Below, piece after piece: positions 1-53,172 of a stretch of 53,172 nt of DNA. The stretch comes from Chloroflexota bacterium (GTDB lineage Bacteria > Chloroflexota > Dehalococcoidia > SZUA-161). Numbering within the stretch: the first letter of the stretch is position 1; every line of letters starts with the position of its first letter. The notes under the pieces are model-generated. The model was not told the DNA's origin. It worked only from the letters and a program-made list of their open reading frames with translations, and did no database searches. The stretch spans positions 1 to 53,172 of the forward strand of contig JAJYLC010000004.1 of the NCBI GenBank assembly GCA_021787935.1, written 5' to 3'. Made by a program: the position numbers and the translations under genes.

Positions 1-388
1 ATCTCTGAATACGCTGGGGACGTCCGAAATCGATGATGGCGTCCATAGCGGCGCGGATGCTCCTGCCAGTGAACAGCACATCGTCAACCAGAACGACATT
101 TTTGCCAGTGATGCCGGTGGGTATATCGGTAGGACGGATCACCGGCGGAGTCTCAAGGTAAGGGAGATCATCCCGGTGCAGTCCGATGTCGAGGGTGCCC
201 ACAGGGACGTCTACTCCCTCTGCTTTCTTTATCACCGCTGCGATACGTTGAGCCAGAGGCACGCCGCGAGTATATACACCTATTAACACCAGGTTGTTGC
301 TGCCGTCGTTGGTCTCCAGGACCTCGTGGGAGATGCGAACGAGCGCCCGGCGTATCTCGTCCTCTGTCATTATTACTTTTTCAGGCAT
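1..388 (-). CDS. pyrR: Bifunctional pyrimidine attenuation regulator/uracil phosphoribosyltransferase PyrR (3' end cut by window edge)
   Basis: Manual translation of the minus strand from ATG 388: [25 protein letters not shown]...[12 protein letters not shown]...LDIGLHRDD...[27 protein letters not shown]. PRTase motif plus an upstream PyrR-binding RNA. Not in the ORF track because it is truncated. Confidence 0.95.
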
Positions 389-419
389 AAAAAAACCTCT
401 ACCTTTAAAAAGGTAGAGG
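389..419 (-). terminator. Intrinsic terminator of the pyrR attenuator
   Basis: Minus strand CCTCTACCTT-TTTA-AAGGTAGAGG followed by T7, directly abutting the pyrR ATG. Confidence 0.9.
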
Positions 420-469
420 GTCACACTCCTTATTAGATTTAGCCAGGTTGTAGGATAACATCACCCCAT

Positions 470-500
470 CCTTTCCAGTCTCTCTGGACTGAATTAAAGG
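470..500 (-). promoter_or_regulatory. PyrR-binding loop (anti-antiterminator RNA element)
   Basis: Minus strand CCUUUAAUUCAGUCCAGAGAGACUGGAAAGG contains the conserved UUUAA and AGUCCAGAGAG(G/A)CUG motifs of PyrR sites. Confidence 0.92.
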
Positions 501-515
501 TTCAACCTGTGGAAC

Positions 516-544
516 ATTATAACAGCTTATCATGTAGTTAACAA
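516..544 (-). promoter_or_regulatory. Putative sigma70 promoter of pyrR
   Basis: Minus strand TTGTTA-17 bp-TATAAT just upstream of the PyrR leader. Confidence 0.6.
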
Positions 545-565
545 GTGTCATGTAGTTAATAAGTG
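530..565. repeat. 18-bp tandem direct repeat
   Basis: TCATGTAGTTAACAAGTG / TCATGTAGTTAATAAGTG, 1 mismatch. Confidence 0.9.
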
Positions 566-978
566 GTTTTTCCTAGAGTGTCTGAAGTTAGGGATAGCAA
601 AAGCACGTTCCTGACCTCTCTCAACAAACAGCATGATTCGCCAAAAGAGCCGCCTGAAGCTGATTTTCTCTTATACGCATATTCACATTTCTCACCTTAG
701 ATTCAAAAAGAGTGCTAAGCAGGTGTTTACACGTGCTAAAAAATGGGTGTCTTTACTTGTACGAAAGCACGAGTTTTCTCAGATGTCAAAGCTGTCTATC
801 TAATATAAACTAATATTTGGATGCATAAAGGTCGAGGAACTACTGGCATTGACTGGAGAAAGGCGTAGTGCGCCTCCAGACTAGAATAAAGCCCGAAAAG
901 TTCAAGTAGGGCACAGCCAGGATTAAGACAGGCAAGCTAAATTCTAATATCGCTCATTGCGATGAAAAGGCTAGTTCG

Positions 979-2493
979 ATGAATGCAAAAATCACTGATT
1001 TTCAAGCTAAGATGGAGCTTACCCTCCCAGCCCCCAGGATCAGGACTCCGCAGAGAGAAGGACTGGCCAAACGGTTTTCTCCTAGCGACAGTAATCTTGA
1101 CCTGACCCGATTGGCCGTTGTAGGTCCTGCCCTGGCAAGAGCAGTTAAAAGTCGGAAGTTTCAGTTCCTAGTAATCCTGCCCAGCCAGATTCTTTTCTGG
1201 CTAGTAATTTTCACGGGGATCTTCGGCGTTATAGACCCCACGAAAAACTTTGCCACGGCAATCACTTGGTATATCTGGTTCGCCTTGATGTTCCCATTGA
1301 CTCTTGCTATCGGCCGGGCATGGTGTGTGACCTGTCCTTTCGGAGGTTTCGGCGAATGGATCCAGCGCAAGACCCTATGGGGCCGTAAACAGAAAACCCT
1401 GGGTTTGGGCTGGAAGATGCCCAAGCCGCTGGCTGAATACGGACTTCTGATAGGAGTGTTTATATTTTTGGGCCTTACCTGGGCCGAGGAGTTCTTTAAC
1501 ATCGCTGGCCCTGGAAATCCGATATTAACCAGCTATATGGTGCTTGGCATCGTCGGATTCGCGGCGGTCAGCTTCTTATTGTTTGAGCGTCGTACTTTCT
1601 GTCGATACCTATGCCCTCTCTCTTCTCTTATCGGCGTCTGCGGTACCACCAGCGTGATCGCTGGATTCAGACCGAAAGACCGGGGCAAATGCTTGAATTG
1701 CCAGACTAAAGATTGCATGCGGGGTGGCAAGGAAGGCTATGGATGCCCCTGGTACACATACCCCGCAACCGCTGATACCAATACCGAATGCGGACTATGT
1801 AGCGAATGCTATAAAGCTTGCCCCTATGACAATATAAGCTTGTACGCTCAGAAGCCTTTGACCTCGGTAGTAGCCCCGCGCAAAAAACCGATAATAGCCT
1901 GGATAGCTGTGATACTCTTGGGGCTGGTACTTTTCCAGCAATGGAATGCCCTTCCTTCATACGCCACAGTGGACAACTGGCTGAACAGCGCGATGCACTT
2001 CCCGAATTATCCCAATCCGATCGATTACATAGGTACCATTGCATTCGTGGCAGTGATTTTCGCTGGATTGGCTTTCCTGGTTTCACGAGCGATCTCCTTC
2101 AGAACCAAGATCGCCAGGTCATTTAATGCTTGGTTTGCACCTATGATGTACGCGTTTATCCCGCTTGTCGGAGCTGATTTCTTGGCAAGGGTAATGCCTA
2201 AATTCATTAACCATGCAGCCGCGGCGGTTGCTACAATCCCCAGCGCGTTCGGGCATCCAGTCGGATTCGGCGACTTCCAGATTCTCAACCTGAGTTGGCT
2301 GCTGCGTTTGCAGTACATACTGGTAGGTCTGGGTACCGTCGGCACAATATACGCCATCTCGAAGATAGCCAAGAAGGACCTGGACCAGCTAACCCAGCAT
2401 AAAACGCTGGCGCGCATAATACCCACCTTGATTGCGGTAGTGGTCGGAGGGGGAATGATTGCACTCTACTTCTTTATGAGCGGAGCCGAGTAA
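979..2493 (+). CDS. Polytopic membrane 4Fe-4S protein (NapH/MauN/NosR-like ferredoxin-type)
   Basis: Many hydrophobic helices, two CxxxCP motifs (GRAWCVTCP, RTFCRYLCP), CxxCxxxxC and CxxCxxCxxxCP cluster motifs. Confidence 0.75.
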   Translation: MNAKITDFQAKMELTLPAPRIRTPQREGLAKRFSPSDSNLDLTRLAVVGPALARAVKSRKFQFLVILPSQILFWLVIFTGIFGVIDPTKNFATAITWYIWFALMFPLTLAIGRAWCVTCPFGGFGEWIQRKTLWGRKQKTLGLGWKMPKPLAEYGLLIGVFIFLGLTWAEEFFNIAGPGNPILTSYMVLGIVGFAAVSFLLFERRTFCRYLCPLSSLIGVCGTTSVIAGFRPKDRGKCLNCQTKDCMRGGKEGYGCPWYTYPATADTNTECGLCSECYKACPYDNISLYAQKPLTSVVAPRKKPIIAWIAVILLGLVLFQQWNALPSYATVDNWLNSAMHFPNYPNPIDYIGTIAFVAVIFAGLAFLVSRAISFRTKIARSFNAWFAPMMYAFIPLVGADFLARVMPKFINHAAAAVATIPSAFGHPVGFGDFQILNLSWLLRLQYILVGLGTVGTIYAISKIAKKDLDQLTQHKTLARIIPTLIAVVVGGGMIALYFFMSGAE

Positions 2494-2506
2494 AGGAGAG
2501 GATTAA

Positions 2507-4174
2507 ATGAACACAACAAGACTGACTGCAGAAAAAGCCACTGCGCTAAAACCTGAAGTTAAAATTATCGAGGAGAGATGTGCCGGGTGTCAGGAATGCA
2601 TCATCCGCTGCCCTACCCAGGCTTTATCTATGGACATTATCAGATGGAAAGCAACAGCCGATAATGACCTCTGCGTGGGATGCAGGCAGTGCGAGCGTAC
2701 CTGTCCTTTTTCGGCTATCAGCGTCATCGGGCCCAGGCTTGTAGCAGAACGGACACCAACCGTGTTCAATAACGGCTCGGAAGTCATAGGCAAGAACAAC
2801 GAAGTAAGGGCAGGGTTTGCTAACCTTGAAGAAGCCATCAAAGAAGCCAAGCGATGTCTGAACTGTCCGGATCCTACCTGCTTTCGCGGGTGCCCGGCTC
2901 ATAATGATATACCTCGGTTTATCGAGGCCATAAGGAACAGAGATTTAGAGTTAGCATCGGAGATAATATCAAAAACCAGTTGCCTTCCCGGTATATGTTC
3001 AAGGGTGTGCAACTGGCCGGCACAGTGCGAGGGTTCCTGTAACTGGGCGCTTGCCGGAGGAGAGCCGGTCGCGATAGGAAAACTCGAAAGATTTGTCACT
3101 GACAACGCAAAACCTATGCCTGTTCGCCAGACATCGGAGAAGGGTAAAGGACTTTCTGTGGTCATAGTAGGCTCAGGACCGGCCGGCATCGCCGCCGCCT
3201 GGGAATTAGCTTCAGCAGGAGCTACGGTCGCCATCTATGAGAAGGACCAGGTCCCGGGCGGAGTTTTGCATTGGGGAATACCTTCATACATACTCCCCGA
3301 TGAGGTATCCGAGCGGCCTATAAAAGCCTTACAGGATGCAGGGGTCAAGATATATACTAATAATCCCGTGTCCCCGGAAGTAATGGAGCGATTACTCAAG
3401 ACACATGACGCAGTAATAGCGGCACAGGGCGCTCCGGTAGCGGAACGCCCCAATATTCCCGGCCTAGATTTAGCGGGTGTAATCAACGCCACTGCTTTCC
3501 TCAGCAAAGCCAAACAGGCCCTTGCGAGTGGCACTCCAATCCCTGAGTTTCGGGGGGCTCAAATCTTGGTTTTAGGTGGGAGCGATACGGCCATAGACGT
3601 GGCGCGAAGCATAGCCCGCCTGGGAGGAAAGGCTGTGATTATCCATCGAAGGGAAGAACAGTTTTCCCGGGCCCGGGAGGATGAGATAGCTGAAGCTAAA
3701 CATGAAGGTGTGGAATTCCGTTTCGCGACTAATATCGCGAGGCTGGAAGGCGATAATGGCAAGCTGAGGCGAGCAGTATTAGTGCGCACGCATCAAAAGA
3801 GGGCCGATTCAGTGGCTGAAGCAGTGAAGGGAACCGAGCAAACCATTGAGGTTAACATGGTTGTGTTAGCCACCGGATACAAGCTCGATTCTCACTTCTC
3901 TACAATTTTCGGACCGTTGCCGCTCAGGCAGCCTCTATCAGACCGCCTTCTACCCGATAGGCGTTGGCAGGCCTCCGGCATCCTGACCAGGAATAACCCC
4001 ATCGGAAAACTTGCCTGGGAAAGGGAATACGGATTGCGGTCTTCAGCCCTGCCCCGGTTCGGTAAACTATGGTTGGTTGGCGATGCTTTAATAGGGCCGT
4101 CTACTGTGGTCGGTTCTATGGCCCAGGGAAAATTAGCTGCCCGAGCGATACTGGAAGGGCGAACCTCTTCCTAG
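2507..4174 (+). CDS. GltD/NfnB-like FAD/NAD(P)H oxidoreductase with an extra N-terminal 2x[4Fe-4S] ferredoxin domain
   Basis: Two N-terminal CxxCxxCxxxCP motifs, then RCLNCPDPTCFRGCP and CSRVCxxxxxCEGSC, GSGPAG, GGSDTAID, C-terminal GD..GPSTVV. Confidence 0.85.
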   Translation: MNTTRLTAEKATALKPEVKIIEERCAGCQECIIRCPTQALSMDIIRWKATADNDLCVGCRQCERTCPFSAISVIGPRLVAERTPTVFNNGSEVIGKNNEVRAGFANLEEAIKEAKRCLNCPDPTCFRGCPAHNDIPRFIEAIRNRDLELASEIISKTSCLPGICSRVCNWPAQCEGSCNWALAGGEPVAIGKLERFVTDNAKPMPVRQTSEKGKGLSVVIVGSGPAGIAAAWELASAGATVAIYEKDQVPGGVLHWGIPSYILPDEVSERPIKALQDAGVKIYTNNPVSPEVMERLLKTHDAVIAAQGAPVAERPNIPGLDLAGVINATAFLSKAKQALASGTPIPEFRGAQILVLGGSDTAIDVARSIARLGGKAVIIHRREEQFSRAREDEIAEAKHEGVEFRFATNIARLEGDNGKLRRAVLVRTHQKRADSVAEAVKGTEQTIEVNMVVLATGYKLDSHFSTIFGPLPLRQPLSDRLLPDRRWQASGILTRNNPIGKLAWEREYGLRSSALPRFGKLWLVGDALIGPSTVVGSMAQGKLAARAILEGRTSS

Positions 4175-4213
4175 TAGCTCTCAGCTTTAAGGGGAGAGGT
4201 CGAATTCTTAAAT

Positions 4214-5776
4214 CTACGAGCTTTTCAGCTTCTTAATCGCCCTGGGTAAAACCGGAAGCAAATCGCTGGCAACCATACCTGCGTCACCCAATTCTTCCCG
4301 CACCATCCCGCCTGCTGAGCTGTGCAGGTAAGCACCGCAGCAGGCTGCATCGAACGGGGGAAGGCCCTGAGCTAGCATGCCTGCAATAGCCCCGGAAAGC
4401 ACATCACCGGTGCCCGCCGAGGCCAGACCGGGATTCGCCGATGGGTCGAGCTTCGCTCTGCCATCTGGTGCTGCGATAACGGTGTACGCCCCTTTGAGCA
4501 CCACTACCTTTTGCCACTCAACAGCCATCCTTTGGGCCACTTTAAGACGGTTTCCTTGTATCTCAGTAACAGAAATCCCGGTTAACCTGGCCATCTCGCC
4601 GGGATGCGGAGTTAGCACTGCAGGGTATTTCATCTTCTGCCACCACTTATCGGTCTTGGCCAGGGCATTCAGTGCATCCGCATCCAGAACAACTCCTTGG
4701 GGCATAATAGGAGCAAGGGAGAATAATGATTTTCTGACAAACTCCAGGGTTGAAGGATGCTGCCCCAGGCCACAGCCCATAAGGAGCACGTCATATTCCC
4801 GTAGCTGCTCCACAAAAAAAGGCGCTGCCTCGGCACCGATAATATTCGGCTCAGCTTCCGGCAGCGGCGTATAAGTTACCTCGGTCAGCTTCGCCGCCAG
4901 CACTGGCTGAAGGCTGCGGGCTGTTGCCAGAGTCACCAGCCCGGCTCCGACTCTGGTAGCTGCAGCGCAGGCAAGATAGGCAGCCCCGATATAATTTATC
5001 GAGCCAGCAGCTATTATGACCTTGCCAAAGCTGCCTTTATTGGCATTCAGAGGCCTTTTAGGGAGCACAGACTTCACCCACTCCGGGGTGATAAGTGCCG
5101 TATTAATATCGTCGGCAAGCTTCGGTTTTATGCCTATAGGGGCCACAATGACTCTGCCAACCCTCTCCGCGCCGGGGAAATTGAACAGCCCCACCTTGGG
5201 ATAAGCCAGAGTGATAGTTACATCGGCGAAAAGGCACGCTTCATCCACCGCACCTGTATCGGCGTCCAGGCCCGAAGGGAGGTCAACTGAGACTATTGTG
5301 AGATTGGGGCAGCCCTCCCTGAACCTTCTCACCCGCTCCAGTACCTCCTTGATAGTTCCCTGGAGAGGGCGGAGTTTGCCAGTGCCAAACAGAGCGTCAA
5401 CTACTATCTCAGATGAAGAAAGCGCGTCGCCCAGGAAAACAAATTCCTTGTCAGACTCGGCATCCGTATAGGAAAGACCCCGTTCCTGCAGGAGCTTGAA
5501 GTTCTTATCCCCCTCCGCGCGGCGTTTATAAAAATACAGACTCACCTCAGCATCCCAGTCATAGAGATGGCGTGCTGCGACTAATCCATCTCCGCCGTTG
5601 TTGCCCGGCCCTACTAGAATCAAGATGGGACATCCGGCGACACTGCCCCCTCGCAGGTTTCTTATCTCCTCGGCAACAGCTAGGCCAGCGTTCTCCATAA
5701 GCATATCCATGGTGACGCCTGCCTCAACGGACCTCTGCTCCAAGGTGCGCATCTGCTCGCTGGTGACTAGCTTCAA
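4214..5776 (-). CDS. nnr: Bifunctional NAD(P)H-hydrate epimerase/dehydratase
   Basis: LMENAG, GPGNNGGDG, DALFGTG, DLPSG, NKGSFG, TPHPGE and AGTGDVLSG motifs of YjeF_N and YjeF_C. Confidence 0.95.
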   Translation of the reverse strand: MKLVTSEQMRTLEQRSVEAGVTMDMLMENAGLAVAEEIRNLRGGSVAGCPILILVGPGNNGGDGLVAARHLYDWDAEVSLYFYKRRAEGDKNFKLLQERGLSYTDAESDKEFVFLGDALSSSEIVVDALFGTGKLRPLQGTIKEVLERVRRFREGCPNLTIVSVDLPSGLDADTGAVDEACLFADVTITLAYPKVGLFNFPGAERVGRVIVAPIGIKPKLADDINTALITPEWVKSVLPKRPLNANKGSFGKVIIAAGSINYIGAAYLACAAATRVGAGLVTLATARSLQPVLAAKLTEVTYTPLPEAEPNIIGAEAAPFFVEQLREYDVLLMGCGLGQHPSTLEFVRKSLFSLAPIMPQGVVLDADALNALAKTDKWWQKMKYPAVLTPHPGEMARLTGISVTEIQGNRLKVAQRMAVEWQKVVVLKGAYTVIAAPDGRAKLDPSANPGLASAGTGDVLSGAIAGMLAQGLPPFDAACCGAYLHSSAGGMVREELGDAGMVASDLLPVLPRAIKKLKSS

Positions 5777-6144
5777 GGTGATCCTCCTATCACAGAGGCG
5801 ACAGCATAATCCCGGGAATGGGAAAGGCTAATAGCGATCTCAGCTATGCCCAGCTTTCTGGCGCGGGCGAGTGCTCTGCCATGCAGGTAGACCAGGGGTG
5901 CATTGCGTTTATTGCTCAGGATTTCTATATCTCGCCAGGAGACACCCCTCCTGCCCGTACCCAGTGCCTTCATCACAGCTTCTTTACCGGCAAAGCGAAC
6001 TGCCAGTTCCGGCGCTCGATTAAAGCATACCTCAAGTTCCGCTGCGGTATATATCCGGTCAAGGAACCTTTGCCCCCAACGGTCAATAGCACGCTCAATG
6101 CGCTCTATCTCAATTATATCCACGCCGAGATGATGCATCGCCAC
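5773..6144 (-). CDS. acpS: Holo-[acyl-carrier-protein] synthase
   Basis: GVDIIEIERI, RFAGKEAVMKALGTG, ISLSHS; stop overlaps the nnr start. Confidence 0.95.
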   Translation of the reverse strand: MAMHHLGVDIIEIERIERAIDRWGQRFLDRIYTAAELEVCFNRAPELAVRFAGKEAVMKALGTGRRGVSWRDIEILSNKRNAPLVYLHGRALARARKLGIAEIAISLSHSRDYAVASVIGGSP

Positions 6145-6239
6145 AAATCCACAAAGGGCTCAGCCCCTTGTTCAATTTTAGTGCCTAAAAGTATATCACA
6201 ACAAAGGCAGGCGGACTATAGTAAACCCTTACCCAAAGG

Positions 6240-6269
6240 TTGACTTCGGTATGGATTATTTGGTAGACT
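6240..6269 (+). promoter_or_regulatory. Putative promoter of the CoA-transferase/ACAD operon
   Basis: TTGACT-18 bp-TAGACT with an extended -10 TG. Confidence 0.5.
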
Positions 6270-6357
6270 GAGCGAGGCACGGAAAGGGAAACCTCTTATC
6301 ACCAAACAACCACAAACCACAAATTCGTACAACTAAATATTCTTAAGAGGGTAGAGT

Positions 6358-7617
6358 ATGCCTGAGAAGAAGAAAGTAGAAGGACTCGTCCTGAAGACTC
6401 GTCCTGAAGGATTCCTACCTAAGTATCGAGTGCTGGATCTGGCTGACGAGAAGGGCGCCTACTGCGGCAAACTGCTCGGAGACCTCGGAGCCGAAGTGAT
6501 AAAGGTTGAGCCCCCCACAGGGGACAAAACAAGGTTCCGAGGTCCTTTTTTTAAGAACGAGGTCCACCCTGAGAAGAGCCTGTTCTTCCTCTACTTCAAC
6601 ACCAGCAAGGGTTCGATAACTCTGAACCTCGAGGACAGCGCCGGGCAGGATATATTCAAGCGGCTTCTGGTAAAAGCAGATGTAGTGGTGGAGAGCTTCC
6701 CGGTGGGTTATCTTGCCAAGCTGGGGCTTAATTACCCCAAACTCAAGAAGGTAAACCCCAAACTGGTGATGGCCTCGATAACCCCTTATGGGCAGAAAGG
6801 CCCGCTCTGCGGCTACAAAGCGCAGGACATCAACGTCATGGCCATGAGCGGCTATATGCAGCTTGTAGGCGAGCCCGACCAGACCCCGCTGGTGCTCGGC
6901 GGCGAGCAGTCGTTCTACCCCGGAGCACAGTTCGCCACAGCCGGCACAATAGCAGCCCTATTCTATCGTGATTCTGTGTCAGGGAAGGGCCAGTACGTGG
7001 ATGTGCCCATGCAGGAAGCTATGATCTCTTACTGGCAGGAGCAGACGCCGGTCCCCATGTGGCAGAAGACAAAGGAGAACAACACGCGTGTGGGCGTGAT
7101 GGACGCCATGGTCACACCCTGCGGCCTCTATCCCTGCAAAGACGGCTGGATTTCACTGTGCGTAGTGACCCCGCCGGAGTGGGACACGCTGGCGCAGTGG
7201 ATATTCGAGGTAACCAAAAACGAAGAAGTCCTTAAAAATGAGTATAAAGGCGGACTCCTCGACCGCATGCCTGTGCGCGATATGGTGAACGCGCTGGTGA
7301 TAAACTTCACGGAGCAGCTCACCGGGCGTGAGATCTTTTTGGAGGGACAAAAGCGGAAGCTGGTAGTAATGCCTGTAAACGATGTCCCCTCCCTTCTTAG
7401 CGATACTCAGCTTAACTCGCGTAACTTCTGGGTGGAGCTGGACCACCCTGTCGTGGGCAAGCTGAAATACCCCAGGGGCCCGTTATACAGTGATGCCATT
7501 CCCGCACCGTCAAAAGCGGCTCCGCTGCTGGGCGAGGACAACGAGAGAATATACTGCAAAGAGCTGGGCTTTACCAAGGAAGACCTGGCAGTGCTGCGCG
7601 CCTCAGGTGTAATCTAG
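6358..7617 (+). CDS. Family III (CaiB/BaiF) CoA-transferase, probable non-catalytic BbsE-like subunit
   Basis: RVLDL...GAYCGKLLGDLGAEVIKVEPP, NTSKGSITLNL, C-terminal APLLGEDNE; no Asp at the usual active-site position (GGEQSFY). Confidence 0.85.
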   Translation: MPEKKKVEGLVLKTRPEGFLPKYRVLDLADEKGAYCGKLLGDLGAEVIKVEPPTGDKTRFRGPFFKNEVHPEKSLFFLYFNTSKGSITLNLEDSAGQDIFKRLLVKADVVVESFPVGYLAKLGLNYPKLKKVNPKLVMASITPYGQKGPLCGYKAQDINVMAMSGYMQLVGEPDQTPLVLGGEQSFYPGAQFATAGTIAALFYRDSVSGKGQYVDVPMQEAMISYWQEQTPVPMWQKTKENNTRVGVMDAMVTPCGLYPCKDGWISLCVVTPPEWDTLAQWIFEVTKNEEVLKNEYKGGLLDRMPVRDMVNALVINFTEQLTGREIFLEGQKRKLVVMPVNDVPSLLSDTQLNSRNFWVELDHPVVGKLKYPRGPLYSDAIPAPSKAAPLLGEDNERIYCKELGFTKEDLAVLRASGVI

Positions 7618-7655
7618 AGCATCGAGCGATTGCGAAAGAAAGGAAGGATGAAGCT

Positions 7656-8879
7656 ATGGCCAAGAAAGCTCTGGAAGGCATCAGGGTCATAGAGTTCGGA
7701 CTTTACCTGGCATTGCCCCTGGCTACGCGCCTGATGGCGGCCATGGGGGCGGAGGTCATCAAGGTCGAAACCCTTACCTCTCTGGATATGTCCTGGTTCG
7801 GCCCCATCTACGCTCCGGGTTCGCTGCAACTGGAGTACCGGCCCCTCAAACGCAATGTCACCCTGGATGTGCGCCAGCCCAGAGGCAGAGCGGTCATGGA
7901 GGAGCTGATCAAAAAAAGCGACGTATACATGACGAACCTGGGTGAGGGTTTTTTAACCAAGTTTGGCCTGGATTTCAAACACGTTCAATCGCTGAAGAAA
8001 GACCTCATTGTGTTGTGGCAGACCGGACTGGGCAGCGTAGGCCCCTACGGCGGCTTCAAAGCCTACGGCAGGCTGATGCAGCATGCCTGCGCTGTCTCCA
8101 CGCTGACCGGCTCGCCCGACACACTGGGCGTAGCCAACATCTCGTATTCGGACTATCACACTTCGATATTCAATGCTATGGCAATTATAGGAGCGCTAGA
8201 GAGGCGCCGCCGCACCGGTAAAGGCTGCTTCATAGAGTGTCCCATATATGAATCCGGCGTGGTCACAGTAGGTCCGGCTTTTCTGGATTACCAGGCAAAC
8301 AAAGTGGTGCCGGAGCGCAGGGAGAACAGGCACCGTTTCTTCGCCCCGCACGGCGCTTATCCCTGCAAGGGAACAGACAGATGGTGCACTGTAGCCGTGA
8401 CCAATGAAGCGGAGTGGAAAGCTTTCTGCAAAGTAATTGGCAGCCCTGCCTGGACAAAGTCGCCGAAGTTCGCCACCGCTGCCGACAGGGTCAAGAATGC
8501 TAAGGAGTTGGACGGTTTGATTGAAGGGTGGACACTGGGGTACGATGCTTATGAGGTGATGGAAAAGATGCAGAAGGCAGGGGTGCCTTCCGGTATAGTG
8601 GCTAAAGGAGAAGACCTGGATAAGAGCGAGCATCTCAAGCGCCATGGGTTCTACTATGAGACCGAATTCTACACTGCCGACTTTGAAAAGCCAGGGGTGG
8701 AGTGGCCGGTGGCCGGGATGACGGTCACCTGGAAGGAGCCTGTGTACATGTCCGATACCCCCTGCATGTTCGGACCCATGCACAAGGTGGGGCAGGACAA
8801 TGACTACGTTTACGGCAAGCTCTTGGGCATGTCAAAGGCGGAGATAAAGAAACTAACCGAAGAAGGCGTGTTCAAATAA
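7656..8879 (+). CDS. Family III CoA-transferase, probable catalytic BbsF-like subunit
   Basis: LEGIRVIEF, GAEVIKVE, KRNVTLD, SYSDY (active-site Asp), PHGAYPC. Confidence 0.85.
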   Translation: MAKKALEGIRVIEFGLYLALPLATRLMAAMGAEVIKVETLTSLDMSWFGPIYAPGSLQLEYRPLKRNVTLDVRQPRGRAVMEELIKKSDVYMTNLGEGFLTKFGLDFKHVQSLKKDLIVLWQTGLGSVGPYGGFKAYGRLMQHACAVSTLTGSPDTLGVANISYSDYHTSIFNAMAIIGALERRRRTGKGCFIECPIYESGVVTVGPAFLDYQANKVVPERRENRHRFFAPHGAYPCKGTDRWCTVAVTNEAEWKAFCKVIGSPAWTKSPKFATAADRVKNAKELDGLIEGWTLGYDAYEVMEKMQKAGVPSGIVAKGEDLDKSEHLKRHGFYYETEFYTADFEKPGVEWPVAGMTVTWKEPVYMSDTPCMFGPMHKVGQDNDYVYGKLLGMSKAEIKKLTEEGVFK

Positions 8880-8907
8880 TCAGAATACCGTTTCTCCAAC
8901 CCGTCTA

Positions 8908-8981
8908 CCCTCTGGCTGGCTCAGGGCGAACAGATTGGTAGCCTCTCACCGTTCGTGGTGAGCTTGTCAGACCATGAACGG
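8908..8981. repeat. REP-like palindromic pair (CCGTTCGTGGTGAGC..ACCATGAACGG / GCTCAGGGCGAAC family)
   Basis: Near-identical units recur at 17227-17302 in swapped order. Confidence 0.8.
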
Positions 8982-9036
8982 TTATGTAATGGAAATAACA
9001 ACACAGTATTATCAAGATTAAAGAGGAGGGAATCTG

Positions 9037-9954
9037 ATGCCGGCGAAGGTTAAGAAGTTAACCAATCCCAAGGCTATCGACATGGAGTGCCTGATGAGCA
9101 CTAAGGAAGGAGCGGTCAGCAGAGACCCCGGGATGATTGAGATGCTGGCCGCCTATTTCAAAACAATGGGGCTGCGCATAAAAACCGAGGACGAGCAGGC
9201 CCAAGACTGGAGAGACGCAGGCGTCCAGGTGGTGATTATGAGCCAGGCGCACAAACTGCTCGGCTTCACCGAATGGTCCCAGGTTGTGGAGAGGCATAAC
9301 TACATAGGTCAGCTTAAGAAGGATTACCCCGACGTAATTCTGGGTTTCTGGGTCGGCATCTCCATCGCCGACTTCAGTATCTGGAAAGCCCTGAAAGAAG
9401 TCGAGCGATGTATCAAAGACCTGGGCAGCTTCGGCGTTTTCGTCACCGGAATGTACGGAATCCCTGCCAACGACAAGATGTGGTGGCCCTTCTACGACCT
9501 GTGCCAGGATGCCGGCGTGCCTATCAAGATTTCAGTCGGTGCAACCGCCGGCGGTGCCGGACAGGGCGGCGGCTCGGTAGGCGGTGTGGGCATAAAGCTT
9601 TCAACTGAGAAACCTATACCCAACATAGACGATGTCGCTGCTTCCTTCCCCAACCTGACCATAATCGGGCACCATTATCCCTTTCCCTGGGTCGATGAGA
9701 TGACGGCAGTTATGATTCACAAAAACAACGTGTACTGCGAGGTGCACGGCTGGCGTCCCAAGTATTTCCATGATAACTTCAGGAGAGAATTAAACACCCG
9801 TATCAGGAACAAGATTATGTTCGGCTCCGACTATCCCTTCTTCCCCTATGCCACGCTGTTTGAAGACTGGGAGGCGAGTAATTACAAGCCCGAGGTTCTG
9901 CAGAACGTATACCTCAATACGGCTCGCAAGCTGCTGGGACTGGAAGGCAAATAG
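9037..9954 (+). CDS. Amidohydrolase_2 family protein, CouO-like (beta-ketoacyl-CoA hydrolase-like)
   Basis: Gly-rich GAGQGGG..GIKL loop, IDDVAASFPNL, PWVDE, HKNNVY, GWRPKYF, FGSDYP. Confidence 0.75.
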   Translation: MPAKVKKLTNPKAIDMECLMSTKEGAVSRDPGMIEMLAAYFKTMGLRIKTEDEQAQDWRDAGVQVVIMSQAHKLLGFTEWSQVVERHNYIGQLKKDYPDVILGFWVGISIADFSIWKALKEVERCIKDLGSFGVFVTGMYGIPANDKMWWPFYDLCQDAGVPIKISVGATAGGAGQGGGSVGGVGIKLSTEKPIPNIDDVAASFPNLTIIGHHYPFPWVDEMTAVMIHKNNVYCEVHGWRPKYFHDNFRRELNTRIRNKIMFGSDYPFFPYATLFEDWEASNYKPEVLQNVYLNTARKLLGLEGK

Positions 9955-9971
9955 CATTTGGGAATATAATA

Positions 9972-10019
9972 ATTGGGTAGGGCGGAGTCCATCCCCGGAA
10001 GGACTTCAGCCTACCCAAT
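9972..10019. repeat. GTAG-type REP-like hairpin
   Basis: ATTGGGTAGG...CCTACCCAAT outer stem with inner AGTCC/GGACT stem. Confidence 0.7.
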
Positions 10020-10045
10020 GCTCTTGAGAAACGGAGGCTTATCCT

Positions 10046-11218
10046 ATGGATTTCAGCTTTACGCCAGAGCAAGAACGTCTGCGCCTGGAGGTGCGCAAGT
10101 TCCTACAAAAAGAAGTCACCGATGAGATGAAATTAGACTTCAGGTTCGACCGTCCTTACAGCCAGGACACCTGGAAGCTGCTGCGCAAGCTGGGAGAAAG
10201 GGGCTGGCTCTGCCCTCTGTATCCCAAAGAGTGGGGCGGCATGGCTGCCTCTCCACTGGATAACTATGTTGTTCAGGACGAGTTGTCCTATGCCTTTGCC
10301 CCTACTCCATTCGCTGTGATCGGCGCTATGGTGGTAGGGCCAACGCTTCTGATACATGGGAACGAGGCGCAGAAGAAGAAATACCTGCCCATGATAGCCC
10401 GCGGCGAGGTCGAATTCTCTATGGGTTACACCGAGCCCGGCTCAGGCTCGGATCTGGCTTCCCTTTCCCTCAAGGCAGAGGACAAGGGCGATTACTACCT
10501 GCTCAACGGGCAGAAGATGTTCAGCACCAAGGCTGATTTTGCCGACTACGGCTGGGTTGCAGTCAGGACCGACCTGGAGAACCCCAAGAAGCACAAGGGT
10601 ATCTCGCTGCTCATCATAGACCTCAAGAATACCAAAGGCCTGACCATCCGCCCTATTTACAATATGAGCGGCTACCATTCCACCGAGGTTTTTTATGACG
10701 ATGTAAAGGTCCCCAAGGAAAATCTGGTCGGCGACCTGAACCAGGGCTTCTACATCATAGGGGCTGCCTTGCTGTTCGAAAGAGCGGTCACAGTCAGTGG
10801 ATTCCACCGTGCCCTGGAGCTTCTCACAGAGTATGCCAAAACTACCAAACGCAACGGCAAGCCTCTGTCATCCGACCCTCTGGTCAGGCACAAGCTCGCT
10901 GAGATAGAGATGAAGTTCGCCGTGACCAGAGTGCTGTCTTACCGCCTCTCCTGGATGCAGGTTCACAAGATGTTCACCCTGACTGAGGTGGCCATAACCA
11001 AGCTGCTCAGCACCGAGTTGGTGTACGACCTGGCACATGCCGGTATGCAGATACTGGGACACTACGGCGAGCTAGTTCCCGGCTCGAAGTGGGCAGAGCT
11101 TCAGGGGTGGTTTGCCCATATGTACCAGGAGGCGCCGCACTACAAGATAGCCGGCGGCACCTCAGAGATTCAGAGGCAGATTCTCGCCACCCGAACCCTG
11201 GGGCTGCCCCGAGGGTAG
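10046..11218 (+). CDS. Acyl-CoA dehydrogenase, catalytic-type subunit of a heteromeric pair
   Basis: MDFSFT, GYTEPGSGSDLA, NGQKMF, FER (Glu base region), IAGGTSEIQR. Confidence 0.92.
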   Translation: MDFSFTPEQERLRLEVRKFLQKEVTDEMKLDFRFDRPYSQDTWKLLRKLGERGWLCPLYPKEWGGMAASPLDNYVVQDELSYAFAPTPFAVIGAMVVGPTLLIHGNEAQKKKYLPMIARGEVEFSMGYTEPGSGSDLASLSLKAEDKGDYYLLNGQKMFSTKADFADYGWVAVRTDLENPKKHKGISLLIIDLKNTKGLTIRPIYNMSGYHSTEVFYDDVKVPKENLVGDLNQGFYIIGAALLFERAVTVSGFHRALELLTEYAKTTKRNGKPLSSDPLVRHKLAEIEMKFAVTRVLSYRLSWMQVHKMFTLTEVAITKLLSTELVYDLAHAGMQILGHYGELVPGSKWAELQGWFAHMYQEAPHYKIAGGTSEIQRQILATRTLGLPRG

Positions 11219-11268
11219 CCCAATTGCTGACGAAGCCACATCCGAGGATTGAAGGATTGGTTTTGTTC

Positions 11269-12225
11269 ATGGTTAATTTGAGAGATTCATCTTTGAATAA
11301 CTTTGAAGGCAGTAAGAAGACCGGAATCGCAGGCTGCGTATTCAATATAGAGCGGTTCGCTATCCGCGACGGCCCCGGTATCAGAACCACCGTCTTTCTC
11401 AAAGGCTGCCCGCTGAGATGTCTGTGGTGCGCCAACCCGGAATCCATCAGCCCTACACCGCAGCTTTTCTATCTGGAAAATCAGTGCACCAGATGCTACC
11501 GCTGTGTCGAGATATGCCCTAATAAAGCCACAACCAAGTCTGCCGAAGGTGCAATAGTGATCAACCGCAGCCTGTGCAAGGCCTGCGGCAAGTGCGTGGA
11601 GATATGTCCTAACAAGGCCAGACAGATAACTGGCAAGCTGATGACGGCGGATGAGGTGCTGGAGGAAGTCAAGAAGGATGCATTGTTCTACCAGAATTCG
11701 GGCGGCGGCGTCACCTTCTCAGGAGGCGAGCCAACACAGCAGCCCGAATTCCTCTGGCATCTTCTCAAAGGCTCCCAGGATGCCGGCATTCACACCGCCC
11801 TCGATACTACCGGGTTCGTCAAGCCTGACGTCCTGAAAAAGCTCCTGGAGCATACTAATCTGTTGCTTTACGACATCAAGCACATGAACCCGGCAAAGCA
11901 TAAGGAGCTTACCGGCGTCGATAACCGCTTGATTCTGGAGAATGCCAGAATGATTGCCACTATGGGCAAGCCCATGATAATCAGGGTGCCTTTGATACCC
12001 GGCCATAACGATTCCAGGGAAAACATGAAGGCTCTGGCAGAGTTTATGCTCAGCCTGGGACTTAAGAGGGTTGACCTCTTGCCTTACCATTCGCTGGGCA
12101 AGATCAAATACCAGAGACTGGGCACAGAATACAAACTAAGCGACCTCAAACCCTTCGCAGAAGGTGAGGTAGCCAAGATCAAAGCTGACCTTGAGTCCTA
12201 CGGGCTGCAAGTCGGGGTCGGCTAA
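11269..12225 (+). CDS. Glycyl-radical enzyme activating protein (radical SAM with 2x[4Fe-4S] insertion)
   Basis: DGPGIRTTVFLKGCPLRCLWCANPES, two CxxCxxCxxxCP motifs, SGGGVTFSGGEP, LLPYH. Start moved from 11089 to the ATG at 11269 to avoid overlap. Confidence 0.93.
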   Translation: MVNLRDSSLNNFEGSKKTGIAGCVFNIERFAIRDGPGIRTTVFLKGCPLRCLWCANPESISPTPQLFYLENQCTRCYRCVEICPNKATTKSAEGAIVINRSLCKACGKCVEICPNKARQITGKLMTADEVLEEVKKDALFYQNSGGGVTFSGGEPTQQPEFLWHLLKGSQDAGIHTALDTTGFVKPDVLKKLLEHTNLLLYDIKHMNPAKHKELTGVDNRLILENARMIATMGKPMIIRVPLIPGHNDSRENMKALAEFMLSLGLKRVDLLPYHSLGKIKYQRLGTEYKLSDLKPFAEGEVAKIKADLESYGLQVGVG

Positions 12226-12240
12226 CCTTAAGGAGGCAGC

Positions 12241-13371
12241 ATGGATTTCGCCCTCAGCGAACAACAGGAAATGCTTAAGAAAGTGGCCAGCGAGTTCCTG
12301 GCCAAGGAATGTACCAAGAAGCTGGTTCGAGAAATGGAAAAGGACGGAAAGGGGTACTCGCCGGAGCTGTGGCAGAAGATGGCAGACCTGGGCTGGCTGG
12401 GCCTGGTCTACCCCGAGAAATATGGCGGCAGCGGGCTCGCCCTCGTTGATTTCACCACCCTGCTCGAGGAGATGGGCAAGGCTATTGTCCCCGGGCCTTT
12501 CCTATCCACCGTCCTCTGCGGATTGGCAATCCTGAAGTGGGGAACGGAAGCTCAGAAAGCTGACTTACTGCCCCGGATAGCCAAAGGAGACGCGATAATG
12601 TCCCTGGCGCTGACCGAGGTAAGCTCGACCTACGATGCGACTGGGATAAAAGTCAAAGCCGTTGCCGACAGCAATGACTTTATTATCAGCGGCACCAAGC
12701 TCTTCGTCACCTATGCCCATGTTGCCGACTACTTGCTGTGTGTCACCAGAACGAAGGCGAGCAGGAACAAGCGTGATGGCATTACACTTTTCCTGATAGA
12801 TACTAAGAGGCCAGGTATAAGCTGCACCCTTCTCAAGACCTTCACCGGCGACAAGAAGTGCGAGGTCGCTTTCAAAAATGTGCGAGTCCCCAAGGGCAAC
12901 ATACTAGGCAAGCCGGACCAGGGTTGGAATATAGTAGACGAGCTTTTAGGGCTGGCCGCGTTCCTGCAGTGCCCCTGGATGGTAGGCGGCACCCAGCAAG
13001 CCCTGGACATGGCGGTGGCCTACGCCAAGGAAAGGTCCCAGTTCGGGCGAGCTATCGGGAGTTTCCAGGCACTTCAGACCAAGATGGCTAACACAGTCGT
13101 CGATGTTGCCGGAGCCAGGGACTTCACCTACTACACAGCGTGGAAGCTTGACCAGGGTATACCCTGCAAGAAAGACATCTCGATAGCAAAGGCATGGACA
13201 GCCGAAGCCTACCGTAAAGCCTGTGTCGAAGGGATCCAGATACACGGAGGCATTGGCATCACCCAGGACCACGATATGCAGCTCTATTATCGCCGCGCCA
13301 AAGGCATGGAAATCGCCTTCGGCGACGTTGATTTCCACTTGGAGCTGATAGCCCAAGAAATGGGTTTATAA
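12241..13371 (+). CDS. Acyl-CoA dehydrogenase, partner subunit of a heteromeric pair
   Basis: MDFALSEQQ, LALTE, GTKLFV, ERSQFGRAIGSFQA, QIHGGIG, LYYRRAK. Confidence 0.92.
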   Translation: MDFALSEQQEMLKKVASEFLAKECTKKLVREMEKDGKGYSPELWQKMADLGWLGLVYPEKYGGSGLALVDFTTLLEEMGKAIVPGPFLSTVLCGLAILKWGTEAQKADLLPRIAKGDAIMSLALTEVSSTYDATGIKVKAVADSNDFIISGTKLFVTYAHVADYLLCVTRTKASRNKRDGITLFLIDTKRPGISCTLLKTFTGDKKCEVAFKNVRVPKGNILGKPDQGWNIVDELLGLAAFLQCPWMVGGTQQALDMAVAYAKERSQFGRAIGSFQALQTKMANTVVDVAGARDFTYYTAWKLDQGIPCKKDISIAKAWTAEAYRKACVEGIQIHGGIGITQDHDMQLYYRRAKGMEIAFGDVDFHLELIAQEMGL

Positions 13372-13375
13372 CATA

Positions 13376-13401
13376 TATGGGCAATTCATGAATTGCCCAT
13401 A
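13376..13401. repeat. REP-like perfect 26-bp palindrome
   Basis: TATGGGCAATTCATGAATTGCCCATA immediately after the ACAD stop. Confidence 0.85.
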
Positions 13402-13501
13402 CGTAATTATCCGCATAGTTGGGAACGAGGCGCACCTAGGTTCATTAAGACATCTAGAACGAGCTTTCCTTCAGACGTGCCAGTAGGGAGTCTTTTAGAC
13501 C

Positions 13502-14299
13502 CTAACGGCTAGCCGGAGACGGTGCTAATCGTGATGCCGATGTCTCGCGAGGGCGCACTAGCCAGGCTAGCAAGACACCAATCTGATAGAGCGTGATTAT
13601 TGTGCCCGCCACCACTATCTGGTCGAAAGGATTGGGTGATGGGTCGAAAATGGCACCAATCACAAAGGATAAAACGATCATCCACTTCTGAAACCGCATG
13701 AAGCCTTTATAGGAAATGACCCTGAGCTTGGCCAGCAGGTACATCACTAGAGGCGTCTCGAAGGCGAGCCCAATGCCGGCGAGTAGGATGATCAGCAGGT
13801 TCAGGTAGTCGGAAATACGTATCATCGGCGTCACCAGGCCATTCCCGTACGTGAGCAGGAACTTGAACATAATGGGCAATACCAGGAAATAGCCCATGGC
13901 TACGCCGCCAGCAAACAGCAGAATGGTGATGGGCATTACAAGCAACATCAATGCCTGGGTCTTAGCGCTTACTGCGGGCGCAACGAACATTATTATCTGG
14001 TAAACGAGAAACGGCAGCGCAAGCACAAGGCCGGCCATAATCGCAACTGTGATAGTCGCACCCATGAATTCGGTGGGGCTGGTGACGATAGGAGTTGTGT
14101 TAGGTGAGAGCAATCCGTGAGCAGGCGCCAGGAGTAGCTTGAATATCGGATGGTAGAACACAATGGCCAGTACAAATCCAGCCATGCCCACCACAGCCAC
14201 CCACCAGAGCCTGCGGCGAAGCTCCTGGAGATGGGCGAATATGGACATCGGCCGGTCCCTGCTCCCCTTAGCATCCTTTTTTGTTATATGACCACTCAT
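13502..14299 (-). CDS. tatC: Twin-arginine translocase subunit TatC
   Basis: MSIFAHLQELRRRL, SPTE, YQIIMFVAP, GLAFETP, six TM helices. Confidence 0.92.
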   Translation of the reverse strand: MSGHITKKDAKGSRDRPMSIFAHLQELRRRLWWVAVVGMAGFVLAIVFYHPIFKLLLAPAHGLLSPNTTPIVTSPTEFMGATITVAIMAGLVLALPFLVYQIIMFVAPAVSAKTQALMLLVMPITILLFAGGVAMGYFLVLPIMFKFLLTYGNGLVTPMIRISDYLNLLIILLAGIGLAFETPLVMYLLAKLRVISYKGFMRFQKWMIVLSFVIGAIFDPSPNPFDQIVVAGTIITLYQIGVLLAWLVRPRETSASRLAPSPASR

Positions 14300-14677
14300 A
14301 GGACAAGCTCGCTACGCATTAGGATTTTGCTCTGAAATGCAGGCATATCCCTGTGACTATCCGCTATTAATTTAGGACTTTTGATTTTGCTTGAGCGGGG
14401 GTTCCCCATATCAACTCGAGTGAGCACACCTCTTTGATCTCGAATTAATGGTATACTGAGCACATTCGGTTGTCAAGCTCGTGCACTCGTCCCAGTACTT
14501 TAGCTGACAGCATTATTCCTTTTCTTTCGGTTTTCTCAAAGCGCACAAAAAACTTCTGTGATGTTATAATCCCGGGGATTAATGCGGTGGAGAGATTGAA
14601 TACTGAAGGCATTGACAGACAGTAAGCAGGAGCCTATCATCAGACATTGAGTGTCTTGAGGAAGGTAATACCGTGTA

Positions 14678-15295
14678 ATGCCACCGCTTGCAGGATGGAC
14701 GCTATGGATAACAGGGTTTGTGGGCAAAGTCCCCGCACTCGACCACTTGATGCGGTTACTTGTCAACGACTTCTTCATCCTCTTAGTCATATGCCTCATT
14801 ATGCTCGGACTGTGGATTGGCCACCCTGATCGTTCTAAGAGGGAACAACTTCAGAGAGCCGTTATGAATGCGGCTGTCGCATTAGGGATAGCTGCACTGA
14901 TTGTAAAAATAATGAACGTGACTATTCCCGATCTTTGGCCGCGGCCTTTTCAAGTCAATGATTCCGTTATCAGAGAGAGCGCTATACGCGCTACTGAAAG
15001 CATTTTCTATTTCCCCCATGATCCCTCATTCCCGTGCAAACCTACTGCAGTGGCATTTGCGGTGGCCACCGGGGTATGGCTTGGCAATCGCAAGGCGGGG
15101 GTTGTCCTTTACGTATTAGGTACACTCTGGGGCTTGGCCAGGTTCTATGCCGGGACCCAGTTCTTTGTAGACATAGTCGGTGGCGCTGCTATTGGCGTAC
15201 TCACAGGACTCTTTATCAGCAAGGTCTTCATGCCACGTGTGGAACCCTTTCCTACATGGGCTTTAAAGCTGGCGAGATTATTGTATATTGCTTGA
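14678..15295 (+). CDS. PAP2-superfamily membrane protein (undecaprenyl-diphosphatase-like, degenerate active site)
   Basis: RPF, DPSFP and AR...D..GG motifs in PAP2 spacing, but PSGH is PCKP and the C3 His is Gln. Confidence 0.75.
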   Translation: MPPLAGWTLWITGFVGKVPALDHLMRLLVNDFFILLVICLIMLGLWIGHPDRSKREQLQRAVMNAAVALGIAALIVKIMNVTIPDLWPRPFQVNDSVIRESAIRATESIFYFPHDPSFPCKPTAVAFAVATGVWLGNRKAGVVLYVLGTLWGLARFYAGTQFFVDIVGGAAIGVLTGLFISKVFMPRVEPFPTWALKLARLLYIA

Positions 15296-15298
15296 GGC

Positions 15299-15367
15299 AA
15301 GGCGCTGGAAATCGCCTTCAGCGATGTCGATTACCACCTGGAACTGGTAGCCCAGGAAATGGGGCTA
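15299..15367 (+). pseudogene. 3'-terminal remnant of an acyl-CoA dehydrogenase partner subunit
   Basis: Translates KALEIAFSDVDYHLELVAQEMGL versus KGMEIAFGDVDFHLELIAQEMGL at the end of 12241-13371. Confidence 0.85.
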
Positions 15368-15537
15368 TCTATAAAGGGCTGATTCCAGCCGTCCATGGTG
15401 AACGCTGCCCTGGTCCGGAAAGGCCTAATATGTCATTCCTGCCTTGAGCAGGAATCCAGGTGCCCCTAAACCTTCAGACCCTCTCAAACACAATCCACAG
15501 CAACATAACGCCAGCACTCAGAATTTGATTGTAAAAT

Positions 15538-15562
15538 GTAGGGGCGTTCAATTGAACGCCCC
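15538..15562. repeat. GTAG-type REP hairpin
   Basis: GTAGGGGCGTTCAATTGAACGCCCC. Confidence 0.8.
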
Positions 15563-15609
15563 AATATCATTCAACCCGTTTTGGGAACCGGTCTTAACCT
15601 TCTTTAACC

Positions 15610-16407
15610 TTACTCCATCTTGCGGCTTTCACCTACCAATAGGTCAAGAGTCCCCTTAGTAACTACCCCGGCTCTGTATTCTTTAACCTTCAACTTGCGC
15701 AGAGCTGTTAGTATTTGACTATTATATAAAGTACTACCCCAGTCGGTTTTGAAAAAAGTATGTTTGCACTCACCCATCCACGCCTGTGATACAGTAGCTC
15801 TGGCAGGTATCATAGTAGGGAAGCTCACCTCGCAACCTCTCCAGTTCGCTTTCGGTATATACTTCCACCCCATCCACGGGTTTTCGTTGCCGATATTCTC
15901 GATTTGCTTACGAGTCGCATCATCGACAAGAGCTGCGTTCTTAATCTCGCCCTCGATCAGCTTAGTCCCGTATAAAGAGCAATAAAAACGCCAGTTATCC
16001 CCCTCCTTTTGAGGATTAGGTATATCGGCGTAGAGCTTTGGAGCTCCCAGTAACTCTCGACCCGTAATTATGGGAATCGTATCGTTCTCCCATAACACGG
16101 CAGCATAAGCGCCGATAAATTTGTCCTTCTTTCCTTTGAAAGCTGCCGCTAGATTCACGCCAACAACGTTATAGCCCCGGCCTGCCAGAAAGTCCACTTC
16201 ACGAAATACCTGGCAATACACTGTTACAATAGGTTCGTCAGCAGGCGCATAGGGCTCCGGTAAATATGCCGAAAGGGCGTCTATATCAGTGAGATAAAGA
16301 ATAATCAATTGTGTTACATCGCCATAATGGCATGCCTGCTGGCTGCTCAGCGGACCGAAATTTGTTGGCATAAAATATCCGGTTTTTGCTTTAAACCTGT
16401 ACGGCAT
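15610..16407 (-). CDS. Acetoacetate decarboxylase family protein
   Basis: MPTNFGP, LPEPY, FLAGRGYN, GRELLGAPK (Schiff-base Lys motif). Confidence 0.85.
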   Translation of the reverse strand: MPYRFKAKTGYFMPTNFGPLSSQQACHYGDVTQLIILYLTDIDALSAYLPEPYAPADEPIVTVYCQVFREVDFLAGRGYNVVGVNLAAAFKGKKDKFIGAYAAVLWENDTIPIITGRELLGAPKLYADIPNPQKEGDNWRFYCSLYGTKLIEGEIKNAALVDDATRKQIENIGNENPWMGWKYIPKANWRGCEVSFPTMIPARATVSQAWMGECKHTFFKTDWGSTLYNSQILTALRKLKVKEYRAGVVTKGTLDLLVGESRKME

Positions 16408-16435
16408 GACATACTCCTCTATTTTATTTATTTCA

Positions 16436-17206
16436 TTAAACCTTCAGCTTCATCCCCTCCTGTCCTACCGTAATCTTAATTCCCAATTCTTTCGCCAACT
16501 CTGCTGTCTGTTCTCTGATCTGGTTTTCAAACAGGGGAGCTACGTGGATAACCAATACCGGCGGGAGATAGCCCTTCACCTTCTTAAACTGGGCCAGCTC
16601 TTTACCGAGCAGCCGTGGGGTAAGATGTCCGGCAGGGATGGCATGTTCCTCCAGCTCGTTGGGCATGGTCAAATCTATGATGAGCAACTGCGGCGATATA
16701 TGTTCCCAACAGGAGGATAACCCCGGCCCCGTATCCCCGCTGAAGAAAAAACTCCGCCCATCTTTAGAACTAATCTGGTAGCCCACCGCCGGGGCAGCAT
16801 GTTTGACGGGCAGCGCCAGCACTGTGTAGCCATCTATATTAGTAGCTTTGTTCAGCTCTAATCTATGAAACTTAAGAGATGGTTTCGCTGTCGGTCTTTT
16901 GGTGAAATCGGGATATATAACATCGTTGAGCACATTATTCAATATTGCGTCCAGCGTGCTTGCCTGAGAATATACATTGACAGTCTTCCTGACATAGGAG
17001 AAATTCAAGGCTACAGCAGCTACATCCCTTACATGGTCGTAATGGCAGTGGGTGAGTAGAATGGAGTTCACTTTTTCCTGCTCGGCAAAGGAGAGGCTGG
17101 AGGTAAGGGCACCGGCATCCACGGCAAGTACATCGTCCACTAGCAGAGATGTAAGCCTGGTTTCGACCGATTCAACATTGTGCGCCCCTAAAATCCTTAT
17201 CTCCAT
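16436..17206 (-). CDS. MBL-fold metallo-hydrolase (class II cNMP phosphodiesterase-like)
   Basis: Start MEIRILGAH at 17206 after a GGAGG SD; VDAG, THCHYDH, SGDTGP, GHLTP. Confidence 0.85.
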   Translation of the reverse strand: MEIRILGAHNVESVETRLTSLLVDDVLAVDAGALTSSLSFAEQEKVNSILLTHCHYDHVRDVAAVALNFSYVRKTVNVYSQASTLDAILNNVLNDVIYPDFTKRPTAKPSLKFHRLELNKATNIDGYTVLALPVKHAAPAVGYQISSKDGRSFFFSGDTGPGLSSCWEHISPQLLIIDLTMPNELEEHAIPAGHLTPRLLGKELAQFKKVKGYLPPVLVIHVAPLFENQIREQTAELAKELGIKITVGQEGMKLKV

Positions 17207-17226
17207 TTTCCCTCCTAAAGCTTCCT

Positions 17227-17302
17227 CCCGTTCGTGGTGAGCTTGTCGAACCATGAACGGGACTGATAGAACCTCACCCTTCGACAGGCTCAGGGCGAAC
17301 GG
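17227..17302. repeat. REP-like palindromic pair, same family as 8908-8981
   Basis: CCCGTTCGTGGTGAGCTTGTCGAACCATGAACGGG and CCTTCGACAGGCTCAGGGCGAACGG. Confidence 0.85.
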
Positions 17303-17316
17303 TAAATTACCTAACC

Positions 17317-18015
17317 TCACCGAGTAACCAGAAACGGATTGAAGTTGGTACCGTGGTCGTAGGTATCGACGCCCTCTTTTCTCTTCAGGAAGTTGACCAC
17401 CATATAAGTGAAGGGAGTAGCCACCACCTCGTAGCCGGTTTTCACCAGCCAGTGGGTCAGGATTATGCCGACAATTAGAGGCCATGACAGCGTGCCCCCG
17501 AAGGCTATAATAATAAACACTGTAGCATCCAACCCCTGGCCGACCAGGGTTGAGCCGATAGTCCTGCTCCACAAGAAGCGCCCCTTGGTCATAATCTTCA
17601 TCTTGGCCAGCACAAATGAGTTGGCGAACTCCCCGACAAGGTAGGCTGAGAATGAAGCCATCAGAAGCCGAGGGGTATAACCCAGGATGCGTTCATAAGC
17701 ATTCTGGACACCGGAATCAAGCGCAGGTATCCGCCCAGCTACCCAGAAAGCAAACACTGCGATAAGGTTGCACAGGAAGCCCAGCCAGATTACCTTGCGT
17801 GCCTGGCGGTACCCGTAGACCTCGGTGAGTATATCTCCGAATATGTAACTTATCGGGAAAATAACAATAGCTGCAGGAATCGGTCCCGGAAACTGAAACC
17901 CGCCATGCCTGATGGGCTGAATGCCCAGCGTTATCAGCTTAACAGCGATGATATTCGCTGTAATCAGACAGGTTATGAAAAGAGCCGCGATAACTAAAAA
18001 CCGCTGCGAAATCAT
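17317..18015 (-). CDS. yhhQ: Queuosine precursor transporter (YhhQ/VUT family)
   Basis: ANIIAVK, FPISYIFGDILTEVYG, RLLMASFSAYLVGEF, RTIGSTLVGQGLD. Confidence 0.9.
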   Translation of the reverse strand: MISQRFLVIAALFITCLITANIIAVKLITLGIQPIRHGGFQFPGPIPAAIVIFPISYIFGDILTEVYGYRQARKVIWLGFLCNLIAVFAFWVAGRIPALDSGVQNAYERILGYTPRLLMASFSAYLVGEFANSFVLAKMKIMTKGRFLWSRTIGSTLVGQGLDATVFIIIAFGGTLSWPLIVGIILTHWLVKTGYEVVATPFTYMVVNFLKRKEGVDTYDHGTNFNPFLVTR

Positions 18016-18033
18016 CTTGATAGCTTGACCCCA

Positions 18034-19200
18034 CTATATCCAGCGCCAACGATGGAACAGCCAGAACATGAATGCTCCCGGCAACAGCGATATGAGAAGA
18101 ATAACAATAAAAGTCGTGTACGGGCCCCATGCTGTCCACACGTTTGGTGATAATCCGCCGGGCAGGTTTATATTCATTCCATAGAACGTCCCTACCATAG
18201 TAGCAGGGATAGTAATGGTGAATACGATAGTGAGCACGCCAAGTATCCTGTTCGTCCTCTCCTGGCTGAGCAGGTAATCCGTGTCCTTGTAAATCTCGAC
18301 GGTCTCCTGACACTCATCAAGGTTGCTCCAGAGACGAGCCAGGTGGTCATTTATATCGCCGAAATATACCTTTAAGTCAGCCTCGGTATAGCGCTGGGCT
18401 TTCCGTTCAAGGTCACCGACAACCATTTTGATGGGGCCGATGATACGGCGCTGGGCGGCAATGTCGCGGCGCAGGACGGCGACATCCCTGGACGCATTTA
18501 CTTTATCGTCGAAGACCTTGTCCTCTATCTCATCCAGATTAGATAATGTTTTCTTCACCATAGGAAAACAATAGTCCACCAGAACATCTACAATTCGATA
18601 CATCAGATAGCCGGAGTCCTTGCCCAGATACCCCTCGCATACCTGGTCATCCTGCTGGCACCGGGTTGGCAGAGCGGCAAAAGGTTTAAGGTCACCGTTA
18701 TGGACAGTCACCACAAAATCTTTGCCCAGGAATATAGACACCTGGCTCGGCCTGGTGATGCGCGTAGTGTGGTCGAAAACCGGGAAATGGAGGATGCTAA
18801 AAAGATAGTTCTCATACTCGTCGATTTTAGGGAGCTGAACCTTGCTCAAACAGTCGTCGAGGTCGAGGGGATGAAAAGGGTAATTCTGAGCCAGATAGTC
18901 CATTTCTCGCCGCGTGGGCCTTTCGATGTTTACCCAGGTGAGATTTTTCCAGGTAATCTTATTGATGCTGGGTTCCTTCTTGACTCCGCTGGCCGTAAAT
19001 GCATCGTCATCAGCTTTACCGCCTTCCGCCGGCTTTCTCCCCCTAATCATTGAAAGGAGGTTGCCCAGGTAGTCTGAATCATACCGTTCTACTTTCCAAT
19101 CACGGGGGATCTCGAAAATGACGGGGTTCTTTTTGCGCTGAAACGGCAGGTATCCATCACTTCGTCCCATCATCCTTAAGAAGCGACTTATGATACCCAT
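18034..19200 (-). CDS. corA: CorA-family magnesium transporter with N-terminal extension
   Basis: FHPLDLDDC, PKIDEY, YGMN signature, two C-terminal TM helices; ATG at 19200 chosen to avoid the trxB overlap. Confidence 0.9.
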   Translation of the reverse strand: MGIISRFLRMMGRSDGYLPFQRKKNPVIFEIPRDWKVERYDSDYLGNLLSMIRGRKPAEGGKADDDAFTASGVKKEPSINKITWKNLTWVNIERPTRREMDYLAQNYPFHPLDLDDCLSKVQLPKIDEYENYLFSILHFPVFDHTTRITRPSQVSIFLGKDFVVTVHNGDLKPFAALPTRCQQDDQVCEGYLGKDSGYLMYRIVDVLVDYCFPMVKKTLSNLDEIEDKVFDDKVNASRDVAVLRRDIAAQRRIIGPIKMVVGDLERKAQRYTEADLKVYFGDINDHLARLWSNLDECQETVEIYKDTDYLLSQERTNRILGVLTIVFTITIPATMVGTFYGMNINLPGGLSPNVWTAWGPYTTFIVILLISLLPGAFMFWLFHRWRWI

Positions 19201-19204
19201 CGCA

Positions 19205-20122
19205 TTACACCGAAGAAATAAACCTCTCAGCAGTGATTGCAGCGGTGGCACCGTCTCCGGCAGCCGAGACTACCTGGCGTATCGACCCTGCCCTAATATC
19301 GCCGGCAGCGTAGATACCCGGCACTTCTGTTTCCATCTGCCCATTAACCGGAATAAAGCCAACTTCATCCAGGGTAAGCAGATTTCTAAGATAATCTGTG
19401 TTGGGGCGCAGCCCAACAGCTACGAAAACGCCTGACACCTCCACACTTGAACCTTTTCCGGTCTTCACATTCCGTAACTTGACTTCCCTAACCTGCTTGT
19501 CGCCTGTGATAGAATTGACCACCGAATCCCAGACAAACTCTATCTTGGGATTAGCAAATGCCCTATCTTGAAGTACCTTGGTTGCCCTTAGCTGGTCACG
19601 GCGATGGATAACCATCACCTTTGTGGCAAATCTGGTCAAAAAAAGGGCGTCGTTGATAGCAACATTGCCTCCACCCACCACTGCAATTACTTGATCTCTG
19701 AAAAATGCCCCATCGCACATAGCACAGTAGGAAACACCCCTCCCTAAGAACTCTTCCTCGCCCGGCACCCCTAGCTTGCTATGCTCAGAGCCTGCAGCGA
19801 TAATTACAGCTTTGGCGCGATACTGACCCTCGCTTGTAATAACTATTTTTTCGTCCTTAATCTCAATCCCCTGCACCTCAGCGAAAGCAGTCGGTAAACC
19901 ATACTTTGTTGCTTGCTGGGCTATCAGGGCACCGAGCTCGGAACCAGATATCCCCTGGGGAAACCCGGGATAGTTCTCCACCATCTCTGCATTCAATATC
20001 TGGCCCCCCAGCCCTGCTTTTTCGATGAGCAAGGTATCCAACTTTGACCTGGAGGCATACAAGCCAGCACTGAGCCCCGCAGGGCCACCGCCTATGATAA
20101 TCAACTGGTAAGTCTCGTTCAC
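19205..20122 (-). CDS. trxB: Thioredoxin-disulfide reductase
   Basis: GGGPAG, VENYPG, GVSYCAMCDG, HRRDQLRA, AAGD. Confidence 0.95.
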   Translation of the reverse strand: MNETYQLIIIGGGPAGLSAGLYASRSKLDTLLIEKAGLGGQILNAEMVENYPGFPQGISGSELGALIAQQATKYGLPTAFAEVQGIEIKDEKIVITSEGQYRAKAVIIAAGSEHSKLGVPGEEEFLGRGVSYCAMCDGAFFRDQVIAVVGGGNVAINDALFLTRFATKVMVIHRRDQLRATKVLQDRAFANPKIEFVWDSVVNSITGDKQVREVKLRNVKTGKGSSVEVSGVFVAVGLRPNTDYLRNLLTLDEVGFIPVNGQMETEVPGIYAAGDIRAGSIRQVVSAAGDGATAAITAERFISSV

Positions 20123-20321
20123 CTTTTATCCATCCACTCCTAACGGTTTCAAAAAATTACCGCACCATGCCACTTAGCAGATTGATTTTACCATAACATG
20201 CATAGCGGAGGAACAAGTTTTTACTTGCAACGCCAAAGATAGTAGAGGAAACACAAATGGTTTTCAAGCCTTAACGGCTGTAAAATCCCATCAGCCGCCC
20301 TCGGGGATTAAGGCTTAATAT

Positions 20322-20657
20322 TTAGCCTTTACCAGTCAGAACATCATCCAAATGTTTTTTCAGTTCCGCCTTGGGCCTTAGTCCTACTATTTGTTTCACC
20401 GGTTTCCCATCTTTAAAAAGTAAGAGGGTTGGTATGCTGCGAACTCCATACTCCGTTGCCACCTTGGGGTTCTCGTCAACATTCACCTTCCCGAAACCCA
20501 CCTGCCCTGCATACTCACCAGCCAATTCTTCCACAGCAGGTGCAATGGCTCGGCAGGGTGCACACCATGGAGCCCAGAAGTCTACCAGAAAGGGCGTCTT
20601 AGCCTCAATTACTACCCCTTTGAAGTTTTGGTCATCTACCTTGAGCGGCTGTGTCAT
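20322..20657 (-). CDS. trxA: Thioredoxin
   Basis: VDFWAPWCAPC, SIPTL. Confidence 0.95.
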   Translation of the reverse strand: MTQPLKVDDQNFKGVVIEAKTPFLVDFWAPWCAPCRAIAPAVEELAGEYAGQVGFGKVNVDENPKVATEYGVRSIPTLLLFKDGKPVKQIVGLRPKAELKKHLDDVLTGKG

Positions 20658-20718
20658 AGATACCTCCGGAACAATTTTAACTCGTGAGACTGCTCAAACA
20701 GGCTAATTATCTACGGTT

Positions 20719-21735
20719 CTAGCCCCTTATGGCCTCCACTGCCCCGAACTCCATAACCCTTTTTGCCTTCAGCACAGCATTCTCTATCGCTTTAAAGTTG
20801 CTGCGCCCGTGAGCGACAACAACTACACCCTCTACCCCCAAGAGCACAGCACCGCCATACCCGGTATAGTCCAGTGTGCCGATAACACTGTTTAAGACGG
20901 GACCCAAGACATTGACAGCCTCGTTAAGCTTCGGGTTACCATCCACAGCTTCCCACAGAGTATGGAGAAGCATTTCGCCAAGACCTTCACCCGTCTTAAG
21001 CAGCACGTTGCCCGTAAAGCCGTCAGTCACCAGCACATCGGCTACCCCCTTCGAGAGGTCTCTACCTTCCACATTGCCGATGAAATTGATCTTGGCTTTT
21101 TTCAGCAACTTATGTGCCTTTTGCACCGGCGGGCTGCCTTTCGACTCCTCTTCACCGTTTGAGAGCAGCGCAACTCTGGGATGCTCAATTTTGAAGATTT
21201 TCTCCATATAGATACTTCCCATATGGGCAAACTGTACCAGCATCTCAGGTTTGCACTCGGCATTGGCCCCGATATCAAGGCAGAGAATGGGCCCTGCCGG
21301 AAAGGGGAAGACAGCACCCAGGGCAGGGCGATGGACACCTTTTTTCTTGCCCAGGGTCAGCGTGGCCGCCGTTACTACAGCCCCGGTATTACCGGCGGAG
21401 ACGAATGCTGACGCTTCCTTGTTCTTAAGCAGGTCAATCCCTACCACAATGGACGAGTCTCTCTTGTTCTTAATAGCCCACACCGGAGAGTCACCCATCT
21501 CTATTACCTCGCTGGCATCTGCAATAGTAATCTTATTGCCAGTGTACCCGCATTTCTCCAATTCTTTTTCTAACCTGTCCTCCGGCCCCACCAACACTAT
21601 TTCCAGCTCACCTTCCTTTTCCGCTTCAACAGCGCCCTTAACTATCTCTTCCGGCGCATGGTCCCCACCCATGGCATCCAAAGCAATTTTTGTCTTTTTA
21701 TTATTTGTTTTCTTGGGCTCTTTTTTCTTCGCCAC
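20719..21735 (-). CDS. plsX: Phosphate acyltransferase PlsX
   Basis: IALDAMGGDHAP, SAGNTGA, LDIGAN, NGEEESKG, DGFTGNVLLK, HGRS. Confidence 0.95.
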   Translation of the reverse strand: MAKKKEPKKTNNKKTKIALDAMGGDHAPEEIVKGAVEAEKEGELEIVLVGPEDRLEKELEKCGYTGNKITIADASEVIEMGDSPVWAIKNKRDSSIVVGIDLLKNKEASAFVSAGNTGAVVTAATLTLGKKKGVHRPALGAVFPFPAGPILCLDIGANAECKPEMLVQFAHMGSIYMEKIFKIEHPRVALLSNGEEESKGSPPVQKAHKLLKKAKINFIGNVEGRDLSKGVADVLVTDGFTGNVLLKTGEGLGEMLLHTLWEAVDGNPKLNEAVNVLGPVLNSVIGTLDYTGYGGAVLLGVEGVVVVAHGRSNFKAIENAVLKAKRVMEFGAVEAIRG

Positions 21736-21774
21736 TGACTATCCTTTCTTCCAGTCGCAGCGCCTGCTCACAGA

Positions 21775-22360
21775 CCCATAAGGTCAGCACAACTCAAGGC
21801 ATATCCTTTATTCCACATCCCATCCATCTCTAATATATTATGTCAAACTCTACAAATACAGCGCACCGTTCTGCGATATGCAGCAAGGTTCTGTTTTGAA
21901 GCGCCTGCTCACCGAATTCTTAGTTCTAATTCCGAGCCGCAACGCTTGCTAACCTGAAAGCTTGCGTTCCTGCGGCACAGACCTGGTTCGGCCAAAATCG
22001 ACAACCCTACGCCACTCGTGATGATAGGTTCTAAATCCTGACTAACGATTCGCGACGGCAGTAAGGTGTGTCGGGGACATAATAAAGAGCAGCCAAAAAC
22101 TGAGCGGAGACCTCGTGCCCACCCACATCAGCGCCTCTGGTAGAGCCCGTTAGATAGCAGGCGCTGCCTGTGGTGCATACATCACGGATCATCAGATCAG
22201 TGGGAAATTGTCCCTTGGTTTCCCCGAGTCTTCGCCGAACTACGGCGACTGGCTTGCCCTGAGTACAGAGATAATTACAGGTAATGGACTTATCCGCCCC
22301 GGCGATAACAACGCACTTGGCAGCCACCGAGCCGATATTAACACCGAGGCAACCGTCCAT
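21775..22360 (-). pseudogene. Decayed CoA-substrate activase (BadF/BcrAD, HgdC/PlsA-like ATPase)
   Basis: The 22031-22360 ORF has degenerate GIDVGS/TTGS motifs (GVNIGS, TTGSA). Homology continues downstream across frameshifts and stops: VVDFG, NQVCAAGT, QALRLGI, EFGEQAL, IAERCAVFVEFD. Confidence 0.85.
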
Positions 22361-22394
22361 CTTAATCCCTCGTTACCTTAAGCTATGGCCAAGG

Positions 22395-23879
22395 TCATTC
22401 AGGCTGTGTGCTTTCTTTTCTCTCTTTTCTGGTGTAATACGCTCTCTTTCTACTTTGTATCTTCTCCGGAGGATGGTCCATCACTTCCATCCACCCTTTA
22501 GCCCAATTATACTCATTCTCAAAGATAGGCGTAAATAGCTCTTCGACCTCATTGCTATATTTATTCAGACGTTCGCCCAGTTCAGGATCGGTAAAAGTCT
22601 GTTCAGCTCCCTCGTGAGTTGGATAAGCGCCCCACCTCTGGATAGCAGTGCGCATTATTTTAGGATGGTCAATAATTGGGCAGGGAAGCAAGGTGTTGTA
22701 ACTGAAGGGCTGCATTTCCCTCAACCCCCTGAAGAAAGGCGAATTGAGCGCCTCCGGCAATGAGCAATTTTTAACATTATTGGTTGCGAAATGCACAAAG
22801 ATACAGGGTTCTACGTCACCCTTATGATTGATGTGGAAATAGATGCGACCTCCGTTTATGCAGCCAGCCGTGAGCGGACCATCGTTCCAGAAATCGATCA
22901 TGAGTATCGGTTTTGTCTTGCGAAAACGGTTTACCGCCAGCCTTAATTTGTTCCTTTGCTCCGGCGTAGGCATCATAGAAGGATCAGGGTCGCGTCCTAC
23001 TGGGATGTATAGGAAATACCAGCCATACATCGCTCCCCTGTCAATCAGCATGTCCATGAACTCGTCGCTGGTAACTGCGTCGACATTTCCCCGGTCTGCC
23101 TTGACGCTGAAACCGAAAAGACAACCGGCTTCCCTGAGATTATCCATGGCTTTCATCGCTCTCTCGAAGGCACCTTTGCCTCTGCGAGCGTCTGTCTGTT
23201 CCTCAAAGCCTTCCAGACTTATCATAGGTGCTACATTACCCATGTTGACCAGCTTGGCAGCCATCTCCTTATCGATCAATGAGCCGTTAGTATAAGGCTG
23301 GAAGCAAGCCTTGGGATGTTTTTTGAATATGTCCAGCAAAGGTTTGTAAACGAAGGGCTCCCCCCCGAGTATGGGCATGAACTTAATACCGATTTGCTCT
23401 GCCTCGGCAACTACCCTATCGAACACCTCAGGCGGCAAATCATCGTCCCTGGTATAGTTTGCCGCATAACAGCCATTGCACTTGTAGTTACATCTCATGG
23501 TAGGGGAAACCAACATAACAGAAGGAGGATTGAAGCCGTACTGCTTCCTGATTCTATCGTATATTTGCTGGTCGCGGAAGAACAGGCTGACTATCATATT
23601 TGCCAGGTAATTCTTGCGCACCTTGGGATTCAGACCTTTCAGAATTCTGGTAAGGAAAGGCCCTCCTGGATTGCCTTCTGCAAGCCAGTTATCGATCCAG
23701 GCAGCGATCATCTTTTGATGCTCTGTCTTGGCAATCCTGCCGAATGTCGAACTCAAGCGCCGATAATTATTCTCTGAAGAGTGGCTGAGCAGCATCAAGG
23801 ACTGGCTGAGAATGTTTTCTGCAATCTCACGTTTCAGCTTCCCGTAAAGCCCCCTCCCCTGAACCAAGACGGTACTCAT
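22395..23879 (-). CDS. Radical SAM/SPASM-type protein
   Basis: SPTMRCNYKCNGC, GGEPF, YTNG, DFWNDG..GC..G..YFHIN..GDVEPC, PCPIID. Confidence 0.9.
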   Translation of the reverse strand: MSTVLVQGRGLYGKLKREIAENILSQSLMLLSHSSENNYRRLSSTFGRIAKTEHQKMIAAWIDNWLAEGNPGGPFLTRILKGLNPKVRKNYLANMIVSLFFRDQQIYDRIRKQYGFNPPSVMLVSPTMRCNYKCNGCYAANYTRDDDLPPEVFDRVVAEAEQIGIKFMPILGGEPFVYKPLLDIFKKHPKACFQPYTNGSLIDKEMAAKLVNMGNVAPMISLEGFEEQTDARRGKGAFERAMKAMDNLREAGCLFGFSVKADRGNVDAVTSDEFMDMLIDRGAMYGWYFLYIPVGRDPDPSMMPTPEQRNKLRLAVNRFRKTKPILMIDFWNDGPLTAGCINGGRIYFHINHKGDVEPCIFVHFATNNVKNCSLPEALNSPFFRGLREMQPFSYNTLLPCPIIDHPKIMRTAIQRWGAYPTHEGAEQTFTDPELGERLNKYSNEVEELFTPIFENEYNWAKGWMEVMDHPPEKIQSRKRAYYTRKERKESTQPE

Positions 23880-24025
23880 TGCCCCTCCCTTATAAGTGGA
23901 TGTTCTCGGTAGCGTCGGAGCAACTAGCTACACCCTTAATTCCGTGGTTCTACCCTATTCCCCTCTTCTTCAATTGAGTATAACATAATCGTGCAAGAAG
24001 CTAATAGCTTCCGTTGTTGTCACAC

Positions 24026-24054
24026 AGTATAGATAGAAACATTGAGCAGGTCAA
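24026..24054 (-). promoter_or_regulatory. Putative promoter of the radical SAM gene
   Basis: Minus strand TTGACC-17 bp-TATACT. Confidence 0.65.
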
Positions 24055-24134
24055 GCCTTTTGTATTGCTAGTTCAAATATAGAGACCTTACATATTCGTT
24101 ACATCTGCGCTCAATGTGAATAGTCCGCCGCCCT

Positions 24135-24512
24135 CTAGCTTACTGCATTCTCAATATGTTCCAATCGTGAAATCCTGTTGTCAGGGGTAAGTTCCACAGC
24201 TACAACATCGATACGCCACGATAGCGGCTGCCTATCATAGGCTTGCAGATAAGCGTCTGCCAGAGAAATCAGCTTCGCTCTCTTCAAAAATGTAACTGAC
24301 TCCTCCGGTGTGCCGAACGCAGTATTTCTTTTCGTTCGTACCTCTACAAACACCAGGCAATCGCTCTTTTGGGCAATTATGTCAATCTCGCCCTCCCGGC
24401 AGCGGAAGTTTCTCTGAATTATTTTATAGCCATGCTTCCTGAGGTAATCGGCTGCCAGCTTTTCCCCGATGGCTCCAGTTTCCTTGCGTTTCAGAGACAT
24501 GTCTTTTGCCAT
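24135..24512 (-). CDS. yraN: YraN family (UPF0102) endonuclease-like protein
   Basis: GAIGEKLA, RNFRCREGEIDII, LVFVEVRT, WRIDVVA. Confidence 0.92.
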   Translation of the reverse strand: MAKDMSLKRKETGAIGEKLAADYLRKHGYKIIQRNFRCREGEIDIIAQKSDCLVFVEVRTKRNTAFGTPEESVTFLKRAKLISLADAYLQAYDRQPLSWRIDVVAVELTPDNRISRLEHIENAVS

Positions 24513-24573
24513 TATCTCTTGCTCTCCGATTAGAAGACGTTGGTTTGAACCCCTCTCTACCGGTTCATAGTTG

Positions 24574-26727
24574 TCACACCTTCTGCAGTGGCGCTAAGCT
24601 GAGCAGGAACTTCTTTACCCCGGCATCCCCCTTAAACGCGATGGTGACTTCATAGTCATCGCCAGAAGGCGAGCTGCTCACTACGATACCCTCGCCGAAC
24701 ATAGCATGGGTAACGTGTTCCCCCGCTTTGAGGGCTGGTTGAGACGGTAAAGAGGCGGTGGAGCTGGGTTTTACTCGTTTATCAGTATCGACAGGATGAG
24801 CATTAGGGGGAGCCACTAAATCCAGAGGGATGTCTTTAAGGAAACGCGATGGCGGGTTGTGAGCGCTGCTCCCCATGAGGCTGCGGCGCAGGGTATAGAC
24901 AAGGTATACCTTCTCCTTGGCCCTGGTTATACCCACGTAGCACAGACGGCGTTCCTCCTCCATCTGCTCCGGGTCGGGGAGCGACTTAAAATGCGGCAGG
25001 ACGCCCTCCTCCATACCGACAATGAACACCACGGGGAATTCCAGGCCTTTAGCCTGATGCAGCGTGATCAGGGTCACCGCATCTACTTTTTCGTCCAGTT
25101 CATCCACATCGGAGACCAGCGCCACCTCTTCCAGAAAGGCCGCCAGAGCTTCCCTGGGTTCGAGGTCTTTGTATCCGGCGGCCACAGTGCGCAGCTCCAG
25201 GATATTGTCCCACCTCTCCTCCCCCTCCGCGCCCTCCAGGGTGAATTTCTTATATCCTGTCCTCTCCAACACCAGGTCGAGCAGGTCCGCCAGACTCAAC
25301 TCCCCACTTCGGGCTATTAATTCGTCAAGCATCTTCACGAAATTGCCCAGTGTCTGCGCGCTCCGTGCCGAAAACGGCGTTTGTTCCTCGCCCTGCGCAA
25401 TAAGTTTGAGGGCATCGTAATATGACAAACTTTTCTCGTTCGCCCACATGGTTAGCTCGGCGACGGTGCGCTGCCCGATGCCCCTGCCCGGAACGTTGAT
25501 AATACGGGTGATGCTGACGGTATCGCGGGGGTTATGTGTCAGCCTGAGATAGGCCACGACATCCTTGACCTCGCGCCGCTCATAGAACCTGGTGCCGCCT
25601 ACCAGCCTGTAGGGCAGTCCGTAACGAACGAACTCCTCCTCAAGAGCACGTGACTGGGCATTGGTGCGGTACATGATAGCACAATCCCCCGCCTTCCAGT
25701 GACCGCTCGCCATCAGCTTCTCTACCTCGTTGACTACAAAGTGGGCCTCCTCCTGCTCGTTATAGGTCTGCACCACAGTGATGGGCACACCCACCTTGTT
25801 CTCCGTCCAGAGCTTCTTCTGCTTCCGCTGCTGGTTGGGAGCGATTACATGCTCGGCAGCCTTGAGGATGGTCTGAGTGGAGCGGTAATTCTGCTCCAGG
25901 AATACAATCTTGACATCAGGGTAATCTTTCTCAAAGTCCAGGATGTGGCGCAGATTGGCCTGCCTCCAGGAATAGATAGACTGGTCGGGGTCGCCCACCA
26001 CGCAGATGTTGCGATACTTCCCAGCCAGTTGCTTGGACAGGATATACTGGGCCAGATTGGTGTCCTGAAATTCGTCTATCATCACGTGTAAGTAGCGGGA
26101 CTGATACTTTGCCAGCACCTCGGGCTTGTTGCGGAAAAGCTGCACCACTCTCATAATGAGGTCATCGAAATCAAGGGCGCTGTTCTCGGCAAGTAACTCC
26201 TGATAGCGCTCGTACACCCGTGCCACCACCTCCTCGTAATAGCTTCCCACCTGCTGCCGGTACTCCTGTGGTGCCAGCAGTCTGGCCTTGGCAGCGGAGA
26301 TAGCCGTTCCTATGGCGCGCGGAGGATATTGCTTCGGGTCCAGTCCCACCTGTTCGATGCTATGCTTCAAGAGGCTGTTCTGGTCTCCTTCGTCATAGAT
26401 AAGAAAATCCTTGTTCAACCCGATATGCTGTGCTTCAACGCGCAGGGTGCGTGCGCAGGTGGCATGAAAAGTACCCAGAGTCAGCCCCTCTACAGTGCGT
26501 CCCAGGAGGTGATATACCCTCTCCTTCATCTCCCGGGCTGCCTTGTTGGTGAAGGTAACTGCCAGGATACGATACGGGCTGATGCCCAGTACAGTTATCA
26601 GATAAGCCACGCGGTGAGCGATGACGCGAGTCTTGCCCGAACCCGGGCCCGCTACAATGAGCACCGGGCCCTCGATGGTCTGAACAGCTTCCTTCTGCGC
26701 CGGATTTAAGTTGGCTAAAATGTCCAT
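24574..26727 (-). CDS. pcrA: UvrD/PcrA ATP-dependent DNA helicase
   Basis: LNPAQ, AGPGSGKT, DEFQDTN, GDPDQSIY, LEQNYRS, TLHQAKGLEF, EEERRLCYVGITRA. Confidence 0.95.
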   Translation of the reverse strand: MDILANLNPAQKEAVQTIEGPVLIVAGPGSGKTRVIAHRVAYLITVLGISPYRILAVTFTNKAAREMKERVYHLLGRTVEGLTLGTFHATCARTLRVEAQHIGLNKDFLIYDEGDQNSLLKHSIEQVGLDPKQYPPRAIGTAISAAKARLLAPQEYRQQVGSYYEEVVARVYERYQELLAENSALDFDDLIMRVVQLFRNKPEVLAKYQSRYLHVMIDEFQDTNLAQYILSKQLAGKYRNICVVGDPDQSIYSWRQANLRHILDFEKDYPDVKIVFLEQNYRSTQTILKAAEHVIAPNQQRKQKKLWTENKVGVPITVVQTYNEQEEAHFVVNEVEKLMASGHWKAGDCAIMYRTNAQSRALEEEFVRYGLPYRLVGGTRFYERREVKDVVAYLRLTHNPRDTVSITRIINVPGRGIGQRTVAELTMWANEKSLSYYDALKLIAQGEEQTPFSARSAQTLGNFVKMLDELIARSGELSLADLLDLVLERTGYKKFTLEGAEGEERWDNILELRTVAAGYKDLEPREALAAFLEEVALVSDVDELDEKVDAVTLITLHQAKGLEFPVVFIVGMEEGVLPHFKSLPDPEQMEEERRLCYVGITRAKEKVYLVYTLRRSLMGSSAHNPPSRFLKDIPLDLVAPPNAHPVDTDKRVKPSSTASLPSQPALKAGEHVTHAMFGEGIVVSSSPSGDDYEVTIAFKGDAGVKKFLLSLAPLQKV

Positions 26728-26769
26728 AATTTGATTCTACCACGAAATACTGCGGGGAAAAGGGGATAC

Positions 26770-27684
26770 TTAATACGTGATGACGGGCTTGTCTTTGGTA
26801 ATGACCCGCTTCTCCGTCGCTATTTGCTGGCGGAGATACTTGGGTAAAGAGAATATCCCCGGGTGAGCCAGCCCATCGTAAAATCTGAGTTTTCCCCTGA
26901 CCCGGCTCGCTATCCTGCGGTCTATTTCCTCGGGAGAAAGCTGGCAAGGGTCTAAAGCCTGCGAAGCTGCAGCGAAACCCCAGGGACCGCCGAAGGAAGG
27001 AATCTCGGCCTGATAAGGGGCGACCACAGAGAACACCGCCTTCAAAGTATTCACCACCGCCAGAAATGTGGACGGAAACATCACGCTGGTCGCGCCGGCC
27101 TGGAGCGACATAATGCCGCCCTTCTTCAGCTTCTTGCTGAGGTCCTGATAAAACTCTTTGCTGAAGAGCAGTAAAGCAGGCCCCTCTTCGAGCGGCTCGG
27201 TGAGATCGAGTATCATAACATCGAATTTTTCCTTGGTCTCAGCAATGTATTTCAAGGCATCTGTGTAAATAAGCTCGAGACGGCTGTCGTCGAAGGCTCC
27301 CTGGCTCAACGAGGGCAGATATTTCTGGCATATCTGCGGCACCTTCCTGTCTATATCTACCATAACCACCCTTTTCATCGTCTTGTGCGCCAGCACCTCT
27401 CTCAAAGTAGCGCCCTCGCCACCGCCGGCGATGAAAACTGTCTCAGGCTTGGGGTGGGTAATCATGGGAGGATGAACCAGGGCTTCATGATAGATAAACT
27501 CGTCAGACTCGCTGCACTGAATCTTGCCGTCGAGGATAAGGCATCTGCCGAAGGCAAGGCTATCGATTACCTGAATGGACTGGTATTTAGATTTCCCCAC
27601 ATAAGGCATTGCGCTCACGCTGAATGTCTGGATTAGGTCGGGACTAACGCAATCCCAGAACCAATTGATAGCCTTCTCTGCCAT
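26770..27684 (-). CDS. speE: Polyamine aminopropyltransferase (spermidine synthase)
   Basis: LDGKIQ, DEFIYHEAL, GGGEGATLRE, VDID, DLTEP. Confidence 0.93.
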   Translation of the reverse strand: MAEKAINWFWDCVSPDLIQTFSVSAMPYVGKSKYQSIQVIDSLAFGRCLILDGKIQCSESDEFIYHEALVHPPMITHPKPETVFIAGGGEGATLREVLAHKTMKRVVMVDIDRKVPQICQKYLPSLSQGAFDDSRLELIYTDALKYIAETKEKFDVMILDLTEPLEEGPALLLFSKEFYQDLSKKLKKGGIMSLQAGATSVMFPSTFLAVVNTLKAVFSVVAPYQAEIPSFGGPWGFAAASQALDPCQLSPEEIDRRIASRVRGKLRFYDGLAHPGIFSLPKYLRQQIATEKRVITKDKPVITY

Positions 27685-27687
27685 ATG

Positions 27688-28032
27688 CTAGAACCCCCTT
27701 TTCAGTTCGACGATGGAGGGATTTTTGCTCTCCAGGCTCTCCATAATAAATCTGGCAGCCTCCTCCGGCTGGAATAGGTCTCCATAGGTGAAAACATCGA
27801 TTGCCGAGTAACCGTATTCCGGCCAGGTATGGATACAGAGATGAGCCCCGGTGATCAATACCACCCCGCTTATCCCCTGGGGCAGGAAGCGGTGGAAGGA
27901 CTCTCCGATCACTGCATTTCCGGCATCCTTGGCTACATTATGGAGAACGCCTTTTATGAAATCCAGATCATCGAGGAGGTCCTTGTTGCACTCCTTCAAA
28001 TCCAGAAGGAAATGTTTCCCCATCGTCCGCAT
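27688..28032 (-). CDS. speD: SpeH-type S-adenosylmethionine decarboxylase homolog lacking the pyruvoyl-forming Ser
   Basis: MGKH, FHRF.PQGISGVV, IHTWPEYGY and KRG are retained, but ESH reads GAH. Start placed at ATG 28032 (MRTMGKH). Confidence 0.8.
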   Translation of the reverse strand: MRTMGKHFLLDLKECNKDLLDDLDFIKGVLHNVAKDAGNAVIGESFHRFLPQGISGVVLITGAHLCIHTWPEYGYSAIDVFTYGDLFQPEEAARFIMESLESKNPSIVELKRGF

Positions 28033-28101
28033 ACTCTCGGCCCTCAACACAAACTTTTTCAATTATATAGGATGTGGTCGCTTTTCTCAAACACCGAGAG
28101 T

Positions 28102-28224
28102 GTTTAGAAACACAATTACCATTCCGTGCTTGACACGGAATCCAGAAAACCCAGTTTCAAAATTACGATGAAGGTATCTGGATACCGACTTTCGTCGGTA
28201 TGGTAGGTCCATTACTAAATGACC
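28102..28224. mobile_element. ~120-bp MITE/REP-like palindromic element, copy 1
   Basis: 28102-28206 is identical to 51227-51331 except 1 base; internal hairpins ATTCCGTG/CACGGAAT and ATACCGAC/GTCGGTAT; imperfect terminal inverted repeats. Confidence 0.8.
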
Positions 28225-28372
28225 TCAAACAGCGTCCTCTTTTCAACAGGGCTGGATAAAGGTATAATACGATAGGTCTGCCCCTGAAAGATGAGGCTGC
28301 AGTGAGATAGCCAGGAAGCTATCTTCTGGAATTTGTAGGGAGTTATCTTTATGGGGAAAGGGGGATAAACCA

Positions 28373-28612
28373 ATGGCAGCCAAAGCCTATGTGCTGATTG
28401 AAACCTCGGTGGGGAAAACTAAAGACGTGGTACGCGCCATCAGCAAGCTCAAGGGAATGAGAGAGGTACATGCAGTGACAGGCCCCTATGATGTTATCGC
28501 AGTAGTAGAGGGAGCAGACCTGACCGCCGTGGGCAACCTGGTCACCAACCACATCCACCCTGTAGGCGGCATAGCCAGGACTGTGACCTGCCTGGCCATA
28601 GACGTCGGATAG
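28373..28612 (+). CDS. Stand-alone Lrp/AsnC ligand-binding domain protein
   Basis: KAYVLI...VHAVTGPYDVIA...GIARTVTC, 79 aa, no HTH. Confidence 0.9.
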   Translation: MAAKAYVLIETSVGKTKDVVRAISKLKGMREVHAVTGPYDVIAVVEGADLTAVGNLVTNHIHPVGGIARTVTCLAIDVG

Positions 28613-28636
28613 AGGTATCAGAGCCACCTCTATTTT
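28609..28636 (+). terminator. Possible intrinsic terminator after the Lrp/AsnC gene
   Basis: ATAGAGGT..ACCTCTAT followed by a short T run. Confidence 0.45.
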
Positions 28637-28693
28637 CAGATGCGGTGAAGAGGAGGTCAGTGGCAACCCTACTAAATTGAAAGGAAGTGATGC

Positions 28694-29881
28694 ATGGATT
28701 TCCGATTCACTGAGGAGCAGGACGCATTTCGCCAGAAGGTAAGGGGCTTCCTGGCGAAGGAGCTCCCCTCCGACTGGCTGACCGGCGGTGCGCCGGAAGA
28801 CGAAACCGACGAGTGGTGGAAGTTCACCCAGAGATTTCTCAAGAGGATTGGCGAGCAGGGATGGATATCAGCAACCTGGCCTAAAGAATACGGCGGCCAG
28901 GAACGTCCGACGTGGGAAGACGCTATCTTAGGCGAGGAGCTCGCCTACTGGAGGGCACCGGCTCAGGACTACTGGTTCCGCTGGAAGATGATCAGCGCCC
29001 TCCTGCTTAATTTCGGCAACGACGAACAGAAGAGGCGGCACCTGCCCGGAATAGCCAGCGGTCAGGTGTACTGGTGCCAGGGTTTCAGCGAGCCGGGCGC
29101 CGGCTCCGACCTGGGCGGCTGTCAGGTAAAAGCCCAGGACAAAGGAGACTACTTCCTGGTCAACGGCCAGAAGATTTGGACCACCGGAGCTCACAGAGCC
29201 CACTGGTGCTTCGCCCCACTGCTCTCAGACCCTGATGCTCCCAAGCGCTCCCGAATGCTCAGCATGTTCCTCGTAGATATGAAATCCCCGGGCGTCACCG
29301 TCAGACGCCTGGAGAGCCTCGAAGGGGTAGCGCACCTCTGCGAGACCTTTTTCGATGATGTCAAAGTCCCCAAAGAAAACCTGGTAGGGGAACGAGGCCG
29401 CGGCTGGCTTGCCGCCATGGCCCTGGTTAATATCGAGAGGTCGGGCCTCGGCTTCGCCTCCATGCCGCAGAAAATCCTTGAGCAGCTTGTGGAGTACGTC
29501 AAAGAGACCAAAGTCGATGGCGTGTCCCTCTCCCAAAACCCCTTAATTCGACGCAAGCTTGCTGAAATGGCCATAGAGATTCAGGTCTGCCGCCTGCTGG
29601 CCTACCGCGTAGCATGGGTGCAGGCCACAAATCAGGACGTAACCTCCGTAGGTGCTATTATCAAGCTGTTCGGCAGCGAGTTAATGCAGAGGGTTGTCGC
29701 TACCGGACTTGAGATACTGGGACTTTACGCGCAGCTTGTTCCCGGGTCGAAGGGGGCCAAGCTGGCGGGCAATATCACCCGTGATTACATGTGGAACCTG
29801 AGCTTGACCATTGCCGGCGGCACTTCTGAGATACAGCGAATTATTATCGCTACCCAGGGGCTGGGACTGCCCAGAATGTAG
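28694..29881 (+). CDS. Acyl-CoA dehydrogenase, catalytic-type subunit of a second heteromeric pair
   Basis: MDFRFT, GFSEPGAGSDL, NGQKIWT, NIER, IAGGTSEIQR; paralog of 10046-11218. Confidence 0.92.
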   Translation: MDFRFTEEQDAFRQKVRGFLAKELPSDWLTGGAPEDETDEWWKFTQRFLKRIGEQGWISATWPKEYGGQERPTWEDAILGEELAYWRAPAQDYWFRWKMISALLLNFGNDEQKRRHLPGIASGQVYWCQGFSEPGAGSDLGGCQVKAQDKGDYFLVNGQKIWTTGAHRAHWCFAPLLSDPDAPKRSRMLSMFLVDMKSPGVTVRRLESLEGVAHLCETFFDDVKVPKENLVGERGRGWLAAMALVNIERSGLGFASMPQKILEQLVEYVKETKVDGVSLSQNPLIRRKLAEMAIEIQVCRLLAYRVAWVQATNQDVTSVGAIIKLFGSELMQRVVATGLEILGLYAQLVPGSKGAKLAGNITRDYMWNLSLTIAGGTSEIQRIIIATQGLGLPRM

Positions 29882-29917
29882 CTTATATAAAACAATGAAG
29901 AATAGGGGGTAAAAAGC

Positions 29918-31051
29918 ATGGATTTCGCACTAAGTGAAGAGCAGGAAATGCTAAGGAATTCAGCCCGCGATTTTTTGACCAAAGAATGTCCCAAGACACT
30001 GGTGAGGCAGATGGAGACAGACGAGAAGGGCTATTCTCCAGCCATGTGGAAGGGTATGTCCGACCTGGGCTGGATGGGACTCGTCTTTCCCGAGCAGTAT
30101 GGTGGATCGGGCATGACTTTTCTCGACCTGTCTATCCTCATCGAGGAGCTGGGAAGGGCACTTGCCCCTTCTCCCTTCCTGCCCACTGTGGTGTACTGCG
30201 GGTTGCCCATCTTGGCGGCAGGTACGGAGGAGCAGAAAAAGCAGTTCCTGCCCGGTATAGCCAAAGGCGACATTATAATGACACTGGCGCTGACCGAGCC
30301 CAGCGCCACCTGGGATGCCGGCGGCATCACCGTTAAGGCAACCGCCGAAGGCGATGATTTCGTAATCAGCGGAACCAAGCTCTTTGTCCATGATGCTCAT
30401 ATAGCCAACTATTTCCTGGTGGTCGCCAGGACTAAAGAAGGCAAGCGCAAGGAGGATGGTATTACCCTCTTCCTGGTGGACACCAAGAGCCCGGGTATAA
30501 AGCTTAACCCGCTGAAAACAATAGCATCCGATAAGCAGTTCGAGGTCGTCTTCAACAAGGTTAAAGTACCCAAGAAGAATATCCTGGGCAAGCTGGACCA
30601 CGGCTGGTCTATAATACAGAATCTCGTGCCCAGGGCTACGTTGGCGCAGTGCGCCTATATGGTGGGCGGCGCGCAGCAGGTGCTGGAGATGACCGTCAAC
30701 TACGCTAAAGAGAGAGTGCAGTTCGGACGCCCCATCGGCAGCTTCCAGGCCATCCAGCACAAGTGTGCCAACATGGCGACCGATGTCGATGGCTCGCGTT
30801 TTATCACCTATCAGGCAGCATGGAAGCTGAGCGAAGGCATGGACTGCGGCCTTGAGGTATCCATGGCCAAGGCGTGGGTCAGCGAGGCTTACCGCCGCAC
30901 CTGCGCCGAGGGTCATCAGATTCACGGCGGCATCGGCTTCATCAAAGACCACGACATGCAGCTTTACTATCGCAGAGCCAAAGCCTCGGAGCTCGCCTTC
31001 GGCGACGCCGACTATCACCGCGAGCTTGTGGCCCAGCAAATCGGCCTGTAG
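29918..31051 (+). CDS. Acyl-CoA dehydrogenase, partner subunit of the second pair
   Basis: MDFALSEEQ, ERVQFGRPIGSFQA, QIHGGIG, LYYRRAK; close paralog of 12241-13371. Confidence 0.92.
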   Translation: MDFALSEEQEMLRNSARDFLTKECPKTLVRQMETDEKGYSPAMWKGMSDLGWMGLVFPEQYGGSGMTFLDLSILIEELGRALAPSPFLPTVVYCGLPILAAGTEEQKKQFLPGIAKGDIIMTLALTEPSATWDAGGITVKATAEGDDFVISGTKLFVHDAHIANYFLVVARTKEGKRKEDGITLFLVDTKSPGIKLNPLKTIASDKQFEVVFNKVKVPKKNILGKLDHGWSIIQNLVPRATLAQCAYMVGGAQQVLEMTVNYAKERVQFGRPIGSFQAIQHKCANMATDVDGSRFITYQAAWKLSEGMDCGLEVSMAKAWVSEAYRRTCAEGHQIHGGIGFIKDHDMQLYYRRAKASELAFGDADYHRELVAQQIGL

Positions 31052-31061
31052 CATCGTAAAC

Positions 31062-31095
31062 AATGTAGGGGCGACCGTCCGGTCGCCCCTACATT
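31062..31095. repeat. GTAG-type REP hairpin
   Basis: AATGTAGGGGCGACCG-TC-CGGTCGCCCCTACATT. Confidence 0.85.
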
Positions 31096-31113
31096 AAAAA
31101 CAAGAGCATTTCA

Positions 31114-31452
31114 ATGGACTGCATCTTCTGCAAAATCGCTAACGGTGAGATCAAGAGCGAAATCGTCTATCAGGATGAGACCACAGTCGCCTTCCCCGAC
31201 ATCAATCCCAAAGCGCCGGTGCATCTACTCATAATACCCAGAAAACACATCGAGCGCATTCTCGACCCTGCTGGTGATCAAGAAAAGCTTATAGGGCATC
31301 TGGTAACCGTAGCGAGTAAACTTGCCGAGCAACAGGGCATCTCTAGATCAGGATACCGCCTCGTGCTCAACCGCGGTGCCCATGGCGGTCAGGTTGTTCC
31401 GCACATTCACATCCATCTCCTCGGCGGCCGGCAAATGAGCAAGATGGGCTAG
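31114..31452 (+). CDS. Histidine triad nucleotide-binding protein (Hint/HinT)
   Basis: DCIFCKI, DINPKAPVH, GQVVPHIHIHLLGGR. Confidence 0.93.
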   Translation: MDCIFCKIANGEIKSEIVYQDETTVAFPDINPKAPVHLLIIPRKHIERILDPAGDQEKLIGHLVTVASKLAEQQGISRSGYRLVLNRGAHGGQVVPHIHIHLLGGRQMSKMG

Positions 31453-31479
31453 AACACCTCCACTACTTTCCTCATGTTC

Positions 31480-31707
31480 TTGCGAGGCCATCCGCAGGAG
31501 GCCGCGGCGTAGGTCATTACGTCATTCTGACTCTGAGCAGAGCGAAGGGGAAGAATCTCGCTGCTCGTTTATTCCACTATCAATATACAGTATGTCATTT
31601 CTTGGGAAATAACCTTAATTATGGGTAGGTCGGAGCACCCGCTCCGACTGAGCTCGGCAGGCGCCCCGTGTTATTGCGAGGCCATCCCAAGGAGGCCGCG
31701 GCAATCT
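31480..31707. repeat. Cluster of REP-like elements
   Basis: TTGCGAGGCCATCC..GGAGGCCGCGGC at 31480 and 31674; GTCATTCTGA..GCGAAG..GAATCT at 31521; GGGTAGGTCGGAGC..GCTCCGAC at 31623. Confidence 0.75.
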
Positions 31708-31810
31708 CTCGTGCCCCTCACTGAGACAGTAACAATGATAATCTTTCCCTCCCTACAGCATTCGCCATAATTTCGTATCTCGCACCCCAACCCCCTGCGA
31801 CATTTTCCTC

Positions 31811-31840
31811 TTGACATTATTAGAACATATGTGCTACTAT
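31811..31840 (+). promoter_or_regulatory. Sigma70 promoter with a LexA (SOS)-like box in its spacer
   Basis: TTGACA (31811)-18 bp-TACTAT (31835). AGAAC-ATAT-GTGCT at 31822-31835 has one mismatch to AGAAC-N4-GTTCT. Confidence 0.7.
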
Positions 31841-31965
31841 ATCGCCTGCGCAATCTCGCTGGAGTGAAAAAATGAGGCTTTTGAGACTGGCAATCGAAAC
31901 CCGGAAATGGGAGTTGGCAGCCCACGTCTTGATCTTGGGAGCTATTAAAGCAAGGCAGAGCGATA

Positions 31966-32316
31966 ATGACAAGCCCCGCATCAAAAACAAGGAAAAGTAC
32001 CAAAGGCAAGGTAAAAAAGCCTGAGCAGAGCTTCTACTCCAGAGCCCTGGACGAAGCCGAGGGCCTGGATTTCGAGTTGGCCCAGGATGTTGAGGGCATA
32101 GACGACGAGATTGCCCTGCTCAGGCTCAAGATAAAGTCTATCCTTGAGAGCGACCCCGACAATATAAAGCTCATTGCCGAAGCGACCAACGCCCTATCTC
32201 GCCTGGTCATGGCGCGCTACAAGATGGGCAGTGCACACAAGAAAGCCCTGGCCCACGCCGTAGGCGGCGTACTGAAAGACCTTGCCATACCGCTGGGCAT
32301 CAAATATTTACCGTAG
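31966..32316 (+). CDS. Putative terminase small subunit-like protein
   Basis: 116-aa helical protein with basic N-terminus, FYSRALD and DDEIALLR, immediately upstream of TerL. Assigned mainly by position and size. Confidence 0.5.
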   Translation: MTSPASKTRKSTKGKVKKPEQSFYSRALDEAEGLDFELAQDVEGIDDEIALLRLKIKSILESDPDNIKLIAEATNALSRLVMARYKMGSAHKKALAHAVGGVLKDLAIPLGIKYLP

Positions 32317-32329
32317 CATTCTATTTCAT

Positions 32330-32385
32330 GGGTAGCCTGGAGCATCCGCTCCAGGAGCGGCCGGAGCAGGTGCTCCGACCTACCC
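32330..32385. repeat. GTAG-type REP doublet between the terS-like and terL genes
   Basis: GGGTAGCCTGGAGC..GCTCCAGG and CGGAGCAGGTGCTCCGACCTACCC; the latter is the inverse of 31623-31645. Confidence 0.8.
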
Positions 32386-32402
32386 GTTAAAAACTGCCAA
32401 AA

Positions 32403-33788
32403 ATGATTACACTTAGGCCCTACCAGCTCGAAGTAGCACGCGCTGTCGCCGACAGCGTGGTGAACCGCAGAGGTTTGACCTTCTCGGTCGAGATCGCCCG
32501 TCAGGGTGGTAAGAACGAGCTTTCCGCTCAGCTCGAGGTGCTTCTCCTCACCCTCTTCATCGAAAAGGGAGGCAACGCCATAAAATGTTCCCCCACCTTT
32601 CAGCCGCAGACTTTCATCTCCCTGACGCGTCTGAAGGATAGGCTCAACGACTGGGGCTATGCCGAACTCTGGAAAACCGAGATGGGCCATATCCTGAGTC
32701 TGGGCAACGCCCGTCAGATATTTCTCTCCGCCGATGAGTCAGCGAACGTGGTTGGTAACACCGCCCATATACTGCTCGAGGTCGACGAAAGCCAGGACGT
32801 TTCAAAGGAAAAGTACAACAAGGAGTTCAAGCCTATGGGCGCCGCTACCAACGTCACCACAGTCCACTACGGCACCACCTGGGACGACTCGACCTTACTC
32901 GAACAGGTGAAACAGCTTAACCTGGAGCTGGAGAGAAAAGATGGCATAAAACGTCACTTTCGCTATGACTGGCAGGACGTGGCAGCGTACAATCCCCATT
33001 ACCTCAGCTATGTCCAGGTAGAGAAAGCTCGGCTGGGAGAGAGCCACCCGCTGTTCCTCACGCAGTATTGCCTCCAGCCACTTCACGGCTGCTGTGGTTT
33101 CTTCAGCCCACAGCAGCTCGACCAGCTTCAGGGCACACACATGCGCCGCAGCGCGCCGAAATACCCGAAAACATACATCGCCGGCATAGACCTTGCGGGC
33201 AGCACAGAAGAGGCGGCCGATGCTAAGTTGCGCTCCGCCAGACCTAGGCAGGACTCCACTGTGGTCACCATCGGAGAATTGGACTTCTCAGTCTGCAGCG
33301 ACATGGTGCCCCTGCCGCAGGTCAACATCGTAGAGCACTGCTGCTGGACAGGCAAACCTCACGTGGAGCAATATCCGCAGTTACTCGATGTTCTCAAGAA
33401 TGTCTGGGGGGTCAAAAGGGTAGTTGTGGATGCAACCGGCGTGGGAGCCGGAGTTGCCAGCTTTTTATGCGGCGCACTGGGCATGCCTGTAGTTGTCCCC
33501 TTCCTCTTCACTCAGGCATCCAAATCCAGGCTGGGCTTCGAGCTGCTGGCAGCGATAAACTCCGGCCGAGCCAAAATGTACGCCCGGGACGGTTCGGAGG
33601 ACTACCGTGAGTTCTGGTTTCAGATGGTGAAGGCCAGGAGCACCTTTAGAGCCAATCAGACCATGGACTTCTATGTCGACCCTGCCGTAGGACACGATGA
33701 TTTTCTCTCCAGCCTGGCCCTGCTGGTCGAGGCAGCGCGATATACTCCCAGGTCGGCCCGCGGGCATCTGCGGGAGGCAGCTTTATGA
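32403..33788 (+). CDS. Phage terminase large subunit
   Basis: LRPYQ adenine-binding motif, Walker A ARQGGKNE, Walker B LLEVDESQ, RNase H-like nuclease motifs AGIDLA, VVDATGVG, HDDFLSSLAL. Confidence 0.85.
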   Translation: MITLRPYQLEVARAVADSVVNRRGLTFSVEIARQGGKNELSAQLEVLLLTLFIEKGGNAIKCSPTFQPQTFISLTRLKDRLNDWGYAELWKTEMGHILSLGNARQIFLSADESANVVGNTAHILLEVDESQDVSKEKYNKEFKPMGAATNVTTVHYGTTWDDSTLLEQVKQLNLELERKDGIKRHFRYDWQDVAAYNPHYLSYVQVEKARLGESHPLFLTQYCLQPLHGCCGFFSPQQLDQLQGTHMRRSAPKYPKTYIAGIDLAGSTEEAADAKLRSARPRQDSTVVTIGELDFSVCSDMVPLPQVNIVEHCCWTGKPHVEQYPQLLDVLKNVWGVKRVVVDATGVGAGVASFLCGALGMPVVVPFLFTQASKSRLGFELLAAINSGRAKMYARDGSEDYREFWFQMVKARSTFRANQTMDFYVDPAVGHDDFLSSLALLVEAARYTPRSARGHLREAAL

Positions 33789-34063
33789 GAGAAGACATTG
33801 AGCCCATCTTCGATTCCCTGCCTGAGTACTCAGAGTACCGTGACCAGGGCTGCGACCTGTCCCCCTCTTGCCTCAAGTGTCCCCTGCCCAGATGCCGCCA
33901 CGATAAGCAGGAAGGAAGCAGGCGTGCATCCAAAAGGCTTAGAAACATGGAGATTTTCAGGCAGCGAACTGCGTCAGGCAGGAGCATATCCGAGCTGGCG
34001 AAAGAATTCGACTTGAGCAAACGTACCATCCAACGCATTATCAGGAGGTTGTCCGGTGAATAA
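33785..34063 (+). CDS. Small Cys4 + HTH DNA-binding protein (Mor/C-like C-terminal HTH)
   Basis: C-x5-C-x2-C-x4-C then RNMEIF..GRSISELAKEFDLSKRTIQRII; ATGA overlap with the terL stop. Confidence 0.7.
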   Translation: MREDIEPIFDSLPEYSEYRDQGCDLSPSCLKCPLPRCRHDKQEGSRRASKRLRNMEIFRQRTASGRSISELAKEFDLSKRTIQRIIRRLSGE

Positions 34064-35471
34064 CGAAAACATTGCAGGCACGAAGAAAGGCTATACACGG
34101 GAATCTACAAATAATAACCTGACCTTGCCGCAGCAGATAAACCGCATGGACACGGACAGACTGAGGGAATACCGCGAGAACCTGGAGTTCTACAGCGGAT
34201 CGCAGTGGCTGGGCCGCTCCCGTTCCCGTGAACGGCGGCTTACTTTCAACTATGCCAAGGTCTTCGTGGACAAGATCACCAGCTATCTCATGAGCGGGCT
34301 CAGCTTTGCCATAGACCCGGTTTCAGCCGATGACAGGGAGAGAGCCCGCAGAGCAGAAGAGGCCATATACAAGGTATACGAGTCCAACAATCTGGAGCAG
34401 CTCGATTTCGATACCGAGCTTGACACCGCAATTATGGGGGATGGCTGTTACAAAGTGACCTGGGATTCGCGAGAGCGCCAGGTAAGGGTATCGGCGCCCG
34501 ATGTACAGGGTATTTTCGTCTGGTGGCTCGGCGATGATGTCACCCGCGTATGGCGCATCGCCAGCCGCTACCAGCTATCAGCTGACGAGGTCAAATTCCT
34601 TTACAATGCAGGGGCGACACGACACATTAATCCTGCCACAGGCAAATCCCAATCGACTGTAATCGAGGTGTGGACAGAGAGGAAATTCGAGCTATGGATT
34701 GACAATACGCTGTTCGAGCGAAAGGCTAATCCCTATGGCTTCATTCCCTTCGTCATTTACCCCAACCTCAGGGAGCCCAAGAAGTTCTGGGGAGTTTCCG
34801 ACATCCCCGCGCTTATAGAACCGGCGCGGGAGCTGAACCGCGCTCTGTCCCAGCTTTCCTTAATTCTGGAGCTCTCAGGCAATCCCATCGCCGTTCTGGA
34901 GAATATCGAAAACGCCCAGGACATAGCTGTGCAGCCTGGGGCGGTGTGGGAGATACCAGAGCGCGCCAAAGCATACCTCCTCGACCTGTTACAAGGAGGC
35001 GGGGTAAAGCTGCATGTGGACTATATAGACCTGCTGTATCGCACGCTGCACGACCTTTCCGAATCGCCGCGCACCGCCTTCGGCGACAACGAGCGTGGCC
35101 TCTCCGGGGTGGCCCTGGAGATGGAGCTTCATCCTCTATTACAAAAGGTGAAACGCAAGCGAACTATCAGGACATCTGTGTACCGGCGGCGTAACGAGTT
35201 AATACTGAGGGTGCTGGAGAAGATGACAGGCGAGAGCTTCGGCGATTACCGCTCCCGCATCATCTGGGGGCCGGTCTTGCCACAGGATAGGGGACGCCTG
35301 GTCCGGGAAGAGCAGATACTGGTCGGCTCCGGCGTACATTCACGGCGCAGAGCGATGGATGAGCTTGGCGTAGAAGACCCCGAGGCAGAGTTCGGACGCT
35401 GGCTCGAGGAAGAAGAGAAGATACCTTTAACCCAGAAGAAAACCACAAGTGAAGATGGACAAGGGGCTTAA
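34056..35471 (+). CDS. Phage portal protein (SPP1 gp6-like)
   Basis: 471 aa downstream of TerL; FYSGSQW, TFNYAKVFVD, NPYGFIPFV, GVSDI, SGVALE and WGPVLP segments typical of gp6-like portals. Confidence 0.8.
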   Translation: MNNENIAGTKKGYTRESTNNNLTLPQQINRMDTDRLREYRENLEFYSGSQWLGRSRSRERRLTFNYAKVFVDKITSYLMSGLSFAIDPVSADDRERARRAEEAIYKVYESNNLEQLDFDTELDTAIMGDGCYKVTWDSRERQVRVSAPDVQGIFVWWLGDDVTRVWRIASRYQLSADEVKFLYNAGATRHINPATGKSQSTVIEVWTERKFELWIDNTLFERKANPYGFIPFVIYPNLREPKKFWGVSDIPALIEPARELNRALSQLSLILELSGNPIAVLENIENAQDIAVQPGAVWEIPERAKAYLLDLLQGGGVKLHVDYIDLLYRTLHDLSESPRTAFGDNERGLSGVALEMELHPLLQKVKRKRTIRTSVYRRRNELILRVLEKMTGESFGDYRSRIIWGPVLPQDRGRLVREEQILVGSGVHSRRRAMDELGVEDPEAEFGRWLEEEEKIPLTQKKTTSEDGQGA

Positions 35472-35517
35472 GCCCCTTGTCCACAAAGTAGGGGCACAGC
35501 GCGCTGTGCCCCTACTT
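35456..35517. repeat. Two adjacent palindromes (REP-like) at the portal 3' end
   Basis: TGGACAAGGGGCTTAAGCCCCTTGTCCA (overlaps the portal stop) and AAGTAGGGGCACAGCGCGCTGTGCCCCTACTT. Confidence 0.85.
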
Positions 35518-35533
35518 AAACTCAGGCGCATAT

Positions 35534-35562
35534 TTGCCAAGTACCGCTCGATGCTTTAGAAT
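35534..35562 (+). promoter_or_regulatory. Putative promoter of the NarL-type two-component pair
   Basis: TTGCCA-17 bp-TAGAAT. Confidence 0.55.
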
Positions 35563-35601
35563 TGGCTGTGGCACAATCGCCAAAGGATGTCCAATATTTA
35601 G

Positions 35602-36291
35602 ATGAAGCAAAAGAAGACCCGGGTCATTATCGCCGATGACCATGCTCTGCTGCGGGAGTCGATGAGAGACCTACTCGACCGGCAGGAGGATATAGAAGTG
35701 GTCGGTGAAGCATGTGACGGCGAGGAGGCTATACGGTTAAGCTATGAGTTAAAACCCGATATAGCAGTAATGGATATCGTGATGCCCCGTTTGAACGGTA
35801 TCGAGGCCAGCAAGGAGATTAAAAAAATCAGCCCGGGCACTGCTATTATAATTCTGACTGCTTATGACGATCCTCAATATGTGATGGGCTTGCTCGAGGC
35901 CGGAGCTGCAGGGTATCTGCTGAAAAGCGCTCGCGGCCGTGATGTGGTGGCTGCGATTCGTGCCGTGAGAGCAGGCGAGTCAGTCCTCCATCCTTCAATA
36001 ATAGCTATGCTCCTTAGGAGGGCGATGGGGATGGCGTCTGAGGAAAACAGGCCGAAAGGTAAAGAGACCCTCACCGACCGGGAAATTGAGGTGCTGAAAT
36101 TGGCAGCAAAGGGGATGAGTAATAAGGAAATAGCAGAGAAACTCTCAGTAACCGTTCGCACGGTGAAGGCCCATATCTCCAATGTATTTGCCAAAATGGA
36201 TGTTGCTTCACGCACTGAAGCTATATTGAAAGCAGTGCGAGAAGGATGGCTTGAGCTTGACAAAACTCCCAGCGGGGTCGACAGCGACTGA
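35602..36291 (+). CDS. NarL/FixJ family response regulator
   Basis: IADDH, MDIVMP, GYLLK, LTDREIEVL..GMSNKEIA..TVKAH. Confidence 0.95.
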   Translation: MKQKKTRVIIADDHALLRESMRDLLDRQEDIEVVGEACDGEEAIRLSYELKPDIAVMDIVMPRLNGIEASKEIKKISPGTAIIILTAYDDPQYVMGLLEAGAAGYLLKSARGRDVVAAIRAVRAGESVLHPSIIAMLLRRAMGMASEENRPKGKETLTDREIEVLKLAAKGMSNKEIAEKLSVTVRTVKAHISNVFAKMDVASRTEAILKAVREGWLELDKTPSGVDSD

Positions 36292-36346
36292 GCCTGTTGA
36301 TAGCCTGGTTCCCTGATTGAAATCTCACCCGCTGGTTGGATGTGAT

Positions 36347-37909
36347 ATGTCCCGCAGCAGAAGACTAATTACTCTAAGCACGCTCTCAGGTATACTTGCC
36401 CAGGCCGAGAAAATAGAAGATATCCTTCCCACGGCCATTGGGATAGTTGCCGATGTCATGGGAATCGAGATAGTTCGGATATATACACTGGATACCAGAA
36501 CAAATGAACTCGTGCTATCGGCGTACCGTGGAGTTACCGAGGAATTTGCCCGCATGGTAAGCAGAGTAAAACTGGGCGAGGGACTCAACGGCCATGCTGC
36601 AGAGACCGGCGAACCCATGATGGTGAGCGAGGCCACCCAGGACCCCAGATTGTTCAGGGAGGCGATTCGGCGGGAGAAAATCAGGGCCCAGCTTGTTGTT
36701 CCTATGAAATCGAGGGGACAGGTGGTCGGCACAATCTGTGTGGCTACACGCCAGAAGCAGGAGTTCAGCACCGAGGAAATGGAACTGCTGACAGCCATTG
36801 GCAATCAAATCGGCATCGCTATAGATAAAGCCAGTCTTTATCAGGAACAGGCATCGCTGACCGAGCTATTAAGGTTATCCGAGGCAAAATATCGCGAGCT
36901 ATTCCAGGATGCCAGCGACGCTATCATAATACATGACATGGAAGGTAATATTACCGACGCAAATAAGGCATGTGAAAAGCTGCTAGGTTATCCGGTGGAC
37001 GAGCTGGTAAGCAAGAAGGCTTCAAATTTCCTTCGAACAGACGCTCTCGCCCTGGCCCGTCAAATTCGGAAGAAGCTGCTCAGCGGGGAGAAAATAGAGC
37101 AGCGCTATGAGCAGCATCTAGCCAGACGAGACGGTAGTGAAGCTATCATTGAGATGGTCACCAGACTGATTACCGACAATGGTAAGCCTGCCGGATTCGA
37201 GAATATCGGCCGTGACGTTACCGATGAACGCAAGATGCGGGATAATCTTCGTTTCTACCTGAAGCAGGTCCTACAAGCGCAGGAAGAGGAACGCAAACGC
37301 ATTTCTCGCGAGCTTCATGACGATGCCGGTCAATCCTTACTGCTGCTGATACACCGGTTGGATGCGCTGGCTTCCGACCCTGCTAACAAGCTGCCCAAGC
37401 AGGCTAAAGATAAGGTCACCCGGCTGCATCGCCTGGCTGTGAAGATTCTCGATGGCCTGAGGAGCTACGCCCAGGAGCTGTGGCCTGCTATTCTGGACCA
37501 CATGGGGCTGGTAGCCGCGCTGGGATGGATGGCCGAGAAACTGGAGAGGGAAGGAAAGACGAAAGTTGTCGTGGAGGTACGTGGGGCGGAATTCGAACTG
37601 TCACCTGAGGCTAAGCTGGTACTTTTCCGCATCGCTCAAGAAGCGTTAAATAATGTGAAGAAGCATTCCGAGGCAGCTAAGGTGGTGGTTAAATTGGAAT
37701 ACAAGCTGCAGAAGATAGTAATGACGATAACCGATAATGGCAAGGGGTTTGAGCCGCCGGCAAGGCTGAGCGACCTCGCCAGCATCGGTAAGCTGGGCCT
37801 AACTGGCATGGAAGAACGGGCAAGACTGCTTGGCGGTATTCTACAGGTTCAGTCCAGGCCAGGACAGGGGACGACGGTAACGGCTGAGTTGCCGCTAAGC
37901 AGCACATGA
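36347..37909 (+). CDS. Cytoplasmic GAF-PAS sensor histidine kinase (HisKA_3)
   Basis: GAF domain, PAS (ASDAII..NKAC), QEEERKRISRELHDD, QEALNNV.KH, DNGKGF, GLTGMEER. Confidence 0.92.
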   Translation: MSRSRRLITLSTLSGILAQAEKIEDILPTAIGIVADVMGIEIVRIYTLDTRTNELVLSAYRGVTEEFARMVSRVKLGEGLNGHAAETGEPMMVSEATQDPRLFREAIRREKIRAQLVVPMKSRGQVVGTICVATRQKQEFSTEEMELLTAIGNQIGIAIDKASLYQEQASLTELLRLSEAKYRELFQDASDAIIIHDMEGNITDANKACEKLLGYPVDELVSKKASNFLRTDALALARQIRKKLLSGEKIEQRYEQHLARRDGSEAIIEMVTRLITDNGKPAGFENIGRDVTDERKMRDNLRFYLKQVLQAQEEERKRISRELHDDAGQSLLLLIHRLDALASDPANKLPKQAKDKVTRLHRLAVKILDGLRSYAQELWPAILDHMGLVAALGWMAEKLEREGKTKVVVEVRGAEFELSPEAKLVLFRIAQEALNNVKKHSEAAKVVVKLEYKLQKIVMTITDNGKGFEPPARLSDLASIGKLGLTGMEERARLLGGILQVQSRPGQGTTVTAELPLSST

Positions 37910-37970
37910 ACTCTAGAAAATTCAAATGTAGTGTTTCCCCAAATAACAACTTATGAGCCTCAGATGGGGA

Positions 37971-38429
37971 CTACAGATATGCCAATAGCAGATTGTTTAT
38001 TACAGCAACCAGAGCCATCACTGCATAAGGAAGGAGCAGGAATACAAAAGCGGCCCGTCCGAAACCTTTGAATCCGGACCTGAGGAGAATAAACCGTAAA
38101 GCTATAGCTGCAATTGATATGGCAAACACAGCGGCCAGGTCGGCCAGGAACAGCCCCGCAAATCCGCCCTTCTCCAGTGCCCATCTGGCGAGTGAGCCAG
38201 CTTCGTTGAGATAACTTTTTCCGCTTAGACCCAGGACGGCGTAAGTGCTGGCATAGTCCATAAGGGCCATAAATATCACGAACGCAAGCAGCCAGGGTTC
38301 CCGCCATCGCCAGATAAATCTTGATGCCGCTTCCATATATCGCTCGGCGCGGCGGTCTCTCTCTACGGCTTTCCTCAATCTGCCCTTTATAAACTGGAGT
38401 ACTGAGTCCAAGGAGTCCCTTTCTTCCAA
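37971..38429 (-). CDS. Small membrane protein (DUF5658-like)
   Basis: Three hydrophobic segments with a D..STY..L...E.G.L pattern and C-terminal VINN. Confidence 0.55.
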   Translation of the reverse strand: MEERDSLDSVLQFIKGRLRKAVERDRRAERYMEAASRFIWRWREPWLLAFVIFMALMDYASTYAVLGLSGKSYLNEAGSLARWALEKGGFAGLFLADLAAVFAISIAAIALRFILLRSGFKGFGRAAFVFLLLPYAVMALVAVINNLLLAYL

Positions 38430-38727
38430 CCTATCTACTCCGCCAGTCTCAACCTATCAAATTAAAAGTATAGGTTATCTTATTACAAACTGGTATCCTA
38501 CTTTTGTACTGTGCACTTTATTACTCGAATGCTCCAGGAGAGCAAGAGCAGCATATTCCATGCTCTTCCCTAATCATAATCCTGTCCAACCATTGCTCAG
38601 CTTTTGGCTGACCTTAAAGCTGCACCATCCAAGAATTCCATAGACAATTCGGCTAAATGTGGTTGAACTTAAGAAACAGAGCCGAAGACAGATTAATTCT
38701 GCTTTGAAAGCCAATTATCAGGATAAT

Positions 38728-39387
38728 CTAAAGACCTACTTCAGCATCATCCTTGAATCCGATTTCGAGGTGGGAGCCGTCACAAAACGGTTTGTTCTTG
38801 GAGTGGCCGCATCGGCAGAGTGTGTAATGTTCCGGGCACGCTGGCTCTGATTTCATATCATCTTTTAATCGTATTGCTCCGACCACTTTGAACGGGCCAT
38901 TCTTGGCAACTGTAATGGCAGGCTCGCGTTTGAAGGCCTGACAATGTCTGCCGCCCACCTTGTAGGTCAACGCCCCGGAAGGGCATTTCTTGATAGTCTC
39001 GATAATCTTCTTTACATTGACAGCATCCGGGTTCTCCTCCTCAAAAACCTGAGGCAGATTGTTGACACACGACATGTCGCGGGAGCAGACGTTAGTATTG
39101 TCCACAATGGTGATATTCTTTCCTTTCCATTCTTTTACCTTGCCCGTTATTCTATTTGGGTCCTTATCACCGACAAAGCCGATCTCAGCGTGGGAACCAT
39201 CGCAATAAGGCTTGTTTTTTGAGGCACCGCATCGGCAGAGCGACATGACTGGTTGCACCGGCAGAGGCCGTTCTTCTGAATCTCTAAAGTTCTTGAGGTC
39301 TCTGACTATGTAGGGGCCGTTTTTTACCACCGTGATGATAGGCTTTCGGTTTCTTGGACGCCTGATTCCTGTGTTTGCTTTTTTCAC
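38728..39387 (-). CDS. CDGSH iron-sulfur domain protein (two CDGSH repeats flanking a divergent Fe-S domain)
   Basis: Two LCRCG.SKNKP.CDGSH motifs and a central C..C..KCPSGAL. Confidence 0.9.
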   Translation of the reverse strand: MKKANTGIRRPRNRKPIITVVKNGPYIVRDLKNFRDSEERPLPVQPVMSLCRCGASKNKPYCDGSHAEIGFVGDKDPNRITGKVKEWKGKNITIVDNTNVCSRDMSCVNNLPQVFEEENPDAVNVKKIIETIKKCPSGALTYKVGGRHCQAFKREPAITVAKNGPFKVVGAIRLKDDMKSEPACPEHYTLCRCGHSKNKPFCDGSHLEIGFKDDAEVGL

Positions 39388-39537
39388 ACCACCATTTTAT
39401 CTCTTCTTACATTCGACCGCAATAAGTTGAAATGCTCCCCAAAATACAACCTGGCTTGCTGCGGTTTTGTATAACGATGTGTATACTGGCGTAAGTATTA
39501 CGTGGATGTCACGGCATGTCTGTAGAGAAAAATGAAG

Positions 39538-40593
39538 CTATTTTACAGCATCTGCCTGGCGAATGGACGCCAAATCGAGGTGTTGTTCCAGAAGCTGCAC
39601 TAACTTGTCCACCTTCTGCTCATGGGAGAACTTGGCCTTGTCCCAGACCCTCTCCAGTGCCTCCAGGGTATGCACTGTGTCATCTTTCACCACAGCTACA
39701 GGCGTTTTAACCGCCTTAGCCCGGCTCAGGATGTTGGGCAGAGGACTTATATTGTTGGTGAGTACGAGGCAGTTTGTTAAAGTTTCCAAAGCGGCCAACT
39801 GAATATCCGGGCGGTCACCGCGAGTGACCACTACTTTACGAGGTTTCAGGCTCAGGTACGAAATTGCAGGATCCGGAGACATAGCCCCCACCATTATGCT
39901 CTCCACAAGCTCCCCTGAGCGTTCAGGGGAGTTGAGGATATTTCCTCCCAGATGCTCCGCAAGCTCGCCAACGCTTACGGTGAGCAATACTCGCTCCTCA
40001 GGCAGCACTCCCAGAACTTTAATGCCGCCTCGCTCTATTCCAGGCACGATATCAACTTTCACCGAATCCATCCTGCGCTGGGGCACGGCGTTGATTATCA
40101 CGCCAAGGAGATGTCCGCCCAGCATCTTGGCTGCGTCCACGACCTGGCTGACCCGGAGGGTGCTCTCATAACGGATGATAAGGATAGCCCTGGCACCGAG
40201 CGTTTCTACAATTCGACTTCCAGCAAGCGCCATATCGCTGCCCGCTTTGAAACCGCTCACGCCTTCCAGCAGAACTACATCCTTACCGTGGGAAACCGCG
40301 CCTAGAGCCTCTTTCGCCCTATTGAGCCAGGCAGGTTCCTTTTCGTTTGCTGAAGCTAAGAGATCCTTGGCGCCGAGGTAATTAGGACAAAGCAATTCGA
40401 CCGGTTCTTCCAGAGCCAGCGTAAGTTTTATGAACTCGAAATCTTTATCGCTGGAATCAGCTTTCTCGGCAATAGCCACAGGCTTGAGATACCCTACCTT
40501 CCGGCCATCCGCCCTAAATATTTTGCCCAGCGCAGCACACAAAGCGCTTTTCCCAGCTGCTTCACCCATAGAAGTAAGGTACAAAGCAATCAT
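39538..40593 (-). CDS. BioD-like/DRTGG phosphotransacetylase N-terminal domain protein
   Basis: AGKSA P-loop, GYLKPV, LLEG, VGAM, TRGDRPDIQLAAL; no catalytic PTA domain. Confidence 0.85.
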   Translation of the reverse strand: MIALYLTSMGEAAGKSALCAALGKIFRADGRKVGYLKPVAIAEKADSSDKDFEFIKLTLALEEPVELLCPNYLGAKDLLASANEKEPAWLNRAKEALGAVSHGKDVVLLEGVSGFKAGSDMALAGSRIVETLGARAILIIRYESTLRVSQVVDAAKMLGGHLLGVIINAVPQRRMDSVKVDIVPGIERGGIKVLGVLPEERVLLTVSVGELAEHLGGNILNSPERSGELVESIMVGAMSPDPAISYLSLKPRKVVVTRGDRPDIQLAALETLTNCLVLTNNISPLPNILSRAKAVKTPVAVVKDDTVHTLEALERVWDKAKFSHEQKVDKLVQLLEQHLDLASIRQADAVK

Positions 40594-40759
40594 CTAATCC
40601 CTCATCTCAAGCCCGATTCTAGCTTCGGCGAATCTCGCCAATAAAGTATATCACATCTCCGGCACCTGTCCAAGGCTACAGGCTGTCTCGAAAAAATGAC
40701 TGACTTCTGTTAAAATGCCCAAGGCATCCATTGTCAGGCTTCAAGCAACAGGAGGTAAA

Positions 40760-41254
40760 ATGGAGAAGCTATGGTCATCCTGGAGGACAGAGTACATACG
40801 AGGTGAGAAAACGAAAGAATGCATCTTTTGTCAAAAGCTCCAGGAGAACAAAGACAGTGAAAATTACGTTCTCTTCAGGGGAAAGACGAACTTCGTGATG
40901 TTAAATAAGTACCCTTATAATCCCGGGCACCTGATGGTAGCGCCCTTCAGGCATCTGGCAACACTTGATGAGCTAACTGATGAAGAGCTTTTTGAGCACT
41001 TTGACTCGGTGAGAAGTAGCGTCAGGGCATTAAAAGAGGTGTACAAACCTGAGGGGTTCAACATCGGCATAAATCTGGGGCTGGTAGCGGGGGCCGGGGT
41101 GGAAAGTCATGTCCACACTCACATCGTCCCCCGCTGGAATGGCGACACCAATTTCATGCCTGTATTAGCTGATACCAAAGTATTGTCGGAAGGGCTGGCT
41201 TCAACCTATGCCCAGTTGAAAGAGATAGTCGCCCGGAATATGCGGAGAACCTGA
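40760..41254 (+). CDS. HIT domain protein (FHIT/Ap4A phosphorylase-like)
   Basis: LWSSWR, CIFC, LNKYPYNPGHLM, AGAGV..HVHTHIVPRW.GD; ATG 40760 after a GGAGG SD. Confidence 0.9.
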   Translation: MEKLWSSWRTEYIRGEKTKECIFCQKLQENKDSENYVLFRGKTNFVMLNKYPYNPGHLMVAPFRHLATLDELTDEELFEHFDSVRSSVRALKEVYKPEGFNIGINLGLVAGAGVESHVHTHIVPRWNGDTNFMPVLADTKVLSEGLASTYAQLKEIVARNMRRT

Positions 41255-41434
41255 TCTCCGAAGATAAAGACGCTTCCCTCCGGGGCACTATGTATTATGC
41301 AAGTTTAAGAGCATCCCTACGAGTCTTCCTTTGTCGTTGTAATCTGTTCCAGGCTGGCTCGCACACAAACCAAGCTCAGGCTGGAGGGGAAAACGCCTAA
41401 AAATTGATAAAAATTCAATATTTCTGCAAGTTAC

Positions 41435-41495
41435 TGGACATTTATTGCGATTTAACTTATAATAATAATGGCGTCGATAGTGATCTATTTCACAA
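41435..41495 (+). promoter_or_regulatory. Promoter of the hydrogenase operon with a downstream Rex-like operator
   Basis: TGGACA-17 bp-TATAAT (41435-41463); TAGTGAT-CTAT-TTCACAA (41478-41495), 2 mismatches to TTGTGAA-N4-TTCACAA. Confidence 0.55.
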
Positions 41496-41739
41496 AGCTG
41501 TAGCGGGATGAGATGAGCGGGCTGCTACGGAGGCAGTAAGCCGCAGGCAATGACAGAGAGGATCACTTGGAACTCCGTTTATCCCCTTTGCCTTATATTG
41601 CGCTGGGCAAGTGGTGATTACTCCCACTGGTTCTCTGCTTACTATTTGAAATCTTCCCTACTCAGAAATGATATGATCCAAGCTATGCCTATCTCTATAA
41701 TTAGCGGATAGTTCACCTAATTGCCAAGGAGGCTTAACG

Positions 41740-43530
41740 ATGTGGAAAACTGAAAGTAAAGGGATAGCCCGCGCGGAGGAAGCAGTAAAACAATTTCTGC
41801 CCCCGTGCCAGATAAAATGTCCCATCAATGAGGACATTCAGCGGACTAATGTACTCATCTCGCTACTTCCTGAGGATCCCCAATTGGCCCGGGAGGGAAT
41901 AATTCAAATAAGTGATTATCTGTACAACAAAAACCCCTTTTTCAATATCTGTGGGTATATCTGCGGATTGTGCGAGCTTGAATGCAATTACAAGGCCAAA
42001 GGAGGGGCTGTCAGGAGGAGGCTTCTCAAGAGGTTCCTATCCGATGTCTTTACCGATTATCTGAAACAAAAAGAGGAATTCAGCATAGTTAAGGACAAGG
42101 AGAATGTCGCTATCGTAGGCGGAGGCCCGGGCGGACTGATGTGTGCCTATGTACTGAGCAAAAAGGGATACCGGGTAACTATATTCGAATCTTCCAATCG
42201 GCTGGGCGGCGCACTCTGGCTAATTCCGAATTACCGTTTGCCCGAAGAAGTTTTGAAAACAACCGTTGACAATTTAGTCAGGATTGCCGGGATAGACGTT
42301 AAATTTGGCGCGAAACTGGGTGAGGGGAAACTGACAATCGAGAGATTAAGAAACGAGGGGTACAAAGCCGTTTTCCTGGCTAAAGGAACGCCTTATCCCA
42401 GGGTTTTGACATTCGACGGCGCTGTTGTAGAGGGACAGGACCTCTCTGGTGTCATGTACGGACATACTCTTCTCTATGAAGTCAGTCACGGCAACATCGG
42501 GGCTAATTATTTTAAGGGCAAGAAGCTAATCGTAATCGGTGGTGGTAATGTGGCTTTTGATGTTGCCAGGACATCGAGGAGGCTGGGTGGAGATGTCACC
42601 GTTGCCTGTTTGGAGAGTGAAGATAAATCTTCGAGGGACGGCATACCTGCCGACGAAGAGGAAATAAGCGCAGCGTGGGAGGAGGGGATAAAGATAATCT
42701 ACTCTCGCGGTGTGAAGAAGATTATCGGAGAACACGGGAAATTCAAGGGGATTGAGTGTCCCAAGTGCACCAGTGTATTCGATGAAAAAGGTTTTAACCC
42801 TAAATTCGACGGCTCCGACTGCTTAGACTTGCATGCAGACATGCTGATAATCACCGTAGGGCAAGTGCCCGACAGGGCTTTCCTGCAAAGGGAAGGGCTT
42901 GTGGATGAGAGAGGCAGGCTTGCGGTTGATCCCTTTACATTGCAGAGTCTGCTGAAGGAGCAGATATTCATAGGTGGGGATGTCAGGAGAATAGGATTCA
43001 TGGCAGAGGCCATGAAAGAAGGGAAAGTAGCTGCCGACTCAATTGAGCGATACCTGAGAGGTCTGGATATGAGGGAGGGCAGGCAGAGGGATTACGAAGC
43101 GTACAGTATTCCGCTGAGGAAGACTTATAAACCTGAAACCGAAGTGGCCTGGATACCTCCGGAGAAGAGGATGCACTTCCAGTTATTTGAGAGAGGGCTT
43201 ACGCTGCAAGAGGCAAGGGCGGAGGCCAAAAGATGTATTACCTGCGGCCCCTGTGTGTCATGCAAGGCCTGCATTTCCATCGGTTTCGAAAAGTCGTTGT
43301 ATGCAGTTGAGGTAGACAGGGAAAAATGCAGCGGTTGCGGCATATGTGTTTTTGCCTGCAATTACAATGGGGCCCATCTGGTTGACATTGACGGGAGGAT
43401 TTCGTCTGCTACTGATATGTTTAAGTGCAAATCTTGCGGTATGTGTGTGGTGGCCTGCCCCTCGGGTGCCCGAAAAATGGTCGACGATGATACGGAGCGG
43501 AGAATTGCCAAGGTTATGGCATCCCTGTGA
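41740..43530 (+). CDS. GltD/NfnB-like FAD/NAD(P) oxidoreductase with HdrA-like C-terminal ferredoxin domain
   Basis: PPCQIKCP, CGYICGLCELEC, GGGPGG, GGGNVAFD, then CITCGPCVSCKAC, CSGCGICVFAC, CKSCGMCVVACP. Confidence 0.8.
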   Translation: MWKTESKGIARAEEAVKQFLPPCQIKCPINEDIQRTNVLISLLPEDPQLAREGIIQISDYLYNKNPFFNICGYICGLCELECNYKAKGGAVRRRLLKRFLSDVFTDYLKQKEEFSIVKDKENVAIVGGGPGGLMCAYVLSKKGYRVTIFESSNRLGGALWLIPNYRLPEEVLKTTVDNLVRIAGIDVKFGAKLGEGKLTIERLRNEGYKAVFLAKGTPYPRVLTFDGAVVEGQDLSGVMYGHTLLYEVSHGNIGANYFKGKKLIVIGGGNVAFDVARTSRRLGGDVTVACLESEDKSSRDGIPADEEEISAAWEEGIKIIYSRGVKKIIGEHGKFKGIECPKCTSVFDEKGFNPKFDGSDCLDLHADMLIITVGQVPDRAFLQREGLVDERGRLAVDPFTLQSLLKEQIFIGGDVRRIGFMAEAMKEGKVAADSIERYLRGLDMREGRQRDYEAYSIPLRKTYKPETEVAWIPPEKRMHFQLFERGLTLQEARAEAKRCITCGPCVSCKACISIGFEKSLYAVEVDREKCSGCGICVFACNYNGAHLVDIDGRISSATDMFKCKSCGMCVVACPSGARKMVDDDTERRIAKVMASL

Positions 43531-43553
43531 AAATTACTCGAAGAGGAGAAGAA

Positions 43554-43979
43554 ATGAGCAGCTATGAACCTAAATTGGTGTGCTTTTCCTGCAAGTTCGG
43601 CTGGGGATATTTGAATACTGAAGAGGCGCTGGCGAAGCAGATAAAGAACTGGGTGCCTATCATCTGCAGCGGCAAAGTTGATAGTTCCCACATTCTTACG
43701 GCCTTCCGACAGGGGGCTGATGGCGTGCTTATACTGGGTTGCCGGGGAGGCGATTGTCATTACCAGGACGGCAATTATGAGGCGAAGAAGAGGGTTTACC
43801 TACTTCATAAGGTACTCGAGTCCTATGGGATCGAAAGCGAGAGGCTCAGGATCGAGCTGTCGATAGACCCTGAAGGGAACAAAATCCCGCAACTCGTAAA
43901 GGAAATGAGTGACAGAATCGCAAAACTTGGTCCTGTCAAGAAGGTAGGAGAGCCTGCCAAGGCTGTGGCAGTGGTCTAA
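43554..43979 (+). CDS. mvhD: Hydrogenase [2Fe-2S] subunit MvhD/FlpD
   Basis: EPKLVCFSC, CSGKVD, GADGVL..GC..GDCHY..GN, GI..ERL; ATG 43554 after a GAGGAG SD. Confidence 0.88.
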   Translation: MSSYEPKLVCFSCKFGWGYLNTEEALAKQIKNWVPIICSGKVDSSHILTAFRQGADGVLILGCRGGDCHYQDGNYEAKKRVYLLHKVLESYGIESERLRIELSIDPEGNKIPQLVKEMSDRIAKLGPVKKVGEPAKAVAVV

Positions 43980-43997
43980 GAGAGAAAGGAAGCTAAG

Positions 43998-44963
43998 ATG
44001 GCAGATAAACCAAAGGTCGCTATTTGCTGGCTCGGTGGATGCGGTGGTTGTGATGAGGCGGTTGTCGATATAAACGAAGTGCTTCTGCGCGTAGCGAACG
44101 CTACCGACCTGGTATTGTGGCCAGTTGCACTTGACTTCAAATACGACCACATTGAAGCAATGAGCGATGGCGAGATTGTTTTGAGTATTATCAATGGCAA
44201 TGTGAGGAACTCTGACCAAGAGGAAATAGCCAAATTGCTCAGGAAGAAGTCTCAGTTGGTTCTGGCTTTCGGTGCCTGTGCCTGCTTCGGCGGAACGCCT
44301 GGCCTGGCCAACTTTACCACTAAAGAAGATATTTTTAACTGGGTTTACCGGGACGCGCCAACAGTGGTCAATCCCGAGGGGAAATATCCTCAACCGAAAA
44401 GCCGGGTCAATGGGAAAGAGCTGACACTGCCGAAATTCTATGAGCATGTTTTCGCCCTCAATCAGGTGATAAATGTTGACTATTACCTGCCGGGCTGTCC
44501 CCCTCCTCCCTATTTGGTAATGAATGCCGTGAGCGCAGTGCTCGAGGGGAAACTGCCCCCCAAAGGTTCGACATTGTCGCCTCGCAGAGCCCTGTGCGAT
44601 ACCTGCCCCCGGAATAAAACCAAACCGTCCCGGATAGCCTTGAGGGATATCAAAAGAATTCACGAGGTCGAGGCCGACCCTGATTCTTGCTTCCTTGCTC
44701 AGGGAATACTCTGCCTGGGAGCTGCCACTCGCGGCGGGTGCGGGGAGTCCTGTATCAGCATCAATATCCCCTGTCGTGGCTGCTTTGGCCCGGTTGACGG
44801 GGTAGTAGACTCAGGGGCAAAGTTCCTCTCTGCTCTAGCGTCTATTATAGATGCGGAGGATGATGAGGAAATGAAGAAGGTCATTGACAAGATAGATGAC
44901 CCGGCAGGCTACTGCTACCGTTTTTCACTGCCTGTCTCACTTTTGAGAGGTAAAAGGTCCTAA
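43998..44963 (+). CDS. mvhG: Group 3c [NiFe]-hydrogenase small subunit MvhG
   Basis: WLGGCGGC, AFGACACFGG, VDYYLPGCPP, CFLAQG..CLG..TR.GC..C...PCRGCFG. Confidence 0.9.
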   Translation: MADKPKVAICWLGGCGGCDEAVVDINEVLLRVANATDLVLWPVALDFKYDHIEAMSDGEIVLSIINGNVRNSDQEEIAKLLRKKSQLVLAFGACACFGGTPGLANFTTKEDIFNWVYRDAPTVVNPEGKYPQPKSRVNGKELTLPKFYEHVFALNQVINVDYYLPGCPPPPYLVMNAVSAVLEGKLPPKGSTLSPRRALCDTCPRNKTKPSRIALRDIKRIHEVEADPDSCFLAQGILCLGAATRGGCGESCISINIPCRGCFGPVDGVVDSGAKFLSALASIIDAEDDEEMKKVIDKIDDPAGYCYRFSLPVSLLRGKRS

Positions 44964-44985
44964 CGAACTTGGAGGAGCTGAGAAG

Positions 44986-46449
44986 ATGACTAGTAAGGTA
45001 ACGATAAACCCGATTACCAGACTTGAAGGACACGGGAAAATCGAGGTCTTTTTGGATGACAAAGGGAATGTGGAGGACGCTTACTTCCAGGTAGTCGAGT
45101 TGAGGGGTTTCGAGCGGTTCTGCATAGGCAGGCCCGCAGAGGAAATGCCGAGGATAGTGCCTAATATCTGCGGCGTATGCCCCACCCCCCACAATATGGC
45201 GTCTACAAAAGCCCTTGATGACCTGTACGGCGTTGAGCCAACCCCCACTGCCAAGCTAATAAGGCAGCTCCACTTAAATGCATTCTACGTGGAAGACCAC
45301 TATGTTCATTTCTTCTTTCTCGCTGCCCCGGATTTCGTGGTGGGCCCTGATTCCGACCCCGCATTGAGGAACGTCGTTGGTTTAGTAAATAAGGTGGGAA
45401 TAGATATAGGCGGCAAGGTAATAGATGTGAGGAAGAAGTGCAGAGAGATAATAAAGCTGATAGCCGGCAAGCCGTGTCACCCTGAAGGAGGCCTACCTGG
45501 AGGAGTTCCCAGAGGTATTACTGAGGAAGAAAGGAAATGGATTAAAGAGACAGCCGACTACAGCGTTGAGTTTGCTCGTTTCGCTCTGGAGATATTCAAG
45601 CAGGCCGTCCTGGATAACAAGGAGTACCTGAAGCTGGTCCTCAGTGACGCTTATAAGCTCAACACCTACTACATGGGATTGGTAGATGAGAACAAGAGAG
45701 TCAATTTTTACGAGGGTAAGTTGAGGGTGGTCGATCCCAGCGGGGCCGAATATGCGCTGTTTGACTATCGCGATTACATTAGCCACATAGGCGAGTGGGT
45801 CGAGCCCTGGACGTACATAAGGTTAACCCATCTAAAGAAAATCGGTTGGAATGGCTTGCACGACGGTAAGGGAACCTCATTGTATCGTGTTGGGCCTTTA
45901 GCTAGGCTGAATGTAGCCGAGGGTATGCTGACGCCGCTGGCGCAAAAGGAATATGAGTCCATGTATGATACACTGGGTGGCAAGCCAAGTCACCATACTC
46001 TGGCTTACCACTGGGCCAGGTTAATCGAAGCGCTTCAGGCTGCGGAGCATCTGCAGAGAATAGCGGATGATCCCCTGCTGACCAGCAAAGATATACGCAA
46101 CATGGACTTGAAATTGAAAAGACGGGGTATCGGTTGCCTCGAAGCCGCCCGAGGAACGTTAATCCACCATTATGAGACGGACGAACGCGGGATAATCACA
46201 AAGGTGAACTTGATTGTGGCCACCCAGCATAATGCAGCCCCGATAAGCCTTTCTGTGAAGAAAGCGGCCCAGGCCTTTATAAAAGGACCCGAGGTTAAGG
46301 AGGGGCTGCTCAATATGGCGGAGATGGCATTCAGGCCTTATGACCCTTGTCTGGCATGTGCCACACATGCCCTGCCGGGCGAGATGCCTTTGATAGTGAA
46401 TATAAGAGATAAACACGGCGATTTGATACGGTCTGTGCAAAGAGATTGA
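44986..46449 (+). CDS. mvhA: Group 3c [NiFe]-hydrogenase large subunit MvhA
   Basis: TRLEGHGK, ELRGFERF, L1 NICGVC, RGTLIHHY, L2 RPYDPCLACATH plus a C-terminal maturation extension. Confidence 0.92.
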   Translation: MTSKVTINPITRLEGHGKIEVFLDDKGNVEDAYFQVVELRGFERFCIGRPAEEMPRIVPNICGVCPTPHNMASTKALDDLYGVEPTPTAKLIRQLHLNAFYVEDHYVHFFFLAAPDFVVGPDSDPALRNVVGLVNKVGIDIGGKVIDVRKKCREIIKLIAGKPCHPEGGLPGGVPRGITEEERKWIKETADYSVEFARFALEIFKQAVLDNKEYLKLVLSDAYKLNTYYMGLVDENKRVNFYEGKLRVVDPSGAEYALFDYRDYISHIGEWVEPWTYIRLTHLKKIGWNGLHDGKGTSLYRVGPLARLNVAEGMLTPLAQKEYESMYDTLGGKPSHHTLAYHWARLIEALQAAEHLQRIADDPLLTSKDIRNMDLKLKRRGIGCLEAARGTLIHHYETDERGIITKVNLIVATQHNAAPISLSVKKAAQAFIKGPEVKEGLLNMAEMAFRPYDPCLACATHALPGEMPLIVNIRDKHGDLIRSVQRD

Positions 46450-46630
46450 TTACGGGCCACAAACTGAAGTATTATGTGGGCCTAGCTGGGTCAGCAGGCA
46501 AATAACGACACGCTACAGTGCGTAGCAGCACACATATTTCTCCAGTTCGTCGCCTGCAGATTTGCCGGGAACAGCGTTATTAAGCTTGATACATCGTCTT
46601 TGGCTGAGTCGGATAGATTGAAGCTAGAGA

Positions 46631-48079
46631 TTGGATGGTATTAAAAAGATAGATAACGTGATCCCACAAGAACAAACTGCAAGAGACCATACACCCGAGG
46701 CGAGAGCCTTGCTGTTTCGTCTCAGGGTGTATGTTAACATGAGGTGGCTCGTTGTTCTCGGGATCATCGGCTGTACCCTGGTTGCCTCACAGGTATTCCA
46801 CATCGGCTTCCCCACCCTCCCGGTATACATTATTTGTGCTGTTATCGTTTTGTATAATCTTCTGCTATTTCGCTGGACGCGGAGTCTGCAAAACGAAGAA
46901 GCCGGACTGGTCGTTAAGAAGGCCGAGACTCAAGGGGATATCCAAATCCTTCTCGACCTGGTAACGCTCACCGTACTGCTGCATTACACCGGCGGCATAG
47001 AAAATCCATTCATATTCTTCTATCTGGCCCATACTATTGCTGCAAGCATAGTACTCCCCAAGAGGCAGGCATATATATTAGCCACTTTGGCTATATTTAT
47101 GATCACGCTGGTGGTTTCCCTGGAGTACGCCGACGTAATACCTCATGTTAACCTGCAGGGATTTGCAACTCCTGATCGCTACAAGCAATTCAGCCGTGTG
47201 GTAGGTGTGCTATTTGCGGTCGCAACGCTATCCTACGGGTGTACATATGTGGTCACCGCCGTTGCGGGAGAACTGAGGAGAAGGCAGCGAGAAATGGTGC
47301 GACTAAGAGACCAGCTTATCGAGAAAAGAACCGAGGAGTTAGAACTGGCATCCAATGAGATAGCCAAACTGGAGGATGAAAGGAACCGCTTCGCCAGGTT
47401 TCTCGGCGTAGTCGCTCATGACCTCCAATCTCCTCTCGTCGCTACACAGAGTTTAATATCCTACATACTGGATGGATATACGGGACAGATTACCGAGGGA
47501 CAAAAAGATTTGCTGGACAGGGGCGTTCGCAGAATCGACAGTCTCCTGACATTGATCACCGACCTTCTGGATATCCCCCGCATAGAGACTGGTCAGATAA
47601 AGCGAGAAATGCGGGAAATCTCCTTGAATGAAGTGGTCAAACGTTCCCTGGAAGGACTCGATAGCCTGGCAGAGCAAAAAGGATTAACTTTAAAAGTGGA
47701 GCTGCCCGCAGTTGAGCCCAGGGTAAATGGAGCTAGCCGCAGGCTACAGCAAGTCATGACCAATCTGGTAAGTAATGCTATCAATTACACCAACGAGGGT
47801 ACGGTGCTGGTCAAGGTCGCTGACGGCGACAATGAAGCACGTGTTGAGGTTATAGACAGCGGCATAGGCATCTTGCCCGAGGACTTGCCCCGGTTGTTCA
47901 ATGACTTCTTCCGCGGCAGCAATGTAGGCAGCAAAGGAACCGGATTAGGTCTGTCTATATCCAAAAGGATAGTCGAGGCACATGGTGGTAAAATATGGGC
48001 TGAAAGCCCTGCCCCTGAAACCAAGAAAGGAAGTAAGTTCAGCTTCACTATTCCAAAGAAGCCAGCGGCTGCACATTAG
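46631..48079 (+). CDS. Membrane-bound sensor histidine kinase
   Basis: Multiple N-terminal TM helices, VAHDLQSPL, NLVSNAINY, DSGIGI, GTGLGL; start uncertain. Confidence 0.9.
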   Translation: MDGIKKIDNVIPQEQTARDHTPEARALLFRLRVYVNMRWLVVLGIIGCTLVASQVFHIGFPTLPVYIICAVIVLYNLLLFRWTRSLQNEEAGLVVKKAETQGDIQILLDLVTLTVLLHYTGGIENPFIFFYLAHTIAASIVLPKRQAYILATLAIFMITLVVSLEYADVIPHVNLQGFATPDRYKQFSRVVGVLFAVATLSYGCTYVVTAVAGELRRRQREMVRLRDQLIEKRTEELELASNEIAKLEDERNRFARFLGVVAHDLQSPLVATQSLISYILDGYTGQITEGQKDLLDRGVRRIDSLLTLITDLLDIPRIETGQIKREMREISLNEVVKRSLEGLDSLAEQKGLTLKVELPAVEPRVNGASRRLQQVMTNLVSNAINYTNEGTVLVKVADGDNEARVEVIDSGIGILPEDLPRLFNDFFRGSNVGSKGTGLGLSISKRIVEAHGGKIWAESPAPETKKGSKFSFTIPKKPAAAH

Positions 48080-48141
48080 GAGAAGCGGAAATAGACCCGA
48101 ATCGGGTTGTAACTAAATAAACAGATAAGGAGGGAATCGCC

Positions 48142-48519
48142 ATGAAACGTAAACCAAAGATCCTGGTTGTTGACGATGATGTCGATCTTGTAGCAGTAAT
48201 GAAAGGCACCCTGGAAGGCAAGCCTTATGAAGTAGTAGTAGCCTATAATGGAAAAGAGGGATTGGAGAAGGCTAAAAAAGAGAAACCCGATTTAATTATC
48301 CTGGACATAATGATGCCGGTAATGGATGGTTTCAACTTTGCTGAGCAATTCAGTAAAGACGCATCGCTGGTAAAAATCCCGGTCCTGGCACTCACGAGTT
48401 TCTCGGACTCACTAGGGCAGCCGTTTCCCTTCCAGGTTTCCGAGTATATTCGAAAACCCTTGAAGCCTAAAGAGCTAATCGCTAAGGTCGAGGAACACCT
48501 GAAAAGGAAGGGCCTTTAG
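48142..48519 (+). CDS. Single-domain response regulator (receiver)
   Basis: ILVVDDD, LDIMMP..DG, YIRKP. Confidence 0.92.
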   Translation: MKRKPKILVVDDDVDLVAVMKGTLEGKPYEVVVAYNGKEGLEKAKKEKPDLIILDIMMPVMDGFNFAEQFSKDASLVKIPVLALTSFSDSLGQPFPFQVSEYIRKPLKPKELIAKVEEHLKRKGL

Positions 48520-48537
48520 GTCTTATATGAACGTGGC

Positions 48538-49272
48538 TTAACGCATCTCGCCGAACTCGTATAATGTGACGGCGGCTGTTACTAGACCTGCGGTCTCTGC
48601 CCGCAGTATGCGGGGGCCCAGGCTTACAGGCTCGACCCCGCTACTCTGAGCGACTCCTATCTCGTGAGGAGAGAAACCGCCCTCAGGGCCGATAAAGATG
48701 CTGAATTGGGGGATTTTCTCCGTTTGATGATGGACCCGGAGGACATCGCTAATTCCTTGTGCCTTTTCCACCTCCCAGGGAAGCAATGAAACTCCGCTTG
48801 CAGACCTGCACGCCTCAGTGAAACTAATAGGCTTATGTAGAGTTGGAAGCTTTCCGCGCCTGGATTGTTCCGCAGCTTCGACGATGATGCTCCTCCAGCG
48901 GCTGAGCCGCCTGCCATCCGGTTCGCCCGCTACACACCGTTCGCAGATTACCGGTACAAAGCCAGCAACGCCGATTTCCGTACACTTCTGAAGAACAAAC
49001 TCGAAATTGTTCCCCTTGAGCAACGCCTGATACAGGGTGATCTTCGTGCGGGGTTCAGCAACAGCCAGCGATTTACGGATTACCCTCCCTGCAACTTTGC
49101 TGCTGTCCACTTTTTGCAGTTCGACCTCATATTCCCAGCCACTATTATCGAGAACAATAATATTGTCACCGGCTCCCAAGCGGAGTACATGGCGCAGTCG
49201 GTGAACCAGCCTGCCGGTAATAGTTACTGTGCCATCGGCAAGCCAATCTTCGGGCAGGAAAAAACGATGCAT
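48538..49272 (-). CDS. rsmE: 16S rRNA m3U1498 methyltransferase
   Basis: MHRFF, HVLRL, QKCTEIG, EAAEQS.R, IGPEGGF, LGPRILRAETA. Confidence 0.95.
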   Translation of the reverse strand: MHRFFLPEDWLADGTVTITGRLVHRLRHVLRLGAGDNIIVLDNSGWEYEVELQKVDSSKVAGRVIRKSLAVAEPRTKITLYQALLKGNNFEFVLQKCTEIGVAGFVPVICERCVAGEPDGRRLSRWRSIIVEAAEQSRRGKLPTLHKPISFTEACRSASGVSLLPWEVEKAQGISDVLRVHHQTEKIPQFSIFIGPEGGFSPHEIGVAQSSGVEPVSLGPRILRAETAGLVTAAVTLYEFGEMR

Positions 49273-49280
49273 CTTCGATT

Positions 49281-49307
49281 AAAAAACCCTGGCTCTTCAG
49301 GCCAGGG
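49281..49307 (-). terminator. Intrinsic terminator between dnaJ and rsmE
   Basis: Minus strand CCCTGGC-CTGAAGA-GCCAGGG-TTTTTT. Confidence 0.7.
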
Positions 49308-49354
49308 CACTTTAGGTATCAACAGGGCTGGATAGGAACGCTCGTTTCACCATG

Positions 49355-50473
49355 TCATGATCCGCTTCCGAATGTATCCTTAATTTTCTCAAAGAAGCTC
49401 TTGTCCTCTTTAGGCAGTGCGGCCTTGCCCAAGGTTTTCGCCAGCTCTTTGAAAAGCTTCTTCTGCGTTTCATCCAGGGACGTGGGGGTAACTATCGAGA
49501 GTTTCACCAATTGGTCGCCGCGCCCGGTGTGGCGCAAATGGGGAACACCCTTCTCTTTGATACGGAAAACCCTGCCAGTTTGGCTGCCTGCGGGTATTTT
49601 CAGGGAGACATCGCCGTCAACAGTTGGAATTTGCAACTCGTCGCCGAGAGCCGCCTGAGCGAAGTTTATCGGCAGTTCGTACAGAATGTTATCGCCTTCC
49701 CGTTGAAAGAACTTGTGTTTTTGTACCGATAGTGACACATAGAGATTGCCGGGCGAACCGCCCTGTTTCCCGGAATCCCCCTCGCCGCTCAACCGAATCT
49801 GCGTTCCTTCATCGACACCCGGCGGTATCTTGACCATGATCTTGCGCTCGAACCTCTCCCTGCCCTGGCCATTGCAGCGGGAGCAAGGTTTGGTGATGAT
49901 TCTGCCTTCACCGTGACAGCGACTGCACGTGGTTACGTTGATGAACTGGCCGAATATGCTGCGTTGAGTCCGGCGCACCTCTCCTGTTCCATTGCAGGTA
50001 GGGCATTTAGCAGGCTGACTCCCCGGCTCGCTTCTGCTTCCTTTACAGACTGAGCACACTTCGGTGCGCACAATCTCTAGCTCCTTCTCAGTGCCGAATA
50101 TAGCCTCCTCGAAGGTGATAGCTAGGTGATAGCTCAGGTCAGCGCCCTGCTGGGGGCCTGCATGCCTGGTCGCACCACCGAAAAAGGCATCGAAAATATC
50201 GCCAAAGCCGCCAAAGTCGAAGCCCTCGAAGCCCCGGCTGCCAAACCCCTGAGCCCCGGCGTGGCCAAAGCGGTCATAAGCGGCACGTTTCTGCGAATCA
50301 CTGAGGATATCGTAGGCTTCCTTGACCTCCTTGAATTTCTCTTCGGCCCCGTCGTCCTTATTGCGGTCGGGATGGTATTGAAAGGCCAATTTCCGGAAAG
50401 CCTTCTTAATTTCCTCATCGGAGGCATTTCTATCGACGCCGAGAACATCGTAGTAATCGCGTTTGCTGGCCAT
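49355..50473 (-). CDS. dnaJ: Chaperone DnaJ
   Basis: J-domain HPD, G/F region, four CxxCxGxG-type repeats. Confidence 0.97.
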
Positions 50474-50630
50474 AAGCTTTAATCCTAATTCTTGCTAATC
50501 TAATATTATAGACCACACATATCCTCTGTACAAGTTTATGGCCGTCGGTTTTGGAAGTCTTCATTCTCCTGATATACCCAGTCTAGGCCAGTTTGACTCA
50601 CTGGCACGCAAAGGATAGAATTTTATCAGT

Positions 50631-51179
50631 ATGATTGGTGATGAGCTGATTCTAACCGGACAAAAGGTGGTGTTGCGAGAGAAACGTCTCAGTGACACTG
50701 CTAACGACTACGCGTGGAGAACAGACCCTGAGTTGGCCCGCTACGATGCAGCACTTCCCCTGAAGCTGTCTCTTCGGGAGTTCACGCTTTACTACACGGA
50801 GCAAATGCGAGCCTTCAAGGAAGACCGGCGCTGGTTTGCCATAGATACCCTTGACGGCAAGCACATCGGGAACTGCATGTACTACGATGTGGATAGGATA
50901 CGGAGGCAGGCCAAGATGGGTATCATAATCGGCGACCGGGACTACTGGGGCAAGGGCTATGGTACCGATGCTGTAATGACGCTGGTCTCCCATATTTTTC
51001 ACGACCTGAATTTGGAGAGGGTTTACTTGGATACCCTGGACTGGAATGCCAGAGCCCAGAGATGTTTTCATAAGTGTGGCTTTGTAGTCAACGGGCATGT
51101 CAACGACAAGGGACACAACTTTATAATTATGGAGCTATATAGAAGCTGGCTGCAGCCGTCCCAGGTGGACGATGTCTGA
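50631..51179 (+). CDS. GNAT acetyltransferase (RimJ/RimL family)
   Basis: HIGNC, GIIIG..YWGKGYG, N.RA.RCF.KCGF. Confidence 0.9.
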   Translation: MIGDELILTGQKVVLREKRLSDTANDYAWRTDPELARYDAALPLKLSLREFTLYYTEQMRAFKEDRRWFAIDTLDGKHIGNCMYYDVDRIRRQAKMGIIIGDRDYWGKGYGTDAVMTLVSHIFHDLNLERVYLDTLDWNARAQRCFHKCGFVVNGHVNDKGHNFIIMELYRSWLQPSQVDDV

Positions 51180-51226
51180 TACGTCCGCTGCACCCTTAGT
51201 TCTTGACTATCCGCTTTAATGAGGAC

Positions 51227-51349
51227 GTTTAGAAACACGATTACCATTCCGTGCTTGACACGGAATCCAGAAAACCCAGTTTCAAAATTACGATGAAGGT
51301 ATCTGGATACCGACTTTCGTCGGTATGGTAGACTCATTGCTAAACGACC
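51227..51349. mobile_element. ~120-bp MITE/REP-like palindromic element, copy 2
   Basis: Same orientation and near-identical to 28102-28224. Confidence 0.8.
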
Positions 51350-51362
51350 GCCTTCATGCTAC

Positions 51363-51392
51363 TTGACGCAGTGGATGATTGCAGGGTATACT
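51363..51392 (+). promoter_or_regulatory. Putative dnaN promoter
   Basis: TTGACG-18 bp-TATACT. Confidence 0.6.
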
Positions 51393-51426
51393 ACTCCCAC
51401 TATTCACTCAGAATGGGTGGTGAACG

Positions 51427-52554
51427 ATGAAAGTTTCATGTTCTCAAGAGGACTTAAGTAAAGGGTTGGCGATAGTGGGCAGGGCGGTGGCAACCAGGGC
51501 TGTTATGCCCATAACCAACAATGTTCTGATAGCCACAGAGGGCTCTCAACTCAAGCTGGCTGCGACTAATCTCGAGATTGCCATAAGTTGCTGGATACCA
51601 GCCACTATCGAAAAGGAGGGCACAGTTACCATTCCAGCGAGGCTGGTCACTGATTTCGTCAATTCTCTCCCCAGCGGCCGGATAGACATGTCCCTTTCTC
51701 CTCGCAGCAAGAGCGTGGAGCTGAGGTGTGCCCGTCACGAGGCGCATATCAGCGGACTGGACCCCGCTGATTTCCCGGCTATCCCCAAAATCACCGATGG
51801 GTTGAATGTCAAGATTAAGCCCGGCGACCTGAGAATGGCGATCAACCAGGTGGTGTTTGCCGCAGCATCCGAAGAGTCACGCCCCGTCCTCACCGGTGTC
51901 CATGCCGAATTTGAAGGGGAGCAGCTTACTCTGGCGGCTGCCGATGGTTTCCGGCTGGCTGTACACAAGGTAACGCTGGCTAAGGGTGTGGATACCAGGA
52001 CAGCCATCATTATTCCTGCGCGCTCCCTTAACGAGCTAACCCGTCTCATCAGCGAACAGGAAGAGCCCGTAGAGCTTACCGTCAATTCGCAAAAAAGCCA
52101 GGTGCTGTTCCGTATGAAAAATGTGGAGATGGTGTCCCAGTTGATACAGGGCACTTTCCCAAACTATTCCCAGCTTATACCCAAGAGCTACACTACCAGG
52201 GCTATACTCAATCTCTCAGAGTTCCTCAGAGCGACCAAAAGCGCCTCTATCTTCGCCAGGGACGGCAGCGGCATAGTTCGGCTCCAGATAATGCCCAGGG
52301 ATGGCAAGGGAAAGATAGCCATCTCAGCGCGTGCCGAAGAGATCGGCGATAATCTGGGCGAGGTCGATGCCACTGTCGAGGGAGAGGAAGCCAAGATCGC
52401 CTTCAATAGCAAATACCTGATGGACGTTCTGGGTGTTCTCAACAAAGACCAGGTAGCTCTGGAGACCACAACCTCCTCCAGCCCGGGTGTTATCCGCCCG
52501 GTTACCGACGAAAGCTACGTCCACGTAGTTATGCCGATGTTCGTTCAGTGGTAG
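51427..52554 (+). CDS. dnaN: DNA polymerase III beta sliding clamp
   Basis: ATNLE, SRPVLTG, ADGFRL, GTFPNY, IAFNSKYL, C-terminal VMPM. Confidence 0.97.
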   Translation: MKVSCSQEDLSKGLAIVGRAVATRAVMPITNNVLIATEGSQLKLAATNLEIAISCWIPATIEKEGTVTIPARLVTDFVNSLPSGRIDMSLSPRSKSVELRCARHEAHISGLDPADFPAIPKITDGLNVKIKPGDLRMAINQVVFAAASEESRPVLTGVHAEFEGEQLTLAAADGFRLAVHKVTLAKGVDTRTAIIIPARSLNELTRLISEQEEPVELTVNSQKSQVLFRMKNVEMVSQLIQGTFPNYSQLIPKSYTTRAILNLSEFLRATKSASIFARDGSGIVRLQIMPRDGKGKIAISARAEEIGDNLGEVDATVEGEEAKIAFNSKYLMDVLGVLNKDQVALETTTSSSPGVIRPVTDESYVHVVMPMFVQW

Positions 52555-53172
52555 GTAAAGCTAGAGGTATCACGCCCTGAATCTCTACCCTCTCGGCGCT
52601 CGCGTAGACCTTGATGTCCAAGGCGTCTAGGGCAAGCCGTTTCGTCTCCGGCGTAGCGTTTTTCAGGTTATCCAGCACGCTCTCATACAGTTGGCCTAAC
52701 TTGATTTTGGCTTCTGCTAAATTGGTGATATTGTCCCTGGTATTCTCCAGGTCAGTCAGTTTGGCCTCATCATCTCGGCGCAGGCGCTTGAGGTTATTGA
52801 GACGGTCTAGGACTTCATCTTGACCGAACTCTCCCAGTTCCAGGGCCTGAAGTAAGTTGGCTCTGCGCTGCTCGTAGTTCTTCAAGTTCTTCTTTAGTGT
52901 CTTAATCTCAATCTGTATGGCCTCCAGGTTGCCTACATCGCTCGCTTCCGCAAGCTGGCGCAATACCAGTTCAGGATTGGAAAGTACCGCTTCTGTTTTA
53001 GCCCATACCATCTCCTCCAGGTCATCTGCTCGTATGTATCGCGCCGAGCACATCTTACCGTGGTTCTCGTAGGGCCTGGCACTATTGCACTGGTAATAAC
53101 GATACTTCTTATTGAGCACATGACCGACAAGTGGCTTACCACAGACGGCACAGTACGCGTGATTTCTCAGCA
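52529..53172 (-). CDS. Large serine recombinase/integrase, C-terminal part (5' end beyond window)
   Basis: Frame open to the window edge: LRNHAYCAVCGKPLVGH..KYRYYQC..C zinc ribbon, LE..VW, coiled coil, KR.AL..L.IKV. Confidence 0.85.
   Translation of the reverse strand, partial: LRNHAYCAVCGKPLVGHVLNKKYRYYQCNSARPYENHGKMCSARYIRADDLEEMVWAKTEAVLSNPELVLRQLAEASDVGNLEAIQIEIKTLKKNLKNYEQRRANLLQALELGEFGQDEVLDRLNNLKRLRRDDEAKLTDLENTRDNITNLAEAKIKLGQLYESVLDNLKNATPETKRLALDALDIKVYASAERVEIQGVIPLALPTTERTSA

What the first reader, a model, noticed from the sequence alone, without database searches (positions are those of the whole stretch)
31811..35471. Stand-alone phage DNA-packaging cassette (TerS-like, TerL, regulator, portal): candidate domesticated GTA-like system
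Seen: four intact co-oriented genes, the last three translationally coupled. TerL keeps its ATPase and nuclease motifs. The cassette is flanked directly by host genes (hinT; a two-component pair with its own promoter). No integrase, att repeat, replication, capsid, tail or lysis gene is adjacent, and host REP palindromes lie upstream, between terS and terL, and across the portal stop. Known: gene transfer agents are domesticated phage head/tail genes under host control, often split across loci. Inference: a long-resident, host-regulated packaging module of an undescribed GTA or capsid-based system in Dehalococcoidia-like bacteria, with structural genes elsewhere.
Basis: partly seen in the sequence, partly recalled or inferred. 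Interest (0 to 1): 0.85.

Follow-up and report, generated by a model that had tools for sequence, protein, structure and literature searches.

The report
Inherited phage-derived particle genes in Dehalococcoidia
These four genes are the DNA-packaging half of a phage-derived particle gene set that Dehalococcoidia bacteria appear to have inherited with their chromosomes, kept intact and placed behind DNA-damage-type switches, which makes it a strong candidate for an undescribed gene transfer agent.

Summary
The cassette is not a lone remnant. The genome's only capsid gene lies on contig C46 with scaffold, adaptor, tail-hub and tip genes. In order-level relatives both halves form one ~10-kb cluster; in the own family housekeeping genes (e.g. 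PlsY) sit between them. A close portal relative is in 233 of 401 sampled genomes of the class, mostly single copy, often beside the same host genes (acd-HIT). dN/dS is 0.08-0.22 and dS equals that of flanking host genes; the TerL+portal tree shares 8 of 10 splits with the flank tree. No integrase, replication, tape-measure, protease or second portal or capsid was found. New here: operon heads often carry a GAAC-N4-GTTC box inside the promoter, the same box that precedes 26 of 27 lexA genes and dinB, so SOS control is likely. Packaging of host DNA and transfer are untested. Verdict: a domesticated, probably SOS-controlled phage-like particle system, GTA-like, not found in the searched literature.

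The parts
31811..31840 (+). Promoter of the packaging operon: -35 TTGACA (31811-31816), 14-nt palindromic LexA-type box AGAACATATGTGCT (31822-31835) in the spacer and touching the -10, -10 TACTAT (31835-31840)
   Evidence: 1 match in the window; 0.02 expected. A near-identical copy lies 38 nt before the scaffold gene on C46. The same architecture recurs before cluster operons in other species. The same box precedes lexA and dinB.
31872..32024 (+). orf50: small conserved ORF, first gene of the operon; its 3' end overlaps the start of the 116-aa gene in another frame; function unknown
   Evidence: The N-terminal ~27 residues are recognisable by tblastn upstream of the 116-aa gene in many loci across the class. 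No Pfam or PHROG family.
31966..32316 (+). 116-aa helical protein with a basic N-terminus, always just upstream of TerL; small-terminase candidate by position only
   Evidence: 23 homologs; 14 invariant columns; pLDDT 66, all helical; no fold match; only Chloroflexota hypotheticals; a 0.79 lead to T5 small terminase is below the tool's reliability mark.
32317..32396 (.). Dispersed host repeat (REP-like) between the 116-aa gene and TerL; its arm 32362-32385 pairs with 31623-31646
   Evidence: 14 genome hits; inverted pair I1.
32403..33788 (+). Large terminase (ATPase plus RNase-H-like nuclease)
   Evidence: (E 0.04 to TerL nuclease chains). Homologs in 33 of 61 relatives at 37-87% identity.
33785..34063 (+). 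92-aa regulator: four invariant cysteines (C23, C29, C32, C37) followed by a C-terminal HTH (Mor/late-activator-like)
34056..35471 (+). Portal protein (SPP1 type); the only portal detected in the genome
35456..35517 (.). Two perfect palindromes: 35456-35483 spans the portal stop codon; 35486-35517 is a dispersed 32-nt host palindrome. Independent contigs of the source run end and start here, and here this genome's gene order departs from its congeners

Best explanation
The window's genes (orf50, 116-aa protein, TerL, Cys4-HTH regulator, portal) are the packaging operon of a phage-derived particle system of at least 10-11 genes that the class Dehalococcoidia has inherited vertically and kept under purifying selection. 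The second operon lies on contig C46 in this genome: scaffold-like 130-aa protein, HK97-fold major capsid protein, SU10-type adaptor, small 2-TM ORF, 662-aa tail hub with a beta-propeller, and a 70-aa tip candidate. Proposed mechanism. Shown: both operons are headed by a strong sigma-70-type promoter with a GAAC-N4-GTTC box in the spacer, and that box is the one in front of lexA and dinB. Inferred: LexA represses both operons; DNA damage lifts repression; scaffold and capsid protein assemble on the portal; TerL, perhaps with the 116-aa protein, fills heads with DNA, probably by headful cutting of whatever DNA is at hand; adaptor, hub and tip close the portal as a stub tail without tube or tape measure. 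Because no replication, integration or lysogeny genes belong to the set, the particles cannot propagate the set as a virus. The most likely role is GTA-like release of host DNA fragments. In this genome a rearrangement next to the palindrome after the portal stop has separated the two operons.
For: Second half found: the genome's only capsid gene, phrog_212 at 7e-78, SU10_adaptor. Hub fold: model pLDDT 92; Mu gp44, MuSo2 43-kDa tail protein and CIS baseplate hubs at E 1e-13 to 3e-16. Tip gene. Contiguous cluster in G027, G029, G030 and G032; HcyBio, a GT2 and PlsY sit between the halves in the own family. Distribution: TerL in 33 of 61 and capsid in 27 of 61 relatives, with 25 holding both; portal in 233 of 401 class genomes, 183 of 300 high-quality ones and 135 of 222 genera; outside the class 12 of about 267, at 36-50% identity; at least 546 species records in GTDB representatives. 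Vertical descent: speE/speD-Lrp-acd-HIT flank shared across families; Mantel r 0.82, p 1e-4, 13 genomes; 8 of 10 splits shared against a permutation maximum of 3. Selection: dN/dS 0.08-0.22 against 0.00-0.17 for host neighbours, and dS 0.39-1.00 against 0.32-1.17. Not a prophage: no second portal, S78 protease, tape measure or other capsid; no att repeats; IMG/VR holds only fragments of 27 kb or less, and the 24 longest mapped show the same order. Nearest cultured phages: 44% (capsid) and 24% (portal). Regulation: strict promoter+box pattern gives 50 hits in 1.10 Mb of 80 species loci against 1-8 in 20 shuffles. Box within 300 nt upstream: 116-aa gene 14 of 44, scaffold 22 of 45, HTH when not directly after TerL 24 of 32; controls TerL 4 of 48, capsid 1 of 33, adaptor 2 of 29, hub 3 of 26. 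Box before 26 of 27 lexA genes (24 perfect) and before the only dinB-like gene.
Against: No particle, packaged DNA or transfer has been observed. No RNA evidence could be obtained. No lysis genes were identified; only a small 2-TM ORF is a candidate. The tail is incomplete by known standards: no tube, tape measure or nozzle family was recognised. The small-terminase role of the 116-aa protein is unsupported by any family or fold. The box is missing, by my criterion, from about half of the operon heads examined. By eye, 2 of the 22 scaffold hits and 4 of the 24 HTH hits look like chance. recA has no box within 400 nt. In this genome the same promoter+box also heads 13 unrelated repeat elements, so it is not specific to the cluster. 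The host genes used for the Mantel and tree tests are physically linked to the cluster. With the unlinked PcrA marker the correlation of identities to G000 is strong overall (Pearson 0.78, n=65) but weak among distant genomes (Spearman 0.23, n=53, p 0.095). Whole families lack the cluster (f2 0 of 20, f26 0 of 25). Some copies look damaged: G055 TerL lies in two frames, and 18 of the 150 listed portal rows carry an in-frame stop, which I did not inspect. LexA binding is inferred, not measured.
Confidence: 0.6

Rival explanations
1. A domesticated particle with a role other than gene transfer. Candidates are a damage-induced killer particle of the PBSX type, a decoy or defence device against phages, or a vehicle for DNA release or disposal. 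The anatomy and regulation would be the same; only the benefit differs.
For: All evidence for domestication applies equally. SOS control is typical of bacteriocin-like and defective-phage particles (recalled knowledge). The hub carries a beta-propeller that could bind a cell surface.
Against: TerL keeps both its ATPase and nuclease residues invariant, and the portal is the most conserved protein, so DNA filling is under selection. Nothing here separates killing from transfer.
Confidence: 0.2
2. A still-mobile element: a small temperate phage or a helper-dependent satellite (capsid-forming PICI type) that integrates near the HIT gene and co-diverges with its hosts.
For: IMG/VR lists 334 contigs with this portal as viral. 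G050 has three TerL copies and G019 has two capsid copies. Gene content between capsid and adaptor varies between lineages. The cluster is missing from whole families.
Against: No integrase, replication or att was seen in the window, and by ORF reading the contiguous G030 cluster is bounded by ordinary metabolic genes (named by eye, not scanned). Housekeeping genes are interleaved. dS equals that of host neighbours and the trees are congruent. The IMG/VR contigs are fragments of 27 kb or less; the 24 mapped show the same order and no extra recognised phage module. I did not scan all flanking ORFs of those contigs against families.
Confidence: 0.08
3. A cryptic prophage remnant decaying neutrally; the intact frames in this genome are chance survival.
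For: In this genome the element is split and peppered with host repeats. Some relatives have broken or partial copies: G055 TerL, G017 capsid in two frames, G103/G177 partial portal. One species (L070) keeps TerL-HTH-portal but lacks the head genes at the usual place.
Against: dN/dS is 0.08-0.22 for all nine genes measured. Portal identity is 53-87% across 233 genomes. Gene order and promoter architecture are conserved across the class. This is not compatible with neutral decay.
Confidence: 0.03

Closest known systems
RcGTA-type gene transfer agents of Alphaproteobacteria (Rhodobacter capsulatus, Caulobacter)
   Same: A phage-derived head and packaging cluster without replication or integration genes, inherited vertically across a large clade, under purifying selection, split over loci in some genomes, and under host regulators. 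The features of RcGTA are recalled knowledge; the features of this cluster rest.
   Different: No detectable sequence kinship was sought or seen. Here there is no prohead protease and no tape measure, and no tube was recognised. The tail is only adaptor + hub + tip. The portal is SPP1 type. The regulatory signal is a LexA-type box in the promoters, rather than CtrA/GafA-type control (recalled).
PBSX / PBSX-like defective prophages of Bacillus and VSH-1 of Brachyspira
   Same: Chromosomally fixed phage-like particles that are induced by DNA damage and package host DNA (recalled knowledge). Here the damage link is inferred from the LexA-type box.
   Different: Those have full contractile or long tails and lysis genes, and a narrow host range of occurrence. 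This one has a stub tail, no recognised lysis genes, and occurs class-wide.
Capsid-forming phage-inducible chromosomal islands (cf-PICIs)
   Same: Own terminase, portal, capsid and connector genes, but no full tail.
   Different: cf-PICIs carry integrase and replication genes and move between hosts (recalled). None was found here. The set is syntenic with host genes and co-diverges with them.
Cultured phages with the nearest proteins: Pseudomonas siphophages of the Ab18/PaMx11 group and Clostridium phage FA70 (capsid), Streptomyces BRock-like phages (portal)
   Same: Same capsid family (phrog_212) and SPP1-type portal.
   Different: Only 42-44% (capsid) and 24% (portal) identity, against 53-98% among Dehalococcoidia copies. 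Those phages have genomes of 56-115 kb.

Membership tests
Gene transfer agent (viriform) | Structural and packaging genes of phage origin | tested here: met
   Portal, TerL, HK97-type capsid, adaptor and hub.
Gene transfer agent (viriform) | No replication, integration or lysogeny module; cannot propagate itself | tested here: met
   None in the window flanks. The contiguous G030 cluster is bounded by ordinary metabolic genes by ORF reading. No other phage head or tail genes in the genome. Not every flanking ORF in other loci was scanned.
Gene transfer agent (viriform) | Vertical inheritance with the host and purifying selection | tested here: met
   Caveat: the host markers are linked, and the unlinked PcrA gives a weaker signal at depth.
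Gene transfer agent (viriform) | Particles package more or less random host DNA, less than needed to encode the particle, and deliver it to recipients | not testable with these tools
   Needs particles; no culture or virome data were examined.
Gene transfer agent (viriform) | Expression under host regulatory control | tested here: inconclusive
   A LexA-type box lies within the promoters of the operon heads, and the same box precedes lexA and dinB. Binding and induction were not measured, and about half of the operon heads lack a box by my criterion.
Large terminase (Terminase_6N/6C, T4 gp17-like) | Walker A/B ATPase plus RNase-H-like nuclease with acidic triad; match to family models | tested here: inconclusive
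   Candidate motif residues are invariant in 23 homologs (the motif labels are my reading). Atlas neighbours carry the families. PHROG TerL at 8.5e-6. Pfam and NCBIfam models do not reach threshold, and the PDB profile hit is only E 0.04.
SPP1-type portal (PF05133) | Match above the curated cut-off over the full length | tested here: met
   77.4 bits against 25.5, residues 32-455.
Small terminase | Recognised TerS family or fold (DNA-binding domain plus oligomerisation core) | tested here: not met
   No family, no fold match, no PDB profile hit. Only position and a basic N-terminus speak for it.
Intact or recently integrated prophage | Integrase, att repeats, lysis and replication genes, composition unlike the host | tested here: not met
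   GC of the region is 0.52-0.58 against 0.46-0.57 in the rest of the window.
LexA (SOS) regulon member | LexA operator matching the organism's own lexA operator, placed to block the promoter | tested here: met
   The box at 31822-31835 lies between -35 and -10. lexA operators: 26 of 27. Binding was not measured.

The most novel reading that the evidence does not exclude
Dehalococcoidia, a class of mostly uncultured subsurface, marine and dehalogenating bacteria, carry their own independently domesticated gene transfer agent: a capsid with a three-part stub tail (adaptor, hub with beta-propeller, 70-aa tip), switched on directly by LexA cleavage. DNA damage would then trigger export of chromosomal DNA to kin. 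Loss of the agent would go with loss of lexA in whole families.
Probability: 0.35. Interest if true: 0.9.

Novelty: new variant of a known kind. Interest (0 to 1): 0.8.

Why it matters
Experimentally shown gene transfer agents are few and, as far as I recall, none is from Chloroflexota. My searches of the held library found no paper linking a GTA or a conserved prophage-like cluster to Dehalococcoidia or Dehalococcoides; I saw listings only, and the one passage I read was irrelevant. If this set makes DNA-filled particles, it would be an independent domestication with a very small tail. It would also have a simple, testable switch: a LexA box inside the promoter. That would give a mechanism for gene flow in a class where plasmids and phages are poorly known and where traits such as reductive dehalogenases move between strains (recalled). 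It would also supply a clean comparative data set for studying how a phage module is taken over, interrupted by host genes and lost: hundreds of genomes, contiguous to scattered states, and families with and without it. Practically, viral-detection pipelines already file pieces of it as viruses (334 IMG/VR contigs), which inflates counts of 'Dehalococcoidia phages'.

Tried and rejected
Tried without useful result:

- The fold of the 116-aa protein gave no match. PDB profile searches for it and for the hub were uninformative beyond faint sialidase-repeat hits.
- Complex prediction of the hub C-terminal half with the 70-aa tip returned no verdict; this is no evidence either way.
- The look-up of sequencing runs listed no RNA holder. 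The two RNA runs of the same study laid no contigs on the stretch; this is no evidence on expression.
- Rfam found nothing in the promoter-led repeats.
- Searches for the paper I recall on the LexA site of Dehalococcoides ethenogenes found nothing readable. The one passage read was irrelevant, so that knowledge is recalled only.
- No supplementary files were consulted.

Considered and rejected:

- Chimeric binning of C1 and C46. Both are syntenic with single contigs of congeners G001 and G005.
- A simple mis-join at the palindrome after the portal. C44 and C46 also differ from the G001/G005 order, so a real rearrangement is more likely. Read-level proof is lacking, because independent contigs of the source run break exactly there.
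- The cluster's own HTH protein, rather than LexA, as binder of the box. This is not excluded, but the box matches the lexA and dinB operators and sits in a repressor position.
- Two out-of-class genomes (G680, G578) have a different gene order and were not pursued.

Rows dropped before counts:

- The portal/PcrA comparison uses only the 65 genomes listed in both top-150 tables.
- The Mantel and tree tests use the 13 of 19 candidate loci that held all four genes (L099 was dropped for a fragmentary acd2; L030 as a duplicate of L061).
- One search counts include loci that duplicate genomes, so I quote the non-redundant.

Full report
**1. What is in the window**

Four co-oriented intact ORFs lie at 31966-32316, 32403-33788, 33785-34063 and 34056-35471.
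- The last is a portal: SPP1_portal at 77.4 bits against a cut-off of 25.5, and phrog_64 at 1.8e-34.
- The 461-aa protein has no Pfam or NCBIfam hit. It is still a large terminase by three lines. PHROG TerL families match its C-terminal half (8.5e-6). Its nearest ESM Atlas clusters carry Terminase_6C/6N at scores of 0.98-1.00. In 23 homologs the residues I read as Walker A (R33 Q34 G36 K37), Walker B (D128 E129) and nuclease acids (D263, D343, D432, D433) never vary.
- The 92-aa protein has a Mor/HTH_28-like C-terminus and four invariant cysteines.
- The 116-aa protein is helical with a basic N-terminus. It has no family and no fold match, so 'TerS-like' rests on position alone.

A strong promoter (TTGACA, 18 nt, TACTAT, with TG) lies at 31811-31840. 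Between it and the 116-aa gene is a 50-aa ORF (31872-32024) whose N-terminal ~27 residues are recognisable across the class.

The flanks are a HIT protein and a response-regulator/histidine-kinase pair. There are no att-like repeats.

**2. The missing half**

The window is the whole of contig C1 of a 2.68-Mb, 169-contig genome. The genome's only Phage_capsid match is on contig C46. Five co-oriented genes and a sixth lie there:
- a coiled-coil 130-aa protein (scaffold candidate), 20029-20421;
- the major capsid protein, 20618-21508 (phrog_212 at 7e-78);
- an SU10-type adaptor, 21658-22257;
- a small ORF with two hydrophobic helices, 22282-22623;
- a 662-aa protein, 22713-24701;
- a conserved 70-aa gene at about 25237-25449, found after the hub in 37 of 63 loci.

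The 662-aa protein folds with pLDDT 92. Over about 340-360 residues it matches baseplate-hub/central-spike proteins: Mu gp44, the MuSo2 43-kDa tail protein, CIS hubs, VgrG and T4 gp27, at E down to 3e-16. It also matches viral 'tail protein / protein D / Mu gpP' models. Its other half is a beta-propeller.

The genome has no other SPP1-type or HK97-type portal, no S78 protease and no tape measure.

**3. One cluster, old and inherited**

*Gene order.* In order-level relatives (G027, G029, G030, G032) the two halves are adjacent: 116-aa gene, TerL, HTH, portal, scaffold, capsid, adaptor, hub, about 10 kb in all. In the own family four host genes sit between portal and scaffold: homocysteine synthesis, an unknown, a GT2 glycosyltransferase and PlsY. 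The same order recurs in 80 species-representative loci, with insertions of up to 8 kb between TerL and HTH and between portal and scaffold. Genes between capsid and adaptor are lineage-specific.

*Flanks.* Upstream, the host block speE/speD-Lrp-acd1-acd2-HIT, or part of it, adjoins the cluster in several families.

*Distribution.*
- TerL in 33 of 61 relatives and capsid in 27 of 61, with both in 25.
- Portal in 233 of 401 genomes sampled across the class: 183 of 300 high-quality genomes and 135 of 222 genera, mostly one copy, at 53-87% identity.
- Outside the class, 12 of about 267 genomes, at 36-50% identity.
- In GTDB representatives at least 546 records, the best 80 nearly all titled Dehalococcoidia or Chloroflexota.
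- Whole families lack it (f2 0 of 20, f26 0 of 25).

*Selection.* Against congeners G001 and G005, dN/dS of the cluster genes is 0.08-0.22 and that of neighbouring host genes 0.00-0.17. dS is the same for both sets (0.39-1.00 against 0.32-1.17).

*Congruence.* Pairwise distances of TerL+portal track those of acd2+HIT in 13 genomes (Mantel r 0.82, p 1e-4). The two trees share 8 of 10 splits, while label permutation gives at most 3. These host genes are neighbours of the cluster. With the unlinked PcrA helicase (window 24574-26727; found in 391 of 401 genomes) identities to this genome correlate overall (Pearson 0.78, n=65) but only weakly among distant genomes (Spearman 0.23, n=53).

*Relation to known viruses.* The nearest cultured phages are far: capsid 44%, portal 24%. 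IMG/VR holds 334 contigs with this portal. All of the best 80 are 27 kb or shorter, and the 24 longest that I mapped show the same gene order.

**4. A shared switch**

The 45 nt around the window's promoter recur at 89% identity 38 nt upstream of the scaffold gene on C46. The shared part is a -35 TTGACA, five bases, then a 14-nt palindrome of the form AGAAC-N4-GTTCT that runs into the -10.

Across 80 species loci (1.10 Mb) the strict promoter+box pattern occurs 50 times, against 1-8 in 20 shuffles. It sits at the heads of transcription units. A box with at most one mismatch lies within 300 nt upstream as follows:

| Gene | Loci with box |
|---|---|
| 116-aa gene | 14 of 44 |
| scaffold gene | 22 of 45 |
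| HTH gene, separated from TerL | 24 of 32 |
| TerL (control) | 4 of 48 |
| capsid (control) | 1 of 33 |
| adaptor (control) | 2 of 29 |
| hub (control) | 3 of 26 |

By the strict pattern, the HTH gene carries the site in 1 of 42 loci when it directly follows TerL.

The same box lies 9-27 nt before the start of lexA in 25 of 27 genomes of this order and at 116 nt in one more; 24 of the 26 boxes are perfect. A perfect copy precedes the genome's only Y-family polymerase gene. recA has none within 400 nt.

I conclude that the box is the LexA operator of these bacteria. This agrees with my recollection of a published Gram-positive-type LexA site in Dehalococcoides, a paper I could not retrieve. 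I further conclude that the cluster's operons are built to be repressed by LexA. This is inference; binding was not measured.

Among G000-G040, cluster and lexA occur together in 22 genomes. The cluster occurs alone in 2, lexA alone in 5, and neither in 12. These genomes are kin, so this is a hint only.

**5. Why the cassette looks 'stand-alone' here**

In congeners G001 and G005 the portal is followed by the homocysteine-synthesis gene that in this genome lies on C46. The response regulator and kinase there adjoin genes that in this genome lie on C44. So this genome differs by a rearrangement whose breakpoint is next to the 32-nt dispersed palindrome at 35486-35517. Independent contigs of the one DNA run that holds the stretch end and begin exactly at that palindrome, so the junction is not independently confirmed.

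**6. Reading**

*Shown:* a phage-derived gene set for head, DNA packaging and a stub tail. It lacks replication, integration and recognised lysis genes. It is retained class-wide, co-diverges with host genes, is under purifying selection, is interrupted by housekeeping genes, and is headed by promoters that carry the organism's LexA-type operator.

*Inferred:* LexA-controlled production of DNA-filled particles. The GTA-like role, packaging and delivery of host DNA, is the most economical reading but is untested. A killer-particle or other role fits the same anatomy. A neutral remnant is excluded by the selection data. A still-mobile phage or satellite is unlikely given synteny, equal dS and the absence of mobility genes.

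**7. Novelty**

Seven searches of the held library found no description of a GTA or conserved prophage-like cluster in this class and nothing usable on the LexA site. I saw listings only. I rate the finding a new variant of a known kind: an independent, differently built, apparently SOS-wired GTA-like system.

Noticed in passing
G000 contigs C15, C37, C60, C107 (family A); C19, C43, C90, C103, C109, C135, C151 (family B); C97, C138 (family C); e.g. L207:6637-6677: Thirteen further copies of the same promoter plus LexA-type box head three families of repeats, 360-480 nt long and 70-93% alike. None holds a long ORF or has an Rfam match. They may be multi-copy SOS-controlled small RNAs or promoter-carrying MITEs.
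   Followed up: partly
window 35486-35517; G000 contigs C44 and C46; G001:C97; G005:C2: Gene order after the portal differs from both congeners. There the portal is followed by the C46 genes, and the response regulator/kinase adjoin C44 genes. The breakpoint is at a dispersed 32-nt perfect palindrome where independent contigs of the source run also break.
   Followed up: partly
relatives G000-G040: Family f2 lacks the cluster (0 of 20) and mostly lacks lexA (2 of 11). Families f1 and f4 mostly have both. This may be co-loss of the regulator and the regulated particle genes; it is not corrected for kinship.
   Followed up: partly
window 33785-34063: The small regulator has an invariant Y-x-D-x-G-C-x5-C-L-x-C-P-x-P-x-C motif (four cysteines) before its HTH. 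This suggests a zinc or iron-sulfur site, and perhaps a second (redox or metal) input to the system.
   Followed up: partly
L070 (genome contigs locus), between the PlsY-like and transglutaminase-like genes: One species keeps TerL-HTH-portal (79-85% identity) but has no scaffold, capsid, adaptor or hub at the usual place. Either the head module moved or it was lost.
   Followed up: no
IMG/VR loci L187, L188, L189, L196, L202, L203: Tandem duplication of the major capsid gene (two copies 0.1-0.2 kb apart) in one lineage. Some of these loci lack the HTH gene between TerL and portal.
   Followed up: no
G055:C1:1938289-1939612; G017:C7:62529-63412; G103 and G177 portal matches: Apparently damaged copies in some genomes: TerL and capsid each lie in two frames, and there are partial portals in a genus of small complete genomes. 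These may be local pseudogenisation or assembly errors.
   Followed up: no
loci L061-L122, between capsid and adaptor and between adaptor and hub: Lineage-specific extra genes. Between capsid and adaptor: a LamG-like protein (52 loci) and proteins of 75, 113, 154 and 168 aa (the 168-aa one is phrog_23653). Between adaptor and hub: a ~110-aa protein in 42 of 63 loci, which this genome lacks.
   Followed up: partly
window 31623-31646 and 32362-32385: Two copies of a dispersed repeat in inverted orientation bracket the promoter, orf50 and the 116-aa gene (715 nt between the arms).
   Followed up: no
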